64,000 bases of DNA from a virus (Duplodnaviria > Caudoviricetes): positions 2,871 to 66,870 of the IMG/VR virus record IMGVR_UViG_3300011336_000135; one strand, given 5' to 3'. A program made the translations under genes and the position numbers. Within the stretch, counting starts at the first letter, position 1. Every line of letters starts with the position of its first letter. The notes below the pieces were generated by a model. The model saw only the letters and a list, made by a program, of their open reading frames with translations, was not told where the DNA came from and did not search any database. This document shows positions 1 through 64,000 of this stretch, piece after piece.

Positions 1-102
1 GACAACAAACTTGCTCCGCAAGTCCCATTAGCGCGAGAGTTTGGGGTGTCCCAACGGACTATAAGTCTAATAGTGCGACGTGAAACATACAAGGATGTAT
101 AA
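1..102 (+). CDS. 3' end of an upstream gene (partial); C-terminal HTH typical of HNH homing endonucleases
   Basis: Frame 1 reads DNKLAPQVPLAREFGVSQRTISLIVRRETYKDV* with TAA at 100-102, directly before the polymerase ATG. The LAxxFGVSxxTISxI pattern is an HTH commonly found at the end of phage HNH endonucleases. The catalytic part is outside the window. Confidence 0.55.
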   Translation, partial: DNKLAPQVPLAREFGVSQRTISLIVRRETYKDV

Positions 103-2877
103 ATGGAGATACTTGTAGTAGACGCAGAAACTTATTACGATAAAGAGTTCAGCCTATCCAAGATGACGATGGAAGCGTATGTACGCGATCCTCGTTTTGA
201 AGTCATCATGCTGGGCATCCGCTGGCCGGATGGGAAGAAGGAGATCATCACTGGCACCGAAGCAGAGGTGCAGTACCGGCTGGACGCCATCGAGTGGGAC
301 AAGTACGCGGTGCTGGCTCACAACACATTGTTCGATGCCGCTATCCTGTCGTGGCGTTTTGGAGTGAAGCCTGCTGCGTGGCTGGACACCCTGTCGATGG
401 CTCGCGCCATGTTCGGGATGAAGGGCAACTCGCTGGCTCTGCTTGCCAAGCGCTACGGACTGGAGGACAAGGGCACCGAGGTGCAGAACGCGATGGGCAA
501 ACGCAGGGCTGACTTCACCGCAGAGGAGTTCGCCAAGTACGCTGACTACTGCCTGCATGACGTAGAGCTATGCCATGAGTTGTTCTTCCTCATGTCCAAC
601 GGTTGGTACAACCCGGAGACGTTCGATCATCGGGACCCTTACCCACGCAAAGAACTGGAGTTGATCGACAAGCTCATCAGGATGTACACCGAGCCTGTGC
701 TGCGTCTGAACAAGGCGCAGTTGGAGGAGCATCTGGCAGATGTGATCCGCCGCAAGGAAGAACTGCTGTCCAACGCAGGCATCGCCAAGGAAGACCTGAT
801 GTCCAACCCGAAGTTCGCTTTGGTGCTGGAGAGTTTTGGGGTCGTCCCGCCGATGAAGATCAGCCCGACCACAGGTAAGCAAGCGTTCGCTTTCGCCAAG
901 ACCGATCCGGCTATGAAGGCCCTGCTGGACCATCCCGACGAGCGGGTGCAGGCTGTGGTAGCTGCGCGTATGGGTGTGAAGAGCACGTTGGAGGAGACCC
1001 GCACGCAGCGGTTCATTGACATGGCGGGGCGCAATCCCCTGTTCCCGGTGCCCCTGCGATATTCCGCTGCGAGAACGCACCGCTTGGGCGGCACTGATGG
1101 TATAAACCTGCAGAACCTTCCGGCTCGTGGGGCGCAGGCTAACAAGCTCAAGCGCTGTATCGAGGCACCTCCGGGCTACGTGATCATTGACTGCGACTCG
1201 TCCAACATCGAGGCGCGGATGCTTGCGTGGCTGGCAGGGCAGGAAGATCTTGTAGAAGACTTCGCCAACGGTGTTGATGTGTACTGCAAGATGTCTGGAA
1301 AGATATTCGGCAGAGAGATAACGAAGGCGGACAAGAAGGAGCGGTTCCTTGGCAAGACAGTGGTGCTGGGTTGCGGATACCAGACTGGCGCAGTGAAACT
1401 TCAGGTGACACTGAAGGCGTCCGAGATGAACTTGGACTTGGAACTCGATGAGTGCAAGCGGATCATTGACACGTATCGGTACTCAGTCCCTGCCATCACA
1501 AGACTGTGGAGGCAAGGTGAGGCAGCTATCGAGACGATGTACGGCGACAAGACCATGTGGTTCGGTCGTGAAGGTGTCGTGCTGGTCGAGGGGCGCAAAG
1601 GAATCAAGCTGCCAAGCGGGCTATACATCAGCTATCCGCAACTGCACCGTGGGGTGAAGAACAAAAACGGTATGGCGATGGAGGCGTGGCAGTACAAGGA
1701 TGAGACAGGGCTGGTGGATATTTATGGCGGTAAATTGGTTGAAAACTGCATAGCCGAAGGTACGCCTGTGCTAACCACCCGAGGGTGGGTCCCCATAGAG
1801 CAAGTTCAGCAAGAAGACCTCGTCCATGATGGGGTTGAGTTTGTAAGGCACGGGGGAGTAGTTTTCAAATCTGTCCAAACTTGTGTTAGCATCGACGGGG
1901 TACTCATGACCCCAGACCACGAGGTGCTGACAAATGACGGATGGACCCCTGCATCACAGAACCCGCAACCTTACCGACCAGACCTTCGGCATGTTGAAGG
2001 CGTTGAACCCCGAGCACAGCGATGGGAAGAAGCTGAGTTGGCGGTTTCAGTGCCAGTGCGGGAAGCAATGCGTCAAAGTAGGAGCCGATGTAACGAAGGA
2101 GGTCAAGCGCGGAGGGACGCCGAACTGCGGTTGTACAACAAAGCAGCTACAAAGCAAAGCGCGTGTAACTCATGGTATGTCGAAACACCCTGCATTTGCA
2201 GTGTGGAGGTCAATGAACGACCGTTGCAAACTACCGTCGCATCAAGCGTGGCACAACTACGGGGGGCGTGGCATCACAGTATGCGAACGCTGGCGGGATT
2301 CTTTCCAAAACTTTTGGCAGGATATGGGGCCTACATACCAGCGGGGGTTGGACCTCAACCGCAGGGACAACGATGGGGCTTACAGCCCGGAGAACTGCGA
2401 ATGGGTCACACGCAGAGCGAACTCGATGAACAGGCGCAGCAGCATTCAGGGGGTGGACATACCAAAACTAAGCGAAGAAACCGGTATATCCAGGAGCACA
2501 CTTTACTACAGATTACAGCATGGATGGACAGTGGATCAGCTACGGAAAACGCCGTCGTTCAACAACCGGTGTATGACATCCTCAATGCTGGCCCAAGACA
2601 GCGGTTTGTAGTACGTGGTAGTTCGGGGCCGTTTATAGTTCACAACTGCGTGCAAGCCCTGGCCCGCATCGTTGTGATGCAGCAGCTACTGAAGATCTCC
2701 AAGAAGCTGCATGTGGTCCTGACCGTGCATGATGCTGTAGCTGCCATTGCCCGTGAGGAAGAAGCTGAACAAGCTCAGGCATACGTTGAAGAATGTATGC
2801 GCTGGGTTCCCAAGTGGGCACAGGGGTGCCCGATCAACTGTGAGAGTGGAATAGGAAGGACATACGGTGACTGTTGA
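103..2877 (+). CDS. polA: Family A DNA polymerase (3'-5' exonuclease plus polymerase domain), intein-containing
   Basis: Exo motifs VVDAETYY, AHNTLFD, YCLHDV. INLQNLP; motif A DCDSSNIEARMLAW; motif B ERFLGKTVVLGCGY; YGGKLVEN/CVQALAR; motif C VLTVHD. Confidence 0.95.
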   Translation: MEILVVDAETYYDKEFSLSKMTMEAYVRDPRFEVIMLGIRWPDGKKEIITGTEAEVQYRLDAIEWDKYAVLAHNTLFDAAILSWRFGVKPAAWLDTLSMARAMFGMKGNSLALLAKRYGLEDKGTEVQNAMGKRRADFTAEEFAKYADYCLHDVELCHELFFLMSNGWYNPETFDHRDPYPRKELELIDKLIRMYTEPVLRLNKAQLEEHLADVIRRKEELLSNAGIAKEDLMSNPKFALVLESFGVVPPMKISPTTGKQAFAFAKTDPAMKALLDHPDERVQAVVAARMGVKSTLEETRTQRFIDMAGRNPLFPVPLRYSAARTHRLGGTDGINLQNLPARGAQANKLKRCIEAPPGYVIIDCDSSNIEARMLAWLAGQEDLVEDFANGVDVYCKMSGKIFGREITKADKKERFLGKTVVLGCGYQTGAVKLQVTLKASEMNLDLELDECKRIIDTYRYSVPAITRLWRQGEAAIETMYGDKTMWFGREGVVLVEGRKGIKLPSGLYISYPQLHRGVKNKNGMAMEAWQYKDETGLVDIYGGKLVENCIAEGTPVLTTRGWVPIEQVQQEDLVHDGVEFVRHGGVVFKSVQTCVSIDGVLMTPDHEVLTNDGWTPASQNPQPYRPDLRHVEGVEPRAQRWEEAELAVSVPVREAMRQSRSRCNEGGQARRDAELRLYNKAATKQSACNSWYVETPCICSVEVNERPLQTTVASSVAQLRGAWHHSMRTLAGFFPKLLAGYGAYIPAGVGPQPQGQRWGLQPGELRMGHTQSELDEQAQQHSGGGHTKTKRRNRYIQEHTLLQITAWMDSGSATENAVVQQPVYDILNAGPRQRFVVRGSSGPFIVHNCVQALARIVVMQQLLKISKKLHVVLTVHDAVAAIAREEEAEQAQAYVEECMRWVPKWAQGCPINCESGIGRTYGDC
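1747..2646 (+). mobile_element. Intein (300 aa) inserted in DNA polymerase between KLVEN and CVQALAR
   Basis: Block A CIAEGTPVLT (Cys1 codon tgc at 1747), block B MTPDH (TxxH), block F VYDI, block G FIVHN ending at 2646, and C+1 Cys at 2647. Removing it restores the conserved YGGKLVEN-CVQALAR. Confidence 0.95.
1934..2611 (+). CDS. HNH-family homing endonuclease encoded in the +1 frame inside the intein
   Basis: N-terminal WRFQCQCG...NCGC; core YGGRGITVCERW...FWQDMG...LNRRDNDGAYSPENCEWVT...ANSMN; C-terminal HTH GISRSTLYYRL. SD-like GAGGTG at 1921-1926, 7 nt before the ATG; TAG at 2609-2611. Confidence 0.88.
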   Translation: MTDGPLHHRTRNLTDQTFGMLKALNPEHSDGKKLSWRFQCQCGKQCVKVGADVTKEVKRGGTPNCGCTTKQLQSKARVTHGMSKHPAFAVWRSMNDRCKLPSHQAWHNYGGRGITVCERWRDSFQNFWQDMGPTYQRGLDLNRRDNDGAYSPENCEWVTRRANSMNRRSSIQGVDIPKLSEETGISRSTLYYRLQHGWTVDQLRKTPSFNNRCMTSSMLAQDSGL

Positions 2878-3046
2878 AGTTGTTGTGGATTACGCCTACC
2901 CGTGCATGATGGCGGAGAAGGCACTGAAGGAACTGCACCAAGCCATGCTGCGAGGTGATGTAGACGCTGCCCTGGAGCACGCGCTGACTGCGATGGCTGA
3001 AGCCAAGCTGACCTACAACGCCATTCGGGCTACGAAGGAGCAGTGA
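2867..3046 (+). CDS. Small hypothetical protein (59 aa), not in ORF track
   Basis: GTG start after AGGAAGGA; reads VTVEVVVDYAYPCMMAEKALKELHQAML...KEQ*; the stop overlaps the next ATG (TGATG). Confidence 0.65.
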   Translation: MTVEVVVDYAYPCMMAEKALKELHQAMLRGDVDAALEHALTAMAEAKLTYNAIRATKEQ

Positions 3047-3726
3047 TGAGCTTGCCCGGTGCTTGGTCGTATTCGTCCCTGAAGAAGTTCAAGACATGCC
3101 CGAAGCAGTTTGCTGAGGTCAAGGTCTACAAGAACTTCACGGAGCCGCCGTTCACAGAAGCAACGCTGTACGGGAGCAGTTTCCACGAAGCGGCTGAGCA
3201 CTACGTGCGCGATGGCACCCCCCTGCCTGAGGCATTCAACTACGTCAAGTCTCACCTCGACACCTTGCGTAGCATCGAGGGGACCAAGCTGTGTGAGCAC
3301 AAGATGGGGTTGACGCAGCAGCTAGAGCCTTGCGACTTCAGCGCGAAAGATGTATGGTGCCGAGGTGTGGCAGACCTTCTCATCGTCAACGAGGAGAAAG
3401 GCATCGCTCGGATCGTGGACTACAAGACTGGCAAGTCTGCCAAGTACGCCGACACGGCGCAGTTGGAACTGATGGCGCTCATGGTCTTCAAGCACTTCCC
3501 TGCGCTCCGCAGGGTCAGGGCAGGGTTGCTCTTCGTCGTGGCAAACGACTTCAAGCGGGCGGACTACGACCGGACGCAGGAGAAGAACTACTGGCGGCAG
3601 TGGATGCAGGACATCGGCAGGCTGGAAGGGGCGTACAAATCTGGCGTCTGGAACCCCAACCCGTCGGGTCTGTGTAGGAAACACTGCGTGGTAACAAGCT
3701 GCCCACACAATGGAGCCAACGGATGA
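3046..3726 (+). CDS. Cas4-like / PD-(D/E)XK exonuclease
   Basis: WSYSSLKKFKTCP, G..FHEAAE, RGVADLLI, IVDYKTGK, QLELMA, and C-terminal C..HC...C (Fe-S-type Cys pattern). Confidence 0.85.
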   Translation: MSLPGAWSYSSLKKFKTCPKQFAEVKVYKNFTEPPFTEATLYGSSFHEAAEHYVRDGTPLPEAFNYVKSHLDTLRSIEGTKLCEHKMGLTQQLEPCDFSAKDVWCRGVADLLIVNEEKGIARIVDYKTGKSAKYADTAQLELMALMVFKHFPALRRVRAGLLFVVANDFKRADYDRTQEKNYWRQWMQDIGRLEGAYKSGVWNPNPSGLCRKHCVVTSCPHNGANG

Positions 3727-3763
3727 ACTGGGTTCAACTGGAACTTGATTTTGGAGAAGAGCC

Positions 3764-4033
3764 ATGCCCTACAAGGATATGTCCGACCGGGACCACAAGA
3801 AGGAGTACGCAGACTTCCTCGCCAACGGAGGCAGAGCCAAGCAGTCCGAGCGACAGCGTGCACGCCGAGCCTGGGACAAGGAACACGGTAAGGATTCTCG
3901 AAAGGGCAAGGCCCTCGATCATGTGAAGCCGATCAAGGACGGGGGCAAGAGCACTCCGGGCAACGTGAAGCTCAAGAGCTTCAGCGCCAACAGCGCGAAG
4001 AATTTCAAAGGTCCCCGCTCAGGCGGGCGTTGA
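3764..4033 (+). CDS. Small HNH-motif protein
   Basis: LDHVKPIKDGG...GNVKL...AN His-Me finger pattern; GGAG upstream. Confidence 0.65.
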   Translation: MPYKDMSDRDHKKEYADFLANGGRAKQSERQRARRAWDKEHGKDSRKGKALDHVKPIKDGGKSTPGNVKLKSFSANSAKNFKGPRSGGR

Positions 4034-4058
4034 CGCGTAGCCCCACTGGGGCTATGCT
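4030..4058 (+). promoter_or_regulatory. Sigma70-like promoter with a palindrome in the spacer
   Basis: TTGACG-N17-TATGCT; the spacer region contains the perfect inverted repeat TAGCCCCA-C-TGGGGCTA. Confidence 0.6.
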
Positions 4059-4142
4059 TTCGTTTCCTCGGCAAGACCGAGGTCCGTGGCTCGATGGGTT
4101 CCCCCTATCGGGCCGTTCTGCTATTCACATCAGGAGAAAAAC

Positions 4143-4676
4143 ATGACGGTAATGAAGAACGTAATGATAGACATAGAAACACTCGGCACTAGACCGGGGG
4201 ATACTATCCTCAGCATCGGTGCTGTGAAGTTCGATGAGAACGGGTTGGGTGAAGAGTTCTACGTCACCATTGACCCAGAGTCCTGCAAAGCAGCAGGACT
4301 TCGTGCGCAGAAAAGCACGTTGGAGTGGTGGGGTAAGCAGTCTGCTGAGGCCCGCGCTGCTGCGTTCAAGGGTGAGTTTAGCCTTAACACTGCGCTCACC
4401 AAGTTCACCATGTGGATGCCGCCGATTGATACGGTACTGGTCTGGGGTAACGGCGCAAACTTTGACAACGCACTGGTAGCCGCTGCCTACCGAGCCCTGA
4501 AGATGGATGTGCCTTGGCACTTCTGGAACGACCGCTGCTACCGCACCATCACGGCAATCTTCATGAAGACGAAGGTTGAGCGAGTAGGCACCGGGCACCA
4601 TGCGCTGGACGATGCCAAGACCCAAGCCCTGCGCCTGCTGAAGATGCAGGAAGAAGCTAAGTTCCCTCTGAGGTAA
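4143..4676 (+). CDS. DEDD-type 3'-5' exonuclease (DUF5051/RNase AS-like)
   Basis: MIDIETLG, WGNGANFD, RCYRT, HHALDDA; start assigned to the ATG after CAGGAGA. Confidence 0.85.
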   Translation: MTVMKNVMIDIETLGTRPGDTILSIGAVKFDENGLGEEFYVTIDPESCKAAGLRAQKSTLEWWGKQSAEARAAAFKGEFSLNTALTKFTMWMPPIDTVLVWGNGANFDNALVAAAYRALKMDVPWHFWNDRCYRTITAIFMKTKVERVGTGHHALDDAKTQALRLLKMQEEAKFPLR

Positions 4677-4679
4677 GGC

Positions 4680-6221
4680 ATGCAGATCATCGAGGACAGA
4701 GCCCTTTTGCTCAAGCTGCGGCACCCCGAGCGGGTGCTCAACACCATACCGAAGAGCAAGCGTCTAGACGATGGGCAGGTGCTGGTGCGGTGGGGGCTTG
4801 AGGAAGCTCAGGTCCTGAAGAACCTCGGGGTGAAGAACGTCCCCTCACCCATCGAGGGGCGCTACAAATGGCCGGGGCTGTTCAAGCCGTTCGACCACCA
4901 ACGAGAGACCGCAGCGTTCATGACCCTGCACCGCAGGGCGTTCTGCTTCAACGACCCGGGCACGGGCAAGACAGCCAGCTTCGCGTGGGCTGCTGACTAC
5001 CTGCTGGACAAAGGCTACGTCAAACGCGTGCTGGTCATCTGCCCGCTGTCGATCATGAACTCGGCATGGCAGGCGGACCTGTTCAAGACCATCATGCACC
5101 GCACGGTGGACGTAGCGCACGGTAGCAGAGACAAGCGGGTCAAGGTCATCAACTCCGGGGCTGAGTTCGTCATCATCAACTTCGACGGTGTAGAGACAGT
5201 CCTGCCTGAACTTAAAGCCGGGGGGTTCGACCTCGTCATCATTGACGAAGCCAATGCAGTAAAGACAGCAACAACTAAAAGATGGAAATCAATCAACTCA
5301 CTCATCACTCCAGAAACGTGGTTGTGGATGGCGACCGGCACGCCCGCTTCGCAGTCTCCGATAGACGCATACGGCATAGCCCGCATGTTGAATCCTTCCT
5401 CCGTACCTCCGCACTTCTACTCCTTCAGAGATCAGGTGATGTACAAAGTCACCCAGTTCAAATGGACAGCAAAGAAGAACGCAGCGGAGATCGTCAACAG
5501 GGTACTCCAACCCGCGATACGCTTCACCAAGGATGAGTGCCTGGACCTGCCTGAACTGCTGTACACCACGCGTGAAGTGTCACTGACCCCGCAGCAGGCG
5601 AAGTATTACAAGATGCTGAAGGATCAGTTCATCATGGCAGCGGCAGGGGAGACAGTCACTTCCGTTAACGCTGCAACGAACCTGAACAAACTCTTACAAG
5701 TAGCCAGCGGAGCGGTGTACACAGACGACGGCAACACGGTGGAGTTCGACATCACGCACCGGTACAACGTGCTGGTGGAAGCCATCGAGGAGAGCACCCA
5801 CAAGGTGCTGGTCTTCGTCCCGTTCAGGCACGCCATCGAGGTGCTACGTGACCGGCTCCGCAAGGATGGGTACGCAGTGGATGTGATCCACGGCGGGGTC
5901 TCTGTCAACAACCGCACGGAGATCTTCAAGAACTTCCAGACCCAGCCCGAGCCCCGCATCCTGCTCATCCAGCCTGCGGCTGCATCGCACGGCGTGACCC
6001 TACACGCAGCGAACACCGTGGTCTGGTGGGGTCCTGTGACCTCCAACGAGATCTGGCACCAAGCCAACGCCCGCGTGCATCGGGCAGGGCAGAAGAACCC
6101 CTGTCTCGTCGTGAGGCTGTGTGGCTGCAACGTGGAGCGCAAGCTCTATGACGCGCTGGACCTCAAGACCGAGGACATGGACACCCTGCTCAATCTTTAT
6201 CGGGAGGAGCTTGACGCCTAA
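4680..6221 (+). CDS. SNF2-family (SF2) helicase
   Basis: DPGTGKT Walker A, IIDEA, ATGTP, HGVTL, QANARVHRAGQ motif VI. Confidence 0.92.
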   Translation: MQIIEDRALLLKLRHPERVLNTIPKSKRLDDGQVLVRWGLEEAQVLKNLGVKNVPSPIEGRYKWPGLFKPFDHQRETAAFMTLHRRAFCFNDPGTGKTASFAWAADYLLDKGYVKRVLVICPLSIMNSAWQADLFKTIMHRTVDVAHGSRDKRVKVINSGAEFVIINFDGVETVLPELKAGGFDLVIIDEANAVKTATTKRWKSINSLITPETWLWMATGTPASQSPIDAYGIARMLNPSSVPPHFYSFRDQVMYKVTQFKWTAKKNAAEIVNRVLQPAIRFTKDECLDLPELLYTTREVSLTPQQAKYYKMLKDQFIMAAAGETVTSVNAATNLNKLLQVASGAVYTDDGNTVEFDITHRYNVLVEAIEESTHKVLVFVPFRHAIEVLRDRLRKDGYAVDVIHGGVSVNNRTEIFKNFQTQPEPRILLIQPAAASHGVTLHAANTVVWWGPVTSNEIWHQANARVHRAGQKNPCLVVRLCGCNVERKLYDALDLKTEDMDTLLNLYREELDA

Positions 6222-6239
6222 AAAGTTGCGATGTAAACT
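6211..6239 (+). promoter_or_regulatory. Sigma70-like promoter
   Basis: TTGACG-N17-TAAACT upstream of the RBS CAGGAG. Confidence 0.6.
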
Positions 6240-6268
6240 TTATCCCCTCACTTCATCAGGAGACCAAC

Positions 6269-6670
6269 ATGGAAGACCAAGAACTTCCTCCAACTGAAAA
6301 GCTCGTCAAGGCCTACATCAAGATGCGCGATGCGCGTAGTGTGTTGAGCGCTGAATACGAGACGAAAGACAAAGAGATCAAAGAGCAGATGCGGGTAGTT
6401 GAGAACTTCCTGCTAGAAGCCTGCAAGCGTGCAGGTGGCAACGTCAGCATCCCAGGTGTTGGCGTGGTAATTCGTGGCGTAGATACACGCTACTGGACCT
6501 CCGACTGGGAGGCTATGCACAACTTCATCAAGGAGAACAACGCGCTTGAACTGCTAGAGAGACGCATTGCGCAACGTGCTATGGGGGAATACCTCAAAGC
6601 AAACCCCGACCAAATGCCCAAGGGTATGAACGTCGAATCCAAGTACACGGTAACAGTCCGTAGGAGTTAA
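6269..6670 (+). CDS. Conserved phage replication-module protein
   Basis: Good RBS and coding-like sequence (KLVKAYIKMRDAR...YWTSDW), in its usual position between the helicase and the SSB-like gene. Confidence 0.75.
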   Translation: MEDQELPPTEKLVKAYIKMRDARSVLSAEYETKDKEIKEQMRVVENFLLEACKRAGGNVSIPGVGVVIRGVDTRYWTSDWEAMHNFIKENNALELLERRIAQRAMGEYLKANPDQMPKGMNVESKYTVTVRRS

Positions 6671-6672
6671 TC

Positions 6673-7620
6673 ATGTCTGAACTGACCCTTTTCCAATCCG
6701 GTAACGCACTGCCTGCACATCTGCGCAGGGGTGAGTTGAGTTCGCTGACCAAGTCCCTGATGGGCGGTGGCAGTAGCAAGCGCATCAGCATTGACAACAA
6801 CGTCTTCACGATGCTGGTGGGTGGCAAGTCGGTTGCGGTGAACGAAGACCGCGCCATGAACATCATCATCGTCCGTGCATCGGACAACAACGCCCGCACG
6901 TTCTACGGCTCTCAGTATGAGAAGGGTGTGAAGGGTCGCCCCCTCTGCTGGTCCGATGACAGCACGAAGCCCCACGCCAACGTCAAGAACCCGCAGCACA
7001 AGTCCTGCACAGGTTGCCCACAGGATATCAAGGGCTCTGGGCAGGGTGACTCCAAGGCGTGCCGTTACAGCCGCCGTCTGGCGGTGCTGCTGGCTTCCGA
7101 CATCCAGGGTGACATCTACGCGATGAACATCAACGCGTCGAGCCTCTTTGCCCAAGGCGAAGGTCGTAAGATGGGCTTGCAGCAGTACGCCCGATTCCTC
7201 GGCGGTCACGGTATCGAAGTCAACGCAGTGGTGACCGAGATGCGCTTCGACACTTCTGCCAACATGAAGCTGGTGTTCAGCGCCGTGCGCCCGCTGGAAG
7301 AGCACGAGTGGGAGTCAGTCAAGGCCCGCATGGATGAGCCTGCCGCCATCGAGGCAGTCACGATGACCGTCGCGGAAATCGACGGTACGCCGGAGGCCGC
7401 TGCCCCTGCGCCCGCTCCTGTGGAGCAGCCTGTGTTCATTCAGCCCAAGGCGGCGGCACCTGCCAAGCCTGAGTTCAAGGTGGAGAAGCCCAAGAAGGCT
7501 GAACCCGCCGCTGTTGCTGCTGAGGTGATCGAGGAGCCCGTGGTGCGGGAAGCCAAAGCGACAGCGCCTGTGAGCGTGAAGTCGATCCTGTCCGACTGGG
7601 GCGATGACGCCGACGACTGA
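6673..7620 (+). CDS. Putative ssDNA-binding/annealing protein
   Basis: CWS...C..CP Zn-like motif, Pro/Ala linker and acidic aromatic C-tail (SDWGDDADD), in a replication context; function is inferred. Confidence 0.55.
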   Translation: MSELTLFQSGNALPAHLRRGELSSLTKSLMGGGSSKRISIDNNVFTMLVGGKSVAVNEDRAMNIIIVRASDNNARTFYGSQYEKGVKGRPLCWSDDSTKPHANVKNPQHKSCTGCPQDIKGSGQGDSKACRYSRRLAVLLASDIQGDIYAMNINASSLFAQGEGRKMGLQQYARFLGGHGIEVNAVVTEMRFDTSANMKLVFSAVRPLEEHEWESVKARMDEPAAIEAVTMTVAEIDGTPEAAAPAPAPVEQPVFIQPKAAAPAKPEFKVEKPKKAEPAAVAAEVIEEPVVREAKATAPVSVKSILSDWGDDADD

Positions 7621-7628
7621 GTAAGGGT

Positions 7629-7649
7629 GGGGGCTACGGCCCCCTCTTT
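7629..7649 (+). terminator. Intrinsic terminator-like hairpin
   Basis: GGGGGC-TACG-GCCCCC followed by TCTTT. Confidence 0.55.
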
Positions 7650-7655
7650 GTCACC

Positions 7656-7889
7656 ATGACCTACTCAGCGAAGATCATTCGGCTGAACGCGGATGCAGAC
7701 CCGGCGATGCTGGGCGTCCAACTCGGACGCCTGTGCATATACCTCAAGCATCCTGTCGCGCAAGTGTGCACTGACCTCGACGTTTCCAAGGCCGCTGTCT
7801 ATCGGTGGTTTTCGGGTAAACACGAGGTCGGAAAGCACTTGCGCGACAAGGTGCTGACGTACTATCGTCGCCTTCTCCCTCCGGCCTGA
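7656..7889 (+). CDS. Cro-like HTH protein
   Basis: VAQVCTDLDVSKAAVYRWFSG HTH pattern. Confidence 0.7.
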   Translation: MTYSAKIIRLNADADPAMLGVQLGRLCIYLKHPVAQVCTDLDVSKAAVYRWFSGKHEVGKHLRDKVLTYYRRLLPPA

Positions 7890-7946
7890 CCAGCCACCCT
7901 GTCACCCGCGCCACGACTCAGCGTCTGTGGTTACCCCTTCGTCACC

Positions 7947-10751
7947 ATGTCTCAACATAGATTCCTAGAAGGCATTCTCCCAGAAGGAACACGGTACTCT
8001 CTCAGAATAATCAAGAAGTCAACAGGCAGCGCGTTCAACCGTTTTTACTCGTCGGTCCAAGAGATGACTGATGAGATACAAACATATGTTGATAATGGCT
8101 ACGATGTCTACTATGTCACTGCCGGGTTTGGGGCAGGTCAGACAGCCACATCGGACAACGCTGTAGCCAAAAGAGAACTGTATGTTGATGTGGACTGCGG
8201 TCCAAGCAAGCCTTACGCTGACAAGGGCGAGGGCGCACAAGCACTGAGAGAGTTTTGCAAGGTAGCGAAGCTGCCTCGCCCGACCATCGTGGATTCAGGC
8301 AACGGCCTGCACGCCCACTGGATTTTCTTCGACGCTGTACCTGTCCACTCATGGATCGAGGTAGCCAGCGGACTCAAAGCGCTCTGCAAAGAGCACGATT
8401 TCAAAGCTGATCCTGTCTGCACTGCGGATGCAGTTCGCGTCCTGCGGGTGCCTGAGACGATCAACTCCAAGAACGGTAGTACCGTTACCCTGCTTACCCC
8501 AATCATTCAGCACGATTTTGAGGATCTAAAGAAGGCTATTGGGGCACCGGCAATCTTTGCCTTTGACAAGGCAAAGGCTATCTCAAAGACTGCACCATCA
8601 AGCCTGACAAAAAGCCTCGCCGGTGGTGACCCTAATCGGGTTAGCAAGTTCGAAATAATTTGGGCTAAGTCAGTCAAAGGAGACGGTTGTGCACAAATAC
8701 AAAACGCGATTAGCCAATCTGATACGCTACCAGAGCCTGTATGGCGGGGCGTACTTTCGGTTGCACAACACTGCGAAGACCGCGACTGGGCTATCCATGC
8801 AGTGTCGGAGAAGCACCCGAATTACTCGGCGGATGAAACCGAGCGAAAGGCAGATGGAACGAAGGGTCCGTATACCTGTGAAACTTTTCAGGGCATGGAG
8901 ACTGCGTCACTGTGCGCGGGTTGTCCACATAGTGGCAAGATAACGTCTCCGATCCAGCTCGGTGCCACGATCAAGGTTGCACCCCCAGGACCTGCTGAGA
9001 TCATCATCGCAGAGAAGAAGTTTGAGATTCCTGCGTACCCTTTTCCCTATTACCGTGGAGCGCACGGTGGGGTTTACACTGACGTCAAAATTAACGATGA
9101 AATGAAAGTCGAGGTTGTATACCCTTACGACCTTTACGTATACAAGCGCATGCGGGAGTCTGACTTAGGAGACGTAGTCTGGCTCCGCCACCATCTGCCT
9201 AATGATGCAGTGCGGGACTTCATGGTCCCGCAAAAAGACATCGGCGCATTGGACAAGTTCCGTGACAAGCTCAGCGCAGAAGGTGTAGCAGTCTTTGCCC
9301 AGGCACAGCTTGTGAAGTTGCAGACTTACGTGGGTAAGTCGATTCAAGAACTTCAACTCAGAATGAAGGCGGATGATGTGCATACTCGTTTTGGATGGAC
9401 TAAGAACGGCACGTTCATTGTGGGTGACCGTGAGTACACGAAGAATGGCGTAATTACTTGCCCACCGGGAAAGTCAGTTGAGAAGTATGCGCCTTGGTTT
9501 ACGCCAAGAGGTTCTTTGGAGAAGTGGAAAGAGATTGCCAACGCCTACAACGACCCTCGGTTCGACTTGCACGCCTTCGGTGTGCTGTCTGGGTTTGGCA
9601 GTGTCTTGATGGCGCTGTCCCCCGAGAACGGGGCAGTGATCAACTACTACTCCAAGCGCAGCGGCACCGGCAAGACCACCATTCTGCGGATGGTCAACTC
9701 GATCTTTGGCGACCCCAAGGCCATGATGAAGGACGCGCAGGACACGCACATGACCAAGGTGCACCGGATGGGCGTGTGGAACGGCATCGCCATGTGCTTG
9801 GACGAGATGACCAATGCTTCGCCGGAAGAGATCTCCGCCCTGCTCTACGGCAGCACGCAGGGGCGTGCCCGGGACCGCATGGAGGCAGGTAGGAACGCCG
9901 AGCGCATGAATGACATCACTTGGAAGGGCACCTCGATCTGGTCCACCAACGCCAACCTAGAGGACCAACTGAGCAAGATCAAAGTAGACCCGCAGGGCGA
10001 GATGGCGCGGACTATCGAGATCTACTTACAGACACCCGTTCCTAAAGATGTGCTGGAGACACAGAGGATATTCAACGCACTGGCAGACAATTACGGCCAT
10101 GCAGGAGATGTGTTTCTAAAATACGTCATCCCGCATTTGGAAGAAGTGCAGGCCATGTGGTTGGAGACGCAAGCGGCTATCTACTCAAGAGGTAACTGGA
10201 CTCAGACGGAGCGGTATCGACTGAACGCAGTGATCTGCGCGGTTACAGCAGGGGTTGTCTTGCAGAACCTTGGGTTGGTCTCCTACAACATCGTGAGGAT
10301 CGCCCGTAAGGTGGTCAAACTCGTGTCCAACGCTGGGGCTCAGATGCTGCTCCAAGCTACCAAGGCAACGGAGTCCATCGCATCGTTCGTCAACAAGAAC
10401 GTCAACAACATGCTGATCGTGGACGCCACCTCACGGGCCAACGGCTTGCAGAACCAAGCCTATGTGAAGCCTAAAGGTCAGCTTGCCATTCGGTATGAAC
10501 CTGATACTAAAATCTTGTTCATCGTGCAGAAAGACTTTAACCGTTGGTGCGTAGATCAATACATCAACACACGGGAGTTGCCTGACCTTTTCGAAGCAGA
10601 AACCGGGCGCAAGTTAGAAGTCGTTAAGAAGCGAATGGGCTCCGGGTGGGACGCAGACTTTGGAGCAGTGAATGCCTACTGCATAAAGGACGCAGAGGCA
10701 GTGTTGGGTTTCCAAGCCAATGACCTCATCCCTCCTCAAGAAGAGACTTGA
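7947..10751 (+). CDS. Primase-helicase (AEP/RepB-like primase, primase C-terminal/Zn region, DUF927 helicase-like domain)
   Basis: LYVDVDC, DSGNGLHAHW, RVLRVPETIN; WRGVLSV; C..F...C..C; SGTGKTT P-loop; CLDEMT. Confidence 0.85.
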   Translation: MSQHRFLEGILPEGTRYSLRIIKKSTGSAFNRFYSSVQEMTDEIQTYVDNGYDVYYVTAGFGAGQTATSDNAVAKRELYVDVDCGPSKPYADKGEGAQALREFCKVAKLPRPTIVDSGNGLHAHWIFFDAVPVHSWIEVASGLKALCKEHDFKADPVCTADAVRVLRVPETINSKNGSTVTLLTPIIQHDFEDLKKAIGAPAIFAFDKAKAISKTAPSSLTKSLAGGDPNRVSKFEIIWAKSVKGDGCAQIQNAISQSDTLPEPVWRGVLSVAQHCEDRDWAIHAVSEKHPNYSADETERKADGTKGPYTCETFQGMETASLCAGCPHSGKITSPIQLGATIKVAPPGPAEIIIAEKKFEIPAYPFPYYRGAHGGVYTDVKINDEMKVEVVYPYDLYVYKRMRESDLGDVVWLRHHLPNDAVRDFMVPQKDIGALDKFRDKLSAEGVAVFAQAQLVKLQTYVGKSIQELQLRMKADDVHTRFGWTKNGTFIVGDREYTKNGVITCPPGKSVEKYAPWFTPRGSLEKWKEIANAYNDPRFDLHAFGVLSGFGSVLMALSPENGAVINYYSKRSGTGKTTILRMVNSIFGDPKAMMKDAQDTHMTKVHRMGVWNGIAMCLDEMTNASPEEISALLYGSTQGRARDRMEAGRNAERMNDITWKGTSIWSTNANLEDQLSKIKVDPQGEMARTIEIYLQTPVPKDVLETQRIFNALADNYGHAGDVFLKYVIPHLEEVQAMWLETQAAIYSRGNWTQTERYRLNAVICAVTAGVVLQNLGLVSYNIVRIARKVVKLVSNAGAQMLLQATKATESIASFVNKNVNNMLIVDATSRANGLQNQAYVKPKGQLAIRYEPDTKILFIVQKDFNRWCVDQYINTRELPDLFEAETGRKLEVVKKRMGSGWDADFGAVNAYCIKDAEAVLGFQANDLIPPQEET

Positions 10752-10959
10752 CTACTACAGACGCCCCCTGCGGATCAAGGGCGCGGAGTTCGACGTTCCC
10801 GATTCGTTGGCTCCGTTGCAGAGCTTCTTTGTCCCCAGTCTGAAGCACAAAGAGACCTTCGCTGCGGTGGAAAAGCACTACAAAAACCTGTACCCGCTGG
10901 TCTGGGCGGAGCGGGTTGAGAACGGAGTGCTTGGCATTCGGGTCTGGTGTACTCCATAA
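10720..10959 (+). CDS. Small hypothetical protein (SFFVP...GIRVW type)
   Basis: ORF overlaps the primase end and shares SFxVP and GIRVW motifs with 60827-61066; start uncertain. Confidence 0.55.
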   Translation: MTSSLLKKRLDYYRRPLRIKGAEFDVPDSLAPLQSFFVPSLKHKETFAAVEKHYKNLYPLVWAERVENGVLGIRVWCTP

Positions 10960-10999
10960 TGCCCTCGCTGGATCAGTTGCCAGCGTTTCTCCTGATGAT

Positions 11000-11035
11000 T
11001 CCCCCCGGTCGGCGTAAGCCTCCGGGGGATTTTTT
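11000..11035 (+). terminator. Intrinsic terminator between the convergent replication and late modules
   Basis: TCCCCCCGG-TC-GGC-GTAA-GCC-T-CCGGGGGA followed by six T. Confidence 0.75.
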
Positions 11036-11037
11036 CA

Positions 11038-14000
11038 TCAGCGCCCCATCTGGATGTCCCGCGCCATCTTGCGCAGCATCATCGCCTGCTGAGCCAACTT
11101 GTTCTGGTCGATACGCAGCAGGTCGATCTGTTTGCGGCGCTCCTCGGGACCCACGGACTTGTCCTGATCAACCGCCATCGCGGCTTTGTTGAGCGTGCGG
11201 ATGCCTTCCATGACCCCTTGCACGGCACCACGGATCGAATACAGGCCGATGTTGTCCTTGAGGAACTGATCCACATCCTCGGGCTTGCGCTCCATCAGGC
11301 GGTTCACCGTACCGTTGACCTGCTCGACGCGCTTCTCCAAGTCGTAGATGAAGTCAAGGTTGCGACTGCCGATGGGGTCCTTGGTCACCGCGCTCAGGCC
11401 CGTAAGCTGAGAACCAAGCTGTTGATGCAGGGGGCGGTCGGTGCGCCCTGGGTTGACCATCATGTCAGCCATCGACAAGCCCAGCCCTGCAGCGGTGCCG
11501 AAGATGCCCCGGATCGCGTTCTCCAGCTTGATCGGAGACACAGCGAAGGCTTCGATACCTGTGGCATTGGCGGCGTCTTCCAGCCCCTTGGCTACCGCCT
11601 TCATGGCGTCCGAGGTGCCGGTGCCATACCGCTCAAACGGGCGCAGGGCTTGCTGCGCTTGGCTCTCCAGCGGACGGCCAAGGAAGAACGAGTAGTTGGC
11701 GATGTTCTCAAGGAACGGACGGAGCACCTGCGGCGTGATGTTGGGTGACGAGAATACGTCGATGCCACGGGAAGTCAGGTTACCCAGCACATCCAGAGCA
11801 GCTTGTTCTTCGTCGGTGCCGTACAGCTTGTAGTACCGGACGATGCGTTCAGGGATAGCCTTGAAGAAGAACGCGAGTTCAGCAGGGATCGGGATGACCG
11901 GAGTGAACCCCAGTTCCTTGCCGTAAGGCAGAACCCAGTTCGTGTCCCGCACATGATCAGGCAGGTTCTGGTAGTCCTCATCGTCCTGCATCATCAGGGC
12001 ATAGGCCAGACCCATCGAGGTCATGACCGCCATGCGCTTGTAGAACATCGACCGGGCGGTGCCCGTGGTCTCTCCGACGACCTTACCCGCAGCAGCCGTT
12101 GCCAGCTTGTCCATGCCTCGCGCATAGGCGTTGAAGAACGGGATGATGCTGATCATCTGCCCCATGAATCTTGAAGACCCACGGCGGCTGAAGTTGATGA
12201 TTTCCCGTGCGGCGGACTCAGCCTGGGCCTTGTCCCCGGTTTCCTTCATCACTTGGTCGTAGATAGCTTGACGCACCGCGAGGTCTGATGCTTTGGCACC
12301 AGCTTCCATCACACGCATGATCGAGGAGCCCAAGCTCTCTTTCTTCGCCCCGGCTTCCTCAAGGATGTTCTTCAGGTTGCCTTGCTGTGTGAAGTCGAAC
12401 GTACCGACGATGCCCAGCCCTTCCAGCGCTTTGATGTCCTTAGGCTTCTTCCTGAAGATCTCGTTGACCCAGTTCTTCGGGAAGTTGAGCATCACGCTCT
12501 TGACGAGCGCGGCGTTGTTCTTCACCCCTGCGTAGGTGTAGGCACGGACGATGTCGTCGAAGACCTGCTTGATGGCAAACGGTGGCAGGGAAGTCACCCC
12601 CGCACGCAGCACCTGCGAGCCCCGCTGGAATGCCTTGAGCACATTGGACAGTTGCGGGTCAGCAATGCTGAACGCCACCACATGCGCTGGGTCCGGTACG
12701 TAGAACGAGACAGGCTTGCCGTCATCGAACACGGTGATCATGTCACCGGGGGAATCAGTCTTCGGCTTGTTGGGCCGCTTGAACGCAGCGCCCATGAGGA
12801 CCATGTCCTTCAGCGCACGCAGAGCCGCATCGTTCTTCATCGCCTCCTTCGTTCCCCAATCCATGAGCTTGGAGAAGTTCTCGGTGACGGATGTAGTTTT
12901 GCGCTCTTCGCTGCCCTCCAGCTTGCGGATGTTCTTCAGAGCAGCTACGCCACGGTTGGCACCACGGGTCGCATTGGCCCAGGCGTTTTCGTACTCCCCG
13001 ATACGCTCAAAGGGGATATAGCCGATGGCGTCCTTGTAGTCTTGCGCCTGCTCTTCGGAGATACGCTTTGCCTGTACGAGCGTGTCCAGCAGGTTGAAAC
13101 GGATCGTGTCGAGGTCAGACGAGACACCCTTGATGAAGTCGTCCTTCTGGAACGCGGCTTCCAACGCGTCGATCTGCTTGTCGTCCAGCAGTAGCTCGAC
13201 CTGCTCATCAGGGAGCAGCGTCTTGTTCGTTTCCCGCAGGTTGTGTTCCCGGTGCCCGTAGAGCACGGTGTCTACCTTGGTGCGGAACTGCTCGTAGGTT
13301 TCGCCACGCTCCTTGGCAGCTTCAGCGATGCGCCCCATGACGCCCTGGTAGCTGACGTTCTGCCCCTCGGCGTTCTTCAGTTCTGTGGCAACGATGAGCC
13401 CGCTGTCGAAGCCCAATCCGCCTTGCTCTTGCGCCGCCTTGCTGACGCGTGACGCGTCGAGTGCCCGAGAGATGAGCACCATCGGGTTGAGTCGGCCTTT
13501 GGCTGTACGAACTGCACCACCGTAGGCGTTGACGAAGAAGTCTTCAAGCGCGGCCAGAGAGTCGGTGAACTTGACCCGTGCCTTCAGAGCAGGGTTGTTG
13601 GACAGATCGGTCTTGATGCGCTGAGTGAGCGTCTGCCGCTCCTTGTCCCCGATGACATCCACACCCTCAACGGCAGCTTCGGTTTCGGCGCTGAGGCGAG
13701 GGTTTGCCTGCGGCGTGAGGTTGTCCGCCGCCTGCCTGAGTTCTGCAAGCTCAGCAGGGGTGAATCCAGAACCGTTGTAGCCACGAATATCTACGTTGGT
13801 GCGCCCTGCGTTTTGTTTGGCGGCAACAAAAATTGTCGTGTTCGCGGTTGATGTACCTTCGTATAGAGCGACTGGCCCCTTATGCCATACCGGTTTTAAT
13901 CCTTGGGCTTCTTTCAACACCCAGCTTGGGAACCCAGTGGTATTAGGCTGTTTGCCAAAAGATAGCCCCCGTTTGTTCGCTTCAGCTACGTACGGTGTCA

Positions 14001-16890
14001 GAGACTCATCCAGAATTTCTTCTGAGATAGCCATCAATCGGGCAAGCGCGCTGGTTTCTTTACCCTTCAGCCCAAGTACCTGCGAGACGATGTTGAACAT
14101 GCGGCTGAGGAACGTGCCCCCAGTCGGACTCGGCGTGGAAGCCAGCCAGTTCTGCACCTCTCCATTGGTCAGTCCATACGCCAAGAGTTCATTAGCGTTT
14201 TCCAATGCGTGGAAAACCACACCCTTTTCAGTAGCAGTAAGGGCCCCGGCTTTAGACCGTTGGTTGTAGATATTAACGAGTTCTTGCTGAAGAGCACGGA
14301 GCTTGATAGCCGCCGTACCTTGTGGGGCGTATGTAATCTGCGCGGATGTTACAGCGTGGATTAGCTCATGAACCAGTGTCTCTTGACTGAGAGTATCACT
14401 CGCCCTACCTGTAAATCCATTGATCTTGACATCAACTTTTGTAGCTTGGCCGAGCCCTGATGAAGTTGTCGTTGTGAGCCCAAGGGTATTACCGGTAAAG
14501 ATCTTCCCTTGCGGGGTCAGATCAAAACTAAATTCAACACCCTTGGCAGCGAGTTCTTCAGCGCGGCGCTTAACCTTAACCATAACCTGCCGGTCAAGAT
14601 CGTCGCGTGAGTTCGTAATAGCGTAGTCGATTGCTTCCGTGAATGACTTCCCACGCAGGGCTGTGTCCATCTCACGGGAGTTTTCCAAGTCAACGGGACC
14701 GGTGCGAGCCTGTTGATACAGCACATTGCTGCTGAGGAACTTCTGCCCCTCCCTGACAAACTCTTCTTCCGTCTTACCCTTGCGCAGTTGGCGAGAAGGC
14801 GTGAAATACTTCTCGATGAGTTCCTTGTACCCAGGCAGGTGTGAGGCTTGATCCCGCAACTCTTCCTGTACTGCCTCAGCAGTCTTCAGGTTGTATGGGT
14901 AGGACCCAGCGAGTTCAGGAGCCCGCGCTGCTTGGGCTTTGGCCTGTTGTTCCGCCCGCAACTCGGCCACGTAGGCTTCACCGACTGACCCTTCGAAGTC
15001 AGCCTGCTCCATGTCGAAGATCTGCGCGTAGGTACGGTCAGCGGCACTGGTGGCCTTCTTCAGCACCTGACGGGCGGCTTCGTGCGCGTCGATGGCACGG
15101 GCCTTGGCTTCCTCATTGCCAGTGATCTCTGCAAGGTATATGTTGCCTTCAGCCTTGTCTCGGGCTGCTTCAAGAACTGCGAGTTCCTTGCGCTGCTGCG
15201 CCAGCTTCTCACGAAGCTGCTGCTCGCGCTCAGGCTTCAGCCCAGCCTTGACAGGCGGCTCGTATTCGCCACGAACAACTTCGGCGGGCGCGGGCTTTGC
15301 GGGTTCAGCAGCGGCGGGCTCTGCTACTGCAGCGGGCTTTGCTTCTTCTCTTCCAGTAGGCTGTCCAGCATCCGCGACAGGAGGAACCACTCCAGTTGGT
15401 TCAACGGCTCCAGCCCCTTCGGGGGCGGCGACGGCAGCGGGTCCGCCAGCCACTGGAGCGCCTGCTCCACCTGCTTCTGGTTCAGTTGGTGTAGTTGCGA
15501 CACTGGGTGTCTCCGGTACTGGAGGTGCAGGGGGTGTGGGTTCAACAACGGGCGCTCCGCCCACCGGAGCCTCTACAGCAGGTTCTGCTGGGGGCACAGC
15601 AGGCGCGGCGGTTTCAACTACCGGGGGCGGAGCAGGGGTTGCCACTTCAGGAGCCACAGGCTCAGGCAAACGGGCGAGGAACGCGTTGATCTTCTCAGCC
15701 GTCTTGGTGTTCGCTGTGGGGCGGTTGAGGTATTCCTCCAGCACTGTGCGAATCTCAGGGTCGGTGACACTCTTGCCAACCAACGCATCATGCACTTTGC
15801 CACGAGGGAAGCCAATCCGCTTCACCGTATCGCTGTCGAGCACATCAGGCAGGGGTATGGGTTCCCCCATCTTGCGAACCTTGGGCTCGGGAATCGCCGG
15901 GGGTTCTGGTGCGGGAGCCCCCGCCACGGGCGGAGGCGCTGGAATTTCTCCCGGTGCTGGTGCCGGTGCAGGCACCGGAGGTGCTGCGGGTTGTTGTGCG
16001 GCTTTGGCCGCTGCTTTCTCCGCCGCAAGACGTTCAGCACGCTCAATCTGTGTCTCACCGGGCAGAGTTCCCGGAGCAGGCTGCGCACCTCGTGCGCGAC
16101 GACCCAACGCAAGGTCCATCAACCCCTGCACGATGGCACCAGTAGCGCCACCATAAGCGGCCTGCTCACCCAGACCTTCAATGAGTTCCTGCTCGGGCTT
16201 GTAGACCCCCTTGGCGATCAGGTTCTGCGCGAACCCGGACGCGGCTTCCTGTGCGGCTTCTTCACCACCAGCAACAAGTGCCCGCTTGACCATCTGGACA
16301 CCCTGCGCCGTGGCAGCGTCAGGAATGCGTGACAGGATGCGCAGCGGAGCAAACGCTTCCAAAGCACCGGGGATGACCCCCAAGGCCGTAGCTGTGCCAC
16401 GCTGCTCTGCAGTGGCACCTTCCTTTTCCGCCCGGGTACGCGCTTCACCTGCGCCAGCACCAACGCCAAGACCAACTGCGCCGACACGCCCCGCAAGACC
16501 CAGGGGGCCTGCCGCAAGGAATGGAAGCGTCGAGCCCAGAGCTTCGCTGCCCTTGCGAATGATGGAGTCCTCGTATCCCGGTGCAGCAGCAAACGGTGCC
16601 TTGATCGCGCCAGCAACACTGGCGATCTTCTCCCGAGCGGCTTTTTCGTACTGCTCTGGCAGAAGCGCACTGGCACCTGTGGCCGCGCTTTCAACAAGAC
16701 CTACTGCACCGGGGATGAGCCCTTTGAAGCCTTCCTTGACTTGCCCGAGGATGGTGGTTTCAGGAGGCTTCTTCGCTGCGTCTGGGTATTGAGCAAGCAG
16801 TGCCTGAACAACCAGCGCGTTACTAGCCCCCGCTGGACCCTCAATTTCGTAATCTTTTCCGTTAGGGGCAGTGACGCGATACAGTGCCAT
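11038..16890 (-). CDS. Large internal virion/ejection polyvalent protein (metallopeptidase HExxH domain, LPD38-like C-terminus)
   Basis: 1950 aa; N-terminal MALYRVTAPNGKDYEIEGP; Pro/Ala linker; LVHELIH (14356-14370) plus a downstream ELLAY; C-terminal helical region; last gene of the late operon. Confidence 0.75.
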   Translation of the reverse strand: MALYRVTAPNGKDYEIEGPAGASNALVVQALLAQYPDAAKKPPETTILGQVKEGFKGLIPGAVGLVESAATGASALLPEQYEKAAREKIASVAGAIKAPFAAAPGYEDSIIRKGSEALGSTLPFLAAGPLGLAGRVGAVGLGVGAGAGEARTRAEKEGATAEQRGTATALGVIPGALEAFAPLRILSRIPDAATAQGVQMVKRALVAGGEEAAQEAASGFAQNLIAKGVYKPEQELIEGLGEQAAYGGATGAIVQGLMDLALGRRARGAQPAPGTLPGETQIERAERLAAEKAAAKAAQQPAAPPVPAPAPAPGEIPAPPPVAGAPAPEPPAIPEPKVRKMGEPIPLPDVLDSDTVKRIGFPRGKVHDALVGKSVTDPEIRTVLEEYLNRPTANTKTAEKINAFLARLPEPVAPEVATPAPPPVVETAAPAVPPAEPAVEAPVGGAPVVEPTPPAPPVPETPSVATTPTEPEAGGAGAPVAGGPAAVAAPEGAGAVEPTGVVPPVADAGQPTGREEAKPAAVAEPAAAEPAKPAPAEVVRGEYEPPVKAGLKPEREQQLREKLAQQRKELAVLEAARDKAEGNIYLAEITGNEEAKARAIDAHEAARQVLKKATSAADRTYAQIFDMEQADFEGSVGEAYVAELRAEQQAKAQAARAPELAGSYPYNLKTAEAVQEELRDQASHLPGYKELIEKYFTPSRQLRKGKTEEEFVREGQKFLSSNVLYQQARTGPVDLENSREMDTALRGKSFTEAIDYAITNSRDDLDRQVMVKVKRRAEELAAKGVEFSFDLTPQGKIFTGNTLGLTTTTSSGLGQATKVDVKINGFTGRASDTLSQETLVHELIHAVTSAQITYAPQGTAAIKLRALQQELVNIYNQRSKAGALTATEKGVVFHALENANELLAYGLTNGEVQNWLASTPSPTGGTFLSRMFNIVSQVLGLKGKETSALARLMAISEEILDESLTPYVAEANKRGLSFGKQPNTTGFPSWVLKEAQGLKPVWHKGPVALYEGTSTANTTIFVAAKQNAGRTNVDIRGYNGSGFTPAELAELRQAADNLTPQANPRLSAETEAAVEGVDVIGDKERQTLTQRIKTDLSNNPALKARVKFTDSLAALEDFFVNAYGGAVRTAKGRLNPMVLISRALDASRVSKAAQEQGGLGFDSGLIVATELKNAEGQNVSYQGVMGRIAEAAKERGETYEQFRTKVDTVLYGHREHNLRETNKTLLPDEQVELLLDDKQIDALEAAFQKDDFIKGVSSDLDTIRFNLLDTLVQAKRISEEQAQDYKDAIGYIPFERIGEYENAWANATRGANRGVAALKNIRKLEGSEERKTTSVTENFSKLMDWGTKEAMKNDAALRALKDMVLMGAAFKRPNKPKTDSPGDMITVFDDGKPVSFYVPDPAHVVAFSIADPQLSNVLKAFQRGSQVLRAGVTSLPPFAIKQVFDDIVRAYTYAGVKNNAALVKSVMLNFPKNWVNEIFRKKPKDIKALEGLGIVGTFDFTQQGNLKNILEEAGAKKESLGSSIMRVMEAGAKASDLAVRQAIYDQVMKETGDKAQAESAAREIINFSRRGSSRFMGQMISIIPFFNAYARGMDKLATAAAGKVVGETTGTARSMFYKRMAVMTSMGLAYALMMQDDEDYQNLPDHVRDTNWVLPYGKELGFTPVIPIPAELAFFFKAIPERIVRYYKLYGTDEEQAALDVLGNLTSRGIDVFSSPNITPQVLRPFLENIANYSFFLGRPLESQAQQALRPFERYGTGTSDAMKAVAKGLEDAANATGIEAFAVSPIKLENAIRGIFGTAAGLGLSMADMMVNPGRTDRPLHQQLGSQLTGLSAVTKDPIGSRNLDFIYDLEKRVEQVNGTVNRLMERKPEDVDQFLKDNIGLYSIRGAVQGVMEGIRTLNKAAMAVDQDKSVGPEERRKQIDLLRIDQNKLAQQAMMLRKMARDIQMGR

Positions 16891-16891
16891 A

Positions 16892-18487
16892 TTATTGACC
16901 TACAGGGCGGACTTTGAACTGGCTGAGAACCTCGGGGGATAGTTGCCCTGCAGCAGGTGCGGGTGCGGGGGCAGCGGTACCAAATCCTTCTTCAGCCAGT
17001 ACCCGTTTCAACCGCTCGTCGATGATTTTAGTCCTGTACGTTTCCGCTCCAGCCGGATCACGCACCTTCATTGACACGTACTTAGGGTCTGTCTTAAGTT
17101 GCGCGTCCACATCTTTTTCAGCTTGCGCACGGAACCGAGCAATATCCCGAGGAGTGAGAGCACCCGCCCCCGCTGCGCGGGCGTCAAGCCCCATGCGGGC
17201 AACCTTCTCACGAGAGGCCCGATCAAGTGCACCTTCCTTGGCACGACCTGCTGCCTCTTCGCGGGACAACTCAGCGCGAGCCAACTCGCCAGCACGCTTC
17301 TCGCCCAGGCCCAACCCCAGCTTGGAGATTTCCATGTCCAGTGTGCGTATCCTGGCCGCATCTTCACGGGCACGACCTGCATCATCCTTGAGCGATGCCA
17401 GCCGCATATCAGTGACAAGATCCCTACGCTCACCGAGCTTATCTATGAAAGCAAGTTCTTGTTCACGGAATTTTTGCTCTTGAGTAGAGCGGGCAGCAAG
17501 GACGGGCTCCATGCCAAGTTGCGCCTCAGACAGACCAGCAAGACCTGAACGCGCTCCGCCAGCACGAGCCAAAAATGACGCGAGATCCCGCAGACCTTGA
17601 CCTTGTTGCCCTGCAAGACGTTCCTGCTTGGCCTGCTCAAAGCGGGCCTTTGATGCATCGATTTCACCCATCCGGCGCTTGATCTCTTCTTCCCGCGCCG
17701 CCGCCTCCTTCAACTCTTCCGGTGTGCGCTCACGAGGCTTGCCCTGCCGCTCCAGCAGTTCCTTGAGTCCACCCTGCATTTGGGCGTACATCAACGCTGA
17801 TTCGGAAGGATTGACCGTCGTCGGTTCGCGGGTATCTGGAAGCATAGGCGCTGCAGGAGCAGCGGCAGGAGACGCAGCGGGCGGACGCTGTACGGGCGGA
17901 CGTGGAGCAGGTGCAGTGCGAACCATACCGGGAGACACAACACCGCCAGCGGGAATATCCAACCGGCGATCAGAGCCTTCAGGAATTGGTGCAGGTGTTA
18001 CAGACGGTTCTTTATTCAGCTTTTTCGCAATTGCTTCTGGTGTTGCGCCTGCACGTTCCATATAGCCACGCTCGGTACGCTCATACCAATCACGCAGTGC
18101 TTTTTTAATTTTCCCAGTAACATCAAGCTCGACATCAGAACCGTCAGGACCAGCGTACCCAACAATTCCACCTTCAGCCATCTGCACATCGGCACCAGCG
18201 GCGATGCCTTGTCCTTGCTGCGCCTGGGCTTGTTGCGCTTGAGCCATCATTTGCCGAAGCTGATTGACATCACCCTGCGTAGCAGGCTGTGCTGCTTGTG
18301 CAGACATCATGGCTTGCTGCTTTACACCGGGCATCAAGGCTTCAATACCGGGAGGCATAGCCTGCGCTTGCATTTTTTGCTGGGCGGCTTGGGCATACTT
18401 GGCGGCAACGGTATCGCCTCCAGAAGGCGTCACAAATTGCGCCGTCTGTAGCAGATCTTGAAGAGGCTTGTTGATTGATGTTTGCAT
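16892..18487 (-). CDS. Putative internal virion (ejection) protein
   Basis: Q/A-rich and coiled-coil, contains MAEGGIV, lies between the pilot-like and giant ejection genes. Confidence 0.65.
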   Translation of the reverse strand: MQTSINKPLQDLLQTAQFVTPSGGDTVAAKYAQAAQQKMQAQAMPPGIEALMPGVKQQAMMSAQAAQPATQGDVNQLRQMMAQAQQAQAQQGQGIAAGADVQMAEGGIVGYAGPDGSDVELDVTGKIKKALRDWYERTERGYMERAGATPEAIAKKLNKEPSVTPAPIPEGSDRRLDIPAGGVVSPGMVRTAPAPRPPVQRPPAASPAAAPAAPMLPDTREPTTVNPSESALMYAQMQGGLKELLERQGKPRERTPEELKEAAAREEEIKRRMGEIDASKARFEQAKQERLAGQQGQGLRDLASFLARAGGARSGLAGLSEAQLGMEPVLAARSTQEQKFREQELAFIDKLGERRDLVTDMRLASLKDDAGRAREDAARIRTLDMEISKLGLGLGEKRAGELARAELSREEAAGRAKEGALDRASREKVARMGLDARAAGAGALTPRDIARFRAQAEKDVDAQLKTDPKYVSMKVRDPAGAETYRTKIIDERLKRVLAEEGFGTAAPAPAPAAGQLSPEVLSQFKVRPVGQ

Positions 18488-18489
18488 TT

Positions 18490-20454
18490 TTAGCCTCCCA
18501 CCTTATTCAAACGCTCGTACAAACCAAGCAGACCGCCAACCCCACCCAGTAGGTCACTGAACATCGAAGTCGTCGGTGTTGTCGTGCTTGTCGAGACAGG
18601 CAGGCCCTGGATCATGCTCTGCTGGAACTTCAACTGCTCGTATGGGTACTTTTGCGCTTCTTGCCACTGAGCGAGTTGAGCGGCCACGTTTTCCTTCTCT
18701 ACCCCGCGCTGGACATCACCCGCCCGCATCTGAGCGGAAAGCCCTTCCAGCCCTGTTCCAAACTCTGCCTGAGCCAAGCCGCTCTGCGCCTGTGCCGCGC
18801 CAAGCTGCCCCTGAAGAGCTTTCAAGCCAAAGTCCGTGCCGTACTGTGCTTCACCGATCTTGCGGCGCTGATCTTCGTTGAACTGTGCCATCGCCTTGTC
18901 ATACGCAGTGGCGTAACCTTGACCCAGCACATCCGACTGCTTGCCCAACAGATTTCGACGCCCTTCAGCTTCCATGATGGCTTGACGGGAGCCACCGAAA
19001 GCACCGGCTTGTGCCAGTCTAGAAGCATCCATGTTCCGGGCGATATCAGACTGCCGAGTCAGTTCCCGAAGCTGCGGATCAAGCGCAGCCTGTAAGTACG
19101 GGTTCATGTACTGCTGGGCCTGCTGAGCGCCGAACGTCTCTCCTACTGGGGAGTAGGACATGCTGCCAAACTTACCGGCCACATCACCAGCAGTCTGCGT
19201 GGCTTGTCCCATCGCACCGGGTACTTGCAGGTTGCCGTAGTCACCAAGCGCTTGCTGCTGCAGAGGAGACAGTCCAGCGGTCAACGGACCCTTGTAGGCT
19301 TCATAGGGCTTCTCACTCAAACCCCATGCCTTGCTGAGATAGCCGCTCGGCCCAGCAATGTAGTCCCCGATGTAAGGAGACAGCCCACCTGTGAGGGTGC
19401 CGCCTGTGGCGGTATTGCCCGTTGCCCCACCAGTTTGGAAAGCAACCGCGCCACCACCGGCATAGCCAGCAATTCCACCGGGCGTGAACTTCTCAGGGTT
19501 GATACGGCGACCTTGCTTCTTGTTGCCTGTGCGGGCTTGCCGCACTCGGTCCATCATCTTGTAAAGCACTTTGGCTCCAGCATCAGAGTTCCCGTTACCA
19601 AGGTGTGAGACGACATCTGCAGGAATCACGAATTCTCCGTGGCTCAGTTTGGCAGGCTGCACACCGTCGATGTTACTCGGGATCTTGTCTGCCATACCAT
19701 CAGTTTGGCCCCTGAGATAGCGTGGAGGGTTGGTGCGCCCACCTTTTGCAAGGCCCATGAGCCCGCCTTCAGCAGCGGCGGTGTACCTTTCTGGTACGGG
19801 CAGTAGCTTAGTTACGTCAGATGCCGCCTGTTGGGCAGCGGGGGCAGCGGGGGCAGCGGTCGCCGGGGCGGCGGAAGCAACCGCAGGCGTTTCCGGTTTT
19901 GGCGCGAAGATTGACTTGGTTGGCGCAGGCGCAGCCGTAGGTACACCTCCGGTGTAGCTAAACGGGTCCATGCCCATCACGCGCTCACCATACGGGCGCT
20001 GCTGCACTGCAGCATTGAACTCGGGCGTGGTCGTCGGTGCCGTGTACGGTGTCTTGGTAACGGTGCCCTCCCAGGTCTTGGGGGCACGATCCTTGTTCAT
20101 CTGCTCATACAGCCCCATCAGCCCTGCGATTGCCGTGCCGTAGTCGGCGGTAGAGCCTTCACCGGAGAAGAGCTTTTTGATGAACTGCCCTGCTTTTTGA
20201 GCCGCAGTGCGGGCTAGCCCGGTTGGCGCAGTGGACCCAGACAGAAACGTGTCGATATCGCCGCCAGTATACGGAGTCCAAGTACCGTTCTTGAACGTGC
20301 CGAAATCCCCACCAGGGCTTTGGATCAGTCCGGTATCCGTGACAACATAGTCAGAAATGTTGCTATCGCCTGGAGCGAATATCCAATTGTCTTGGTATGT
20401 AGTATCACTATCAATCCAAGATTCCGTATCTGAATCCCAAACATAATCAGACAT
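18490..20454 (-). CDS. Putative internal virion / DNA pilot protein
   Basis: DGMADKIP...LSHGEFVIPADVVSHLGNG domain; MNPYLQAALD and AGAFGGSR motifs; Gly/Gln-rich C-terminus. Confidence 0.65.
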   Translation of the reverse strand: MSDYVWDSDTESWIDSDTTYQDNWIFAPGDSNISDYVVTDTGLIQSPGGDFGTFKNGTWTPYTGGDIDTFLSGSTAPTGLARTAAQKAGQFIKKLFSGEGSTADYGTAIAGLMGLYEQMNKDRAPKTWEGTVTKTPYTAPTTTPEFNAAVQQRPYGERVMGMDPFSYTGGVPTAAPAPTKSIFAPKPETPAVASAAPATAAPAAPAAQQAASDVTKLLPVPERYTAAAEGGLMGLAKGGRTNPPRYLRGQTDGMADKIPSNIDGVQPAKLSHGEFVIPADVVSHLGNGNSDAGAKVLYKMMDRVRQARTGNKKQGRRINPEKFTPGGIAGYAGGGAVAFQTGGATGNTATGGTLTGGLSPYIGDYIAGPSGYLSKAWGLSEKPYEAYKGPLTAGLSPLQQQALGDYGNLQVPGAMGQATQTAGDVAGKFGSMSYSPVGETFGAQQAQQYMNPYLQAALDPQLRELTRQSDIARNMDASRLAQAGAFGGSRQAIMEAEGRRNLLGKQSDVLGQGYATAYDKAMAQFNEDQRRKIGEAQYGTDFGLKALQGQLGAAQAQSGLAQAEFGTGLEGLSAQMRAGDVQRGVEKENVAAQLAQWQEAQKYPYEQLKFQQSMIQGLPVSTSTTTPTTSMFSDLLGGVGGLLGLYERLNKVGG

Positions 20455-20456
20455 TC

Positions 20457-23255
20457 TTAACTCCTACGGCTTGCGCCGATGATATTCAGCAGATCTTCGA
20501 TGGATGTCTCGTCGTCTCGACCAACCGAGAACATCTTCTCCAAGTCGTACAAGTCTTTCAACTGCGCGATGACCGGGTTGTACGTTGTGTACTGCGGGGC
20601 TGTCTGACCACGGTTCAACAAAGCAAGCAGCGCTTCCAGATCCAACGGCTTCGATTGTGCCGCAGGGGCAGGGCTAGGAGAAGGGGAAGGAGAAGGGGAA
20701 GGAGAAGGGGAAGGCGTTGGTGCCGCAGTGACTGTGGGCAACCCTTGACTCAAGTCCGGCTCAACAACTGTCGGCACATCCTCTAGCGGAATGACGGGCG
20801 TCTCGGGCAGCTTTGTGCCGGTTGTTTCAATAGTGGACGGCCCTTCAATTTCCCCAGGAGGCTGATACAAGTCCTGCACCACAGGCGCTTCTGGCAGTTC
20901 GTAGAGCGTCTGATCGGGCAAGTTGCCTGTAGCTTCATACCGCTGCGTCTCATCCTTGGGGAGCGCTGCTTCCGCATTGATGACGCTTTGAATGTAGTCC
21001 TGTACGTCTTGCTCAGTCGGCTGCACGGGCAGTTCTGGCAGTTCCGGCAGTTCCGGCAGTACCGGCAGTTCTGGCAGTACCGGCGCTTCCTTTTCGGCTG
21101 TGGTGACTACCTGCTGCGGGCCTTCCGGCATCACGTTGGCTTCTTGAAACAGCGCTTTCTCAAGGTCGGATATGGGCGCTGCCGTAGGCTCAGGGAATAG
21201 CTCGGGCAGAAGCTCTTCCAATCCAGCTTGCTGTAATTGTTGGACTACGTCAACCGGGGGAAGCTCGGTAACAGCGGGGGCCTCTGGCTCCGCCGTCAGC
21301 AACGGCTGGTCAAACTCGGGGAAGAGCGATGTCTCTTCTTCAGTATCAACATCCGCTTGCGCGACATCTGCGGCAGCTACCGGTTCATCTTCCCCTTCTG
21401 CTTTAAGCCCTCCAGGGGTTTTTGGCGCACCTTGGACAACCGCCTTAAATATGCCCTGAGGGGTCAGGTCGCCGCCCAATAATGACTGGATGCCCAGTTG
21501 CACAACAGGCGTCGGTAGCCCTGTTGCGTCGGTTACCCCACTAACAATCGAAGGGAGCAGGGCGCTGGCTACATCTATATCTTGCCCCGTAACGACGGAC
21601 TTGACCGCAGCAGAAGCAAGATCTTGTGCGCCTCTTACAATAGCGTCATTTACAGAGTCTGGGAACGCGTTACCGACAATTTCTTTTACGCCAGGGATTT
21701 GATAATCCGGGAGGTTAATCCCAGTAGATATAAGTCCTGGTAATACCGATTTTGCTGCGCCTTCTAGCACATCACCGAGGTCTTTGCCTTGTGCCAGTCC
21801 AATGCCTGCATTACCTACTGCGGAGCCAAGTGCGGCTACCTGTGCTGCGCTCAAACCAGCAGCGCCAGCGGAGGCAGCGACCGGAATACCGAGCGCACTT
21901 GCAATTGACCCGCCGAGCATTCCGCCAAGAGGTCCGACACCAAGGGCGAAAGTGGCTAAGGGCGCAAGGTCTATTGCTGCTTCTTGCAGCATGTCACCCA
22001 AATTGCCTACCTCTTGAAACTTACCTGTGCCGGTTACCTGTCCAGTCGTTGGGTCGATAACTTCGTAGGACTGACTGGGCGCGGTTTGCCCTTCTTGGTA
22101 ACGAAGCACCCGTTGTAATGGGCCTTGTTCAAAAGTATCACCTTGACCAGTGGACGCGAACTCCGGCTGATAGATCGTACCGCCAATGTTTTGGACGCCT
22201 TGAGACCAATCAAAACCTGCAGGGTTAAACGGAGCCGGGGTCGGCTCTGGCGTGGGGGTAGGCGCAACGATCTGCTGCAACTCTTCAACTGTTACAGGCT
22301 GTGCAGTAAACGGCCTGAAAAGATCAAGGTTGCCTTGGTCTTCGACCTGTTGTTCAGTTGCAAGCGAACGAATGTTTGATTGCTGAACACGCTCCCGCTC
22401 TTGTGCCTCAGCTACACGCGCGGCCTCTTGCCGCGCAGCTTCTTGCTCCGCCGCCACTCTAGCGTCTTCTTGTTGTTTGGCAACGCGAGCAGCCTCAACG
22501 CGAGCAGATTCTTGCTCCGAAGCTATACGAGCCTCTTCTTGCCTTGCTGCTTCTTGCCTTTCTGCTTCTAGCCTCTCTTCTCTTAGGCGATTAGCTTCAG
22601 CAATACGGCCAGCTTCCCTTGCTTCTGCTTCTTGCTGTGCCGCAATACGTGCCTGTTCCTCCGCTGCAGCTTTCTCTGCAGCAATCCTAGCAGCTTCTTG
22701 TTTTTCTGCCTCCAACCTAGAGGCTTCTGCTATTCTGTTTTTTTCTGCAAGTTCCGCAGCGATTCTGTCTGCCTCTGCTTTTTCAGCAGCCAAACGGTTG
22801 GCTTCGGCTACACGAGCGGCTTCGGCATCAGACAATCTTTGGTTGTACCCAGACAACCAGTTAGTGAAGTCTGTGGATACAGGCTCGTTATTTAGTTGGA
22901 AGCTAAAAGGCTCCGCTAATGCACGGATAGCTTCTTTGTCTCCCAGGGGACGCCAGTCTGTATAGCGATCCTCCCCGGTTACAGAATTTCTAAGAACCCC
23001 TCGTTCTTGATTGTCATTAGATACATCATTCCAAATCCAAGTCCATCGGCCTGGATCTACAGGAGCAGGGGTAACAACAGGAGCAGGGGCAACAACAGGT
23101 GCCGGTGTTGGCGTAGGGGTTGCAACAATCTGCTGCAGGTCTTGGATGGTTACTGGCTGTTCAGTAAAAGGCCCAAAGGTCCAGTCATCAGCGCCTTGAT
23201 CCTCGTACTCCGCCTCGGACGCGAGGCTGCGGATATTGGAGTTGAAACGTGCCAT
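20457..23255 (-). CDS. Low-complexity putative internal virion protein
   Basis: 932 aa; E/A/R coiled coil, Pro/Glu-rich tracts and an internal ~45-aa duplication; translationally coupled to its neighbours. Confidence 0.6.
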
Positions 23256-24625
23256 TACTGCGTCAAGTCGTAGAAGGTCAAAGATCCAATGGCCGCTCCG
23301 GCTGATCCAGACAGCACACGGATGCCCAGCGTATAGATATCGCTCGTGCCCGTCAAGGACGACCCCAACTGGAGATCCCAGTTGTACCCGGCAGGTTGGT
23401 TGATGGTCCCACCAGACTGGTTGGTGGACTTCACGTACTGGATATCAACAATGGTGCCCAGCGTCATGGCCGTGGCAGAGGTGTCCATCTCCACATTTGC
23501 ATCACTTGAGACCGCCGCCCAAGAGGCCGAGGTCAGCCCGGTACAGTTCTTAGCCAGCACCACCTCAAAGTCATCCCCTGTCGAGGTTGGCATCACGTTA
23601 AATTTGGCAGGCAGCACCACTGCGTTTAGCGCCGTGGAAGCAAGCCGGATGGAAACTAGCGGCACAAAGGTTGTGCTGATCGAAGTTCTGGCCGCAGTTC
23701 TACGGGCCACATGCTCAATGGATGTCTGCTCGTAGCCGCCCTCAGAAACCACCGAGGAGCAAATCTGCTTCAAGGACGAAGCACTTGCCGTTGCTGCGGT
23801 GTTGGTGATCTCGTAGCGAACCGGCAGGATCGCCGTGGTCATGTAAACAGAAGTGATGTCGTTTGCATTCTCAAACGTGTGACAGACGATGTACTCCCCG
23901 TTGATGATGAAGCCGCACCGCACTGAGCCAACGCCCAACCACTCAAAGTCCATCCAGAGAATCTGCGCTTTGGTCAGGTCAAGGGTATACCCTGAATCTC
24001 CAGTGCCGTTGAGCTTGTCGCCGTTCCAGTCGGCTTGGTTGACCGTCCGCGCATCGCTCACGGAGCCTGAGATGTAAGACCGAAGGACGAACGAGACGGT
24101 GCTGTCGTTTTGTTGAAGGAACACTCCGTTCTGGGTTCCGAAGTACCCCACCCGTTGACGCAAGCCTGTTTTGGGCGGGTTCATCACAAACGTAGCCAAG
24201 CACAACAACCCCTTGCCGGGTTGGTACGGCATGCACCTGTAAGTCTGCCTTACAACTTCAGAGCCACTTGAGGTGGTGACATCCAAACGAACCGAGGACT
24301 CATTGGGCAGGTACGTGGTTGAACCACCCGTGGCCGTGCTAGTGTCAAACTGATTGTCAATACCGTAGCGGTTCTGGGAGTCAAACAACGTGTAAGGGGC
24401 GCTTGTGCGTACGCGCCCAAAAGCATCGACGTTCGTCCCGCCAATGCTCACGGGGACTGCGTTTCCGGTGGTTGCCACAATCTGCCCCAGAAGGTTATCT
24501 AGTTGGTTGAAGTACAGCCGCAGGATATTGACTAAGTTGTCAAAATATACGCGGTCGTATTCCTCAGTTGGTTTGGGCAGAGAGGGCGCAACAAACCGCT
24601 TGATTATGCGGGCCCAAATACTCAT
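23255..24625 (-). CDS. Tail-associated structural protein
   Basis: N-terminal [12 protein letters not shown]...LRLYFNQLD module fused to a beta-rich domain ([23 protein letters not shown]). Confidence 0.65.
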
Positions 24626-26715
24626 CGCACGCCCGCACGGCCATCAGGCCTTATATCAATCCGACACGCACCGACCTGCCACTGAACCCCCAGCGTGTTA
24701 GATGCAACTTTCAAAGACATCTGCCTGCCGCGCACGCGGATATTTAGCTGCTGCGTAAACTGTTCCACAGGCACTGTGGCACTGCGAACTACAGCACCAG
24801 TGTCAGTACCGCCAACAGAAGCTGGGTTGTTATATCCTGAGCCAGAATTCTGGAGTGGCAGCAGCGTTAGGTTTGCCACAGGCGATCCAGTTGTAGAGCC
24901 CCTAAAAGTTATGTCTGGTAGAACCCGCCACACAAACCCATAGCGATCACCGTCATCAATGTCAAACTCCGCAGAAGTTATGTAGGCTTCAATTGGTAGC
25001 GTGGTGTCTGTAGTTGAGTCATCTACACCAACCTCATGATAAACAAGGTTGTTGGAATAAGTAGCAGCGGTCGGGGTAACTGCCACAGCGCTGGAATCAA
25101 TCCATGCAGTGCGCCCCATACTGCCGTAGTACCATATCTTTTCTAAGTAGTTGTACACCACATAACTGTCGATAACAGTGCTGTTTGCGGAGCAATAGAA
25201 CCACCAAATTTCATTGAACTGCTGGTTGGTTGACGCAAATACTTGCTGCGCTTGTGAAAAATTAAAATTGCCGAATACATGCTGACGCAAATCACAGCTT
25301 AGTGTGTTTATACGTCCATCATAAACGTAAAACTTTTCATCCGCCATCCAGAATGTAGCGCCTGCAGCGGTGATGGCGGCTCGGTCACTAATAATTGTTA
25401 CATTATCTGCGAGAAGCTGCGATTTCCAAACTTCAGGTGCACCAATATATTGCAACGAATACAAGGATGTGTCAGTCCAAACCAGTATTTCCTGCCGAAC
25501 TTGAGTTGCAGCGATGATTCTGGAGCCGTGGGAGAGTCTGACTTCACCTGCTTGGTTAGTGGCAGCGGGCACCCAATTGACCGCTGATTCGATATCAGAC
25601 CATCTAACAAGCATTGGGTCAACAACAGACGCCAGATACCCTTGGCACCCAAAAGCTAAGACAATACGCGATGTGTCAGACACAAGAAATAAGTCGGCTG
25701 TGGGAGGAACATCCGCAGCACCGGGCAAAGAAGATAGCGGTTGCCCACGCGGTGATATAAATACGGCCCCAGAACCCGCCCCGGTAGTATTTATGGCTAC
25801 CCCTCCAGGCGTTGCAGCCACTTGAAAACTTGCACCAGAAGCGTTAACTACGTAATACTCAACCCCTGGAGTAAGCCCAGTAGGCATGACCCCATCTGTA
25901 CGAAACGAAAGCGCCGTACCGTTTACAAGTGCAAGAGAGCTTGTAACCACAGCAGGGCTTGCAACTGTAATAGTGACAGGCGTATCTAAAACACCTAGAC
26001 TTGCGTCCCAATAGTAAATAGGCCCACTTTTTGGCCCGTACAACAAGTCTTCACCGAAATTTTGGTGGTTCCATATACGCAAATCAATTGATGACGATGC
26101 GCTTAAACCCCAAACGCCTGAACTCCAAGCCCCCGCGCCCCACCCTGTAAACGGTGTTTGTATGGCACCGCCAGAATTGACTAAATACGTAGCTATCGCC
26201 GTCCCACCCCCATTGGTAACGGTAGACGAAGCGTTTGCAGTGGTCGTAATAGTGTAACTATCACTATTAAGAACATTTATTTGGTATTCCCCAGCTATTG
26301 TCAACCCCCCAACAGTAGATGTGCTGTTGAATGTGACAAAATCGTTGTTTACCGCCCCATGTGCTACATCGGTAACTGTTACCGTGGAGGAGCCAGAAAT
26401 AGTGGAAAAGGGATTGGTAAGCGTGGCAGTAGAACGAATAGGGGTAATATCGTAGTAAAACCCACCAAGCATTACGTAGTATTTTAGGTTAGTACCTACG
26501 CCCAAATAAGCTGTGCTCGCCAGAGTGCTCCATGCCCACAAGGATCGAGCGACCCCTTCATAAGCATAGCTAGATATTCTTTGCCACCCTCCAATTTTTT
26601 CAGGTGTGCCTTGGCGGAATCTAATTTTGTCGCAAAAATACCACCCGTTTTCATTTAACAAACGAGTGTTCTCTTGATTTACGCCAGGCCTAAACAGAAG
26701 TTTTTTCAGTGGCAT
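24622..26715 (-). CDS. Tail nozzle / DNA stabilization protein (P22 gp10-like)
   Basis: Start MPLKKLLFRPGVNQENT at 26715 (not the ORF-track 26853); beta-propeller-like sequence (VRWSD, WTDTSLY, EIWWFY, RTAWID). Confidence 0.75.
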   Translation of the reverse strand: MPLKKLLFRPGVNQENTRLLNENGWYFCDKIRFRQGTPEKIGGWQRISSYAYEGVARSLWAWSTLASTAYLGVGTNLKYYVMLGGFYYDITPIRSTATLTNPFSTISGSSTVTVTDVAHGAVNNDFVTFNSTSTVGGLTIAGEYQINVLNSDSYTITTTANASSTVTNGGGTAIATYLVNSGGAIQTPFTGWGAGAWSSGVWGLSASSSIDLRIWNHQNFGEDLLYGPKSGPIYYWDASLGVLDTPVTITVASPAVVTSSLALVNGTALSFRTDGVMPTGLTPGVEYYVVNASGASFQVAATPGGVAINTTGAGSGAVFISPRGQPLSSLPGAADVPPTADLFLVSDTSRIVLAFGCQGYLASVVDPMLVRWSDIESAVNWVPAATNQAGEVRLSHGSRIIAATQVRQEILVWTDTSLYSLQYIGAPEVWKSQLLADNVTIISDRAAITAAGATFWMADEKFYVYDGRINTLSCDLRQHVFGNFNFSQAQQVFASTNQQFNEIWWFYCSANSTVIDSYVVYNYLEKIWYYGSMGRTAWIDSSAVAVTPTAATYSNNLVYHEVGVDDSTTDTTLPIEAYITSAEFDIDDGDRYGFVWRVLPDITFRGSTTGSPVANLTLLPLQNSGSGYNNPASVGGTDTGAVVRSATVPVEQFTQQLNIRVRGRQMSLKVASNTLGVQWQVGACRIDIRPDGRAGVR

Positions 26716-26734
26716 GATTACCCCTGCGGCTACT

Positions 26735-26902
26735 TCACTGCTTCTTCTTGTCGTAGATCGACCAGCCCAAACCTGCGAGAGCGGAAACTCCAGAAATGAT
26801 AGCGTCCATCGTGCCGCCGTCCACACCGTACTTGACAGCAAAGCCCCCCGCAACAGCGGTGAGCAGGTGGCGGACCAGCGCTTGAATGATCGTAGCGTTC
26901 AT
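26735..26902 (-). CDS. Putative holin (55 aa), not in ORF track
   Basis: MNATIIQALVRHLLTAVAGGFAVKYG...ALAGLGWSIYDKKKQ: two hydrophobic segments and a basic C-tail, directly after the endolysin. Confidence 0.7.
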   Translation of the reverse strand: MNATIIQALVRHLLTAVAGGFAVKYGVDGGTMDAIISGVSALAGLGWSIYDKKKQ

Positions 26903-26906
26903 GTGT

Positions 26907-27380
26907 TTACTCCATCAAAGAGGCGATACGAGTCGCCCAGCCACGGGAAAAAGCAGGCCAGTTGGTCAAGCCTGCCATGAATCTGAGGCGTTGCCCCAGC
27001 ATACGCATCTTCAGCGCGTCGGGATTCGCTGCATTTGCAGCAGCCAAAGTCTTGGGCCCGATCACGCCGTCATCAACAACACCTAGCGCACGTTGGAGCC
27101 ACTTCACCGACTGCCCTGGACCTGAGTTCACCGCAGCATCAAAGACCACATACCGGACTGCAGCGGGTAGCTGCTCAGCCTTGATTGGGCTCCAGTAGCG
27201 CTCTCTGTAGATGCGTTTGGCAAGATCCAGCGGCAACTCGCGCATGTCTCCTCGGTAGCCTACTTCCCGCGCCACGGCTTCAGTGATTCCAAAACGGGTC
27301 TTCCCGCCTGGATCAGCCGCATGGTCGGAATACCCCCCCTCGTGCTTGAGGAGGGTATCGAAGGCTACGTCAAAGTTCAT
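26907..27380 (-). CDS. Endolysin, glycoside hydrolase family 108 with PG-binding C-terminus
   Basis: HEGGY, DPGGKTRFGIT, VFDAAVNSG, LQRALGVVDDGVIGPKT, GWATR. Confidence 0.92.
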   Translation of the reverse strand: MNFDVAFDTLLKHEGGYSDHAADPGGKTRFGITEAVAREVGYRGDMRELPLDLAKRIYRERYWSPIKAEQLPAAVRYVVFDAAVNSGPGQSVKWLQRALGVVDDGVIGPKTLAAANAANPDALKMRMLGQRLRFMAGLTNWPAFSRGWATRIASLME

Positions 27381-28594
27381 GAAGTAAACGCTTGGATAAC
27401 TGCAAAATTAAACACCGGCTGTTCCGTCGTGGTGCCCCCTGTCGTGGCGAAACTAATACGGAACGACCCCGCAGCCACGTTAGTCACATGCATCATGTAC
27501 AGATCTGTACCTGATTTTTGGCTCAGGATGATTACGTCTGTGGCTGTAACTTTACTGTTGGTGACAGTAAAAGACTGCCAAGCTGTACTACCGGCAGCGC
27601 TAACGAGCGTGATTGCACCGCATACGGTGTTTAGTGTTACGCCCGTAGTGCGGGAAGTTGCTTGAGTTACAGCGCCGCCAGAGGTAGTCCCATAGCCTAG
27701 TTTGCGGCCTTGTACTGCGGCTGCTTGAATTTTGTCCGCGATAAATGAATCCGCCGTATCAAGACTATCCCATATAGTTGCGGTAGCCCCGACGGTTGTC
27801 GGGGTAAATGACTTAAGAATTACTGCACGAGTGGCTGAGATATTCGTATTTAAGTAATTAGTCGCCGCGTTCCAAACACCAGAAGCGTCCATGCCGGTAA
27901 GGGAATCGGTTGAGCCGTCACTTAAAACTCTGCTGAAATAAAACGCACCAACCCACCCGGAAGTAATTGCATTAGATGTGCGATTTATAAAAATTCTTGG
28001 GAAGCTGGAGCCAAGGGTTCCTGACGAATCCAACCTCAAAGAGTTTGCCGCTCCGCCGCCAGCAGTCGAAAGGCTTAAAAGGCTGGAGGGTGTTGTAGTG
28101 CCGATTCCCACACGGTTGTTTGTTGCATCGACCGCCAACGTGTCAGTATCAACTGTAAGGCTGCTAAAAGAAGCAATACCATTCAGGTTAGCGACCTTTA
28201 CAAAATCAGTACCCGCCCATGCAATAAGACATTCTTCCCCTGCTTGGACAGTGACACCTGCGGTAGGACCCGCGCCAACAATCTGGATGGAACCAGTACC
28301 GTCGTTAACAATTACATACGTTTTTGAGGCTGCAGGAACAGTAATAGTTCGAAGGTTAGCGCCGTTAGCGGCTGTCCACCTAATAATTTGATACTGCGAC
28401 GAAGTGCTACCCAATGCAGCATTGGTAGTCTTTGTTAGAGTGGCGTTTGCATCAACAGAAATAGTAATTGTTCCCGCAATTGCGGCATCAATGTACTGCG
28501 TGATGTAATCATTTACAGTGGTGCCCCAAGTCCCTTGGAGTTCACCAGAAGCGGGGAGAGCAAGGCCCAAAAGGTTGGTGTAGCTGGTAGGCAT
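27377..28594 (-). CDS. Tail fibre-like protein
   Basis: N-terminal LGLALPASGELQGTWG module; NNRVGIGTTTP fibre motif; C-terminal TQATSRTTGVTLN domain. Confidence 0.7.
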   Translation of the reverse strand: MPTSYTNLLGLALPASGELQGTWGTTVNDYITQYIDAAIAGTITISVDANATLTKTTNAALGSTSSQYQIIRWTAANGANLRTITVPAASKTYVIVNDGTGSIQIVGAGPTAGVTVQAGEECLIAWAGTDFVKVANLNGIASFSSLTVDTDTLAVDATNNRVGIGTTTPSSLLSLSTAGGGAANSLRLDSSGTLGSSFPRIFINRTSNAITSGWVGAFYFSRVLSDGSTDSLTGMDASGVWNAATNYLNTNISATRAVILKSFTPTTVGATATIWDSLDTADSFIADKIQAAAVQGRKLGYGTTSGGAVTQATSRTTGVTLNTVCGAITLVSAAGSTAWQSFTVTNSKVTATDVIILSQKSGTDLYMMHVTNVAAGSFRISFATTGGTTTEQPVFNFAVIQAFTS

Positions 28595-28609
28595 GGTTAC
28601 CTCAAACGG

Positions 28610-31600
28610 TTAGGATTCAACTTGTGTGCCCACTTCCTCCCACTCGCTGGGGGTAGGGCTTCCTTGGGCTTGCCACCCGGCATTTTGATCATCGGGTATA
28701 TCCGCCCAGCCGTCAATAGCCCCCGAAGCGACTGGTTGCCAACTTGTGGGGGTGGGTGGCGCTACATTCTGCCATGATTGCACCGGAGGAGCTACTACCG
28801 GAGACCAAGAGTTGATCGGTGCAGGTTGCACATGCGCCCACTCACCCGCCTGCGAAGTCGTCTGGCATTGCCAGTTGGGGGTTTGTCCATCAGCAATGCA
28901 CAGCCAGCCAGGATTCTGCTCATCAGGGATAACTTGCCAGCCTGCGCCCTGCGTATCCGGCACTACTTGCCAGTCTGGCGTCTGGGTGTCATCAATGACT
29001 TGCCAGCGGCTACGAGAAGCCACCGCATCCGTTATGCCGCACTGTTCAAGCAGGTCTGCCAAGAACAGCTTGCCAGCTTCAAACAGTTCCACCGCCTGCG
29101 CAGCTTCGTTGGTGCTGGCCTGCCAATTGACTACTGTGGTACTTCTGTCTGCAGCCTGCGCGGTCTCGGTGACGTTTGCCTGAGTTGCGGATTGCGCAAC
29201 TACCGTTTCAGAGCTTCCAACACCTTCGCTGACACTGACGTTGATGACCTGACCAGCGCTGACCGTATCGCTTGCAGCGGCTGCTTCCGCCACAGATGAG
29301 GCGAACACCAGCCTAGAAACGGTAGCGTCTGAAGCTGTAGCGGTCTCTGAAACTGCAGTGGAGAAGGTCTGTTGTGCGTTGACAGAATCAGAGGTTCTGA
29401 CAGTCTCGCTTGCGTTTGGCGTGAATACGCTCGCTGCGACTGCAAACGTGTCGGATGCAGTGGCGAACTCTGTTACGTTGGCGGCAAAGAAGTACGCTGC
29501 CGATACCGCGTCTGACACCGATGCGGCTGTATCGTTTTCTCCACCCCACGGGTCTCCACCCCAGGCTCCGCCGCCCCAGCCAGACGAACCTACTTCCGCA
29601 TTGAAAATGCTGGCCGCTACGGAGACGGAATCGCTCGCGCTGGCCGTCTCAGAAATGTTCGTTGTCGAAACTTGCCCAGCTTGAACCGAATCCAACGCAC
29701 GGGCGGTTTCTGAAACCGCCGTGGCGAATACCTGTTGGGTGGAAACGGAGTCGAGCGCGGCGGTGTTTTCTGAAGCCGTCGCGTTGAACGTGCTGGCGGC
29801 TACAGATACGGCGTCAGACGCGTTTGCAGCTTCAGATTCGTTAGACGCATAGGCGCTAATTGCACTGACTGAATCAGACGCCACCGCCGCAGTGTCGTTT
29901 GCCCCGCCCCAAACGCCTTCGCCCCAAGCTCCGCCACCCCAGCCAGAAGCGCCTACTTCCGCATTGAAAATGCTGGCCGCTACGGAGACGGAATCACTAC
30001 CCCTCGCGGTTTCAGTAGCAGTTGTTGTATGCGTTTGCCCTGCTGCAACAGAATCTGTAGCACGAGCGGTTTCTGAAACTGCCGTGGCAAACGTCTGGTT
30101 TGCGCTTGTTGTATCAAGCGCCGATGCCGTTTCCAGCGCTACAGGATTAAACGTGCTGGCAGCTACAGCTACCGCGTCTGATGCCGTCGAAGTTTCAGAG
30201 GCACTTGCCGCAACGACGTATGCGGCGGAAGCAGTGTCAGAAATAGCGGCTGCGGTATCGTTTTGCCCGCCCCAGGGATCACCGCCCCAAGCACCCCCGC
30301 CCCAGCCAGATGTACCAACAAATGCATTGAACGTGCTGGCGGCAACTGCGGTTGTGTCGCTTGCGTTGGCGGTTTCTGAGACCGCTGTTACAAATGTCTG
30401 CCGCGACGAAATTGAATCAAGGGCTGTTGCAGACTCTGACACTGAAGTGCCAAATATCTGACTTGACGCGATGCTATCGGAGGCCCGCGCAGTTTCCGTT
30501 ACTGCATTACCAAATACTTGGGCGGCGGAAGCTGTATCAGAGACTCGACCTGTTTCTGCTGTGGAGGAACCAAAAGTCTGAGCGGCGGCAATCGCATCAG
30601 AGATCCTTGCTGTATCCGATACAGAAGTAATAAATGTCTGCTGGGCCGCGACAACGTCTGATGTTCTAGCGGTTTCTGTGGCTACCGGGTTAAACGTACT
30701 GCCCGCAGCAGCTACTGAGTCTGATGCCTGTGCTGTTTCAGACGCTGCGGTAACACCAACATACGCCGCAGAAACCGCGTCAGAAATAGTGGCTGCGGTA
30801 TCGTTTAATCCTCCCCAGGGGCCACCGCCCCAAGCACCAGATCCCCAACCAGAAGAGCCTACAAATGCGTTGAACGTGCTGGCAGCTACAGCAACGGAAT
30901 CACTTGCGGTGGCTGCTTCTGAAGTGGAGGAGGAAAATACCTGCCCTGCAGCAACTGCGTCAGACGCGTTGGTGGTTTCCGAAACTACGGTAGCAAATGT
31001 CTGTCTTGCAGTCGTTGTATCGCTGGCTGTTGCAGACTCTGACACTGAAGTGCCAAAGGTCTGACTTGACGCGATGCTATCGGAGGCCCGCGCAGTTTCA
31101 GCCAGCGTAGATACAAGCGTCTGGGCAGAGGCAACCGAGTCCGACGCTCTTGCGGTTTCTGACAGCGCCGATGTAAATGTCTGGGCAGAGGCAACCGAGT
31201 CCGACGCTCTTGCGGTTTCGCTAACTGCTGGATTAAACGTCTGCGCAGAGGTAACTGAGTCAGAAGCCCTTGCAGTTTCGCTAACTGCTGGATTAAACGT
31301 GCTGGCAGCTACAGCTACCGCGTCTGATGCGCGTGCTGTTTCTGATACGGTGGAGGCAAAGAAATGAGCCGCAGAAACGGAGTCCGATATTGAGGCCGCT
31401 GGGTCGTTTAGCCCACCCCAGGGATCACCGCCCCAAGCTCCGCCACCCCAACCGGATGTGCCAACTCTTGCGTCAAAGACTTGCTGTGCGGCTGGCGTAT
31501 CGGAGACTGACGCCGTTTCTGCTACCGCCGTTTGTGGGCGGAAGGCGGACGCTACAGCATCTGAAGCAGTAGCTGTTTCTGCAACGCGTGGGTTAAATGT

Positions 31601-32269
31601 GCTGGCCGCAACCGCTACAGAGTCTGAGGCTGTGGCAGTTTCTGATACCGTGGGTAGCAGCGTCTCACTGGCTGTTATGGAGTCAGTGGCGGTGGCTGTT
31701 TCTGAAACAGACGGCCTAAACGTACTCCCCGCAACAGAGACGGCGTCAGAGGCTCTTGCGGTCTCCGCCACGCTCGGGTTGAACGTGCTGGAAGCAACAA
31801 CGGTTGCATCTACTGCCGCCGCTGTTTCAGATACCGTGGGCCGAAGAATCTCTACGGCGGTGACCGAATCCGCTGCGGTGGCAGTTTCTGAAACCGCCGT
31901 AGGTAATACACGCGCTGCGGATATTGCATCCGAGCCTCTTGCTGTTTCAGAGGCCGATGGGTTAAACGTGCTGGCTGCAACTGATACCGCATCAGATGCA
32001 CGAGCAGTTTCTGACCCTGCGGAAGCAAAGATTTGCCGCGCAGATACAGCATCCAATGCTGTGGTCGATTCCGAGTTTGTTCTCGGAACAACAAAACCCG
32101 CCGATGTGGTGTCGGCGGCTGTGGCCGTCTCTGAGACGGCGCGGGGGGAAACTAACCTTGCAGAAGCGGAATCGGCGGCTGTAGCGGATTCAGACGAGGC
32201 TCCATCATAGAGCCCCATCCCCCATGCTACTTGCCCCCAGGAGCCTGAGCCCCATCCGCCGTCCGCCAT
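28610..32269 (-). CDS. Highly repetitive S/A/T-rich structural (fibre-like) protein
   Basis: 1219 aa; roughly 45 units of 20-21 aa (SETAxASDxVxAxxxF), five GWGxGAWGxxxWGG blocks, and twelve 11-aa Trp-periodic repeats at the C-terminus. Confidence 0.8.
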   Translation of the reverse strand: MADGGWGSGSWGQVAWGMGLYDGASSESATAADSASARLVSPRAVSETATAADTTSAGFVVPRTNSESTTALDAVSARQIFASAGSETARASDAVSVAASTFNPSASETARGSDAISAARVLPTAVSETATAADSVTAVEILRPTVSETAAAVDATVVASSTFNPSVAETARASDAVSVAGSTFRPSVSETATATDSITASETLLPTVSETATASDSVAVAASTFNPRVAETATASDAVASAFRPQTAVAETASVSDTPAAQQVFDARVGTSGWGGGAWGGDPWGGLNDPAASISDSVSAAHFFASTVSETARASDAVAVAASTFNPAVSETARASDSVTSAQTFNPAVSETARASDSVASAQTFTSALSETARASDSVASAQTLVSTLAETARASDSIASSQTFGTSVSESATASDTTTARQTFATVVSETTNASDAVAAGQVFSSSTSEAATASDSVAVAASTFNAFVGSSGWGSGAWGGGPWGGLNDTAATISDAVSAAYVGVTAASETAQASDSVAAAGSTFNPVATETARTSDVVAAQQTFITSVSDTARISDAIAAAQTFGSSTAETGRVSDTASAAQVFGNAVTETARASDSIASSQIFGTSVSESATALDSISSRQTFVTAVSETANASDTTAVAASTFNAFVGTSGWGGGAWGGDPWGGQNDTAAAISDTASAAYVVAASASETSTASDAVAVAASTFNPVALETASALDTTSANQTFATAVSETARATDSVAAGQTHTTTATETARGSDSVSVAASIFNAEVGASGWGGGAWGEGVWGGANDTAAVASDSVSAISAYASNESEAANASDAVSVAASTFNATASENTAALDSVSTQQVFATAVSETARALDSVQAGQVSTTNISETASASDSVSVAASIFNAEVGSSGWGGGAWGGDPWGGENDTAASVSDAVSAAYFFAANVTEFATASDTFAVAASVFTPNASETVRTSDSVNAQQTFSTAVSETATASDATVSRLVFASSVAEAAAASDTVSAGQVINVSVSEGVGSSETVVAQSATQANVTETAQAADRSTTVVNWQASTNEAAQAVELFEAGKLFLADLLEQCGITDAVASRSRWQVIDDTQTPDWQVVPDTQGAGWQVIPDEQNPGWLCIADGQTPNWQCQTTSQAGEWAHVQPAPINSWSPVVAPPVQSWQNVAPPTPTSWQPVASGAIDGWADIPDDQNAGWQAQGSPTPSEWEEVGTQVES

Positions 32270-32272
32270 CCA

Positions 32273-32452
32273 TTAAACCCCCGAGGCTACAAGCTGCTCT
32301 TGCGGGAACCAACGTTGCTGCGTTTCACCTTCGGCGTCAACCCACTCAAGAAGGCAGAAGATCTCGCCGTCTTCGTTCATGCGAAGCGCCAACACCGGCC
32401 CCTCAGGGACAACAGCATTCAGTTTAACTACGTCACCTTTTTTGAAAGCCAT
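32273..32452 (-). CDS. Small hypothetical protein (59 aa), not in ORF track
   Basis: MAFKKGDVVKLNAVVPEGPV...QRWFPQEQL; GGAG upstream. Confidence 0.65.
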   Translation of the reverse strand: MAFKKGDVVKLNAVVPEGPVLALRMNEDGEIFCLLEWVDAEGETQQRWFPQEQLVASGV

Positions 32453-32465
32453 GATCTGCTACTCC

Positions 32466-33047
32466 TTAAACGGCATCAAGGTTGAAGGTATACGTCACGT
32501 TCAACGTATCACCGGAAGCAACAGAACGGTCCCCAGGAGACTGGAAGTCCGATGCAGAGAACAAGACGCCGGTCGTGCCGCTCTTGGTGTTGTTGCTGAT
32601 CAGGAACGCCCCACCAACCGTAGCCGTTGCGTTGATGTTAAACGCAGCCACAGACGCGGAGTTGCTGATGACCGAGGGGTCAGCAGTGGTGGCAGTGCCA
32701 AAAGTCGCAGCGGGGCGAGTAGCGTTGCTGTAAGGCACCACCTCCGTCCAACCCGCGTGAGAAGCTGCAGTATCACCCGCTGCTGGAGTATTCGACGCAC
32801 CCGCACCGTACAGGCCGATGAACCAAGTGGCAGTGTAGGCACTGCCACTGAAATACTTGGCGTTCATGTCCTGAAGGCCCACGTTCACCACAAGGTTCGG
32901 GCACTCGGCGGTCCATTTGACATTGCCATCTGGACCGATGCACTCCATGCGGTAAACGCCACCTGCGCCTACACCTTCAGTTGCGCCTTTGGCGGTAGCC
33001 AAAGCGCTTGCGATAAAGTCTTGTGACTTTGCGGTATCAATTGACAT
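32466..33047 (-). CDS. Structural protein (tail-associated)
   Basis: Beta-rich A/T/G composition (FNINATATVGGAFL, SGDTLNVTYTF), in the late operon. Confidence 0.65.
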   Translation of the reverse strand: MSIDTAKSQDFIASALATAKGATEGVGAGGVYRMECIGPDGNVKWTAECPNLVVNVGLQDMNAKYFSGSAYTATWFIGLYGAGASNTPAAGDTAASHAGWTEVVPYSNATRPAATFGTATTADPSVISNSASVAAFNINATATVGGAFLISNNTKSGTTGVLFSASDFQSPGDRSVASGDTLNVTYTFNLDAV

Positions 33048-33056
33048 TTTGGTTCC

Positions 33057-33473
33057 TCAAGTAAAACGAAGCAACGCCGATGTGGCGGTAGCAACAGGCA
33101 TCTGTACCGTGAAGTTCGGTCCAGCAGTTTTGTCCGCACCGAAGTCTAAAACGGCAATAGCCCGATCCGCTTTAGACGAGTTATAAATTAGAGCGCCTCG
33201 TGCGACAAAAGACACTCCAGTCCATGTAGGGTTGTCGAACGACACATACGCCGTTGTGCCGGAAAGCAACACTTGAACATTAGTCAGCACAACCCCACCC
33301 GCTACATACCCGCCATCAACAACCTCATCAGCCGTTGTATAGACCGTTGTACTCGCTCCGAGCGTAGTGGTAGCAACGTACAGCGCTATCTTCAGTACGT
33401 CAGTATCCAAATCGTGGATACCAAGCCAAGATTCCTGCTTGAACGATGAGCACATTGCCTGAGAGATAGCCAT
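33057..33473 (-). CDS. Structural protein
   Basis: MAISQAMCSSFKQE...LKIALY...ARGALIYN...VLDFG conserved pattern. Confidence 0.7.
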   Translation of the reverse strand: MAISQAMCSSFKQESWLGIHDLDTDVLKIALYVATTTLGASTTVYTTADEVVDGGYVAGGVVLTNVQVLLSGTTAYVSFDNPTWTGVSFVARGALIYNSSKADRAIAVLDFGADKTAGPNFTVQMPVATATSALLRFT

Positions 33474-33474
33474 C

Positions 33475-34125
33475 TCAGATCACCTGTGTCCTGACCTGCC
33501 CACTGCGGTAGGCATCTTGACGGTTCTTACCATCGCCCAGGTTCTTCAGCAGTGTCAGGGATTGAACGTACTGCTTGTCCATCTCGGCCACGATATCCTG
33601 CTCTTGCTTCATGAATCGCGCAGCTTCGACCATGACTGCGTTAAACAGCACACTACCAAAGTTGTCACCCAACCAAGAAGTTTCGCTGATAACAATGCTA
33701 ATCGGGTAGTAGAAGTAATGAAGCTCCGCCGTCAAACCGGCGTTGGGCGTTGGCCCAAGAATGAAGGTTAGCTCCGTTACCGCTGAACTATCTGGACCAA
33801 ACAAAGCGTAATACTTTGGGGTGCCTGTAGTTGACGGATTTGGGTACGCCGCTCGGATGAAGTTGACATCCTTGTTCAACAGGTACTCGTAGTTGCCTGA
33901 AGCGTCGATAACCGCAAGGCTGAAAACCGACAAGAAATCCAGGGGAGCCGCGAGGTATTGATTACCAGAGGTCAAAGTGCCCGTTACGTTTTTGCGCAGG
34001 GCTGGAAGTTGCACCGAGTTGTAAATGCGCTGCTCTGCCAACTCCGTCATGGTGGCAAAGTCATTGGCCGAGAAAGTGTTCTCGGTGTAGTCCTCTACGG
34101 CAGTCTTCAACTCGGTGTAGTTCAT
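33475..34125 (-). CDS. Head-tail connector/adaptor-like protein
   Basis: MNYTELKTAVEDY, AEQRIYN, GTPKYYA, LTAELHYFYYP. Confidence 0.7.
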   Translation of the reverse strand: MNYTELKTAVEDYTENTFSANDFATMTELAEQRIYNSVQLPALRKNVTGTLTSGNQYLAAPLDFLSVFSLAVIDASGNYEYLLNKDVNFIRAAYPNPSTTGTPKYYALFGPDSSAVTELTFILGPTPNAGLTAELHYFYYPISIVISETSWLGDNFGSVLFNAVMVEAARFMKQEQDIVAEMDKQYVQSLTLLKNLGDGKNRQDAYRSGQVRTQVI

Positions 34126-34143
34126 AGCGTACTTTTTTGTACG

Positions 34144-34338
34144 TTAACCCATCGGCCCACGAGCCATCGTGCCTTTGGTGGCAGCGCCAGTACCACGGAT
34201 CTTGATGCCAGAGGTCTTCATGCCTGGGGCAGGATTAGCCGCGATGTTGCCAACCACCATGCAGCTTTTGTCCTTCAAGGTCTCAATAGCTTGCGGTTGC
34301 CCCGGAGTGGCCGGGGCCAGCTTCTTGGTCTTCATCAT
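34144..34338 (-). CDS. Small basic virion-associated protein
   Basis: GIKIRGTGAATKGTMARGPMG; coupled to the upstream ORF by an ATGA overlap. Confidence 0.7.
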   Translation of the reverse strand: MMKTKKLAPATPGQPQAIETLKDKSCMVVGNIAANPAPGMKTSGIKIRGTGAATKGTMARGPMG

Positions 34339-34493
34339 GGCTTCTTCATCCCAGTCTTCTGGTTCTGAACCTTGGCAAGGCCACGGCCCATCTTGAGCAT
34401 GTCCGCGTCCGTCTTGCCGCCTTTGTAGAAGGTCTTGGGTTCACCCTTGTGACGGGCGTCTTCGTGCATCTGCACGGCTTTCTTCGGGGTCAT
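34335..34493 (-). CDS. Small basic protein (52 aa), not in ORF track
   Basis: MTPKKAVQMHEDARHKGEPKTFYKGGKTDADMLKMGRGLAKV...; AAGGAG upstream. Confidence 0.7.
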   Translation of the reverse strand: MTPKKAVQMHEDARHKGEPKTFYKGGKTDADMLKMGRGLAKVQNQKTGMKKP

Positions 34494-34503
34494 CTTTTAC
34501 TCC

Positions 34504-34935
34504 TTAGGTCGTCACGACCGTCACTGTACCAACATATCCTCTGGCAACCAAGGCATTTGGGGTCAACGCATCATCAAAAACCCTGGAGCCGCCTATGGGG
34601 TTCCATCCCCACTCAATCACTCTGCTGCCCTCACCGGGGAAACCCTCTTGGTCAGGCCCAGTGCCCGAGGTCGGGTTGGTTTGCAAACCATTTGTGCCGG
34701 ACTGATACCAAGTGTTCGTGTCCGGGCGTGGATCACGGATGGCCTGGGGGTCACTGATTGGGTACATCCCCAACTGCAACTGCGGCTGATCCGGCGTCCA
34801 ACACTGCGGGCAGGCTTTGATCTGCGTTTGCTTGGTCTTGACCGTCAGGTTCTTGAGCTTCTTCAGGTCAAAGCGAAACCCGCAGACATCGCAGAAACCG
34901 AATGCCTTTGCGCCGTTTGCAAACCTGTTTGCCAT
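34504..34935 (-). CDS. Zn-ribbon-containing virion assembly protein
   Basis: FCDVCGF...ACPQCW...DPQAIRDPRPD. Confidence 0.7.
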   Translation of the reverse strand: MANRFANGAKAFGFCDVCGFRFDLKKLKNLTVKTKQTQIKACPQCWTPDQPQLQLGMYPISDPQAIRDPRPDTNTWYQSGTNGLQTNPTSGTGPDQEGFPGEGSRVIEWGWNPIGGSRVFDDALTPNALVARGYVGTVTVVTT

Positions 34936-34936
34936 A

Positions 34937-35632
34937 TCAGCTTATGAACATCTGACGCGGGACAAAACGCACAGCAGCCTTTTCACGATCTTCCGTTGAA
35001 GCGAGATCCCAGGCTTCGTCGTACTGCTGTTTCAACACCTGCATGCGCTCCATAGCGCCAGGGATCTTCATCGACAGGTAGTACGCCAGCCCTGCCACCA
35101 AGCAGGGGGTGAACCGGAACGGCACATCCTGCGTATAGGTTCCACCCGCTCCAGCGTCCTGTATGCGGCGCAGTCTCCAGTACACAAACTGGTAGTTGTT
35201 CGTCTGATCCGGCACAGGCCACACCGTAATAGTCGGTGTGGGGGCCTGCCTGTTGATCCAGACTTGGATCGGACGAGCCTGCTGCAGCTTGTTGGGAATG
35301 CTGGAGTAGGTGGAAACACTAATGCGGGTGATGGTCAGATCGACCTGGGTGCTGACGTTGCCTGCCCCCGTGCGGATCACATGCTCGATGAGATCTACCG
35401 TGTCGTTCGGCAAGTTGTACGTGGCCGTACCTTGAACAAGCGGGATCGTGCCTTGCTCAACCGTCCAGAGGTTGATGCCCCGGTTGGCCCAGTCAGCAAA
35501 CAGCAGATTCATGGACCGCCGTGCGGTCTTCAAATCATAGCCCGTGCGAAGCTCTGCACCACAGCGCTCAAAGGCTTCCTCAACGTATTCGTTGAGGTCA
35601 AGATCAAACGTGGTGGTTCCAGAGGTTGCCAT
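34937..35632 (-). CDS. Head-to-tail adaptor (P22 gp4-like)
   Basis: MATSGTTTFDLDLNEYVEEAFERCG, WANRGINLWT, ITVWPVPD, LVAGLAYYL. Confidence 0.75.
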   Translation of the reverse strand: MATSGTTTFDLDLNEYVEEAFERCGAELRTGYDLKTARRSMNLLFADWANRGINLWTVEQGTIPLVQGTATYNLPNDTVDLIEHVIRTGAGNVSTQVDLTITRISVSTYSSIPNKLQQARPIQVWINRQAPTPTITVWPVPDQTNNYQFVYWRLRRIQDAGAGGTYTQDVPFRFTPCLVAGLAYYLSMKIPGAMERMQVLKQQYDEAWDLASTEDREKAAVRFVPRQMFIS

Positions 35633-35635
35633 CAG

Positions 35636-35881
35636 TTACCTTCCTGCGGTCTTGGCAGACTGCTTGAACGCTTTGGCAGTAGGAGCGCCGGGAGCACCCG
35701 GCTTGCGCATGGTTTCGCCCGATCCTGCGGCAATGCGTTTGCGCTTGGCATGGATGTTTTCGTAAAGCCCCGTGGGGCCACCTTCAGCATAGAGTTCGGT
35801 TGGGACATTAGCGTCTTTCCGCATCATTGCTTTGGGTAGCTTTTTGGGGTTTACGGCACCCATGCCTCGGCTGGCTCTCAC
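35636..35881 (-). CDS. Small basic protein
   Basis: GTG start overlapping the upstream stop; YAEGGPTGLYENIHAKRKRI...APTAKAFKQSAKT. Confidence 0.7.
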   Translation of the reverse strand: MRASRGMGAVNPKKLPKAMMRKDANVPTELYAEGGPTGLYENIHAKRKRIAAGSGETMRKPGAPGAPTAKAFKQSAKTAGR

Positions 35882-36423
35882 CGCATATTCCCCTTGGTCT
35901 TGCCGCGCTGAGCACAACCATCGATAGCGCCGCCCTTGGCGAAGCCCAGAGCCCCGCGAATGCGTTCACTGACCGAGCGAGTGTCAGTCTTGGAACCACC
36001 AGACCTTGCGCTTTCACGCATGGCCTTCATGCGCTCGGAGATAGAACGAGTATCCGTGGAGCCGGAAGAACTCTTGCGCTCAGAGCCACCCATACGTTCG
36101 GTGACAGAACGGTCGTCAGTACTGGTGCCACCAGCCCTTGCCCGCTCCCGCGCAGCTTTCATGCGCTCAGACACAGACTTGGACTCGTCGTCCTTGGGGA
36201 GGCGTTTGCCAGCCACTTCAACCCGTTGAGTTGAAGGAGCCGGAGCAGGGCTTGGATCAGGAGAAGCAGCTTTGGGCTTGGCCTTGGGTTTTGAAGCAGC
36301 TTTGGCCTTGGACTTTTCCGGCATCAACTCCGCTGCCTCAGACATGCCTGTGGCTGCGGGACGCTCGTCCTCGCCGTAATCGACTTCACCGCCTTCGTCA
36401 TAGCGGAAATTGCGCTTTTTCAT
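35878..36423 (-). CDS. Basic low-complexity protein with GG motifs
   Basis: YDEGG near the N-terminus, repeated (K/R)SVSER(M/I), FAKGG...RGKTKG at the C-terminus. Confidence 0.7.
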   Translation of the reverse strand: MKKRNFRYDEGGEVDYGEDERPAATGMSEAAELMPEKSKAKAASKPKAKPKAASPDPSPAPAPSTQRVEVAGKRLPKDDESKSVSERMKAARERARAGGTSTDDRSVTERMGGSERKSSSGSTDTRSISERMKAMRESARSGGSKTDTRSVSERIRGALGFAKGGAIDGCAQRGKTKGNMR

Positions 36424-36728
36424 TTGCAGCTACCCCCCATAGCCATCTTGATCACCTTACCTTTGGTCTTGCCCTTGGACTCGACACCGCCGCCCTTGGC
36501 ATACCCCTTGGCTTCAGCTTTCTCGTGCTTGATCATGGACTTGGGAGCACCCTTCTTCTTCATGAAGGCCACTTCCTTCTCGCGCATCGCTTTGGACTCT
36601 TTCATTTCGCCTCCTTCGGCATGGGCTTTCGGCCCAACAAACTTCTTCGCTACGCTCGGCGGGACATCCGTCTTGCCAGCGAGAGACGCGTACATGAACC
36701 GGCGCTGTTTCTCAGACTGGACCGGCAT
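36420..36728 (-). CDS. Small basic protein with GG motifs
   Basis: MPVQSEKQRRFM, HAEGG, YAKGG, MAMGG. Confidence 0.7.
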   Translation of the reverse strand: MPVQSEKQRRFMYASLAGKTDVPPSVAKKFVGPKAHAEGGEMKESKAMREKEVAFMKKKGAPKSMIKHEKAEAKGYAKGGGVESKGKTKGKVIKMAMGGSCK

Positions 36729-36901
36729 TATTTACCTCTCCAACCGCGCACTGTGTCCGTCTCCCAGATCCGTATCCCGGTCCAGATGATTGTGAAGACA
36801 GCAGCAATAGAAGGTAAAAATTCCACAAGCGTACCCAGCACTGTAGCGACTGATAAGGCGTCAACAACATGCTTTGTGGATTCCGAAACTTCGTGCTTCA
36901 T
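36728..36901 (-). CDS. Small membrane protein (57 aa), not in ORF track
   Basis: MKHEVSESTKHVVDALSVATVLGTLVEFLPSIAAVFTIIWTGIRIWETDTV; hydrophobic core; stop overlaps the next ATG. Confidence 0.7.
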   Translation of the reverse strand: MKHEVSESTKHVVDALSVATVLGTLVEFLPSIAAVFTIIWTGIRIWETDTVRGWRGK

Positions 36902-36902
36902 G

Positions 36903-37157
36903 TCAGCAGTTCCACGCTCGCAGGGATTTGTTGATACGGCTGTTGGGATCTTTGGCCGTTTTCTCAGATGTGAGCTTGGCCTTCATCCCTGACATTCGGG
37001 CGCAGAATGATTTCTTGCGCGGACCACCTTCGGGCTGCGGAGCTTTGAGCCCAGGCTTGCCGGGGTTGGCCTTGTTGTAGCTGGCACGGCCCTTGGCATT
37101 GAGGCCACCGGCCTCGGATTTGCCTTCCTTGCGCTGCCATGCAGGAGACTTAGCCAT
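36903..37157 (-). CDS. Small basic conserved phage protein (DUF6321-like)
   Basis: GGLNAKGRASYN...RKKSFCARM...SRINKSLRAWNC. Confidence 0.7.
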   Translation of the reverse strand: MAKSPAWQRKEGKSEAGGLNAKGRASYNKANPGKPGLKAPQPEGGPRKKSFCARMSGMKAKLTSEKTAKDPNSRINKSLRAWNC

Positions 37158-37158
37158 G

Positions 37159-37908
37159 TCAGTCCTTTAGAGCCAAGAACTGGGGGAGTGTGAGGCAGTC
37201 GTTACCGCCCGAGGTGAGCGTGCGGTTTACATACGACCAAACTTGCGCTGCGGTAAGCCCCGAGGCACCCGTGTTCATCAACTCCCCCATCGTACCACTA
37301 TCTGTGTATTCTGCGGCAATAGCATTCCACACTGCTGCGGCTAAACTTTGTGGCGAAAGTTCTGTAAACGGCGTCACCGCTCCAGCTAGATTGCCCGTGG
37401 CGCGAGGCGTAGCGGTCCCAGTAAACGTGATCACGGTGTTGCCGAAGATCCCAGACTCAGCGCCCAGCGTTGCGGGGCCAACAGTGAAGTCAACCCCAAT
37501 CGCGCCCACCGCTTGCAGCACCGCAGCGGCGTTGCCCGTCAGCGAAAAATTGATGCTGGTAGTACCGCTTGCAGAGACAACAAGCTCAAGTTGCGAAGGT
37601 CCGACCGTGAAAGTAATCGCGGTGTCACCTATAGCGTTCACACCCGCCGCAACAGTTAACGGGTTGGCGGTGACCGTTGCTGCAACGTAAGTAAACGCTG
37701 ACATCTGCCCCGCTTGGTAGGGCATGTTCCACGACGACGGTGGGTAATGCCCCGCAGGGATTCCAGCGAGTTCTGTTGGGATGCCTTGACCAACTGTGCT
37801 GTTACGCAAGTCAGTACGCCCCCACATGGAGCGAAATGTCCCAGGTGAGCCGCCAATTTGGCGCAGCGGCAACTGCGCCAGTAGCGTGGTGTTCTGCTTG
37901 AGTGCCAT
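37159..37908 (-). CDS. Accessory structural protein
   Basis: Probable start MALKQNTTLL at 37908 (TGATG overlap); A/G/T-rich beta composition. Confidence 0.65.
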   Translation of the reverse strand: MALKQNTTLLAQLPLRQIGGSPGTFRSMWGRTDLRNSTVGQGIPTELAGIPAGHYPPSSWNMPYQAGQMSAFTYVAATVTANPLTVAAGVNAIGDTAITFTVGPSQLELVVSASGTTSINFSLTGNAAAVLQAVGAIGVDFTVGPATLGAESGIFGNTVITFTGTATPRATGNLAGAVTPFTELSPQSLAAAVWNAIAAEYTDSGTMGELMNTGASGLTAAQVWSYVNRTLTSGGNDCLTLPQFLALKD

Positions 37909-38786
37909 CAGCCCCAGCCGAACTCGACCGCCCCGTAGAAGTTGGTCGTCGCGCCGGTGGCCGCACCCGCGAAGTACAGCCAGACCAAGCACGCGCCGTC
38001 CATCACCCGAGGAAGGCTCGGCAGTTGGTTGAGCAGGTCGCGCTCTGCGGCCACAGAAACCGTGGTCAATGGCAGCGTCAACAGCGGGCGGGCCAGACAC
38101 AATGCCCCTGTGCCAGTGTTGGCGGCGCTAAACGTCACCGATGCCACGTTGCTCACACCCGTGTCGCCCGAGGCCAGCGGCAGGAACGGGCCGTAGTTGT
38201 TGGCCGCTAGGCCCGAGTGCGAAATGTGCGGGGCGATGGCCCCGCCAGTCATGGAGACCGTTACCGGCAGGGTGCGCCCCGAGGTGGGCACGGTGTTGCT
38301 GTAGCTCACCGCAATGTTCTGCGCCGTGGCACCTGCGGTCGCCGTTTGCACCCAGAACAGGCGACAGCCCGCGCCGTTGGTGTAGCGCAGCGTCGGCGTG
38401 CCGGTCAGCGTCTGCGCCGTGGCTGAGTTGTTGGTGATGCCGGGCCAGTAGCCCTGCAGATCCACCAGCATCAACTGCGAGGGCACGCCAGTCGCCACGC
38501 CGGTCAACGCTTGGACGTTCAAGACATGCTTGGTGTCGGGGCTGACGTTGCCCGCATTCGGAAGGCCGAAAATCTGCGTACCGTTTCCAGTGAGTTCGTC
38601 GCAGGTTCTCCAGGCCAGCGCGGTGCCAGCGAAGGCATTGGCGACGGGCGTGCCGGCCAAGCCGCTCATGTCATACCACCGGCCTGCGGTGTAGGCAGCA
38701 GCACCTGTAATCTTGTTCCAATCCGTGCGCTGATATTGCCCGCTGGTAATACTGTTGACAAGATCATCCATTGAGGAAAATGGCAT
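37908..38786 (-). CDS. Accessory structural protein, paralog A
   Basis: Shares RYTNG, FLPLASGD, LA(R/K)PL and LPR motifs with 38796-39659. Confidence 0.7.
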   Translation of the reverse strand: MPFSSMDDLVNSITSGQYQRTDWNKITGAAAYTAGRWYDMSGLAGTPVANAFAGTALAWRTCDELTGNGTQIFGLPNAGNVSPDTKHVLNVQALTGVATGVPSQLMLVDLQGYWPGITNNSATAQTLTGTPTLRYTNGAGCRLFWVQTATAGATAQNIAVSYSNTVPTSGRTLPVTVSMTGGAIAPHISHSGLAANNYGPFLPLASGDTGVSNVASVTFSAANTGTGALCLARPLLTLPLTTVSVAAERDLLNQLPSLPRVMDGACLVWLYFAGAATGATTNFYGAVEFGWG

Positions 38787-38795
38787 GGTGCGTCC

Positions 38796-39659
38796 TTATT
38801 CTGTCCAGATGAATTGGGCCTGTCCGACAATTGGACCGTTGTTGGCTGTGCTGCCCGACAGGTTGTAAACGTAGTTCAGAAACGCACCCTCATAGATGCG
38901 CGGCAAAGCCGCCTGTTCCCGAAGGAAGTTTTTTTCGATGGTCGCTCCCACCTGAGCCCCAGCCAGCATCACCAGGGGCTTGGCTAGCACCAGCACTGCA
39001 AAGCCGCCAATGCCCACATCGAGTTGCACCGACTGCACTGATTGAACTCCAAGATCCCCGGAGGCCAGCGGAAGGAATATCCCCGTGGCCGTGGTTGCCG
39101 TGGTGCCGGCTGAGGCCAGCACGCCGATGGTGGCCGAGGACCGCGCCGCTGCGATAACCGTTTGGGACACGCCCTGCGTGTTGGTGTAGGTCATCGTCAC
39201 GTTCGCGCTGACCGCTGCTCCGGGCGTCTGCTGCACCAGCATAGCCCGCACGCCGTCGCCGTTCGTGTAACGTGGTAGGCTCTCCGTGTTCGTCAGGTCT
39301 TGCTGGTCCGTGCTGTCCAAGTCAATGTATGCATAAGACAGCAGATAGTCTAGGAACAGCGCCGTGGGCAGAAACGCTGTCGCACCGACTTCCATCAGCG
39401 ACAGCGATAGTAGGTATCGTTCCTGCGTGGTCAGAGCAGGCCCTACGTAGATGCTGGCGTTGCGTTGGCCGATCATCGGCGTGGCTTCCAAAGCATTGCC
39501 GAGGTAAGCGTTGTAGGTCGGGATACCGGGAGCCACACTGGCGTCCCCAAACAGCAAGTTGGCACCAGGGTTGGGTACGCCCGCACGGTAGAAGTGCTGG
39601 ATGTGCTGCCGCCCCTGCTCAACGGCGTCTGCAACAGCGGCCACGGTGTTAAACGGCAT
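38796..39659 (-). CDS. Accessory structural protein, paralog B
   Basis: Probable start MPFNTVAAV at 39659, after GGAGG; shares motifs with paralog A. Confidence 0.7.
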   Translation of the reverse strand: MPFNTVAAVADAVEQGRQHIQHFYRAGVPNPGANLLFGDASVAPGIPTYNAYLGNALEATPMIGQRNASIYVGPALTTQERYLLSLSLMEVGATAFLPTALFLDYLLSYAYIDLDSTDQQDLTNTESLPRYTNGDGVRAMLVQQTPGAAVSANVTMTYTNTQGVSQTVIAAARSSATIGVLASAGTTATTATGIFLPLASGDLGVQSVQSVQLDVGIGGFAVLVLAKPLVMLAGAQVGATIEKNFLREQAALPRIYEGAFLNYVYNLSGSTANNGPIVGQAQFIWTE

Positions 39660-39795
39660 CAGAGTCCTCCAATGGAACCCATTCCGTTTGATCTGGCGAC
39701 CACTCAACTCCTCCGTCCGGGTGCTCAGGGCAGGGCGACACTGCGGTCTCCATTAACGTGAGCAGTTCCCGGCAGTGAGCACAGCGATAAACCAC
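39649..39795 (-). CDS. Small Zn-ribbon protein (48 aa), not in ORF track
   Basis: GTG start: VVYRCAHCRELL...SPCPEHPDGGVE; CxxC...CxxH; fills the gap between two genes. Confidence 0.55.
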   Translation of the reverse strand: MVYRCAHCRELLTLMETAVSPCPEHPDGGVEWSPDQTEWVPLEDSDAV

Positions 39796-39796
39796 A

Positions 39797-40237
39797 TCAG
39801 TCCACCGTTACTGTCAATGCTCCCGCAGCAAATTGCGGCTGAATACCGTTTGAAATTGACAGCGAAGATGTCAGCGCACCCGACATGAGCAAATTGCCCG
39901 CGCCAGACGCGTCAGTGCCGATCCCAAAATAACTTGCTGTTGCTGTGCTGCCAGTGCATTGTGGGAACTGCACCAGCGCGGTATTACTGATCGTCTGCGA
40001 AGTCAGCGTCCACCCGCCGCCCGCACGGGCCACGGCTACGCGAGCGTAACTTGTGTACGCCACTTCGTTAGTGCTCTGCGTTCCTGACTCTCCAGGGTCA
40101 GCACTGTGCAGAGAAACGTAGAAACTACCCGCCGCCGCAGAATTTTGCAAGCCTGCCGCATCACCAATGTTGGCCCAGTCAATGTTGAGGAACAAAAGGT
40201 TTAGCAGATTTGCTTCTGCTGCGTTAGTCATGCTCAT
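39797..40237 (-). CDS. Tail fibre-associated structural protein
   Basis: VSLHSADPGE...EVAYTSYARVAV...FPQCT pattern. Confidence 0.7.
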   Translation of the reverse strand: MSMTNAAEANLLNLLFLNIDWANIGDAAGLQNSAAAGSFYVSLHSADPGESGTQSTNEVAYTSYARVAVARAGGGWTLTSQTISNTALVQFPQCTGSTATASYFGIGTDASGAGNLLMSGALTSSLSISNGIQPQFAAGALTVTVD

Positions 40238-40246
40238 CGGTTACCT

Positions 40247-40501
40247 CTACACATGGCTGAGATTCTGGAACTCTGAATACGTCAGAGTTAAACGGTTGGC
40301 CCACGCAGACGCATAGGTCGTGTAAGCAGGGTTGTTGGACACATTAGCCCACAGCATCACACCTGTTGAGGTGCTGAACTTCTGTATGAGCCATGTGTTT
40401 ACGTCGCTCACCTTCCCAACGTACAAGGGGTCACCATCAACAAAATTATTGAGGTAGTATGCCTGTACCGGGTAAGACTGTGATACCCCGCTGACCGACA
40501 C
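40247..40501 (-). CDS. Hypothetical protein
   Basis: In-operon ORF ending WANRLTLTY. Confidence 0.6.
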   Translation of the reverse strand: MSVSGVSQSYPVQAYYLNNFVDGDPLYVGKVSDVNTWLIQKFSTSTGVMLWANVSNNPAYTTYASAWANRLTLTYSEFQNLSHV

Positions 40502-40504
40502 GGC

Positions 40505-41023
40505 TTACCCCAACTTGTTTTTCAACGCCTCAATTGCCTTCTCAGCCGCAGCCTGACGCTTTTCAAGCGCTTCAATTTCAGCCACTTTGGCCTTTACAGC
40601 TTCAGCATGCTGCGCTTCGACTTCGGCAATCTTGGCCTTTACCTGGGCTTCAGCCGCCTCTACTGCCGCCTTCTGCTGGCTTGCCTGAGCTTCTGCTGCA
40701 GTGGCTTTCTCTTTGGCACGATCAATCCGGGCCTGAGATTCTTCCTCAGCAACAGCAATACGGCGATCCGAAGCCTCCAAAGTTGCTTGGGCTTTAGCGT
40801 TCAGCGCCTCAAGCTCTTCCGCAGATTTGGTACGAATCGCTTCTGCCGCATCTTTGGCTGCTTGAACGTCAGCATTAACCCTATCAAGCTCCTTTTTGGC
40901 CGCGCTCAAAGCGCGTTCCATGTCGGCTTGTTTCGCCACTGCATCCATCACCGCAGGAATGGACTCCAGCACCGGACCCCAAAGGTCCTGAAATTTGCGC
41001 AATGCGCCAATATCAACAGCCAT
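40505..41023 (-). CDS. Coiled-coil protein
   Basis: A/E/K-rich heptads; GGAGG RBS. Confidence 0.65.
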   Translation of the reverse strand: MAVDIGALRKFQDLWGPVLESIPAVMDAVAKQADMERALSAAKKELDRVNADVQAAKDAAEAIRTKSAEELEALNAKAQATLEASDRRIAVAEEESQARIDRAKEKATAAEAQASQQKAAVEAAEAQVKAKIAEVEAQHAEAVKAKVAEIEALEKRQAAAEKAIEALKNKLG

Positions 41024-41024
41024 G

Positions 41025-41360
41025 TTACCTCCCTGGCATACCAGCTTGGATGACCGTCATTGTGGCCGTACCACTGGCGTAGGTCGTAATGCGCAAACGC
41101 ATCGCCATGATCGGAAACGCGTAGTTCCCGTCAAGAGACGTTGTTTTGGCTGACAAACTTGAGTTAGCAAACCATGTGGCCGTCGATGCGTCAAACCCCG
41201 GAGCGAACACATCGTCAAAGGTGTGCTCAACCGAGTAGGTGAGCGAAGCCCCAGCCGACAGAACAACCGCGATACCGACGTTAAACGGCCCTTGGTAGTG
41301 GTCAAGTGGCACTGGCGCAGACGCTGCCTGCGATGCCACAGTTACACGAATAGGGCGCAT
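41025..41360 (-). CDS. Structural (capsid-associated) protein
   Basis: MRPIRVTV...YSVEHTFDD...PIMAMRL; downstream of the decoration-like gene. Confidence 0.65.
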   Translation of the reverse strand: MRPIRVTVASQAASAPVPLDHYQGPFNVGIAVVLSAGASLTYSVEHTFDDVFAPGFDASTATWFANSSLSAKTTSLDGNYAFPIMAMRLRITTYASGTATMTVIQAGMPGR

Positions 41361-41372
41361 GTTTACCCCCTA

Positions 41373-41684
41373 TTAGGCGGCGGTCGTGACGTTCGTCCAG
41401 CCCGTGGAGCCGTTCGTGTTCACATACAGGCGAGTAGAGGTCGAAGAACCATCCGTGCGGAGGTAGATCGAACCTTGGGCAGCAGAGATCGACGGGACGC
41501 CAGAACCCACGTAGATACCCAAGCCAGCGGTAGACGAAGCCAGGAATGCAGCCATGCCGCCAGCAGCGGGGGCCACATTGCTATCAGCCGTGATGTTGCC
41601 GGTTGCAGAAACGGTTGCGCCAGAGACGTCACCAATGAAACCGTTTGCGGATGCAACCGGGCCAGAAAACGAGGTACGGGCCAT
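41373..41684 (-). CDS. Putative capsid decoration/spike protein
   Basis: MARTSFSGPV N-terminus; GSIYLRTDG...RLYVN; has its own promoter. Confidence 0.6.
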   Translation of the reverse strand: MARTSFSGPVASANGFIGDVSGATVSATGNITADSNVAPAAGGMAAFLASSTAGLGIYVGSGVPSISAAQGSIYLRTDGSSTSTRLYVNTNGSTGWTNVTTAA

Positions 41685-41764
41685 GAAAATGTCCTCAGTT
41701 TGCGCCCGCTGTCTGTGAGGTCAGTCCGCCAAGTCGGTCAGCAGGCAAGGGTGAATCTTGGACT
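41685..41764 (-). ncRNA. Candidate structured 5' leader (double pseudoknot)
   Basis: Three complementary pairs in the order A-B-A'-C-B'-C', starting at the predicted +1; C' covers the SD. Confidence 0.45.
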
Positions 41765-42397
41765 AGGAGCAGGGTAGCACTTCTTGGGCGGGAATGCAAG
41801 CGCTTCGGCGTCGGAAGGCAGTTTGTTGTGTTTCACGGCGTTCTCCGACCTTGTAATGACCCGTAAATTCCAAGGCACATGGAGGCCGCAAACATCCTCA
41901 TGCTGAAGGGGCCAGATATGGTCAACAACATACGGCTCTCCGGTAGTCTTGGACATTGTGATGGCAATCTGATACATGGATCGCATTTCTGTTTTTTGCT
42001 TACGTGTTAGCCACGGTGGAGTGGCAGCGCGGTGCTTACGCCTGCGGTTTTTTGTTTTTGCCCGCACCAAATCTAGGTTCTGCGCATTCCATACGTTCCT
42101 GTACCTGCGCTTATCTTCATCGGGCCGCGCTTGAGCACGGGCAATAACTGCATCTCGATTCTTTTCGTAGTACCGTTGCTTGGCCTCTTGCCCAGCATCC
42201 GATCTGTTGTACTGCTGGAAGTAAGTAGCGCGCTTTTCCAACGCCTGCGTCCACTCCACCTTTAAGCACTCAACACAAGCGCCCTTGGTTTTACGCGGTG
42301 CAATATGCCCGTGCTTGCAGGGCTCCCCGGTGAAGTAGTACGGGGCTCCCTGGGCTTGAGCTTCTTTGCGGGTCTTAGGTAGGTTGTCGGTGTCCAT
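41738..42397 (-). CDS. Free-standing HNH homing endonuclease
   Basis: YFTGEPCKHGH...CVEC N-terminus; VVDHIWPL...CGLHVPWNLRVIT..EN..KHN; start chosen after GGAG. Confidence 0.88.
   Translation of the reverse strand: MDTDNLPKTRKEAQAQGAPYYFTGEPCKHGHIAPRKTKGACVECLKVEWTQALEKRATYFQQYNRSDAGQEAKQRYYEKNRDAVIARAQARPDEDKRRYRNVWNAQNLDLVRAKTKNRRRKHRAATPPWLTRKQKTEMRSMYQIAITMSKTTGEPYVVDHIWPLQHEDVCGLHVPWNLRVITRSENAVKHNKLPSDAEALAFPPKKCYPAPSPRFTLAC
41771..41799 (-). promoter_or_regulatory. Sigma70-like promoter for the decoration-like gene, inside the HNH 3' end
   Basis: Minus strand TTGCAT-N17-TACCCT with TGn extended -10. Confidence 0.55.
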
Positions 42398-42425
42398 CTG
42401 CCGCTCCATGCGTTACGATACCGGC

Positions 42426-42454
42426 AATGTACGACAGGCGGCTTAAAAGCGCAA
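42426..42454 (-). promoter_or_regulatory. Sigma70-like promoter for the HNH gene
   Basis: Minus strand TTGCGC-N17-TACATT just downstream of the MCP terminator. Confidence 0.5.
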
Positions 42455-42463
42455 CAAGCAAAG

Positions 42464-42489
42464 AAAAAGGGCCCCGAAGGGCCCTTTTT
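42464..42489 (-). terminator. Intrinsic terminator after the MCP
   Basis: AAAAAGGGCCC-TTCG-GGGCCCTTTTT (UUCG loop on the minus strand). Confidence 0.85.
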
Positions 42490-42502
42490 AGGGGGTAAAC
42501 CC

Positions 42503-43411
42503 TTAGGCTCCGGGGCTTCCGTAGATGCCCAACGGATCCGAAACTCCGAACGAATATCGCTCTCGCGCCTTGTAACGAGCGTTCCCGGTGTCGAAGTCGG
42601 CATCCATTGACGTAGCCATCGGCACGCGCACGAAGTGCTTCAGACCGTTGGGCACATCCGTGGTCAGGAACCACGCATTGGTGTCGGTCAAGAAGTGGTT
42701 AACGGTATACCCCTCAGGGATGGAACCGTTGTTCTTCAGTGCGTTGATGTCGTTGTCGGCGGTTGCCACGCGCAGGCTGGTTTCCAGCAGGCGGGTTGCC
42801 GTGAACATCAGGGCCGGGGGAACAACCAGCTTACGCGGCTTAGCTGCGATCAGCAGACCACGCTCATCCGTCCAACCAGCGATCTGAATAACGGCGGCTT
42901 CCAGGGAAGTCTCGTTCAGGTCAGCGGCGGTAGCCGGACGGTTGCTGTTAACGCCACCAGAGACCAGCGGGTGCGCGGTCGAGAACAGAGGCTGTCCATC
43001 ACCGTAGGTCACGGCGCTGTTGAAACCGTTGTTCAGGGTCGCAGCAGCCTTAACCTGCTTCGTGTAAGCCATAGCGCGTGCCAGGGCCTTCGTGTAGCGG
43101 GCGGAGAGGCTGTCGTACAGGTTGTCTTCCATCGCCTCTTCGGTGACGGAGAAACCCATAGCGATGGTCTCGTGGTTGTAACGAGCGGTCCAGGCTTCCT
43201 GCGCGTTGTCGTAGGAAATCGCTTGACCTTCGTTCTTCACCGGGGCGGCGCTGAAGCCGGAGAGCTTGGTTTCTTCTTCGAACGAGCGCTCTGAGGACTC
43301 GGTCTCGTAGATTTCCTTGTGCTCTTCGCCGTAGCGCTTGTACTCCATGCCGAACAGAGCGTTCAGACCAGGGAGCAGTTCCTTGAGTAGTTGGGCGCGT
43401 GAAATTGCCAT
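42503..43411 (-). CDS. Major capsid protein
   Basis: MAISRAQLLKELLPGLNALFG, SERSFEEE, LIAAKPRKLVVPPAL, RYKARERYSFG; strongest codon bias in the genome. Confidence 0.92.
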   Translation of the reverse strand: MAISRAQLLKELLPGLNALFGMEYKRYGEEHKEIYETESSERSFEEETKLSGFSAAPVKNEGQAISYDNAQEAWTARYNHETIAMGFSVTEEAMEDNLYDSLSARYTKALARAMAYTKQVKAAATLNNGFNSAVTYGDGQPLFSTAHPLVSGGVNSNRPATAADLNETSLEAAVIQIAGWTDERGLLIAAKPRKLVVPPALMFTATRLLETSLRVATADNDINALKNNGSIPEGYTVNHFLTDTNAWFLTTDVPNGLKHFVRVPMATSMDADFDTGNARYKARERYSFGVSDPLGIYGSPGA

Positions 43412-43424
43412 TTTGTGTTACTCC

Positions 43425-44279
43425 TTAGATCGCAACTGCGACATCATAGGCGTGGTAACCGGCATTCCACTTCACCAGCACTTCTTGGAAGCCGCTGAAG
43501 GTCAGAGTACCCGTTTGCCCGGTGGTGGCAGTAGTAGCCTGCGACAGCGTCACCGAGGTGCCACTGACAGCCGCCACAAACGTACCAGCTTGCACGTTCA
43601 GACCCGTGACCAGCATACCCGTCTTGATAGACGAGTCGGCAGCGGCCATAGTCACTGAGGTGCTTGCATTACCAGTCGTGCCCGTAGCAGCCACCACCAA
43701 CTGGGTCTCCTGAACCATCTGGACGATGCGGAACGGAGCGGTAGCCGTGCGGCGCACGTTGCCCGAAGCCAGCATCAGACCGACGTTGGAGTTGCCACTG
43801 AAGTTGGAGCCCGTACCCGTGTTTGCGGTGGCGGTAGCCATCGAAGTCAGGTTCGTGCCCAGAGCGGCAGCAGGTACGCAACCGATCACCGGGGTGCCGG
43901 AGGCGTTGTACTGGATGATTGCAGCCTTGATGATGATGTCCGGGTCATCGCTGACGTAGGCCACAGCATCAGGAGCCACAGTACCAGCAGCCCAGCGCTG
44001 ATAACGCTGCTTGCCGTACAGAGGACCGCCAGCCGGGGTGTATTCACAACCCAGGAAGACGCCCAGCGTACCGCCAGTTTCTGCTGCTGCAGAGTTGAAC
44101 GCCAGACCAGAGGTGATCAGCGTGCCATCAGAGGTGAACTTTACGGGATCACCGAAGTACAGGGAAGCGTTATACCCGCTGGCAATCGGGATCATTCGCG
44201 TAGAACCCGCGAAGACTTGACCGCCAATCAGGTTAACCGGAATTAGACCGTAAGGTCCTTCTACGGTGGGATAAGCCAT
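43425..44279 (-). CDS. Capsid-associated (cement/decoration-like) protein
   Basis: PYGLIPVNLIGG, FGDPV, VFLGCEY, VSDDPD; immediately upstream of the MCP. Confidence 0.65.
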   Translation of the reverse strand: MAYPTVEGPYGLIPVNLIGGQVFAGSTRMIPIASGYNASLYFGDPVKFTSDGTLITSGLAFNSAAAETGGTLGVFLGCEYTPAGGPLYGKQRYQRWAAGTVAPDAVAYVSDDPDIIIKAAIIQYNASGTPVIGCVPAAALGTNLTSMATATANTGTGSNFSGNSNVGLMLASGNVRRTATAPFRIVQMVQETQLVVAATGTTGNASTSVTMAAADSSIKTGMLVTGLNVQAGTFVAAVSGTSVTLSQATTATTGQTGTLTFSGFQEVLVKWNAGYHAYDVAVAI

Positions 44280-44295
44280 TTAAGACTCCTTGATT

Positions 44296-44742
44296 TTACG
44301 AACCGCGTCCGAACGAAACCTCCGAGCGGCGCTCCTTGAACAGAGGCATCCGAGGATCATTCTCGCGCATGAAGTTGTTGTCCACTGATTGCATCTGCCC
44401 GTCAGCTTGACGCTGGAAGTAAGCAGAACGCTGATCAACGAACTCCGAAGGGGTTTTGCAAAGCATCAATCCACCGATTTGGATGCTGTCGGGGAAGCGG
44501 CCCGCGCCGGTTCCTGACACATACGCTTCTGGATGGTCGCTGGCTTTTACGGGCTCCCAGCCCTCTTGCAGCTTGACGGAGACATTACGAGGATCATCAG
44601 TGCCAAGGGTGCTGACGCGAATCCAGCGCATGGCGTATCCAGGCTCTGGGTTTACATCAGGAAGCAACTGCGGCGGCATCCATTGCTTGGGCCTTTCAGC
44701 CTTTGCACGGGTATCAAATTCACGGGGAATACGTTCAGCCAT
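44296..44742 (-). CDS. Conserved head-module protein
   Basis: RWIRVSTLG, EGWEPVKA, GGLMLCK. Confidence 0.7.
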   Translation of the reverse strand: MAERIPREFDTRAKAERPKQWMPPQLLPDVNPEPGYAMRWIRVSTLGTDDPRNVSVKLQEGWEPVKASDHPEAYVSGTGAGRFPDSIQIGGLMLCKTPSEFVDQRSAYFQRQADGQMQSVDNNFMRENDPRMPLFKERRSEVSFGRGS

Positions 44743-45682
44743 TTTGTTTCCTCATATCTTCCGCAACCTGACGCGCATAGGCTTCCAAAGGAACCCCAAG
44801 ACGCTTGGCGATGTTGACTTGTGATTGGGTCAGCACGATCTTTCTGGGCGCTGTGCTGCGTGTTGCAGGTGCTACAACTGACGACTTCTTTGCGGGCTTT
44901 TCCGAGGGGAACGCATCAGGAAAAAGCTGCCGTACACGGGAATTGATCTTCTCGTAATACTCGTCGCTGGTTGTATTTACCCCGCTCTCCACAAGTTTTC
45001 TATGGACTGTCAAAGCAACTGCGGTCATCTCGTCGTCTGAACCAAACCAGGGATTGGCGTCTTGCCACGCACGGGCTTTGGTATCAACTTGAATCTGCGG
45101 CTGTTCTGCAGGCCGTGGTGCGGGTTGTACCACAGGTTCTTCAGGCTTTGCAACTGGTGGCTTGAAGTTATTTACCCGCTCTGCTTTGATCTTGGCGGTA
45201 GTGAGTTCTTCCTGGGCCGCGATAAACGCCTCAGTATCACCTGCCTCGTGCGCGGCTTTGAGCTTTGCCTTGGCTTGCTCTACCTCGTTGGCAACCACTT
45301 TCTTGGCTTGCTCAAGAAGCGCCTGCTGCCCCTGGCCCAAGCTCCCTTGGAGCTTCTTGTTCTCCTCTACGAGGGTCTGCGCCAATTTGAGAGCTTCTTC
45401 CCGCTCACGCAGTGCTGCTTCCTTCGCCCGCCGCTCCTCGTGATACCCCTTGGAGAAGTGCTGGATGCGCTTCTTAACACCTTCGGAATACTGCGCAAGT
45501 TCATCGTCAGTTACCTCTGCCGGGGCCTCTTTCATGGGCTTGCGGCCCTTGTCGGCTTCCGGCGTGTCGTCAACTACCTCGACTTCTGGTGCAGCCTCAA
45601 TCTCATACTCCACCTTCTCTTCAGAAGTGGATACAGTCTGCTCATCAGGGAACTTGAATTCGTCGCTTTGTACATTAGCCAT
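44735..45682 (-). CDS. Scaffolding protein
   Basis: Acidic N-terminus, coiled coil, W...NPWFG, C-terminal AKRLGVPLEAYA. Confidence 0.75.
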   Translation of the reverse strand: MANVQSDEFKFPDEQTVSTSEEKVEYEIEAAPEVEVVDDTPEADKGRKPMKEAPAEVTDDELAQYSEGVKKRIQHFSKGYHEERRAKEAALREREEALKLAQTLVEENKKLQGSLGQGQQALLEQAKKVVANEVEQAKAKLKAAHEAGDTEAFIAAQEELTTAKIKAERVNNFKPPVAKPEEPVVQPAPRPAEQPQIQVDTKARAWQDANPWFGSDDEMTAVALTVHRKLVESGVNTTSDEYYEKINSRVRQLFPDAFPSEKPAKKSSVVAPATRSTAPRKIVLTQSQVNIAKRLGVPLEAYARQVAEDMRKQNG

Positions 45683-45692
45683 GAGCTACTCC

Positions 45693-46091
45693 TTATGCGC
45701 GCTTGATGCCACGGGGGTCTTGCACAACCGCTTCAACGCTGTCATCGTTGATGATGCGGAACTCTTGGCCGTGGATCTTCAGCCGCGTGCCCGTATTGGG
45801 GCGGACAAGCACGAAGTCACCAACTTTGCACGAAGGCCCACTGGGGAAGCGCAGCGGATCACGATACGCGTCAGGGCCTGCCTTTACTACAAACAGTACA
45901 GGGCTCATGACCTCTTCAAAGTGCATGGTTTGGCCTGCTTTAGCAAGTCCGCTCTCATACTCTTCTTCGGCCTTTGGCAAGACGCACAGCAGGTGATAAG
46001 TCACCGGATCAGGCACCTGACGGGCCTTTTCAGCGTCGGTTTGCGGCAACACTGTGGTGTTTTCGCCGTCGCTCAGGAGTATTTCACTCAT
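45693..46091 (-). CDS. groES: GroES/Cpn10-like co-chaperonin
   Basis: VVKAGPDAY, CKVGDFVLV, GQEFRIINDDSVEAVV; start MSEILL at 46091. Confidence 0.8.
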   Translation of the reverse strand: MSEILLSDGENTTVLPQTDAEKARQVPDPVTYHLLCVLPKAEEEYESGLAKAGQTMHFEEVMSPVLFVVKAGPDAYRDPLRFPSGPSCKVGDFVLVRPNTGTRLKIHGQEFRIINDDSVEAVVQDPRGIKRA

Positions 46092-46278
46092 CGTCGTTTT
46101 CCATCTTTCGCACAAGGTCGATTATGAAAGCATGAGCACGCGAGAGACCCTGGATCTCGCCTGTCATGAACTTGTACTCGGAATAGTCTTTTGCCGAGCC
46201 TGAGATAAGCGCCTGGGCGATGGACTCCCGGCGCTCCTCAATTTCTTTGATGACTACGTCAAACGCAGTAGCCGCCAT
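46084..46278 (-). CDS. Conserved hypothetical protein
   Basis: SAKDYSEYKFMTGEIQGL, between the portal and GroES genes. Confidence 0.7.
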   Translation of the reverse strand: MAATAFDVVIKEIEERRESIAQALISGSAKDYSEYKFMTGEIQGLSRAHAFIIDLVRKMENDDE

Positions 46279-48702
46279 TTATTGCCCCTTTGGTTGTTGC
46301 CGTTGTGCAGCCTTCATGGCCTGCGCCTGCATCTGCTGCCGAATCTTTTGCTGGTGCATCTGCTCCTTGTGGCTCAACTCCTGCTGCGCCTTTGCGGCCT
46401 TGAACCGTGGGTCTTCGCCCTGGTTTTTCCGGGCCTCAAGCGCCAAGCGAGCCTGTTCGATCTGCAGCTTGCCTTGCGCGATCTGGAAGTCGCGCTGGCT
46501 GTCAGCTTCCTTACGGCGAAGCTCCTCGGCCTTCAACTGCAGTTCAGCCTGCTTCATCTGTACCTCAGGGTTCTGCGCCATCTGCTGTGCTTGCGCCTGC
46601 TGAGCCTTCTGCACGTTGCCCTGCAACAACTGCTGCGCTGCCTGGGCTACCAGACGCGACAACTGCACTTCAGTCTGCTCGTCAAGCTCCTGATCTGGCG
46701 CGGTCATCGGCACACCAAGCTGCTCCTCGATCTGCTGACGGTATGCGAACGCCATGTGCTCTGCGATGTGGGACATCACGGCACCCTGCATCTGCTGCGC
46801 CATCGGACTCTGCCCGATCATCTGCATGATCATGGGGTCCTGCATCAGCGACATATGCGTAGCAATGTGTGCTTGGTGATCTTGGTAGATGAACGCCTTG
46901 GTCGGCTTGCCGGTCAGGAAGCTCATGTTCTCTGACACAGGATCACGCGGCTTCTGATCACCCTCAACGGGCACCAGCCGTTCAGCGTTCTTGATCCCCA
47001 GCACCTCCAGCATCTGCCGGTGCAACTGGGGTAGGTCATAGATCTGCGGAGCGCCTTGTGCGAGTTGAAGCGCAGCTTGGTACTGCATGATCCGCTGAGC
47101 CATCGTGGCTGCGTTCGGATCACTGACCGGGATGACTTCTACGATGTCGTAATCGGCTTGCTTGACCGCACGGTCACCACCTTCCGGGGTATACGGGTAG
47201 TCCGTTGGCAGGAAGTCGCGGATGATCTCCTTCAGGAGCTTGAACTCCATACGGAGCGAGGCGTGGACTCGCGCCTGGACAGCACTCATTGTCTTGAGTT
47301 GACGCTCAAGGATAGCCAGCGTGGTGCCCACCGGGGCCTGGGCGCTCATGTCCGAGACCTTCAGGTCTGCAATCGCAGCGAGCCGGCGTCCGTCTTCCGT
47401 GATCTGCTGCAGCAGCGCGGCCAGCACTTGGCTCGGCTCCTTGTACGGCAGGGGCATGATGTTGTCCCTGACCGATCCGCTGGGGATGTCCACATCCCTG
47501 AACTCGCCCGGAGCAATAGGCGTGTCATCGCCCTTGATCCGCAGACCACGGCTCTTCAGGCCACCGGGCAGGTTGGACAGGGTTCCAGCATCAACCAATT
47601 GGCGGATGATGGAAGTGCCAGCGCGAGCATAACCACCAATAAGGTGGATATAACCCAGACCATAAGCGCCAAAACCAGGGATATAGGTGTACTGGACGAA
47701 GTGCTGTCGCTTGAGCTTCTTTTCGTCGTCTTCCGACCAATTACGGCGGATTGCCAGAACCTCATTGGTCCCGCGCTCAATCGTGATGACATACGGCAGG
47801 GGAATCTCATCTTCGTATCCCGGCAGGTCCATGTCCACATGGATCTCTAGGATCTGATACCGGTCGTCATCCGTCAAGGAGTAACCTTGCTCCTCGGCCT
47901 TTTTCTTTTCAACGTCCGTCAGGATGCGGGTCGGCTCCCCCAGGTCCACCTCGCGGTAGAACCCAGCCACCTGCAGTTTCTTGATCTCGTTCTCCGTCTT
48001 GCGCATGACATGCGTCACACGCTCAGCGGTGTACACGTTGCTTGCCCCGTAGGGCATGATCAGGTCTTCAGCAGGCACGAACGGAGCGGCGGGCAGTTCC
48101 GTGCTCGGGTTCGGGTAGATCTTCTTGAACGCTGCCCCTGACAGCCCCAGGGAGTACAGCATCCGCTCGTGCTCTGAGCGGTAGTCGATCATCCGCTCGG
48201 TCAGCATGAAGTTCATATCGTCACGGACACGCTCGGCGGCTTCTTCTTTGAGCCGGTCGATGGCACCGATGATCTGCGTCTTGACGGGACCCTGAGCAGG
48301 GAAGGTCTCCGTGATCATCTCGCTTTGGAAGCGGATCGCAGCCTCCGTCAGGAGCGGGCTGTAGACGCCACAAGCACCCGACCAGGGCTCAGTGCGCTCT
48401 TCGTACTTCATGCCAAGGACTTCCAAGCCCTTGACGAACATTTCTGTCCAGTCTTTGCGACTGTTGATGTCTGCGTCTACGAGGGCCACGAGTTCCGAGG
48501 CAAGAGACTGCAGGGCGGAGCCATCCATGAACTCAGCCAAGTTTGCGTCGAAATCTTCAGCCGTAGGGGCTTCCGGCATCAAATCGATCTCAAGGCCATC
48601 CATTCCGATGCTGACGGCGTCAGGGTTCTCGATTTCAATCTCGATGGCTGGCTCGTCGCCCATGAGGGCAGGGTCAAGCGGCATCAGTGCGTTGTCAATC
48701 AT
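46279..48702 (-). CDS. Portal protein
   Basis: SRKDW...GLEVLG, EPWSGACGV, FKKIY, LPYKEPS; Gln-rich barrel-like C-terminus. Confidence 0.9.
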   Translation of the reverse strand: MIDNALMPLDPALMGDEPAIEIEIENPDAVSIGMDGLEIDLMPEAPTAEDFDANLAEFMDGSALQSLASELVALVDADINSRKDWTEMFVKGLEVLGMKYEERTEPWSGACGVYSPLLTEAAIRFQSEMITETFPAQGPVKTQIIGAIDRLKEEAAERVRDDMNFMLTERMIDYRSEHERMLYSLGLSGAAFKKIYPNPSTELPAAPFVPAEDLIMPYGASNVYTAERVTHVMRKTENEIKKLQVAGFYREVDLGEPTRILTDVEKKKAEEQGYSLTDDDRYQILEIHVDMDLPGYEDEIPLPYVITIERGTNEVLAIRRNWSEDDEKKLKRQHFVQYTYIPGFGAYGLGYIHLIGGYARAGTSIIRQLVDAGTLSNLPGGLKSRGLRIKGDDTPIAPGEFRDVDIPSGSVRDNIMPLPYKEPSQVLAALLQQITEDGRRLAAIADLKVSDMSAQAPVGTTLAILERQLKTMSAVQARVHASLRMEFKLLKEIIRDFLPTDYPYTPEGGDRAVKQADYDIVEVIPVSDPNAATMAQRIMQYQAALQLAQGAPQIYDLPQLHRQMLEVLGIKNAERLVPVEGDQKPRDPVSENMSFLTGKPTKAFIYQDHQAHIATHMSLMQDPMIMQMIGQSPMAQQMQGAVMSHIAEHMAFAYRQQIEEQLGVPMTAPDQELDEQTEVQLSRLVAQAAQQLLQGNVQKAQQAQAQQMAQNPEVQMKQAELQLKAEELRRKEADSQRDFQIAQGKLQIEQARLALEARKNQGEDPRFKAAKAQQELSHKEQMHQQKIRQQMQAQAMKAAQRQQPKGQ

Positions 48703-48717
48703 ATTGGTCCTTTAGTG

Positions 48718-50289
48718 TCAGTAATACGCCGCTGTTCGGCGGTAGGTTGGTTCGTCGCGCCGGTCTGACGGCAGTTGGATAAACCCACCTTGGCGGTATC
48801 TTGCAAGCACCATGCTGAGGCAGTCCACCAAGTCATCATGGGACCCGTAGGGGAACGCCACCGATTGCTCGATCACCTCTTCAGCCCACCGCCGCCCAGC
48901 GGGATACCACACCATACCTGAACGCAGGATGTCTGACACGGCATTCAGACGGGCGACCTTGTCTCCGGTGCCCCGGTGTGGGGTGAACTCCTGCACGGGT
49001 ATGCCCAGCCGCCGCAGTTCTTGGTACAGCGGCGTGCCGTTGGACTTCTTCTCCACGATGAACGCATCAGGCTCCCAGTCCTTCCACTCACGGATGGCAA
49101 GGTCCTTGAGTTCCGGGAACTCCACGCGGGTATTGATCGCGTTCAGCAGGATGATGTGCGGTGCGCCGTCTGTCAGGTTGTCGTCCGAGAACACACCGAA
49201 CGTCAGCAGGGCTGTGTAGTCCGAGCGGTTGGTCTTTTCTGCCGCTGCGTCCAGGGCCATGATGATGTACTCGCACTGGGGCGGGTCATCTTTCTCCCAC
49301 GGCTTCCACCAGTCACGTTGGATGATCGCACCTTGCTCCCCGGTGGGGCTCTGCATGTACTGCGCGTTCCACTGGTACGCAGGCATGGACGCTTTGGTGC
49401 GTTCCAGAGCATCGAGGTCAAATTTCTCAGGCCAGAGCGCCTTTTCGACGACCTTTTCTGGAGCTTCTGGGTCATCGGGGTTGTTGGCAGGAGTTTTCAC
49501 GGTCATGATCGCCGGAAACTCGAAAACCTCGTACTGATCAGCCTTCGGATTGTTGACACCGTCCTTTATCAGGTGCCCAATCAGGTCATCTTGGTGCCAA
49601 CGCGTGTGAATTACTGCAATTCGACCACCTGACATCAGACGGGTACGTGCACCGAAGGCAAACCACTGGTACGTTTTCTCCAACTCCTCGAAATTACCCG
49701 CCAGCAGGTCCTGTTCTGAGTGTGGGTCGTCAACAAGCAGCAGGTCAGCACCTCGTCCAGCCAATGCAGCACCTACACCGGTAGCGAAATACTCCCCGCC
49801 ACGGTTTGTTGACCAGCGTCCTGCAGACTTGGAGTCCTGGGCAAGGGTGATTTCGGGGAAAATCGAGACGTACTTCGGGTCTGCGATGAGATTTCGCACT
49901 TTTCGCCCGAAATCGACCGCCAAATCCCCCGTATGGGACACCATCAGCACCTTTTTGTCAGGGAATTTACCCAAAAACCACGCTGGAAACAGTGTACTGA
50001 CGAGGTGTGACTTGCCGTGACGGGGTGGAATTGACACCGCAATACGGTCTTTGTGTCCGTAGGCAATCTGTGTGAGTAGTTCAGCCAGCTTTTTGTGGTG
50101 TGGAGCCACGACATAGGTCGGGTCCATGTGTTTGCAGAAGTCCAATAGGCTGACTTGGCACAGTCTGGCGTGCTTACGCCGCTCCAACTCATCGATGACG
50201 ACGGCGATCTGAGCCTGCTCCTCAGGGCTGAAATGCCCGATATTGGCCGCGAGGGCTTCGATCTCCTGCTCGGTGAGGGTCTGCATCAC
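48718..50289 (-). CDS. terL: Terminase large subunit
   Basis: IPPRHGKS Walker A, LLVDDP Walker B; nuclease motifs LDAA, SDYTA, HDDLVD. Confidence 0.93.
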   Translation of the reverse strand: MMQTLTEQEIEALAANIGHFSPEEQAQIAVVIDELERRKHARLCQVSLLDFCKHMDPTYVVAPHHKKLAELLTQIAYGHKDRIAVSIPPRHGKSHLVSTLFPAWFLGKFPDKKVLMVSHTGDLAVDFGRKVRNLIADPKYVSIFPEITLAQDSKSAGRWSTNRGGEYFATGVGAALAGRGADLLLVDDPHSEQDLLAGNFEELEKTYQWFAFGARTRLMSGGRIAVIHTRWHQDDLIGHLIKDGVNNPKADQYEVFEFPAIMTVKTPANNPDDPEAPEKVVEKALWPEKFDLDALERTKASMPAYQWNAQYMQSPTGEQGAIIQRDWWKPWEKDDPPQCEYIIMALDAAAEKTNRSDYTALLTFGVFSDDNLTDGAPHIILLNAINTRVEFPELKDLAIREWKDWEPDAFIVEKKSNGTPLYQELRRLGIPVQEFTPHRGTGDKVARLNAVSDILRSGMVWYPAGRRWAEEVIEQSVAFPYGSHDDLVDCLSMVLARYRQGGFIQLPSDRRDEPTYRRTAAYY

Positions 50290-50903
50290 AAATCCGCGAG
50301 TACCTGGGCAGGGCGCAGCTTCATGGGCACATCAATCGGTGGCGCAATGATCCGAGCCTCTTCAGCGGCGTCTGTTCCCCGCAGCTTGCGCAGTTTCTCA
50401 CGCAGGGAGTTTTCCAACTCGACGGTACTGCGGTTGTTGACGGTGATTTCGGTGCGCTCGGTGAAGAGCCCCACATCGCTGACCTTACCCAGCAGTTCAA
50501 GAGCACGCATCCTGATGCGGGCGTCGGGATTGTCGGACTCGATGATGAGCTTGTTCGTGACGTAGTGACGCAGGCGCTTGGAATCCTTCACCACCTCCAT
50601 GTCGTAGGCAGTCAGGATGGAACTCACGTACATAGCCCCTATGGGGGTATTCACAGCCACGTTGACCTCCTCGACGGGCACAGTCTTGTTCTCCGCCACG
50701 CGGCGCAAAGCGTTCTGCGTGAGGGCTCGGACGAACTCACCGTCTTCGGGCATGTCGTGATACCCCTCTTTGTCCAGCAGAGCGGCTGCGCGTAAGGCAG
50801 CGTTGGCCTTCTCGCGCATCTCCTTGTACCCCACAGGCCCCTTCAGGGCACCGGCCTTGGTAGGCAGAGGTACGAACTCGTCAACTGGGCAGGGTATGGT
50901 CAT
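50286..50903 (-). CDS. terS: Putative terminase small subunit
   Basis: First late gene, overlaps terL; RMRALELLGK...GLFTERTEIT; start MTIPCPVDEF. Confidence 0.55.
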   Translation of the reverse strand: MTIPCPVDEFVPLPTKAGALKGPVGYKEMREKANAALRAAALLDKEGYHDMPEDGEFVRALTQNALRRVAENKTVPVEEVNVAVNTPIGAMYVSSILTAYDMEVVKDSKRLRHYVTNKLIIESDNPDARIRMRALELLGKVSDVGLFTERTEITVNNRSTVELENSLREKLRKLRGTDAAEEARIIAPPIDVPMKLRPAQVLADL

Positions 50904-50929
50904 GGCAGCACGGGAATCCCGGTGAGCGG

Positions 50930-50957
50930 AGTGTATCGTTAAATTTTTGCTGCGCAA
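50930..50957 (-). promoter_or_regulatory. Late operon promoter candidate
   Basis: Minus strand TTGCGC-N16-TACACT. Confidence 0.5.
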
Positions 50958-50997
50958 GGGGTGGTAGGAATCCTACCCGGGGGGTGTTCTGTATTTG

Positions 50998-51023
50998 AGG
51001 GGGGTGAGGTACCTCACCCCCCT
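50998..51023. repeat. Perfect 26-bp palindrome
   Basis: AGGGGGGTGAGGTACCTCACCCCCCT. Confidence 0.8.
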
Positions 51024-51161
51024 TTGTGTTTTTATTTGTGGGGCTTATCGTATTTTAATTGCGTTGTTGTGCTTTGGTGTGGGTGGAGTGTGTCAGAAAT
51101 ACAGCGCGAAGCGCGGCGCGAGGGACCCAACGCGCATATGGGGGCTCCGGGTAGGGTGGGC

Positions 51162-51178
51162 GTTATACACTGTATAAC
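51162..51178. promoter_or_regulatory. 17-bp palindrome, copy 1
   Basis: GTTATACA-C-TGTATAAC, 8 nt upstream of a -35 box. Confidence 0.65.
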
Positions 51179-51186
51179 AGAAAATG

Positions 51187-51214
51187 TTGACAGGTAACGC
51201 ATACATGTTACAGT
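51187..51214 (+). promoter_or_regulatory. Sigma70-like early promoter
   Basis: TTGACA-N16-TACAGT. Confidence 0.6.
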
Positions 51215-51263
51215 TCAACCACTGCACAAACCGTGCAGCATTCAACCCGATAGAGGTTTTATC

Positions 51264-51899
51264 ATGTCACAGAAAATTGATCTTTCCCCCGCAGCCCCCG
51301 CAGTATCTGATGCAGCATCGTCAGAGCATACCACCCGCGACAAGTGGTCTCGCGCTGGCAAGGGGCTTGCCAAGTGCCACCTGATGAGCGTAATGCTTGT
51401 CAAGCCTACAGAAGCAAAGCCGAACGATGCATTCGATCAGGATGCTTACGATCAAGTGCGCACCTTCATCATCCAAGGTGTGAGTGCAGCCAAAAAAGCT
51501 ATCACGTTTAACACCGTGCTCCCAGGTTCTATCAGTGCCGAATCCCCCAAGGGTTCAAATCGTTGGAGTGTGGCTGATCTTTTGGCACTCACGCGGGATC
51601 AATTGCGGGACATTGACGATGATGTTCTCAAGAACATGCGCAGGGAATACATGCAATTGGTGGACGGTACGATGATGTCCCGGATTCGCATGTACGTTGA
51701 CAAGGCTAACGGCGTGGAAGTGCAACGCGGAGCTAAGGGTAACGGCAAGGCTGAGGCTAAGTCTGAGGTTTCAGACCCTATCGTCACCATTCAGGGCTGG
51801 ATCAATCAGGCCACAAAAATGGTTGACGTTGCAGATGTTGACCGATTCCAGAATGCTGGACTCGAAATGATTGCCCTGATTCGCAAGATGCGCAAGTAA
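51264..51899 (+). CDS. Hypothetical early protein
   Basis: GAGG RBS; monocistronic between a promoter and a terminator. Confidence 0.75.
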   Translation: MSQKIDLSPAAPAVSDAASSEHTTRDKWSRAGKGLAKCHLMSVMLVKPTEAKPNDAFDQDAYDQVRTFIIQGVSAAKKAITFNTVLPGSISAESPKGSNRWSVADLLALTRDQLRDIDDDVLKNMRREYMQLVDGTMMSRIRMYVDKANGVEVQRGAKGNGKAEAKSEVSDPIVTIQGWINQATKMVDVADVDRFQNAGLEMIALIRKMRK

Positions 51900-51913
51900 C
51901 CTGACCGACACGA

Positions 51914-51943
51914 CCCCGCAGCCCCACGCTGCGGGGTTTTTTT
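51914..51943 (+). terminator. Intrinsic terminator
   Basis: CCCCGCAGC-CCCAC-GCTGCGGGG followed by seven T. Confidence 0.85.
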
Positions 51944-52070
51944 GTGCCTGTAGGGACCGGATGTCAAGAGTACGCGAGCGGCACGCCAGCACGCGAGTCG
52001 CAGCCCCCGCGCCTGTACGCGAGCCCGAACACGCTGCACACGCATTGCGCGAAGCCTTCGACGAAGCAAT

Positions 52071-52087
52071 GTTATACAGTGTATAAC
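52071..52087. promoter_or_regulatory. 17-bp palindrome, copy 2
   Basis: GTTATACA-G-TGTATAAC (reverse complement of copy 1). Confidence 0.65.
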
Positions 52088-52528
52088 AACGTATAGCGCC
52101 GACACCCGATCCCCACGAGTCCGCGAGGCAGGGCCGGGGTACGCGAGAGCAGCCGCCCGGATTGTTCCGTGTTCCGTTTCGTTCTACCCCTTTAAATATG
52201 TCTACTAAAGATAGATAGATACCCTAGTGTAGGAACTAGTCAACCACGAAGGTAGGGGGCTCTACCCCACGCATTCTCCTGAGCGGGAACTTGGGAACAC
52301 AACTCCTCCACCCCTCCGTAACCCCTTGTCGCACAACAACTTTTTCTGTTCCAGCACCCTAACTACACCGCCAAAAAACGATGTAAATTCCATACATCTC
52401 AACCCCGCCCCAAAGTAAAGCTCATATTAGGGTTTGTGTAATTATTTACACACGAAACTAACACGTTTGTAAGGTTTGTAAGAAAAAGTCTGTACATTAC
52501 ATACGACAGCCCACCCGCCAGCCGGGGC

Positions 52529-52557
52529 TTGACACCCCCAAACCCGCTAATTACGCT
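52529..52557 (+). promoter_or_regulatory. Sigma70-like promoter
   Basis: TTGACA-N17-TACGCT. Confidence 0.6.
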
Positions 52558-52605
52558 ACACTCAGAACGTGCTGTTCCGGCACGCCCCTGTAAGGACTTA
52601 ACACC

Positions 52606-53778
52606 ATGCGCTACCCCGACGCCAACACCCTCGTCCAGCATGTCATGCTGCAACTCAGCCCCAACGGTAAGCCCCGTGCCGTCTTCCGCCACAACGAGCG
52701 CAACCTCTCCACCTGCTGGGGCAAGGAAGTGCCCTACTGCATGGCCGATTTCCTCCGCACGGGCAAAGCCCCCGTGCTCGTCTTCGACAACTACATCGCA
52801 CCCCTCTCGATCTACGTCGATGCCCTGGAGGCCACACAAGACCTGCCTGTTGACACGCCACATCAGTACATCGGATACACCCCGGGGCCGCACGAGAAAG
52901 TCTGGACCCTGCTCGACAAAGACATGGCATCAACCATAGCGTCACAAGACACTCTGAAGATGTTGCAGCGTCACGCAACCACGAAGACCTACGAGCGGGT
53001 CAAGCAGGAGATGCCCGATGAGCGTCTGGAGCATGTGCTCACTGAAGTTGCCAATAGGATGAGCCGCACCCGTGCGCTGGTGCGCAAGATCTTGATCGAG
53101 GCCCAGGTCGAGCTGCCTGTGGAGCACAAGCCCGAGAAGCCGAAGGCTGTCGTGAAGCCGCACAAGTTCAGCACCGCGCTGGCGTTCAAGGGGCACTTTT
53201 CCATACTCACTGCCATCGCGCAGCAGTGCCGGGTCAGCGTGATTCAGCGCAGACGCAAGAACGCAGGAGAGCCCGAGCCGTGCTCGTTTTCGTTGGCTGA
53301 CCTGCATGACCCCACGGCGTTGGGCGGGTTCCCCATCCGCTGCCCGGTGCTGGGCGTCGAGTTGAACTGGGAGGAGAGCATGTCTTGGTACGCGCCCCGC
53401 GTGGGGCGGTACGACCCGAACGGGTTCTGTGTGTCGGGCAACATCGTCATCATGAGCAAACTCGCCAAGCGCATCACCGAGGGCTTGTCGGTGCGTAACT
53501 TGGAGGGGCTGCTGAAGCAGCACCCCTACGCTGGTACAGCGTTCAAGGAATGGGCTTCCAAACACCCGGTCCCCTCGGACCTAGCCACGCGCCTGCTACT
53601 CAACCTCCCGTACCACCCCCTGCCGCCTATGCCGACCATCGAGGAACAGCGTGAAGCCCAACAAGCAGGCTTCGACCGGTATCACAATCGGGTAGGAATT
53701 ACCGACACCGTGCCGACACTACCCAAGACGTTCAAGTCAGCGAAGGAGATATTGAGTGGTAATTGGGATGAGGATTGA
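52606..53778 (+). CDS. Hypothetical protein with a degenerate His-Me finger-like domain
   Basis: AAGGA RBS; RCPVLGVEL...RVGRYDPNGF...GNIVIMS..AK. Confidence 0.65.
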   Translation: MRYPDANTLVQHVMLQLSPNGKPRAVFRHNERNLSTCWGKEVPYCMADFLRTGKAPVLVFDNYIAPLSIYVDALEATQDLPVDTPHQYIGYTPGPHEKVWTLLDKDMASTIASQDTLKMLQRHATTKTYERVKQEMPDERLEHVLTEVANRMSRTRALVRKILIEAQVELPVEHKPEKPKAVVKPHKFSTALAFKGHFSILTAIAQQCRVSVIQRRRKNAGEPEPCSFSLADLHDPTALGGFPIRCPVLGVELNWEESMSWYAPRVGRYDPNGFCVSGNIVIMSKLAKRITEGLSVRNLEGLLKQHPYAGTAFKEWASKHPVPSDLATRLLLNLPYHPLPPMPTIEEQREAQQAGFDRYHNRVGITDTVPTLPKTFKSAKEILSGNWDED

Positions 53779-53811
53779 CACTAAACGGTACCGCTATCCA
53801 AGAACAATAAC

Positions 53812-53840
53812 TTGACATAGAGCGCTGAATGGCATATAAT
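53812..53840 (+). promoter_or_regulatory. Consensus sigma70 early promoter
   Basis: TTGACA-N17-TATAAT, a perfect match. Confidence 0.88.
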
Positions 53841-53845
53841 TATGT

Positions 53846-54300
53846 CTAGTCGGTTGGGAAATCAAACGACACGCTCTTTTACAAGTTGTTCTTGCACAAC
53901 GCCGTGAGGCGCTGTAGGCATAGTGTTCAGTCGCGCCGTGATCAACGGCGCTATCGTTTACGACAGGTGTTACTGCTGAGTCACATCAACCCGTGCGTGT
54001 CGCATCACGCAGTAAGAGGTCAGTGGCAGGTAGGAAGGTGAATGTATCCCCCTGCAAGGGTGCAGCACATCGTAAAGGGTCCGTAGCACTCCCTGCATAT
54101 CGTTTGGGGGTAAGAATCCCTCGACGGTACATATAACGCGCCGCATGGGGATGTGAACACGGGTTCGGAAATGACTCGCCCGTTGGATCGTCCCCTGCTT
54201 AAAGGGCATCTGAAAGACTACGCGCATTGCGTCGATGTGGTGCCTTTTAAGCAGTAATGATGCTGCGCCTGGGAGCAATGCTCCCTTAAAACCGGAGAGT
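53846..54300 (+). ncRNA. Candidate structured leader / ncRNA (~450 nt)
   Basis: No convincing CDS; multiple stems including a 14-bp helix 54195-54208/54241-54254. Confidence 0.5.
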
Positions 54301-54303
54301 TTT

Positions 54304-54591
54304 ATGGAGATCATCACCAACAACGTGCCACGCCCGATGCTGGCGCTCTATGAACTGCCTGCCGATATGCAGAAGGAGTTCGACTACGTGCTGCCCGACG
54401 ATGGCTCATGCCGCTTCGTCAAGTACAAGGGCTGCTGGATGGACTGCTTCGATATGCAGAGCATCGGTCGTGAGTTGGGCTTCGACCAGTTCAAAGGCTG
54501 GCATGGCATCGCATCCGATAGTTTCTTCAGCGGGACGTTGGTGCGTTTCGTAGACGACGATCAAGTGATTGTCGGTCGTTACTTTAGTTAA
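54304..54591 (+). CDS. Hypothetical early protein
   Basis: GGAG RBS; W.G..SDSFFSG..VR pattern. Confidence 0.7.
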   Translation: MEIITNNVPRPMLALYELPADMQKEFDYVLPDDGSCRFVKYKGCWMDCFDMQSIGRELGFDQFKGWHGIASDSFFSGTLVRFVDDDQVIVGRYFS

Positions 54592-54601
54592 CCGCAGTTA
54601 A
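54588..54601. promoter_or_regulatory. Palindromic operator-like repeat TTAAC-CGCA-GTTAA, copy 1
   Basis: Identical copies at 56364, 57796 and (inverted) 61063. Confidence 0.7.
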
Positions 54602-54611
54602 GGAGAAGAAC

Positions 54612-54773
54612 ATGATCACTGCCGAGCAGTACGAACAAGCCACGGGCAATAAGCCCGAGAACGACGACTTGGAGCGGTGCAACTGCCAACGTGCTGGCAC
54701 GCCCGGTCACTATAGCTGTGGGTGGAACCACCGCGCCAACCTGCCAGTCTTCATGGCTGGCCCTGAGGAGTAA
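54612..54773 (+). CDS. Small Cys/His protein (53 aa), not in ORF track
   Basis: AGGAG RBS; DDLERCNC..AG..GH.SCGW. Confidence 0.7.
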   Translation: MITAEQYEQATGNKPENDDLERCNCQRAGTPGHYSCGWNHRANLPVFMAGPEE

Positions 54774-54776
54774 GTC

Positions 54777-55043
54777 ATGCAAATCAAAACCGAAGAGTTT
54801 CTCCTGCCCGTGCACTGGGCTTGCTACCTCATCAACGGTGACGCCACCGGGTACGAGGACGATGAGTTCGAAGAGATCGAAGAGTGGGTGACACGCAACG
54901 CCCCGGGGCCATGTGTCGGCTGCGCCGACGAGTCCGCGCTAGGTCATGGTGATGACGGGGGCTTGCTGTGTGATCTTGCAGTGTTCACGTTTCAGGTGAT
55001 CGAGCCGCAGTTCGCGGATGGGGAGGTGGTGTCATGGATCTGA
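54777..55043 (+). CDS. Hypothetical acidic early protein
   Basis: WACYLINGDATGY...; coupled to its neighbours. Confidence 0.65.
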   Translation: MQIKTEEFLLPVHWACYLINGDATGYEDDEFEEIEEWVTRNAPGPCVGCADESALGHGDDGGLLCDLAVFTFQVIEPQFADGEVVSWI

Positions 55044-55312
55044 TAGGAATCGCACGGGCTTTCGCCAACGGCAAGGCAGGCCGCTGCCACAACGCACGAA
55101 CGGATGGGGTGACCTACACCCTGCACCAATCACCCATCGCAGTGCGTCAAGGGGACGCGGTGGTCTTCCACTGGCATGGGTTCTACACCACCAGCACGGC
55201 CAACCACATGAACCACATCCTGCGTGCGTTCGGTGCGGATTTCCGCGTGAGCTTCGCTCAGGCACGGGACACAAGACAAACTCATTTCGTTTTGGAACTG
55301 GAGAAGGTATGA
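55034..55312 (+). CDS. Hypothetical early protein
   Basis: GGAGG RBS; YTLHQSPIA...T.STANH.N. Confidence 0.65.
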   Translation: MDLIGIARAFANGKAGRCHNARTDGVTYTLHQSPIAVRQGDAVVFHWHGFYTTSTANHMNHILRAFGADFRVSFAQARDTRQTHFVLELEKV

Positions 55313-55497
55313 CTGAGACCGAATACTTTTTCGGGCCTGGGAGGTTTTTCTCCGAGCGCATCGAGCAATACGTTTCCCCCCTGGAGCTTCAGCGCCGGGA
55401 GCGTGTGGCAGTTGGCAGGATCTGTCGCTGCAATGACTGTTTTTGTTGTGAAGAAAGGAAGAACCATGACAAAGCACATCTGCCCGCAGTGCGGTGA
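55309..55497 (+). CDS. Small Cys-rich protein
   Basis: GGAG RBS and ATGA overlap; ICRCNDCFCC cluster. Confidence 0.5.
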   Translation: MTETEYFFGPGRFFSERIEQYVSPLELQRRERVAVGRICRCNDCFCCEERKNHDKAHLPAVR

Positions 55498-55678
55498 CCC
55501 CGTGCCTCAAGCACGCGTAGCGTTAGGCCGCAGACTCTGCCTGCAATGTGGGGAAGAGCACGCTCGGGTCGAGCGCCGCTCGTGGACCGTGGCACCCATG
55601 CACAAGAGCAACTACATGCTGCTCGTGGATCGCTCGGACCTGCTGGGTATCAACAACAAGGGTGGACTCCACCGTTAA
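55466..55678 (+). CDS. DksA/TraR-like C4 zinc-finger protein
   Basis: CPQCGDPVPQARVALG..LCLQC, after AAGGAAG. Confidence 0.6.
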   Translation: MTKHICPQCGDPVPQARVALGRRLCLQCGEEHARVERRSWTVAPMHKSNYMLLVDRSDLLGINNKGGLHR

Positions 55679-55697
55679 TAATTAGGAGAAGCAGATC

Positions 55698-55943
55698 ATG
55701 AACCTCCCAAACATCTACATCGTGGAGCATTGGCTCCCCTTCCCATCGTCCGAGTACGGTGGTGTGCAGATTGTCGTGGCCGAGAGCGATATGCACTGCG
55801 AACGCATCCTGGCTGATGCAGTGGACGACTACCACAAGCAGCAGTACCCCGGCTACCGTGAGCGGATTGCCAACGAGATCAAGAAAGCCAAGCGGTACCC
55901 CGTCGATGCCGAGTGCGGCATCGTGCATGAGTTCTTGACCTGA
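55698..55943 (+). CDS. Hypothetical early protein
   Basis: AGGAG RBS; PFPSSEYGG. Confidence 0.7.
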   Translation: MNLPNIYIVEHWLPFPSSEYGGVQIVVAESDMHCERILADAVDDYHKQQYPGYRERIANEIKKAKRYPVDAECGIVHEFLT

Positions 55944-55963
55944 CAACACCGAAAGGAAATGAA

Positions 55964-56134
55964 ATGAACGGATACATCGCGTTTTACAAGGGTAAGAAGT
56001 TGGAGGTGTACGCCTCATCGTCTTACGAAGCGCAGCAGAAAGCCGCTGCAATGTTCAAAGCAAAGAAGTCTTACGAGGTCACAGTTATGCTGGCCGAGAA
56101 GGACGGGCAACAAGTCACGCACGTAGCGGAGTGA
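55964..56134 (+). CDS. Small conserved phage protein (56 aa), not in ORF track
   Basis: MNGYIAFYKGKKLEVYASSSYEAQQKAA.MFKAKKSYEV; AAGG RBS. Confidence 0.7.
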   Translation: MNGYIAFYKGKKLEVYASSSYEAQQKAAAMFKAKKSYEVTVMLAEKDGQQVTHVAE

Positions 56135-56136
56135 AC

Positions 56137-56367
56137 ATGAAAGTCAACATCGAAGTCACCGATACGTTCGGTCACGAGGCTAACTACTCGTGGGTAAAAC
56201 GACACACGCTAGACCTCATCGACACCTTGTCGAACTACGCAGTCGTGCGCCGTGTCAAGCAGCACATCGGCTGGAACGGTAAGCGTTGCACTACCGTTAA
56301 TTACGGTGACATGATAGAATTAAGACCTTACGGTGAATGCACAGTGTGCTTCATTACGTTCGCTTAA
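56137..56367 (+). CDS. Hypothetical early protein
   Basis: TDTFGHEANYSWV pattern; GGAG RBS. Confidence 0.7.
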   Translation: MKVNIEVTDTFGHEANYSWVKRHTLDLIDTLSNYAVVRRVKQHIGWNGKRCTTVNYGDMIELRPYGECTVCFITFA

Positions 56368-56377
56368 CCGCAGTTAA
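56364..56377. promoter_or_regulatory. TTAACCGCAGTTAA, copy 2
   Basis: Exact match, directly before CCAGGAG. Confidence 0.7.
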
Positions 56378-56390
56378 CCAGGAGAAAGAA

Positions 56391-57323
56391 ATGATTTCAA
56401 TCAGCACCGCCGCAATGCTCGGCAGCATCAACATCAGCGTGTGGGAAGCACGGAAGCAGGACCGCAAGACTGCGGAGGAGGTCACTGCCTCGAAAGGCGC
56501 ACGGTCCAAGCGTGCAGCTACGGTACACAAGCACTTGTTCAGTGAGTGCCCCGCCCTTGAAGCCATCAAGTCCCTGCGTGGCGAGGTGCGCAACTGGTTC
56601 AATACCCAGACCCTGCCGTGGGACGACAACGGCAGACGCCTCATCACGACGGCGCAGTACCTCAACGTCATGGGGCAGGCCGCTCGGTACGAGCAGCGGT
56701 TCAACGACTTGGTGCGTGTGTTCGTGCAGACCTATGCCACCGAGATCAGCAAGCAGGCTTTCGAGATGGGTGCCTTGTTCGACCGGTCGGAGTACCCGCC
56801 CGAGTCCGAGGTCGCTGCCAAGTTCCGGTTCAGCTTCACCGTCGAGCCCGTGCCTGAGTCAGGTGACTTCCGGGTAGACGTTGGCATCGCTGCCGCTGCT
56901 GATCTGAAGGATCAGTATGAGAAGGCCGTCGCGGTCCGGGTGTCAGGCGCTATGGCCGATGCGTGGGACCGCGTGAAGACGCAGGTCGAGTGGGTGAAGG
57001 AGCGCATGGAGGCTGTGCTTGCCTACGACCCTGACGAGGTGGAGAAGGTCGAGGAGCGCGACGACACGGGCGCAGTGGTCTCGGTCGAGATCAAGAAGAA
57101 GCGCCGCCCGAAGCTGTACGACTCGATGCTGGAGCAGGGGTTGGAACTCACTGCCTTGTTGCGTGACCTCAACGTCACCAATGACCCCCGGCTTGAAGCT
57201 GCACGGGTAGCGCTCGAAACGGCACTGAGCCGGGTCGATATGGACTCGTTGAAGGAGAGCCCGGAGTTGCAACGGGCCACACGGACAGCGATGGAAAACA
57301 TCCTGTCGGAATTTGCACTGTAA
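56391..57323 (+). CDS. DUF3150-like protein
   Basis: W.ARKQD...V...K.LF...TLPW...G.RL...FV..Y...LF..SEYP; lies upstream of the AAA+/vWA pair. Confidence 0.65.
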   Translation: MISISTAAMLGSINISVWEARKQDRKTAEEVTASKGARSKRAATVHKHLFSECPALEAIKSLRGEVRNWFNTQTLPWDDNGRRLITTAQYLNVMGQAARYEQRFNDLVRVFVQTYATEISKQAFEMGALFDRSEYPPESEVAAKFRFSFTVEPVPESGDFRVDVGIAAAADLKDQYEKAVAVRVSGAMADAWDRVKTQVEWVKERMEAVLAYDPDEVEKVEERDDTGAVVSVEIKKKRRPKLYDSMLEQGLELTALLRDLNVTNDPRLEAARVALETALSRVDMDSLKESPELQRATRTAMENILSEFAL

Positions 57324-57344
57324 TTAACCCGCCCCTTCGGGGGC
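57324..57344 (+). repeat. 21-nt repeat with UUCG hairpin before an RBS (second copy at 57806-57826)
   Basis: TTAACCCGCCCC-TTCG-GGGGC followed by TCAGGAGAA in both places. Confidence 0.7.
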
Positions 57345-57360
57345 TTCTTCAGGAGAAATC

Positions 57361-57795
57361 ATGTTTGACATCAATAACATCATCAACGCTGCCCTGAACG
57401 CAGCCGTCACCACTGCCATCACCCCGCTGCTGGAGCGTATCGACAACCTCGATGCCATTTGCCAGACGCAGCACGAGGGTATGGTGGCTATGCGTGACCG
57501 CATCACCGCTCTGGAAACCAAGCTGACTGAGGCTGCGCTCTTTGCGCAGACCAGCAACGTCACGATCACCATCGACGAGGCCAAGATGGTCGAGGCACTC
57601 AACGATCAAGAGTGGTTCTGGTCAAAGATCAACGATTACGTCGAGCGCCAGATGGACGACCACCTGCAAACTTACGACCACGACAGCTACGACGCTGTTG
57701 TGTCCGACAGCGATGACTTCGTGAAGTCGGATGATCTGGAAGATACCGTGCGGGAAGCCGTTGGCAACCTGTCTTTCGAAGTCAGCGTCAGCTAA
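57361..57795 (+). CDS. Hypothetical acidic coiled-coil protein
   Basis: CAGGAG RBS; acidic helical sequence. Confidence 0.7.
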   Translation: MFDINNIINAALNAAVTTAITPLLERIDNLDAICQTQHEGMVAMRDRITALETKLTEAALFAQTSNVTITIDEAKMVEALNDQEWFWSKINDYVERQMDDHLQTYDHDSYDAVVSDSDDFVKSDDLEDTVREAVGNLSFEVSVS

Positions 57796-57809
57796 TTAAC
57801 CGCAGTTAA
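57796..57809. promoter_or_regulatory. TTAACCGCAGTTAA, copy 3
   Basis: Exact match, just after a stop codon. Confidence 0.7.
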
Positions 57810-57842
57810 CCCGCCCCTTCGGGGGCTCATCAGGAGAAGCAA

Positions 57843-58895
57843 ATGAAACTCAACATCAATCAATGCGCCAACCTCGTTGGCAACATCGCACAGCACACCA
57901 CCGTGCTGATTGAAGGCCCGTCAGGCACCGGCAAATCGTCAATCCTGCACATGCTCGCAGAGAAGTTCCCGAACCATCGCCCTGTCTACATCGACTGCAC
58001 ACAGATAGACGTGGGTGACATTCAGATCCCCGCTGTGGATCACGCCACGAAGACCAGCACGTTCTACCCGAACGAGATCTTCGGCACCCACGACACGAGG
58101 CCCATCGCCCTGTGCCTGGATGAGTTCGGTAAAGCCCCTCGCCCTGTGCAGAACGCACTGCTTCCTGTGGTTTTGGATCGTCGCGTCGGTCATCGCCCGC
58201 TGCCCGAAGGGAGCTTTGTCTTCGGCACCACGAACCTTGCCAGCGAGGGCGTGGGTGACAGCCTGCAAATGCACGTTCGCAACCGTATGTCGGTGGTGAC
58301 GATGCGCAAGCCGACCGCTCCCGAGTGGGTCGAGTGGGGCGTAGCCAATGGCGTACATCACGCAGTGCTGGCCTGGGTTACCGATACGCCGCAGGTGCTG
58401 GCCGAGGAGGACACGGTATCGAGCCCTGACCAGAACCCGTACATCTTCCACAGGCAGGAGCAGCGCAAAGCGTTCGTGACTCCGCGTTCCCTCGCAGCCG
58501 CAGGTCGGATGCTCAACAGCCGTGAGGCGTTGGGTGATGACGATGCGATGCGCTGTGCGCTGGCCGGTGCCTTGGGTGCCCGTGCTGCGCTGGACCTGAT
58601 GGCGTACGTGGAGTTGGCCGATGGCCTGCCGACCTGGGCTTCGATCATCAACGCACCGGAGCAAGCCAAGCTGCCGACCACGCCGACCACGAACATGATG
58701 ACCGTGCACCGTGCTGTGCATCGCGTCGAGAAGGACACGCTCGACAACGTGCTGAAGTACATGGCCCGCCTGCCGAAGGAATTGCAGGCAGTATTCGCAA
58801 CCAACCTGCTGAGGCAGAAGAACAAGTCAACGTGGACCGCACTCAACCGGGAATTTACTCGCTGGTGTGTTGACCACTCCTGGATTTTGCGTTAA
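57843..58895 (+). CDS. MoxR-like AAA+ ATPase
   Basis: GPSGTGKS Walker A, LCLDE Walker B, GTTN sensor 1, VRNRM Arg finger. Confidence 0.9.
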   Translation: MKLNINQCANLVGNIAQHTTVLIEGPSGTGKSSILHMLAEKFPNHRPVYIDCTQIDVGDIQIPAVDHATKTSTFYPNEIFGTHDTRPIALCLDEFGKAPRPVQNALLPVVLDRRVGHRPLPEGSFVFGTTNLASEGVGDSLQMHVRNRMSVVTMRKPTAPEWVEWGVANGVHHAVLAWVTDTPQVLAEEDTVSSPDQNPYIFHRQEQRKAFVTPRSLAAAGRMLNSREALGDDDAMRCALAGALGARAALDLMAYVELADGLPTWASIINAPEQAKLPTTPTTNMMTVHRAVHRVEKDTLDNVLKYMARLPKELQAVFATNLLRQKNKSTWTALNREFTRWCVDHSWILR

Positions 58896-58905
58896 GGAGG
58901 TAATC

Positions 58906-60123
58906 ATGAAAGCCGAAGACAAGATCACCAAGGCACGCACCGCCATCATGCGTGACCCGCGTTTCGTAGCCATGTCCGGTGTGCTGATGGTAGGCAACTG
59001 GGAAGTGCGCGATGACATACCCATCGCTGCAACCAACGGCAAGGATGTGTTTTATGGCCGTGCGTTCGTTGACCAGTGCGACGACAAGCTGCTGCGCTTC
59101 GTTGTGCTGCACGAGTACTTTCATGTGATGCTGATGCACATGACTGTGTGGCAGAAGATGTTTGAGGAAGATGCGCAGACGGCGAACTTCGCTGCCGACG
59201 CAGTGATCAACCTCATGCTGCATGACCTCGACCCACGGGGTGACTTCCTCACCGTGTTGGAGCACGCTGTGCTCGACCAGCAGTACCGTGGCATGGACAC
59301 CGGCGAGGTGTATCGGGCGCTCCGCAAAAACGGCAAGGGGCAAGGCGGTGGCAACCCCCGTTCAGCCAACGGTGGTAAAGCCAAACCGATGGACGAGCAT
59401 CGACCGGCGAAGCCGGAAGATAAGGACGGCGGTGACGCCAAGGGCGATGGCATGAAGCCGTTGACTCCCGAGGAAGCCAAGGAGGTGCAGAAGACTGTGG
59501 ACACAGCCCTGCGTCAAGGCGCACTCATCGCAGGCAAGGTCGGTGCCAATGTGGACCGCACGTTCGGTGATCTGCTTCAGCCGCAGGTCAACTGGGAGGA
59601 TCAGTTGCGGGAGTGGCTTCGTACCACGGCAGTGGGTAACGACCTGTCTACGTGGCGCAAACCGGCGAGGCGGTGGCTGGGGCAGGATGCCTACATGCCA
59701 AGCCGCTACACCGAGGCAGTCAAGCGTGTGACCATCGGTGTGGACACATCAGGCTCCATCGGCCCTGACCAGTTGCGCCGTGCCCTGACCGAGATCATGT
59801 CAGCCTGCGAGTCTGTCCACCCCGAGATGGTCGATGTGATCTATTGGGACGCAGCCGTGGCAGGGCATGAGGTGTACGAGGGTGAGGCAGTGCAGACGCT
59901 GCCTGAAACGACAAGACCACGGGGTGGAGGGGGGACACGCGTGGGTTCCATGCGTGAGTACATGGAGCGCGAAGGTATCGAGCCCGATGCGACGATCATC
60001 TTTACGGATGGCTACGTCGAGGCAGGGTGGGGTGGTGCGTGGCCTGGGCCTGTGCTGTGGGCGATCAGCACCAAGGGTATCACTGCACCGTCAGGTGTGT
60101 CGTTGTTTGTTCCGGCTGCTTGA
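58906..60123 (+). CDS. DUF2201-type metallopeptidase plus vWA domain protein
   Basis: IAATNG, VLHEYFH (HExxH), N.AAD..IN, VDTSGS MIDAS, GGGGT, IFTDG; start after AAGGAGG. Confidence 0.88.
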   Translation: MKAEDKITKARTAIMRDPRFVAMSGVLMVGNWEVRDDIPIAATNGKDVFYGRAFVDQCDDKLLRFVVLHEYFHVMLMHMTVWQKMFEEDAQTANFAADAVINLMLHDLDPRGDFLTVLEHAVLDQQYRGMDTGEVYRALRKNGKGQGGGNPRSANGGKAKPMDEHRPAKPEDKDGGDAKGDGMKPLTPEEAKEVQKTVDTALRQGALIAGKVGANVDRTFGDLLQPQVNWEDQLREWLRTTAVGNDLSTWRKPARRWLGQDAYMPSRYTEAVKRVTIGVDTSGSIGPDQLRRALTEIMSACESVHPEMVDVIYWDAAVAGHEVYEGEAVQTLPETTRPRGGGGTRVGSMREYMEREGIEPDATIIFTDGYVEAGWGGAWPGPVLWAISTKGITAPSGVSLFVPAA

Positions 60124-60168
60124 GCGGACCGGGTGTCGCCCCGCGATGCGGGGCTTTAAGGAGAAGTC

Positions 60169-60471
60169 ATGAGCAAGAAAGCTGAATTTGATTTGGTCAT
60201 CCTGTCTGGCCTAGGTCACAGGGATTTCGCTGTGCCCAAAGATGCAGCGATGGCAATCTTCAATCTCTTCGCAGGGCACGACATATACGAGGTCACCAGT
60301 GAGTGGGTAGGCGGTGACGTTGGCAGCATTCAGATTGCAAAACTGATAAGTTCTGACCAGAACCCCACCATCAGAACGCTTGGCCCGGTGCAGTTCCACC
60401 AGATGCTGGAGAACCAACGCGTGAGGGAAGAAGAGAAGGAAGCCAAGAGAAAGGCAAAGGAGAATGCTTGA
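60169..60471 (+). CDS. Hypothetical protein
   Basis: AAGGAG RBS. Confidence 0.65.
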   Translation: MSKKAEFDLVILSGLGHRDFAVPKDAAMAIFNLFAGHDIYEVTSEWVGGDVGSIQIAKLISSDQNPTIRTLGPVQFHQMLENQRVREEEKEAKRKAKENA

Positions 60472-60760
60472 TCAAGAGCGCAACCCGCACACAACCTACC
60501 GAATAACCCTCTGGCCCAATGACGGTCTGTACGAGGTCGTGGTCTATCCCAAGGCACCTGAGAAAATCTTCAGTGCGGCGTACAGGTTTGACCTACTGCC
60601 TCTGTGGATACAGGAGACTGTCCGCCTGCTTGACTGGGCGCATCCCGAAGATGTCAAAGGTCTAGGCAGGAGAGTGGGGGACGACACGTATTGGGTCGAA
60701 GCGTTGGACTACACCGATGCGTATGCCATGTGGCGAGAACACACCGCCACGCAGTGTTGA
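60464..60760 (+). CDS. Hypothetical protein
   Basis: AAGGAG RBS; LPLWIQE...GRRVGDDTYWV. Confidence 0.65.
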   Translation: MLDQERNPHTTYRITLWPNDGLYEVVVYPKAPEKIFSAAYRFDLLPLWIQETVRLLDWAHPEDVKGLGRRVGDDTYWVEALDYTDAYAMWREHTATQC

Positions 60761-60784
60761 CAAGGCCCACGAGAGTGGTAACAT
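60757..60784 (+). promoter_or_regulatory. Sigma70-like promoter
   Basis: TTGACA-N16-TAACAT with TGn. Confidence 0.55.
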
Positions 60785-60826
60785 CGCCCTCCCGTTAACC
60801 AAGCACTACGGTGCGAAAGGAAAATT

Positions 60827-61066
60827 ATGTTTGAAGTTCAAGCTGGTGTGCCGATGACGAGCGCACGCCGTGGCCGTAAGGCTGTGGAATTCCCGTTTGC
60901 AAGCATGGACATTGGTGACAGCTTCCTTGTCCCGTGCAATGTCGCTGCCAAGAACGAACTGAACAACTGGCGTCGGAAGATCCTGTTGGCGAAGAAGGCC
61001 TTTGGTAAGGGCCAGTTCGCAACCGGCACCGTGTCGGACGGCATCCGTGTCTGGCGTACCGCTTAA
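60827..61066 (+). CDS. Small putative DNA-binding protein
   Basis: FPFASMDIGDSFLVP...GIRVWRT; has its own promoter and terminator. Confidence 0.7.
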   Translation: MFEVQAGVPMTSARRGRKAVEFPFASMDIGDSFLVPCNVAAKNELNNWRRKILLAKKAFGKGQFATGTVSDGIRVWRTA

Positions 61067-61076
61067 CTGCGGTTAA
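61063..61076. promoter_or_regulatory. TTAACCGCAGTTAA, copy 4 (inverted)
   Basis: TTAACTGCGGTTAA overlapping a stop codon. Confidence 0.7.
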
Positions 61077-61086
61077 CCCCGCACTC

Positions 61087-61113
61087 AACGCTCTGCCTCG
61101 GCAGGGCGTTTTT
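61087..61113 (+). terminator. Intrinsic terminator
   Basis: AACGCTCTGC-CTCG-GCAGGGCGTT followed by TTT. Confidence 0.7.
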
Positions 61114-61184
61114 GTTGCCGAAACGAAGTTGAGGCATCCGCCCGAAGGGCGGTTAGGCTAAACGAAACTTACAAGGAGAAACAA

Positions 61185-61346
61185 ATGACTACCAAACAAC
61201 TCGTTCGTCACGCTCGTGAACTGTGGAATTCCCCACTGGTGCCTCCGCAGATCAATCGGCACAATCGAAAGGCTTGGGTCAGGAGCGTCCTGCGCCTGGG
61301 CGACAAGTGGTTGTTGGCGCAACAAGTAAGGAGGATCACGCAATGA
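61185..61346 (+). CDS. Small conserved protein (53 aa), not in ORF track
   Basis: AAGGAG RBS; WVRSVLRLGDKWLLA. Confidence 0.7.
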   Translation: MTTKQLVRHARELWNSPLVPPQINRHNRKAWVRSVLRLGDKWLLAQQVRRITQ

Positions 61347-61564
61347 ACAAGGAGTACCACGACGGCACCGAACCTGACACGCTGCCGCACTACACGTTCT
61401 GTTCAGGGCCTTGCAACCAAGGCAGAGCGCCATGCCCCTGCCCGGTGGCATGTGAAAAGGAAGACGCTGTCCCAGACATCACCATCCTTGGTCTGTTCAT
61501 CCGGTTTGTCATCATCACCCTGGCCTTCGTTGGTCTGGGTGCAATCGTAGGAGTATGGGCATGA
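61343..61564 (+). CDS. Small Cys-rich membrane protein
   Basis: AAGGAGG RBS; CSGPCNQGRAPCPCPVAC plus a C-terminal TM segment. Confidence 0.65.
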   Translation: MNKEYHDGTEPDTLPHYTFCSGPCNQGRAPCPCPVACEKEDAVPDITILGLFIRFVIITLAFVGLGAIVGVWA

Positions 61565-61743
61565 AAGTTGAAGTCACACATGCAAGCATCGTCAACGACA
61601 TGGGTGTCGTTGCAACGGTTGAACTCGTTGATGATGTCACCGTGAAGATCAATGTAAATCAGTACATCGGTTGGAACGACTGGCTTGACCTGACCGATGC
61701 AGTGCGTCGGGTGATGTTGTTGATGGAGGTGCGCAATGACTGA
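61561..61743 (+). CDS. Hypothetical protein
   Basis: AGGAG RBS; overlapping chain of genes. Confidence 0.6.
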   Translation: MKVEVTHASIVNDMGVVATVELVDDVTVKINVNQYIGWNDWLDLTDAVRRVMLLMEVRND

Positions 61744-61924
61744 CGAACAATTCCGACAGTTGTGCAACGTGTATGGCTTTGCCCCCAGCAGGGCACTGCG
61801 GGAGTTGCTGGACTGCGTGAGAGCGCAGGAGATTGAGGCGTGTGCGAAGGTGTGTGATCAGTGGAATGCAAGTCACCCGGAGGCGCTTGCCGCCGCCATC
61901 CGAGCAAGAAAGGATAAGCAATGA
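61736..61924 (+). CDS. Hypothetical protein
   Basis: GGAGG RBS; EIEACAKVC...AAAIRAR. Confidence 0.6.
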   Translation: MTDEQFRQLCNVYGFAPSRALRELLDCVRAQEIEACAKVCDQWNASHPEALAAAIRARKDKQ

Positions 61925-62241
61925 CACAACCTGAAGCCCTGCGGCTGGCTGATGCGCTAGCCGCTTGGGAATACACCCGCACAGGACTGTGCGGACAAGC
62001 TGCCACCGAACTGCGCCGCCTTCATGCGGAGAACGCGATGCTGCACCAACGGCATCATGACGACAACGTGGAGTACATGCGAGTGCTGGCTCAGCGTGCT
62101 GCGCTGCTGGAGGCGTTGAAGGAGATTGCGGCGGATTACGCCGACAGGTTTGACCTTGATTGCCCATCAACGAACCCCGGCATCAAGTCCACCATCAAGC
62201 AAGCCCGCGCCGCCATCAAGGCAGCAGAGGAGAACACATGA
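61921..62241 (+). CDS. Hypothetical protein
   Basis: PEALRLADAL...AATELRRLH...ARAAIKAAE modules. Confidence 0.6.
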   Translation: MTQPEALRLADALAAWEYTRTGLCGQAATELRRLHAENAMLHQRHHDDNVEYMRVLAQRAALLEALKEIAADYADRFDLDCPSTNPGIKSTIKQARAAIKAAEENT

Positions 62242-62579
62242 CCGACCGCGAACTCCTTGAACTCGCTGCGAAGGCGGCAGGGCTGATGATCCATGAAGAA
62301 CGGCAAGCCGAACGCGATGCTTTGATCGGCCCAGAAAAGGCGGGGCTTTGCATCGTCAGCGTTTCAACTTGGTGGAACCCCCTCACCGACGATGGCGATG
62401 CGCTGCGGCTGGCGGTGAAGTTGGGGATGACGATTGAGCAGTGGTCGGAAGGTCATGTTTACGTCGGGCACCGCCATCCCGGAAATTTTGAACACGAGAG
62501 GCACAGAAAAGACCCCCTCGCCGCCACCCGCCGCGCCATCGTCAGGGCTGCGGCTGAGATTGGAAGGAGCATGAAATGA
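62238..62579 (+). CDS. NinX/ABA-sandwich-like phage protein
   Basis: MTDRELLELAAKAAG...WNPLTDDGDALRLAVKL...ATRRAIVRAAAEIG. Confidence 0.7.
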   Translation: MTDRELLELAAKAAGLMIHEERQAERDALIGPEKAGLCIVSVSTWWNPLTDDGDALRLAVKLGMTIEQWSEGHVYVGHRHPGNFEHERHRKDPLAATRRAIVRAAAEIGRSMK

Positions 62580-63007
62580 CCACCCTACGCGAAGCCGCCC
62601 AGCAGGCGCTGGAGGCGTTGGAGGATTTGGCCGACTGCGGCGCGGAAGCGTGGAGCGAACAGCGGCCTTGTGTGCAAATAGGACGAGAAGCCATCACCGC
62701 CCTCAAGACCGCGCTGGCAGAGCCAACTGTCAAGGAATCCTTACAAGTTCCCGCTGAAGTCGCTGCAACCATGACCACAACAGACATCGCATGGCTGGCG
62801 ACGTGCCGCCTGACGAAACTCTGGCAGGAACTTGGGCAGATGCGGTGGGCGGGTGCAGACGAAGGTTGGGACCGTGCCATTGAGGCAGTGCGGAGCCGTC
62901 TAAACGACGAGTGCCAAGCGGTGCTGGACTGGAAGGCGATGGCAGACCAAAGCCAAGCGACAGCGGTTGAGTTGTTGCGAAAAATGCAAGGGGTGAAAGA
63001 TGACTGA
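62576..63007 (+). CDS. Modular early protein
   Basis: N-terminal LREAAQQALEALE module shared with the next gene. Confidence 0.65.
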   Translation: MTTLREAAQQALEALEDLADCGAEAWSEQRPCVQIGREAITALKTALAEPTVKESLQVPAEVAATMTTTDIAWLATCRLTKLWQELGQMRWAGADEGWDRAIEAVRSRLNDECQAVLDWKAMADQSQATAVELLRKMQGVKDD

Positions 63008-64000
63008 CCTGAGAACCGCCGCCCAGCAGGCGCTGGAGGCGTTGGAAGCATTGCAGGGTGGCTGCACTGACTCGAATGACGGCACTGTCGAGGCAATCAC
63101 TGTCTGGTGCCCAGAGATCATTGATGCCCTCCGCGCCGCGCTGGCAGAGCCGGTGCAGGATCCGGTTTGTGCGCACGGCGTTGGAAAAACCAAGTGCAGC
63201 TTTTGCTCCGTTGAAGATAAGCTGCCTGTGCAGGAGAGCGTGAAGCTGCCGACCACCGCTACCGAAGCCGAGTTGATGGCAAAAGCGGGCCTAATGTGGC
63301 TGGAAGAAAACGCACCAGACAGGCTGTTGAAGCCGGTGCAGGAGCCGAATAAAACCTCAGTCCAGCAGTCGATGCAGACAGTACGCGAAGGCTTCGGGCG
63401 CACGATGTCCTATCTGACCGAGGTCTTTGGTGTGTCGCGGCAGACCCTCTACAACTGGCTGAGCGGAGAGAAGGCGCCGAGTCCGGAGCACGAAGGAAAG
63501 ATCCACCAGCTTGAGGTTGCGTCTCAGCGCTTCATGGAGCTTGGTTTCAAGCCGTCGCCCTCGCAACTGACGCGAACCCTTGCCCAGGGCAAGTCGTTCC
63601 TCGAACTCCTTGCCGCAGGAGGCGACGGAGCGACAAACGCCGATAAGCTCGTAAACCTTGTTCAGCGCGGACAACACAGCCGCGCTCGCCTGGAAGCACT
63701 GGCTCGCACAGTGATGCTAAATCAGACCTCCCACGACACCGCCCAACTCCCACCCCAGCGCACAGCAGAGCCGGTGCAGGAGCCGAAGCCGGTGGCGTGG
63801 ATGTACGAGCATGGCGGCATGGTGCATGACGCCGACAACCCCCCGTTCTTTATGCTTAACAGGTGGGCGACTCCCGTGAATGAGCCGTACACCGAAACGC
63901 CCCTCTACGCCGACCCACCCCAGCGCCAGCCGCTGGAGACCAAACAGCTTGAGCAAGTCATGGCGGACTGCTTTGTCGGAGGCCTCCCACAAAACTGGTG
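63000..64000 (+). CDS. Modular early protein (3' partial), with an internal Xre-like HTH module; not in ORF track
   Basis: Open from ATG 63000 to the window end (translated by hand); four PVQ(E/D) linkers; FGVSRQTLYNWLSG HTH; PVAW...PLYA module. Confidence 0.7.
   Translation, partial: MTDLRTAAQQALEALEALQGGCTDSNDGTVEAITVWCPEIIDALRAALAEPVQDPVCAHGVGKTKCSFCSVEDKLPVQESVKLPTTATEAELMAKAGLMWLEENAPDRLLKPVQEPNKTSVQQSMQTVREGFGRTMSYLTEVFGVSRQTLYNWLSGEKAPSPEHEGKIHQLEVASQRFMELGFKPSPSQLTRTLAQGKSFLELLAAGGDGATNADKLVNLVQRGQHSRARLEALARTVMLNQTSHDTAQLPPQRTAEPVQEPKPVAWMYEHGGMVHDADNPPFFMLNRWATPVNEPYTETPLYADPPQRQPLETKQLEQVMADCFVGGLPQNW

Follow-up and report, generated by a model that had tools for sequence, protein, structure and literature searches.

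Out-of-frame intein endonucleases were first described as a class in preprints of 2025-26 (bioRxiv 10.1101/2025.01.02.630785 and 10.64898/2026.09.14.751524). The window analysed here (the whole stretch of 64,000 nucleotides taken from IMG/VR virus record IMGVR_UViG_3300011336_000135) contains a river phage DNA polymerase gene with an insert that is open in two frames. In the non-canonical inteins of actinobacteriophages (bioRxiv 10.1101/2025.01.02.630785), to which the original prediction had pointed and which are indeed reported, the splicing domain is likewise read with the exteins and a different frame of the same stretch encodes the endonuclease, no fold can be recognised in the in-frame middle, and invasion of an intein by a free-standing endonuclease was proposed as the origin. 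The endonucleases of that study (bioRxiv 10.1101/2025.01.02.630785) are endonuclease VII-like in frame 3, or LAGLIDADG or VSR-like in antisense, with HNH enzymes only in frame, whereas the present nuclease is HNH-like and in frame +1 and the cultured carriers infect proteobacteria. The cyanobacterial dnaX intein (bioRxiv 10.64898/2026.09.14.751524) shares overlapping frames, frame-dependent selection and a disordered in-frame middle, and its intein-free and intein-bearing alleles occur in the same populations, as both occur here in X13, a data set from another study; it differs in its out-of-frame LAGLIDADG endonuclease, its cellular host and its host gene.

By sequence comparison, the window intein is one member of a large family, to which Hamiltonella phage APSE-1 (NC_000935 / AF157835; van der Wilk et al. 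1999, cited in PMC549080) also contributes; there, the P45 polymerase intein contains the nested P46 'HNH endonuclease'. Intein family, polymerase motif, HNH family and +1 frame are the same (46% amino acid identity), and the nested gene of APSE-1 begins with GTG at the equivalent V-H-H-R-A-K-D position; the APSE-1 copy differs in lying three codons upstream (...GGKS/C...HN/CEN..., site c, against ...VEN/CVQA, site a, in the window), and its record annotates only the 140-aa 3' part of the nested gene. Differential loss of the P45 intein has been described in APSE phages (PMC7313666). In fractured genes (Dassa et al. 2009, PMC2677866), a free-standing endonuclease gene lies between the halves of a split intein, and exactly this layout was found in one relative (L027); in contrast, the polymerase frame of the window is open, so that one continuous precursor would be made. 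The ShiLan element (PMC11855218) has an HNH gene in a shifted frame of a phage DNA methylase and leaves the host frame open; it is without a splicing domain, whereas a complete intein surrounds the nested gene here. The phiCbK paper concerns other inteins.

Splicing domain and nested gene in the polymerase

All coordinates of the original prediction were rechecked and hold. The following features were assigned.

103-2877, plus strand: family A DNA polymerase ORF, split by a 900 bp insert at 1747-2646
103-1746, plus strand: N-extein with 3'-5' exonuclease and palm/fingers, ending ...Y-G-G-K-L-V-E-N
1747-2646, plus strand: predicted intein, 300 codons in the polymerase frame, assigned from class-1 residues, empty alleles and a HINT-like model
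1747-1998, plus strand: predicted N-terminal splicing domain, blocks A and B (intein residues 1-84, AF2 pLDDT 92-97)
1921-1926, plus strand: Shine-Dalgarno-like GAGGTG ahead of the nested gene, supplied by the intein His-Glu-Val codons, 7 nt before ATG 1934
1934-2611, plus strand: nested HNH-like homing endonuclease gene, 225 aa, +1 frame (phrog_374, E 1.4e-53)
1999-2544, plus strand: polymerase-frame linker, the stop-free reading of the nuclease gene (intein residues 85-266, pLDDT 31-43)
2357-2362, plus strand: HNH-frame codons Asn142-Arg143, aligned to I-HmuI Asp74-His75
2545-2646, plus strand: predicted C-terminal splicing domain with block F (V-Y-D-I...R-F-V-V) and block G (I-V-H-N) (pLDDT 95)
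2647-2877, plus strand: C-extein, starting with the Cys+1 nucleophile (TGC, 2647-2649) followed by V-Q-A-L-A-R and motif C (phrog_7766, E 4e-22)

The N-extein was matched by PF00476 (E 1.2e-28) and phrog_17 (E 2e-79) in profile searches; megablast of window positions 1-4000 against cultured phages gave 0 matches. The insert begins with Cys1 (TGC, 1747-1749), carries T-P-D-H at 1909-1920 and ends with His-Asn (2641-2646), after which Cys+1 follows. C1, T55xxH58, D277, H299 and N300 together with Cys+1 were invariant in 22 aligned homologs, among which the columns of the C-terminal splicing domain were conserved as well; different insert ends were seen in 2 of 80 further loci, both with stops in the polymerase frame. 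The earlier statement that all splicing blocks are present was correct, with an Arg in block F where many inteins have a His. In the AF2 model the HINT fold was formed by intein residues 1-84 and 267-300 (pLDDT >92), and the top Foldseek matches of the model were all inteins (gp41-1, MchDnaB-1, Mtu RecA and Msm DnaB; probability 1.00, E 2e-3 to 1e-2). Judged by these residues and the model, the insert is a class 1 intein with a HINT domain, for which splicing is predicted.

The two frames of the middle were searched separately, as the original prediction had proposed. Read in the polymerase frame, the nuclease DNA gave a pLDDT of about 33 without a confident predicted fold, and no family was matched by this reading in profile searches (PHROG included) or in NCBIfam. 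The +1 ORF matched PHROG HNH families at E 1e-53 to 1e-22, and its 225-aa product was modelled confidently by AF2 (pLDDT 83) with the order Cys4 ribbon, helical domain, putative beta-beta-alpha core and C-terminal helix-turn-helix, the candidate beta-hairpin and helix being formed by strands 139-143 and 155-159 and helix 160-164. The HNH-family label given to it earlier stands in so far as these PHROG families are annotated as HNH endonuclease, and it is taken from that annotation only; no curated HNH model of Pfam or NCBIfam was matched at E up to 1, and the NCBIfam search of the nuclease frame gave no family. Only unnamed viral clusters were returned by the protein atlas, which pointed weakly to DNA-binding modules of the NUMOD1 and I-HmuI_NUMOD-like kinds, and a weak profile match to I-HmuI was obtained (E 0.024). 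Foldseek with the whole, multi-domain nuclease model against the PDB gave nothing at E up to 1e-3; the best PDB match came only from the all-against-all aligner and was the HNH enzyme PacI (3M7K; Z 6.3, where the aligner advises caution below Z 8; 75 residues aligned at rmsd 2.3).

The reading that the +1 gene has its own Shine-Dalgarno sequence and start is supported. In the window a TGA in frame with the nested ORF (1928-1930) lies just upstream of ATG 1934, and in 21/21 loci inspected a stop closes the HNH frame 1-13 codons upstream of the start and purine-rich, SD-like strings precede it. The start was ATG or GTG in every one of these loci and took either of two equivalent places; in the polymerase frame these places encode different residues (Cys, Asp, Asn, His, Ser, Arg), but the codon supplies a start every time.

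At the active site, Asn142-Arg143 occupy the place of I-HmuI Asp74-His75, which we take to be the active-site pair of that enzyme, with Asp74 as metal ligand. Residue 142 was Asp or Glu in 25 of 27 relatives, the nearest (L056) among them, and Asn only in the window and in L001; the activity of the window copy is therefore uncertain, it may be inactive, and the earlier caution about its LNRRDN core was justified. Instead of the canonical His general base (Asp-His on the first strand), Arg143 was found, which is invariant in the 27 relatives at the position of I-HmuI His75. Tyr109 and Tyr150 were also invariant among the nuclease relatives; PacI, which likewise has no His, probably relies on a Tyr.

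Selection in the two frames

The dual-frame layout is real and under selection. Synonymous shuffles of the window HNH gene gave 7.8 expected stops in the polymerase frame, where 0 were observed (0/2000 shuffles were stop-free), so the stop-free middle described earlier is more than chance; the third frame of the HNH gene contains 11 stops. Across 21 loci the polymerase frame again had 0 stops, against 4-9 in shuffles, and free-standing HNH homologs had 5-32 in the equivalent frame. When the overlap was compared with L056, substitutions fell on HNH codon positions as 41/40/108 (n=189; chi-square p 3e-11), so that third-position substitutions follow the HNH frame in the overlap (108/189). In the N-terminal splicing part the distribution was 8/8/25 by polymerase codon position (25/41 in the third), and in the C-terminal splicing part third positions of the polymerase frame were again preferred (8/13). 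Mean pairwise identity of the linker region was 0.28 in the polymerase frame and 0.51 in the HNH frame, which was the higher in 231/231 pairs; together with the pLDDT this bears out the view of the polymerase-frame middle as a stop-free linker. With two genes overlapping, it is the nuclease frame that is under selection in the middle, and the polymerase frame towards either end, the polymerase-frame middle being selected only against stops. The locus thus shows what characterizes an out-of-frame endonuclease, namely an ORF between the splicing blocks, an open extein frame and purifying selection on the endonuclease frame.

Empty alleles, proposed homing and alternative explanations

Intein-free alleles, for which the original prediction had proposed a search, were found: exactly the 900 bp of the insert (1747-2646) are missing from L046-L048 (blastn, 92% nucleotide identity), which share 96% amino acid identity with the window in the N-extein. 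At the +1 position, where the window has Cys, a Val, Leu or Ile stands in the intein-free alleles. The intein was absent from 77/79 parsed N-extein relatives, and its spread is sporadic, as L046-L048 (92% nt) are without it and L056 (82% nt) carries it. Between the window and L056 the intein is 73% identical at the nucleotide level and the exteins about 82%; with the intein the more diverged, nothing points to a very recent transfer from one of these lineages to the other. In a short stretch, the last 30 nt before the junction, eight differences were counted, all of them synonymous (background 7%, p about 8e-4); this would be compatible with a co-conversion tract and is an indirect hint at homing. 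An X13 contig covers 1716-2691 including both junctions, gap-free and at about 98% identity; the intein-free allele was seen in X13 only as a loose end at 2650, and no contig joining directly across 1747-2646 was found in X1, X13, X14 or X17.

The locus is very probably a mobile intein composed of two overlapping genes, for which we infer splicing from the polymerase, separate initiation of the nuclease, cleavage and homing. Translation of the polymerase would run straight through the 900-bp insert, both ends of which would fold into the HINT splicing domain; the whole insert, with an unstructured linker of roughly 180 residues, would then be excised by means of Cys1, Thr-x-x-His, the terminal His-Asn and Cys+1, and the two parts of the polymerase joined again at ...VEN-CVQA.... 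Read one base later, the middle DNA would serve as an independent gene, with a ribosome-binding site of its own ahead of the start at ATG 1934; its 225-aa product would be an HNH-like DNA endonuclease, from a family otherwise free-standing in phages. On co-infection the nuclease would attack polymerase alleles without the intein, by cutting or nicking, and these would acquire the intein through repair. The earlier view of a mini-intein-like splicing domain overprinted by a free-standing-type HNH gene agrees with this, as substitutions, structure models, conserved start codons, empty alleles and the split intein of L027 with its stand-alone HNH gene are concordant.

Since polymerase and HNH frames share one strand and one mRNA, the nuclease might also be made by a programmed +1 ribosomal frameshift, as a fusion of N-extein, intein and HNH; this is very improbable, given the upstream stop, SD-like string and conserved ATG/GTG in 21/21 loci, a nested start kept while the polymerase-frame residue varies, the occurrence of the same HNH gene as a stand-alone ORF in split-intein relatives, and the fact that no conserved slippery site was seen. 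Phage group I introns, those of polymerase genes included, commonly carry HNH genes of this general type (PMC3428280), and the insert could accordingly be such an intron, removed at the RNA level with the open polymerase frame incidental. We give this next to no credence: a search of 1400-3000 against Rfam (E up to 1) returned neither an intron nor any other RNA family, the polymerase frame is against expectation stop-free in 76 of the best 80 loci, canonical intein residues and the HINT fold are present, and X17 RNA-library contigs cross both junctions, at low depth and possibly as DNA carry-over, so that they say little on transcription. Just as negligible is an assembly or sequencing artefact in which compensating indels mask an ordinary in-frame HNH intein, which the original prediction had named as grounds for its own rejection; nothing was found in its favour, the same +1 offset was found in 76 metagenomic loci and in finished cultured-phage genomes, and the independent X13 contig is gap-free over 1716-2691.

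An alternative that leaves the architecture intact, unlikely but carrying some weight, is that the window nuclease is dead or weakened by Asp142Asn and that the intein persists only through splicing, at a late stage of the homing cycle. The alignment of Asn142 to what we presume to be a metal ligand in I-HmuI, and the Asp or Glu of almost all relatives including L056, speak for it. Against it, the window ORF is intact and departs from its relatives at just 2 further highly conserved positions (family range 0-4), L001 also combines Asn142 with an intact ORF, and Asn, too, can serve as metal ligand in beta-beta-alpha-Me nucleases.

Breadth of the family and its insertion sites

Relatives of the intein are encoded at at least 368 IMG/VR loci, and 76 of the best 80 of these keep both frames, with the +1 offset throughout the 76. 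Both frames were verified in the sequences of APSE-1, Shewanella phage SFCi1 and Caulobacter phage GB2A, and three further Caulobacter phages match under an annotated polymerase gene (four Caulobacter phages in all). The PolA host, the HNH family and a non-actinobacterial phage, put forward earlier as likely new, are all already in GenBank (APSE-1, SFCi1, Caulobacter phages); possibly new are the at least four neighbouring insertion points, the copies in a helicase gene and the split-intein form. The dual-frame design, recently called 'rare', is thus common in phage polymerases, with hundreds of loci including those of cultured Caulobacter and Shewanella phages and APSE phages. The nested gene is mostly unannotated, and annotation can easily mistake inteins of this kind for decaying or mini-inteins; the cultured carriers make internal initiation, splicing of the junk linker and homing testable.

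Closely related copies were found at four neighbouring codon positions of one polymerase motif (K/CVEN, KL/CEN, VEN/CxQA and ENF/CQA), at least 2 copies lie in an SNF2-type helicase, and in the nuclease tree the polymerase sites are mixed within well-supported clades. Intein and nuclease may travel as one unit without a fixed insertion point, a tentative reading that we hold to be somewhat more doubtful than its opposite. If it is true, the nuclease cut site and the intein splice site are uncoupled, repair brings in the needed Cys+1, the unit re-targets new codons and genes far more freely than classical inteins, and intein-free alleles with Cys exactly at insertion positions are scars of precise loss. 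L027 represents the split-intein form, with the same HNH gene free-standing between the halves, and L196, which has polymerase-frame stops, may be split in the same way. As mini, continuous dual-frame and split forms are all held by the family, it provides a series for the study of how free-standing endonuclease genes and inteins combine.

The intein in the polymerase gene

The window covers most of its parent IMG/VR record (66,870 bp, rated complete), and identical sequence was found in riverine metagenome assemblies. The closest cultured relatives of its polymerase belong to Rhizobium and Pseudomonas phages (32–36% amino acid identity). Just 3' of the polymerase, an 89-aa ORF (3764–4033, +) has a motif, D-H-V-K-P-I-K-D-G-G...N, that resembles a small HNH-type nuclease; the ORF may be a second nuclease-like gene.

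Features of the polymerase locus in the window
103–2877, +: family A DNA polymerase ORF, 924 aa (PF00476, phrog_17)
1747–2646, +: intein, polymerase codons 549–848; Cys first, His-Asn last, Cys next
1934–2611, +: nested HNH-like nuclease gene, 225 aa, one base downstream in frame (+1); phrog_374 1.4e-53, phrog_3377 1.7e-47

The predicted intein was confirmed by empty alleles, invariant splicing residues and, at the level of a model, an intein-like fold. Intein-free alleles, for which the original prediction had proposed a search, were found in the metagenomic loci L046–L048 (92% nucleotide identity), where the alignment stops at 1746 and picks up after 2646; these read ...YGGKLVEN-VVQA..., and the window reads ...VEN-intein-CVQA.... 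The intein is sporadic among relatives of the N-extein (103–1746): in the 79 parsed, the site was empty in 77 and held an intein in one (L056) and a stop codon in one (L124). L124 is an otherwise intact intein-free polymerase reading ...VENI-stop-QA... (about aa 1236 of frame 0) where its relatives have Cys; the stop could reflect recoding, decay to a pseudogene or an error in sequencing. Cys1, Thr55, His58, Asp277, His299 and Asn300 were invariant in 22 aligned intein-bearing loci, the T-P-D-H of the window intein lying at 1909–1920. An AlphaFold model from the 22-locus alignment had pLDDT 92–97 at intein residues 1–84 and 267–300 and 31–43 at residues 85–266, and in a Foldseek search of the PDB its top matches were all inteins (gp41-1, MchDnaB-1, Mtu RecA, Msm DnaB; probability 1.00, E 2e-3 to 1e-2). 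An Rfam search of the intein region matched no intron model.

The nuclease gene in the second frame

When both frames were searched separately by HMM, as had been suggested, the +1 ORF matched PHROG families annotated as 'HNH endonuclease', whereas the polymerase-frame translation of 1934–2611 matched no family in profile searches. Substitutions were counted between the window and L056, whose copy of the intein is 73% identical and whose genome is about 82% identical; the intein alignment has a single gap, of 3 nt. Polymerase-frame third positions took 25 of 41 substitutions in 1747–1933 and 8 of 13 in 2609–2646; in 1934–2608, 108 of 189 fell at HNH-frame third positions (chi-square p 3e-11). 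Mean identity across 22 loci was 0.51 in the HNH frame versus 0.28 in the polymerase frame, the former being higher in 231/231 pairs. Across the nuclease gene the polymerase frame contains no stop in 21/21 distinct loci, against 4–9 expected from synonymous shuffles of the gene (no more than 0.9% of these being free of stops); the third frame holds 5–20 stops in 21 loci, and free-standing nuclease homologs hold 5–32 in the frame equivalent to the polymerase frame. The model of the +1 protein (mean pLDDT 83) shows a Cys4 ribbon, a helical domain, a beta-beta-alpha unit and a C-terminal helix-turn-helix. On frame-wise substitutions, conservation, stop counts and fold, the intein middle is therefore selected as a nuclease gene; its polymerase frame is selected only for staying open. 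In an aquaculture metagenome run, a related allele lacks 1 nt at 2149 and gains 1 nt after 2162; the two changes compensate each other, and both overlapping frames are shifted for about four codons.

The nuclease might be made by ribosomal frameshifting from the polymerase frame or from a start of its own. In all 21 loci inspected a stop closes the HNH frame 1–13 codons before an ATG or GTG start, which is preserved throughout and occupies one of two equivalent places. The first, that of the window, lies within the intein L-T-(N/D)-(D/E)-G-W codons, with a Shine-Dalgarno-type GAGGT(G) 7 nt upstream formed by the block B His-Glu-Val codons. At the second, a few codons downstream, the protein opens (M/V)-H-H-R-A-K-D and the (E/K)-G-W codons provide a purine-rich string; the polymerase-frame residue varies there (Cys, Asp, Asn, His, Ser, Arg), yet every codon there has AT or GT as its last two bases, with G following. 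The closed frame and a start kept despite the varying residue argue for separate initiation and against frameshifting, and the nuclease is probably translated from its own start. The original observation was confirmed, and the mechanism proposed with it is the best supported: a dual-frame design, which we consider highly probable, in which the intein would be excised in the polymerase frame and the nuclease would be separately initiated from the nested +1 gene.

Pfam and NCBIfam searches of the +1 protein matched no HNH model. A profile built from 27 relatives gave a weak alignment (E 0.024) with the I-HmuI HNH motif (PDB 1U3E); it pairs the invariant Arg143 with His75 and residue 142 with Asp74, respectively the general base and a metal ligand of I-HmuI. 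Among structural matches of the model the best was PacI, a restriction enzyme of the HNH type (Z 6.3, rmsd 2.3, 75 residues); this match is suggestive only. For these reasons the protein is labelled HNH-like: it would work in the manner of a phage homing nuclease, and is a candidate rather than an established member of the canonical HNH family. Position 142 is Asp or Glu in 25/27 relatives and Asn in the window and L001, so that the doubt voiced earlier over the LNRRDN core was fair; otherwise the window nuclease departs from the consensus at just two strongly conserved positions, which is also true of many relatives. Judged from its residues, activity of the predicted nuclease in the window copy is uncertain.

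Cultured members and published inteins

A pattern search of IMG/VR with the intein alignment gave at least 368 relatives; among the best 80 of these, 76 had an open polymerase frame and a +1 ORF with an HNH-profile match (E 1e-71 to 1e-100). In a tblastn search of cultured phages, the same nuclease lay beneath the gene annotated as DNA polymerase in Hamiltonella phages APSE-1 to APSE-7, Shewanella phage SFCi1 and Caulobacter phages GB2A, RW, RLK and KcrB; intein and +1 nuclease frame were both confirmed in sequence for APSE-1, SFCi1 and GB2A. The nested ORF is annotated in APSE-1 as P46 'HNH endonuclease', but for its 3' 140 codons only, and carries no annotation in SFCi1 and GB2A. Citations of the polymerase intein of APSE-1 go back to 1999 (PMC549080), and PMC7313666 records its differential loss among APSE phages; out-of-frame intein endonucleases are described as a class, represented in actinophages by an endonuclease VII-like gene (bioRxiv 10.1101/2025.01.02.630785) and in cyanobacterial dnaX by a LAGLIDADG gene (bioRxiv 10.64898/2026.09.14.751524). 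In the literature no description was found of an HNH-type out-of-frame intein nuclease, nor of the window's polymerase site as such. Given the cultured members and the two preprints, the design is already known and no longer new, and the window element adds a case to it; the novelty expected of the PolA host, HNH family and non-actinobacterial phage did not hold, the same arrangement being present in APSE, SFCi1 and Caulobacter phages. Family size, experiment-ready cultured members and shifting insertion points merit specialist attention.

Insertion points and variant forms

In 80 loci, the insertion points (arrow) were K↓CVEN in 6, KL↓CEN in 27, VEN↓CxQA in 37 and ENF↓CQA in 1; the spliced polymerase motif has constant length, though the intein precedes Cys at differing positions. 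In a maximum-likelihood tree built quickly for the nucleases (support as SH-aLRT), polymerase insertion sites were intermixed, and two well-supported clades mix sites: copies at site b with L012 (site a, the window's VEN↓CVQA) and L023 (site c, the APSE-1 type ...HN↓CEN) at 99, and L020 (site a) with L025 (site c) at 96. Besides the sporadic distribution, two further observations bear on mobility. In the 30 nt 5' of the junction, the window and intein-free L047 differ at 8 synonymous positions (background ~7%, p ~8e-4), the pattern expected if a diverged donor had left a short co-conversion tract. Contigs from an independent study's metagenome carry the intein-bearing allele gap-free across both junctions and a loose end, ...YGGKLVEN-V joined at 2650, that is, the empty allele in the same sample. 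Intein-free alleles of L067, L068, L091, L095, L098, L103–L106, L108, L111 and L112 have Cys precisely at the intein +1 position, reading ENCTQA or YGGKCVEN; such positions may be the scars left when an intein was precisely lost, or landing sites that were there beforehand.

Variant forms in related loci
L200:1501–1911: mini-intein, 137 aa, at the window's site (...LTEN↓C...VHN↓CVQA), without nested nuclease ORF
L027:1917–4935: fractured polymerase; N-extein and N-intein ORF 1917–4010, ending in a stop
L027:3986–4633: stand-alone HNH gene between the intein halves
L027:4495–4935: C-intein and C-extein ORF, junction ...VSN↓CTQA
L021:2634–3413: motif B intein (polymerase ORF L021:1138–4824), ...HN↓CGYQGG; phrog_374 E 4e-29, frame +2
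L003:2417–3253: motif B intein (polymerase ORF L003:1978–4947), ...HN↓CELAFGYQGG; phrog_374 E 1e-26, frame +1
L181:1501–2409: intein match, helicase junction ...LNKLLQIS↓CGAAYTD
L197:1501–2433: intein match, helicase junction ...SLTMK↓CLQLANGAL

L027 is a split-intein version of the window-type element, and the L200 mini-intein is either an ancestral state or a deletion derivative. The L021 and L003 polymerases have two inteins each, at motif B and at the window-type site, each with an out-of-frame phrog_374 nuclease, and thus hold two dual-frame inteins within one polymerase gene. The shifting insertion points, mixed sites, possible scars, helicase copies and mini and split forms may be new as family-level observations. 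L181 and L197 carry the same intein with a +1 HNH nuclease, but in an SNF2-type helicase motif, at two different points; in the window's helicase ORF (4680–6221) the motif is present and uninterrupted (NKLLQVASGAVYTD).

Follow-up and report, generated by a model that had tools for sequence, protein, structure and literature searches.

A boxA-bearing early leader carrying a covarying structured RNA in an uncultivated phage clade, and its probable role in antitermination

Antitermination dependent on boxA is a textbook feature of rRNA operons and of phage lambda: boxA is the binding site of NusB-S10, and antitermination of the rrn type is effective chiefly against Rho-dependent terminators, with little effect on intrinsic ones. 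The put element of phage HK022 is made of two stems over about 70 nt and acts without Nus factors or boxA. Complexes of the rrn type are nucleated mainly by boxA, boxB being dispensable; they resist Rho, tether the 5' end of the transcript and chaperone RNA folding (PMC8632103). boxA is also found outside rRNA, as in the 5' UTR of suhB (PMC5725501) or upstream of CRISPR arrays, where, going by the citation of Stringer et al. 2020 in PMC7862264, it guards long untranslated transcripts against Rho. In phage T7 the element lies between promoter A3 and gene 0.3 (811-823, CGCTCTTTAACAA). Mutations of this boxA antitermination element are reported to make gp2 dispensable, altering infection as expected of such an element, so that transcription from A0-A3 is considered to be boxA-antiterminated (PMC3709561). 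The gene-free region of phiEco32, for its part, holds four boxA copies.

The locus analysed here lies in a window of 64 kb, the whole stretch of DNA studied, out of a 66.9-kb virus record of IMG/VR. It comes from an uncultivated phage; in its large terminase it shares about 45% identity with HTVC023P-type and DSL-LC04 phages. A first-pass annotation had pointed out a perfect TTGACA-N17-TATAAT followed by no ORF with a ribosome-binding site until 54304, and both observations are confirmed. The sigma70 promoter (53812-53840, + strand; -35 TTGACA at 53812-53817, 17-bp spacer, -10 TATAAT at 53835-53840) matches at 12 positions out of 12, has the top score among the three stretches scanned and is kept as TTGACATAA..TAyAAT in all 12 homologous loci; transcription is predicted to start near 53847-53849. 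The ORFs of the leader are not conserved and the next convincing gene starts at ATG 54304, behind the Shine-Dalgarno GGAGAG 54294-54299 (start region 54294-54306, + strand), which leaves about 460 nt without conserved reading frame between the promoter and this ATG. The flagged stretch is the untranslated 5' leader of the main early operon of the phage. The first early gene encodes an acidic protein of 95 aa; neither it nor any of its 84 homologs has a match in Pfam or PHROG, and cultured phages offer solely distant relatives of it and of one neighbour. Ten large early/middle ORFs of the + strand were scanned and showed no phage RNA polymerase, and the clade appears to depend on the host polymerase throughout. 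Candidate terminators occur within the + strand gene block at 61087-61110, 4035-4057 and 7629-7644.

Homologous leaders were searched in IMG/VR and JGI metagenomes with the flanking proteins and with short conserved DNA words, and the contigs encoding 12 of the 84 homologs of the 95-aa protein were also retrieved. Twelve distinct leader versions of 346-610 nt were obtained, that of the window (53847-54306) and eleven from metagenomic phage contigs: L041:1542-2003, L023:2034-2503, L035:1594-2003, L004:4251-4735, L014:140-485 (minus strand), L025:2029-2503, L002:2577-3003, L017:1634-2129, L020:1775-2147, L036:438-851 and L039:828-1437. All 12 have the same promoter upstream and stand at the head of a block of small early genes, with one copy per genome. 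The first gene behind them varies: it is the 95-aa gene, a DUF6926 gene or a gene of 121-126 aa, so that the leader belongs to the promoter and the operon start rather than to one gene. That it keeps its place despite these changes points to a role at the level of the operon, not of a specific gene. In L017 (2127-2492) and L039 (1435-1815) the 121-126-aa gene is additional, lying between the leader and the 95-aa gene.

With blastn, 50,697 phage records gave no match. When 185,579 bacterial species genomes were scanned for the motifs, 17 matches came up, which we attribute to chance because every one is devoid of any companion motif; no host or prophage copy was thus found among these genomes. 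The first DNA-motif scans of viral and metagenome sequences yielded mostly chance matches, and six loci (L008, L010, L012, L013, L015 and L016) were discarded on inspection. The more distant homologs of the 95-aa gene (L029-L033) have different upstream regions, without boxA. Two of these share another conserved leader of about 275 nt (L029:2229-2503, L030:2225-2503), divergent from a DUF5906 primase gene. Its promoter is TTGCGT..TATAAT; it lacks boxA, carries a hairpin resembling a terminator (AAAGGCCCAG..CUGGGCCUUUGCUUU) and might act as an attenuator or a small RNA. Ahead of still more distant homologs are 850-970 nt without called genes (L031:1649-2503, L033:1535-2503), with repeated CTCTAGGGG-type motifs in L031 and no boxA in either region.

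Two elements open the leader, neither of which the first-pass annotation mentions. The first is a 5' terminal hairpin GUCG-G-UUG(G)-GAAA-(U)CAA-A-CGAC (53849-53870, + strand), at the position of the boxB of rrn. It begins at +1 to +3 in all 12 leaders; its stem covaries (GUCG/CGAC, GUUG/CAAC, AUCG/CGAU) and its loop is of the GAAA type, or UUCG in three homologs. The second is boxA, GCUCUUUUACAA (53873-53884, + strand), a predicted NusB-S10 site with one mismatch (A8U) to the boxA of rrn, GCUCUUUAACAA. It occurs once per locus, about 25-110 nt after the predicted start (26-99 nt by a second count, 26 nt in the window), and 2-3 nt after the 5' hairpin or after a second hairpin UUAAAC..GUUUAA. 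Although the flanking sequence and the length of the leaders diverge widely, boxA is present in 12 out of 12, and in all of them the order is that of rrn, with the hairpin 5' of boxA. The gamma-proteobacterial consensus is GYTCTTTAANA (PMC5725501); GYUCUUUAANA is found exactly in 9 of the 12 leaders, bearing in mind that this consensus may not be that of the host. boxA reads GCUCUUUAACAA in seven leaders and GCUCUUUAACAG in three, the remaining variants besides that of the window being GCUCUCUAACAA and GUUCUUUCACAA. Single mismatches to the consensus occur in the window (GCUCUUUUACA, position 8, A to U), in L025 (position 6) and in L002 (position 8); the boxA of suhB was inactive as a C4T/T6C double mutant (PMC5725501).

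A close likeness is with the P2 leader of Escherichia coli rrnB, which reads in NC_000913 as a hairpin, ACU and GCUCUUUAACAA, in the same order and with the same spacing, and in which a long structured untranslated RNA also follows boxA. The phage leader differs by the lack of a clear boxC (a CUGUGGGC-like element exists in some lineages but is not universal) and by its RNA of 0.35-0.6 kb, which runs into protein-coding genes; it does not derive from any bacterial sequence found. T7 shares with it strong sigma70 early promoters, an untranslated leader with an rrn-type boxA, structured RNA and a small acidic first gene product. However T7 has three tandem promoters (A1-A3) and only about 110 nt from boxA to gene 0.3, no 5' hairpin immediately precedes its boxA, and beyond boxA there is neither common sequence nor common fold; the phages are unrelated, and here no RNA polymerase of their own is seen among the ORFs scanned. 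With the nut/N system of lambda the leader has in common an RNA signal of a phage early operon, a boxA beside a hairpin and the use, predicted here, of the host Nus factors. But the hairpin comes before boxA in most homologs, while in lambda boxA comes before boxB; the boxA is rrn-like and not the weakened form of lambda, and there is one site per genome. As Pfam and PHROGs reveal no N-like arginine-rich protein among ten scanned ORFs that flank the leader on both sides, the early ones immediately downstream included, and as the first gene product is acidic, a lambda-type nut/N system was rejected. Finally, the CRISPR arrays and the suhB 5' UTR resemble the leader in having boxA outside rRNA, but they belong to cells and have no conserved structured RNA joined to them.

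The hairpin-boxA opening like that of rrnB P2, and the roles of boxA in T7, rrn and CRISPR loci, led us to read the leader as a Nus-factor (boxA) antitermination and anti-Rho leader of the main early operon, transcribed by sigma70 polymerase and joined to a structured RNA. We give this reading, drawn from sequence comparison, a probability of roughly 0.55; the leader most likely recruits host Nus factors. The first-pass annotation had also proposed an antitermination leader for the early operon, which agrees with the conserved rrn-type boxA and its position, similar to that in the rrn P2 and T7 leaders; a factor-independent model like that of HK022 put, which it cited, is improbable. The host sigma70 RNA polymerase would transcribe the leader from the consensus promoter. 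In the nascent RNA the terminal hairpin would fold first, and the rrn-type boxA would then be exposed and bind the host NusB-S10; NusA, NusG and probably SuhB and S4 would join, turning the polymerase into an antitermination complex in the style of rRNA operons. With about 460 nt untranslated behind the strongest promoter, the leader should otherwise be an obvious target of Rho: the complex would shield from Rho-dependent termination some 420 nt of vulnerable untranslated RNA, together with the early and middle genes, as is reported for the boxA behind the early promoters of T7. Faster elongation and help with RNA folding may be further effects. What follows in the leader is a series of helices maintained by compensatory change, between which lineage-specific hairpins are inserted. 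Some 50 nt ahead of the first start codon, a perfect duplex of 15 bp or more is a possible RNase III site like R0.3 of T7; processing at 54195-54254 may occur, judging from the length of the helix and from the T7 analogy. Since boxA function needs about 12 nt, the antitermination reading nevertheless does not require some 300 nt of structure that are conserved and covary.

Is this structure that of an RNA? The minimum free energy of the leader is -175 kcal/mol (z = -3.2), and 1 of 100 shuffled sequences folds as well; the energy is thus low compared with shuffled controls, but the reverse strand reaches z = -3.3, equal to the + strand, and folding energy alone is weak evidence. From one homolog to the next the ORFs of the leader (23-106 aa) are not the same, and because peptide matches are alike in all three frames the conservation is that of nucleotides and not of a protein; a coding function was accordingly discarded. 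Rfam (15) yields no match over the whole window at gathering score, one spurious match only over 53700-54400 at E up to 10, and, at E up to 1, nothing relevant for six homologous loci. Neither a tRNA nor a tmRNA is detected by ARAGORN. The earlier proposal of a new phage ncRNA holds insofar as helices covary, as detailed below, and no Rfam family matches.

The seven stems listed in the first-pass annotation are all present where it placed them, and their fates among homologs differ. Immediately after boxA are two small hairpins, GUUGU-UCUUGC-ACAAC and CGCC-GUGA-GGCG, the latter with a GNRA loop (53885-53911, + strand); they are common to L041, and other lineages carry different hairpins at this place. 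Then comes a lineage-specific variable domain (53912-54097, + strand), common only to L041 and L025, which contains GCGCCGU/ACGGCGC (53933-53951) and UGCGUG/CACGCA (53994-54011) and ends at its 3' side with the conserved junction motif CAC-UCCCUGCA. The TGCGTG/CACGCA stem displays two compensatory pairs relative to L041. The CGCC-GTGA-GGCG, GCGCCGT/ACGGCGC and GGGAGC/GCTCCC stems are invariant or lineage-specific, and GCGCCGT/ACGGCGC has an A.A mismatch in L025. The leaders are mosaics, conserved blocks being separated by lineage-specific hairpins.

The first conserved block behind boxA is a hairpin with the loop UAAGAAU (54098-54129, + strand), fully paired in all 12 homologs and covarying. 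Its outer stem has 7 bp (54098-54104 / 54123-54129) and is followed by a bulged U (54105), an apical stem GGGGG/CCCUC (54106-54110 / 54118-54122) and a loop of 7 nt (54111-54117), which reads UAAGARN across homologs. The outer stem varies as UAUCGUU/GACGGUA, AUGUGCU/GGCGCAU, AUCCUC/GAGGAU or ACGUCU/AGAUGU. On the raw MAFFT alignment 88.7% of the cells are paired and five pairs are changed on both sides; this covariation score is reached by none of 500 shuffles, and slid controls are at most 56% paired. The GGGGG of this hairpin had been assigned otherwise, TGCAAGGGTGC/GCACTCCCTGCA (in RNA letters UGCAAGGGUGC/GCACUCCCUGCA) being nested within a CCCCC/GGGGG stem. That arrangement is not retained: the GGGGG 54106-54110 pairs with CCCTC 54118-54122 in 12 homologs out of 12, and L041 is devoid of the proposed 5' partner. 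Neither is a pairing of GGGGG with an upstream UYCCUSSR motif, which shows no covariation in L036 and L039. The 7 + 5 bp geometry and the loop (U1/G4/A5/U7) recall an acceptor/T-arm minihelix of tRNA, but this is a resemblance only, contradicted by a bulge on the 3' strand in L036 and L039, a loop of 8 nt in three homologs, the lack of CCA and the lack of an ARAGORN match.

The second block is the GGGGRUG..CGYCCCC hairpin (54147-54195, + strand), paired in the window as GGGGAUG/CGUCCCC (54147-54153 / 54189-54195) with an optional inner stem ACGGG/CCCGU (54159-54163 / 54179-54183). Compensatory variants exist, GUAGG/CCUGC in place of the inner ACGGG/CCCGU, and GGGGG/CCCCC. The GGGGA/TCCCC stem of the first-pass annotation (54147/54191) belongs here and undergoes a swap from A-U to G-C among homologs. 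The apical block is GGAAAUGACUCG (54167-54178), and GGAAAYNACUCG is kept in 11 of the 12 leaders.

The third block is a long helix in which CUGCUUAAAGGGCAUC (54195-54210) pairs with GGUGCCUUUUAAGCAG (54239-54254), 16 bp in the window (54195-54254, + strand). It had been described as a 14-bp helix (54195-54208/54241-54254); it is in fact longer, at least 15-16 bp. In the anchor-based table it has at least 15 bp in all 12 leaders, starting with CUGCUU../..AAGCAG, and its apical region carries the semi-conserved motifs CRCGC..GUCSR. A covariance model, R1, built from eight sequences, retrieved the 12 leaders at E of 1e-13 or better. On its alignment all 168 of the 168 cells of the helix are paired, against at most 52.5% in slid controls, with five compensatory pairs (A-U to G-C, A-U to U-A, G-C to C-G); this alignment is fitted to the model and leans towards structure, but the anchor-based table gives the same pairs independently. 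R1 scores 74 bits on the + strand and 24 bits on the minus strand, a bias which, together with the many G.U pairs, supports an RNA read from the + strand. In the window boxA could also pair with the 5' side of this helix; as that pairing is lost in L036 and L039, it was set aside.

Behind the long helix, and in competition with its bottom four pairs, is a small hairpin GCAGUA-AUGA-UGCUGC (GCAGYR..UGCUGC; 54251-54266, + strand). Its alternative is a long-range pairing of four pairs between CGCA 54142-54145 and UGCG 54264-54267 (YGCA:UGCG). Both can pair in all 12 leaders, the changes being solely one-sided and wobble-compatible. The GGGAGC-AAU-GCUCCC hairpin (54271-54285, + strand) is optional, found only in the window, L004 and L020 (3 of 12). 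A universal long-range closing helix was also sought; it was seen in one lineage only (CCUGC/GCAGG in L002, L017 and L020), and the core looks like hairpins in series. The apical loops are constant: UAAGARN, GGAAAYNACUCG, GAAAGA and ACCUGAA. Several helices kept by compensatory change and topped by constant apical loops are typical of recognition sites. A CsrA sponge was considered and abandoned, the number of GGA being, by eye, about that predicted from composition.

The main rival reading is that the conserved core (the long helix with the three hairpins UAAGAAU, GGAAA..ACUCG and GCAG/CUGC) is a functional RNA in its own right, boxA merely securing its complete and chaperoned synthesis, as the first product of infection, in the way it does for rRNA. 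Such a core could serve in anti-defence, or bind a protein of the host or the phage as a decoy or platform. Besides the compensated helices and the constant loops, it speaks for this reading that the fold is independent of the following gene, that the core is conserved while whole hairpins between its parts are gained or lost, and that it matches no Rfam family. A further argument comes from the phiEco32-like coliphages, in which host-type promoters and an rrn-type boxA likewise precede a large, conserved and structured untranslated RNA ahead of an early gene. They differ from our phages, which form another, uncultivated clade, with a single promoter, a single boxA and a shorter, unrelated RNA: BLAST between the two matches boxA words only, and R1, with filters off, finds no significant match in the gene-free region of phiEco32, so that homology is rejected. 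Two unrelated phage groups thus show the design associating boxA with a large RNA, each with an RNA of its own. On the other hand, no terminator and no proven cleavage site lies between the fold and the first gene, and the hairpins stand in series with no universal closing helix. A functional RNA is clearly less likely than the antitermination reading. Its stronger form, in which the conserved core represents a new class of phage RNA, active as such by binding or decoying a host or phage factor and not just the untranslated front of the early message, is more doubtful still; in that case it would be the earliest RNA of the infection, and the rRNA antitermination and chaperone complex, hijacked from the host, would assist its folding.

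The comparison with HK022 put, which the first-pass annotation had cited, suggests instead an RNA acting in cis through direct contact with RNA polymerase, which would become resistant to termination without host factors. The position fits, since both are structured RNAs acting or proposed to act in cis on elongation, directly downstream of an early promoter, and the stem-loops 54147-54195 and 54195-54254 abut without spacer, loosely like the two stems of put. But the conserved boxA, as a NusB-S10 binding site, implies a mechanism dependent on Nus factors, the leader with its 350-600 nt is many times longer than the put of about 70 nt that is devoid of boxA, and the conserved loops would be left unexplained. 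We find this alternative improbable.

Another view would make the leader a cis-regulator of the translation or stability of the first gene, whether riboswitch, RNA thermometer or autoregulatory operator, switching between alternative pairings of GCAG/CUGC and of boxA with the Shine-Dalgarno. Mutually exclusive pairings do exist around 54195-54267. Moreover the minimum-energy fold pairs GCUCUUU of boxA (53873-53879) with GGAGAGU of the Shine-Dalgarno (54294-54300), 420 nt apart, and this complementarity is found in most homologs. However it is lost in L014 and L039 and may be merely generic between pyrimidines and purines, no known riboswitch model matches, and the same leader stands before three unrelated first genes. 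A gene-specific regulator seems to us quite improbable. Lastly, that there would be no RNA element at all, the region encoding small proteins or acting at the DNA level (origin, packaging site or operators), could invoke the equal folding z-scores of the two strands and ORFs of 34-51 aa, but is very improbable given the lack of a conserved ORF, the equal matches in every frame, the G.U pairs that would be A.C mismatches on the other strand, the strand bias of R1 and the compensatory nature of the changes.

Altogether the leader is most probably a boxA-antiterminated phage early leader carrying a new structured RNA family; the promoter, boxA, the architecture, the covariation and the absence of coding come directly from the sequences, and the binding of Nus factors, the effect on Rho and the processing are what we infer from them. 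An uncultivated phage clade, unrelated to T7 and lambda, copies the layout of rrn leaders at its single strong early promoter and attaches it to an RNA of 0.35-0.6 kb whose helices are kept by compensatory change. With the phiEco32-like case, this suggests that many phages may evade Rho at the very start of infection by hijacking the transcription machinery of host rRNA, and that large structured early RNAs of phages may be more widespread than catalogued. Should the core act as an RNA, large early RNAs guarded by boxA would, with the phiEco32-type RNA, form a recurrent phage strategy.

Other signals were observed around these loci. Palindromes TTAAC-N4-GTTAA occur four times in the window (54588-54601, 56364-56377, 57796-57809 and 61063-61076) for 0.02 expected. 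Related ones, TTAA(A)C-N3-5-G(T)TTAA, are found in L004, L014, L017, L020, L023, L025, L035, L039 and L041; they sit upstream of the leader, beside boxA in 9 of the 11 other leaders, and at junctions between early genes. The length of their arms is specific to each phage, and their loop is the Shine-Dalgarno GGAG in L041, L014, L017 and L023. They could be RNA hairpins presenting or masking ribosome sites, or operators of a phage regulator. A second palindrome, of 15 bp, TTATACA-N-TGTATAA, is present twice in the window (51163-51177 and 52072-52086) for 0.01 expected: one copy abuts a TTGACA-16-TACAGT promoter at 51187, the other lies in an ORF-poor region of about 670 nt (51939-52605) behind a terminator (51912-51938). 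These copies look like operators for a dimeric regulator.

On a related contig, L003, a strong intrinsic terminator GCTGCTTAATA-CCGCC..GGCGG-TATTTTGG follows each small early gene (2590-2680 and 2915-3000), and these genes share the same ribosome site, AACCGGAGAGACTGAAATG; with a terminator after each gene, read-through would be needed to express the block. Finally, an early gene of the window (55403-55678) encodes a protein with a weak match to the C4 zinc finger of the DksA/TraR type (phrog_54, E = 1.4e-4, below the Pfam cutoff). Judging from this match, the protein may bind the secondary channel of the polymerase, which would be relevant to the control of host promoters of the rRNA type.
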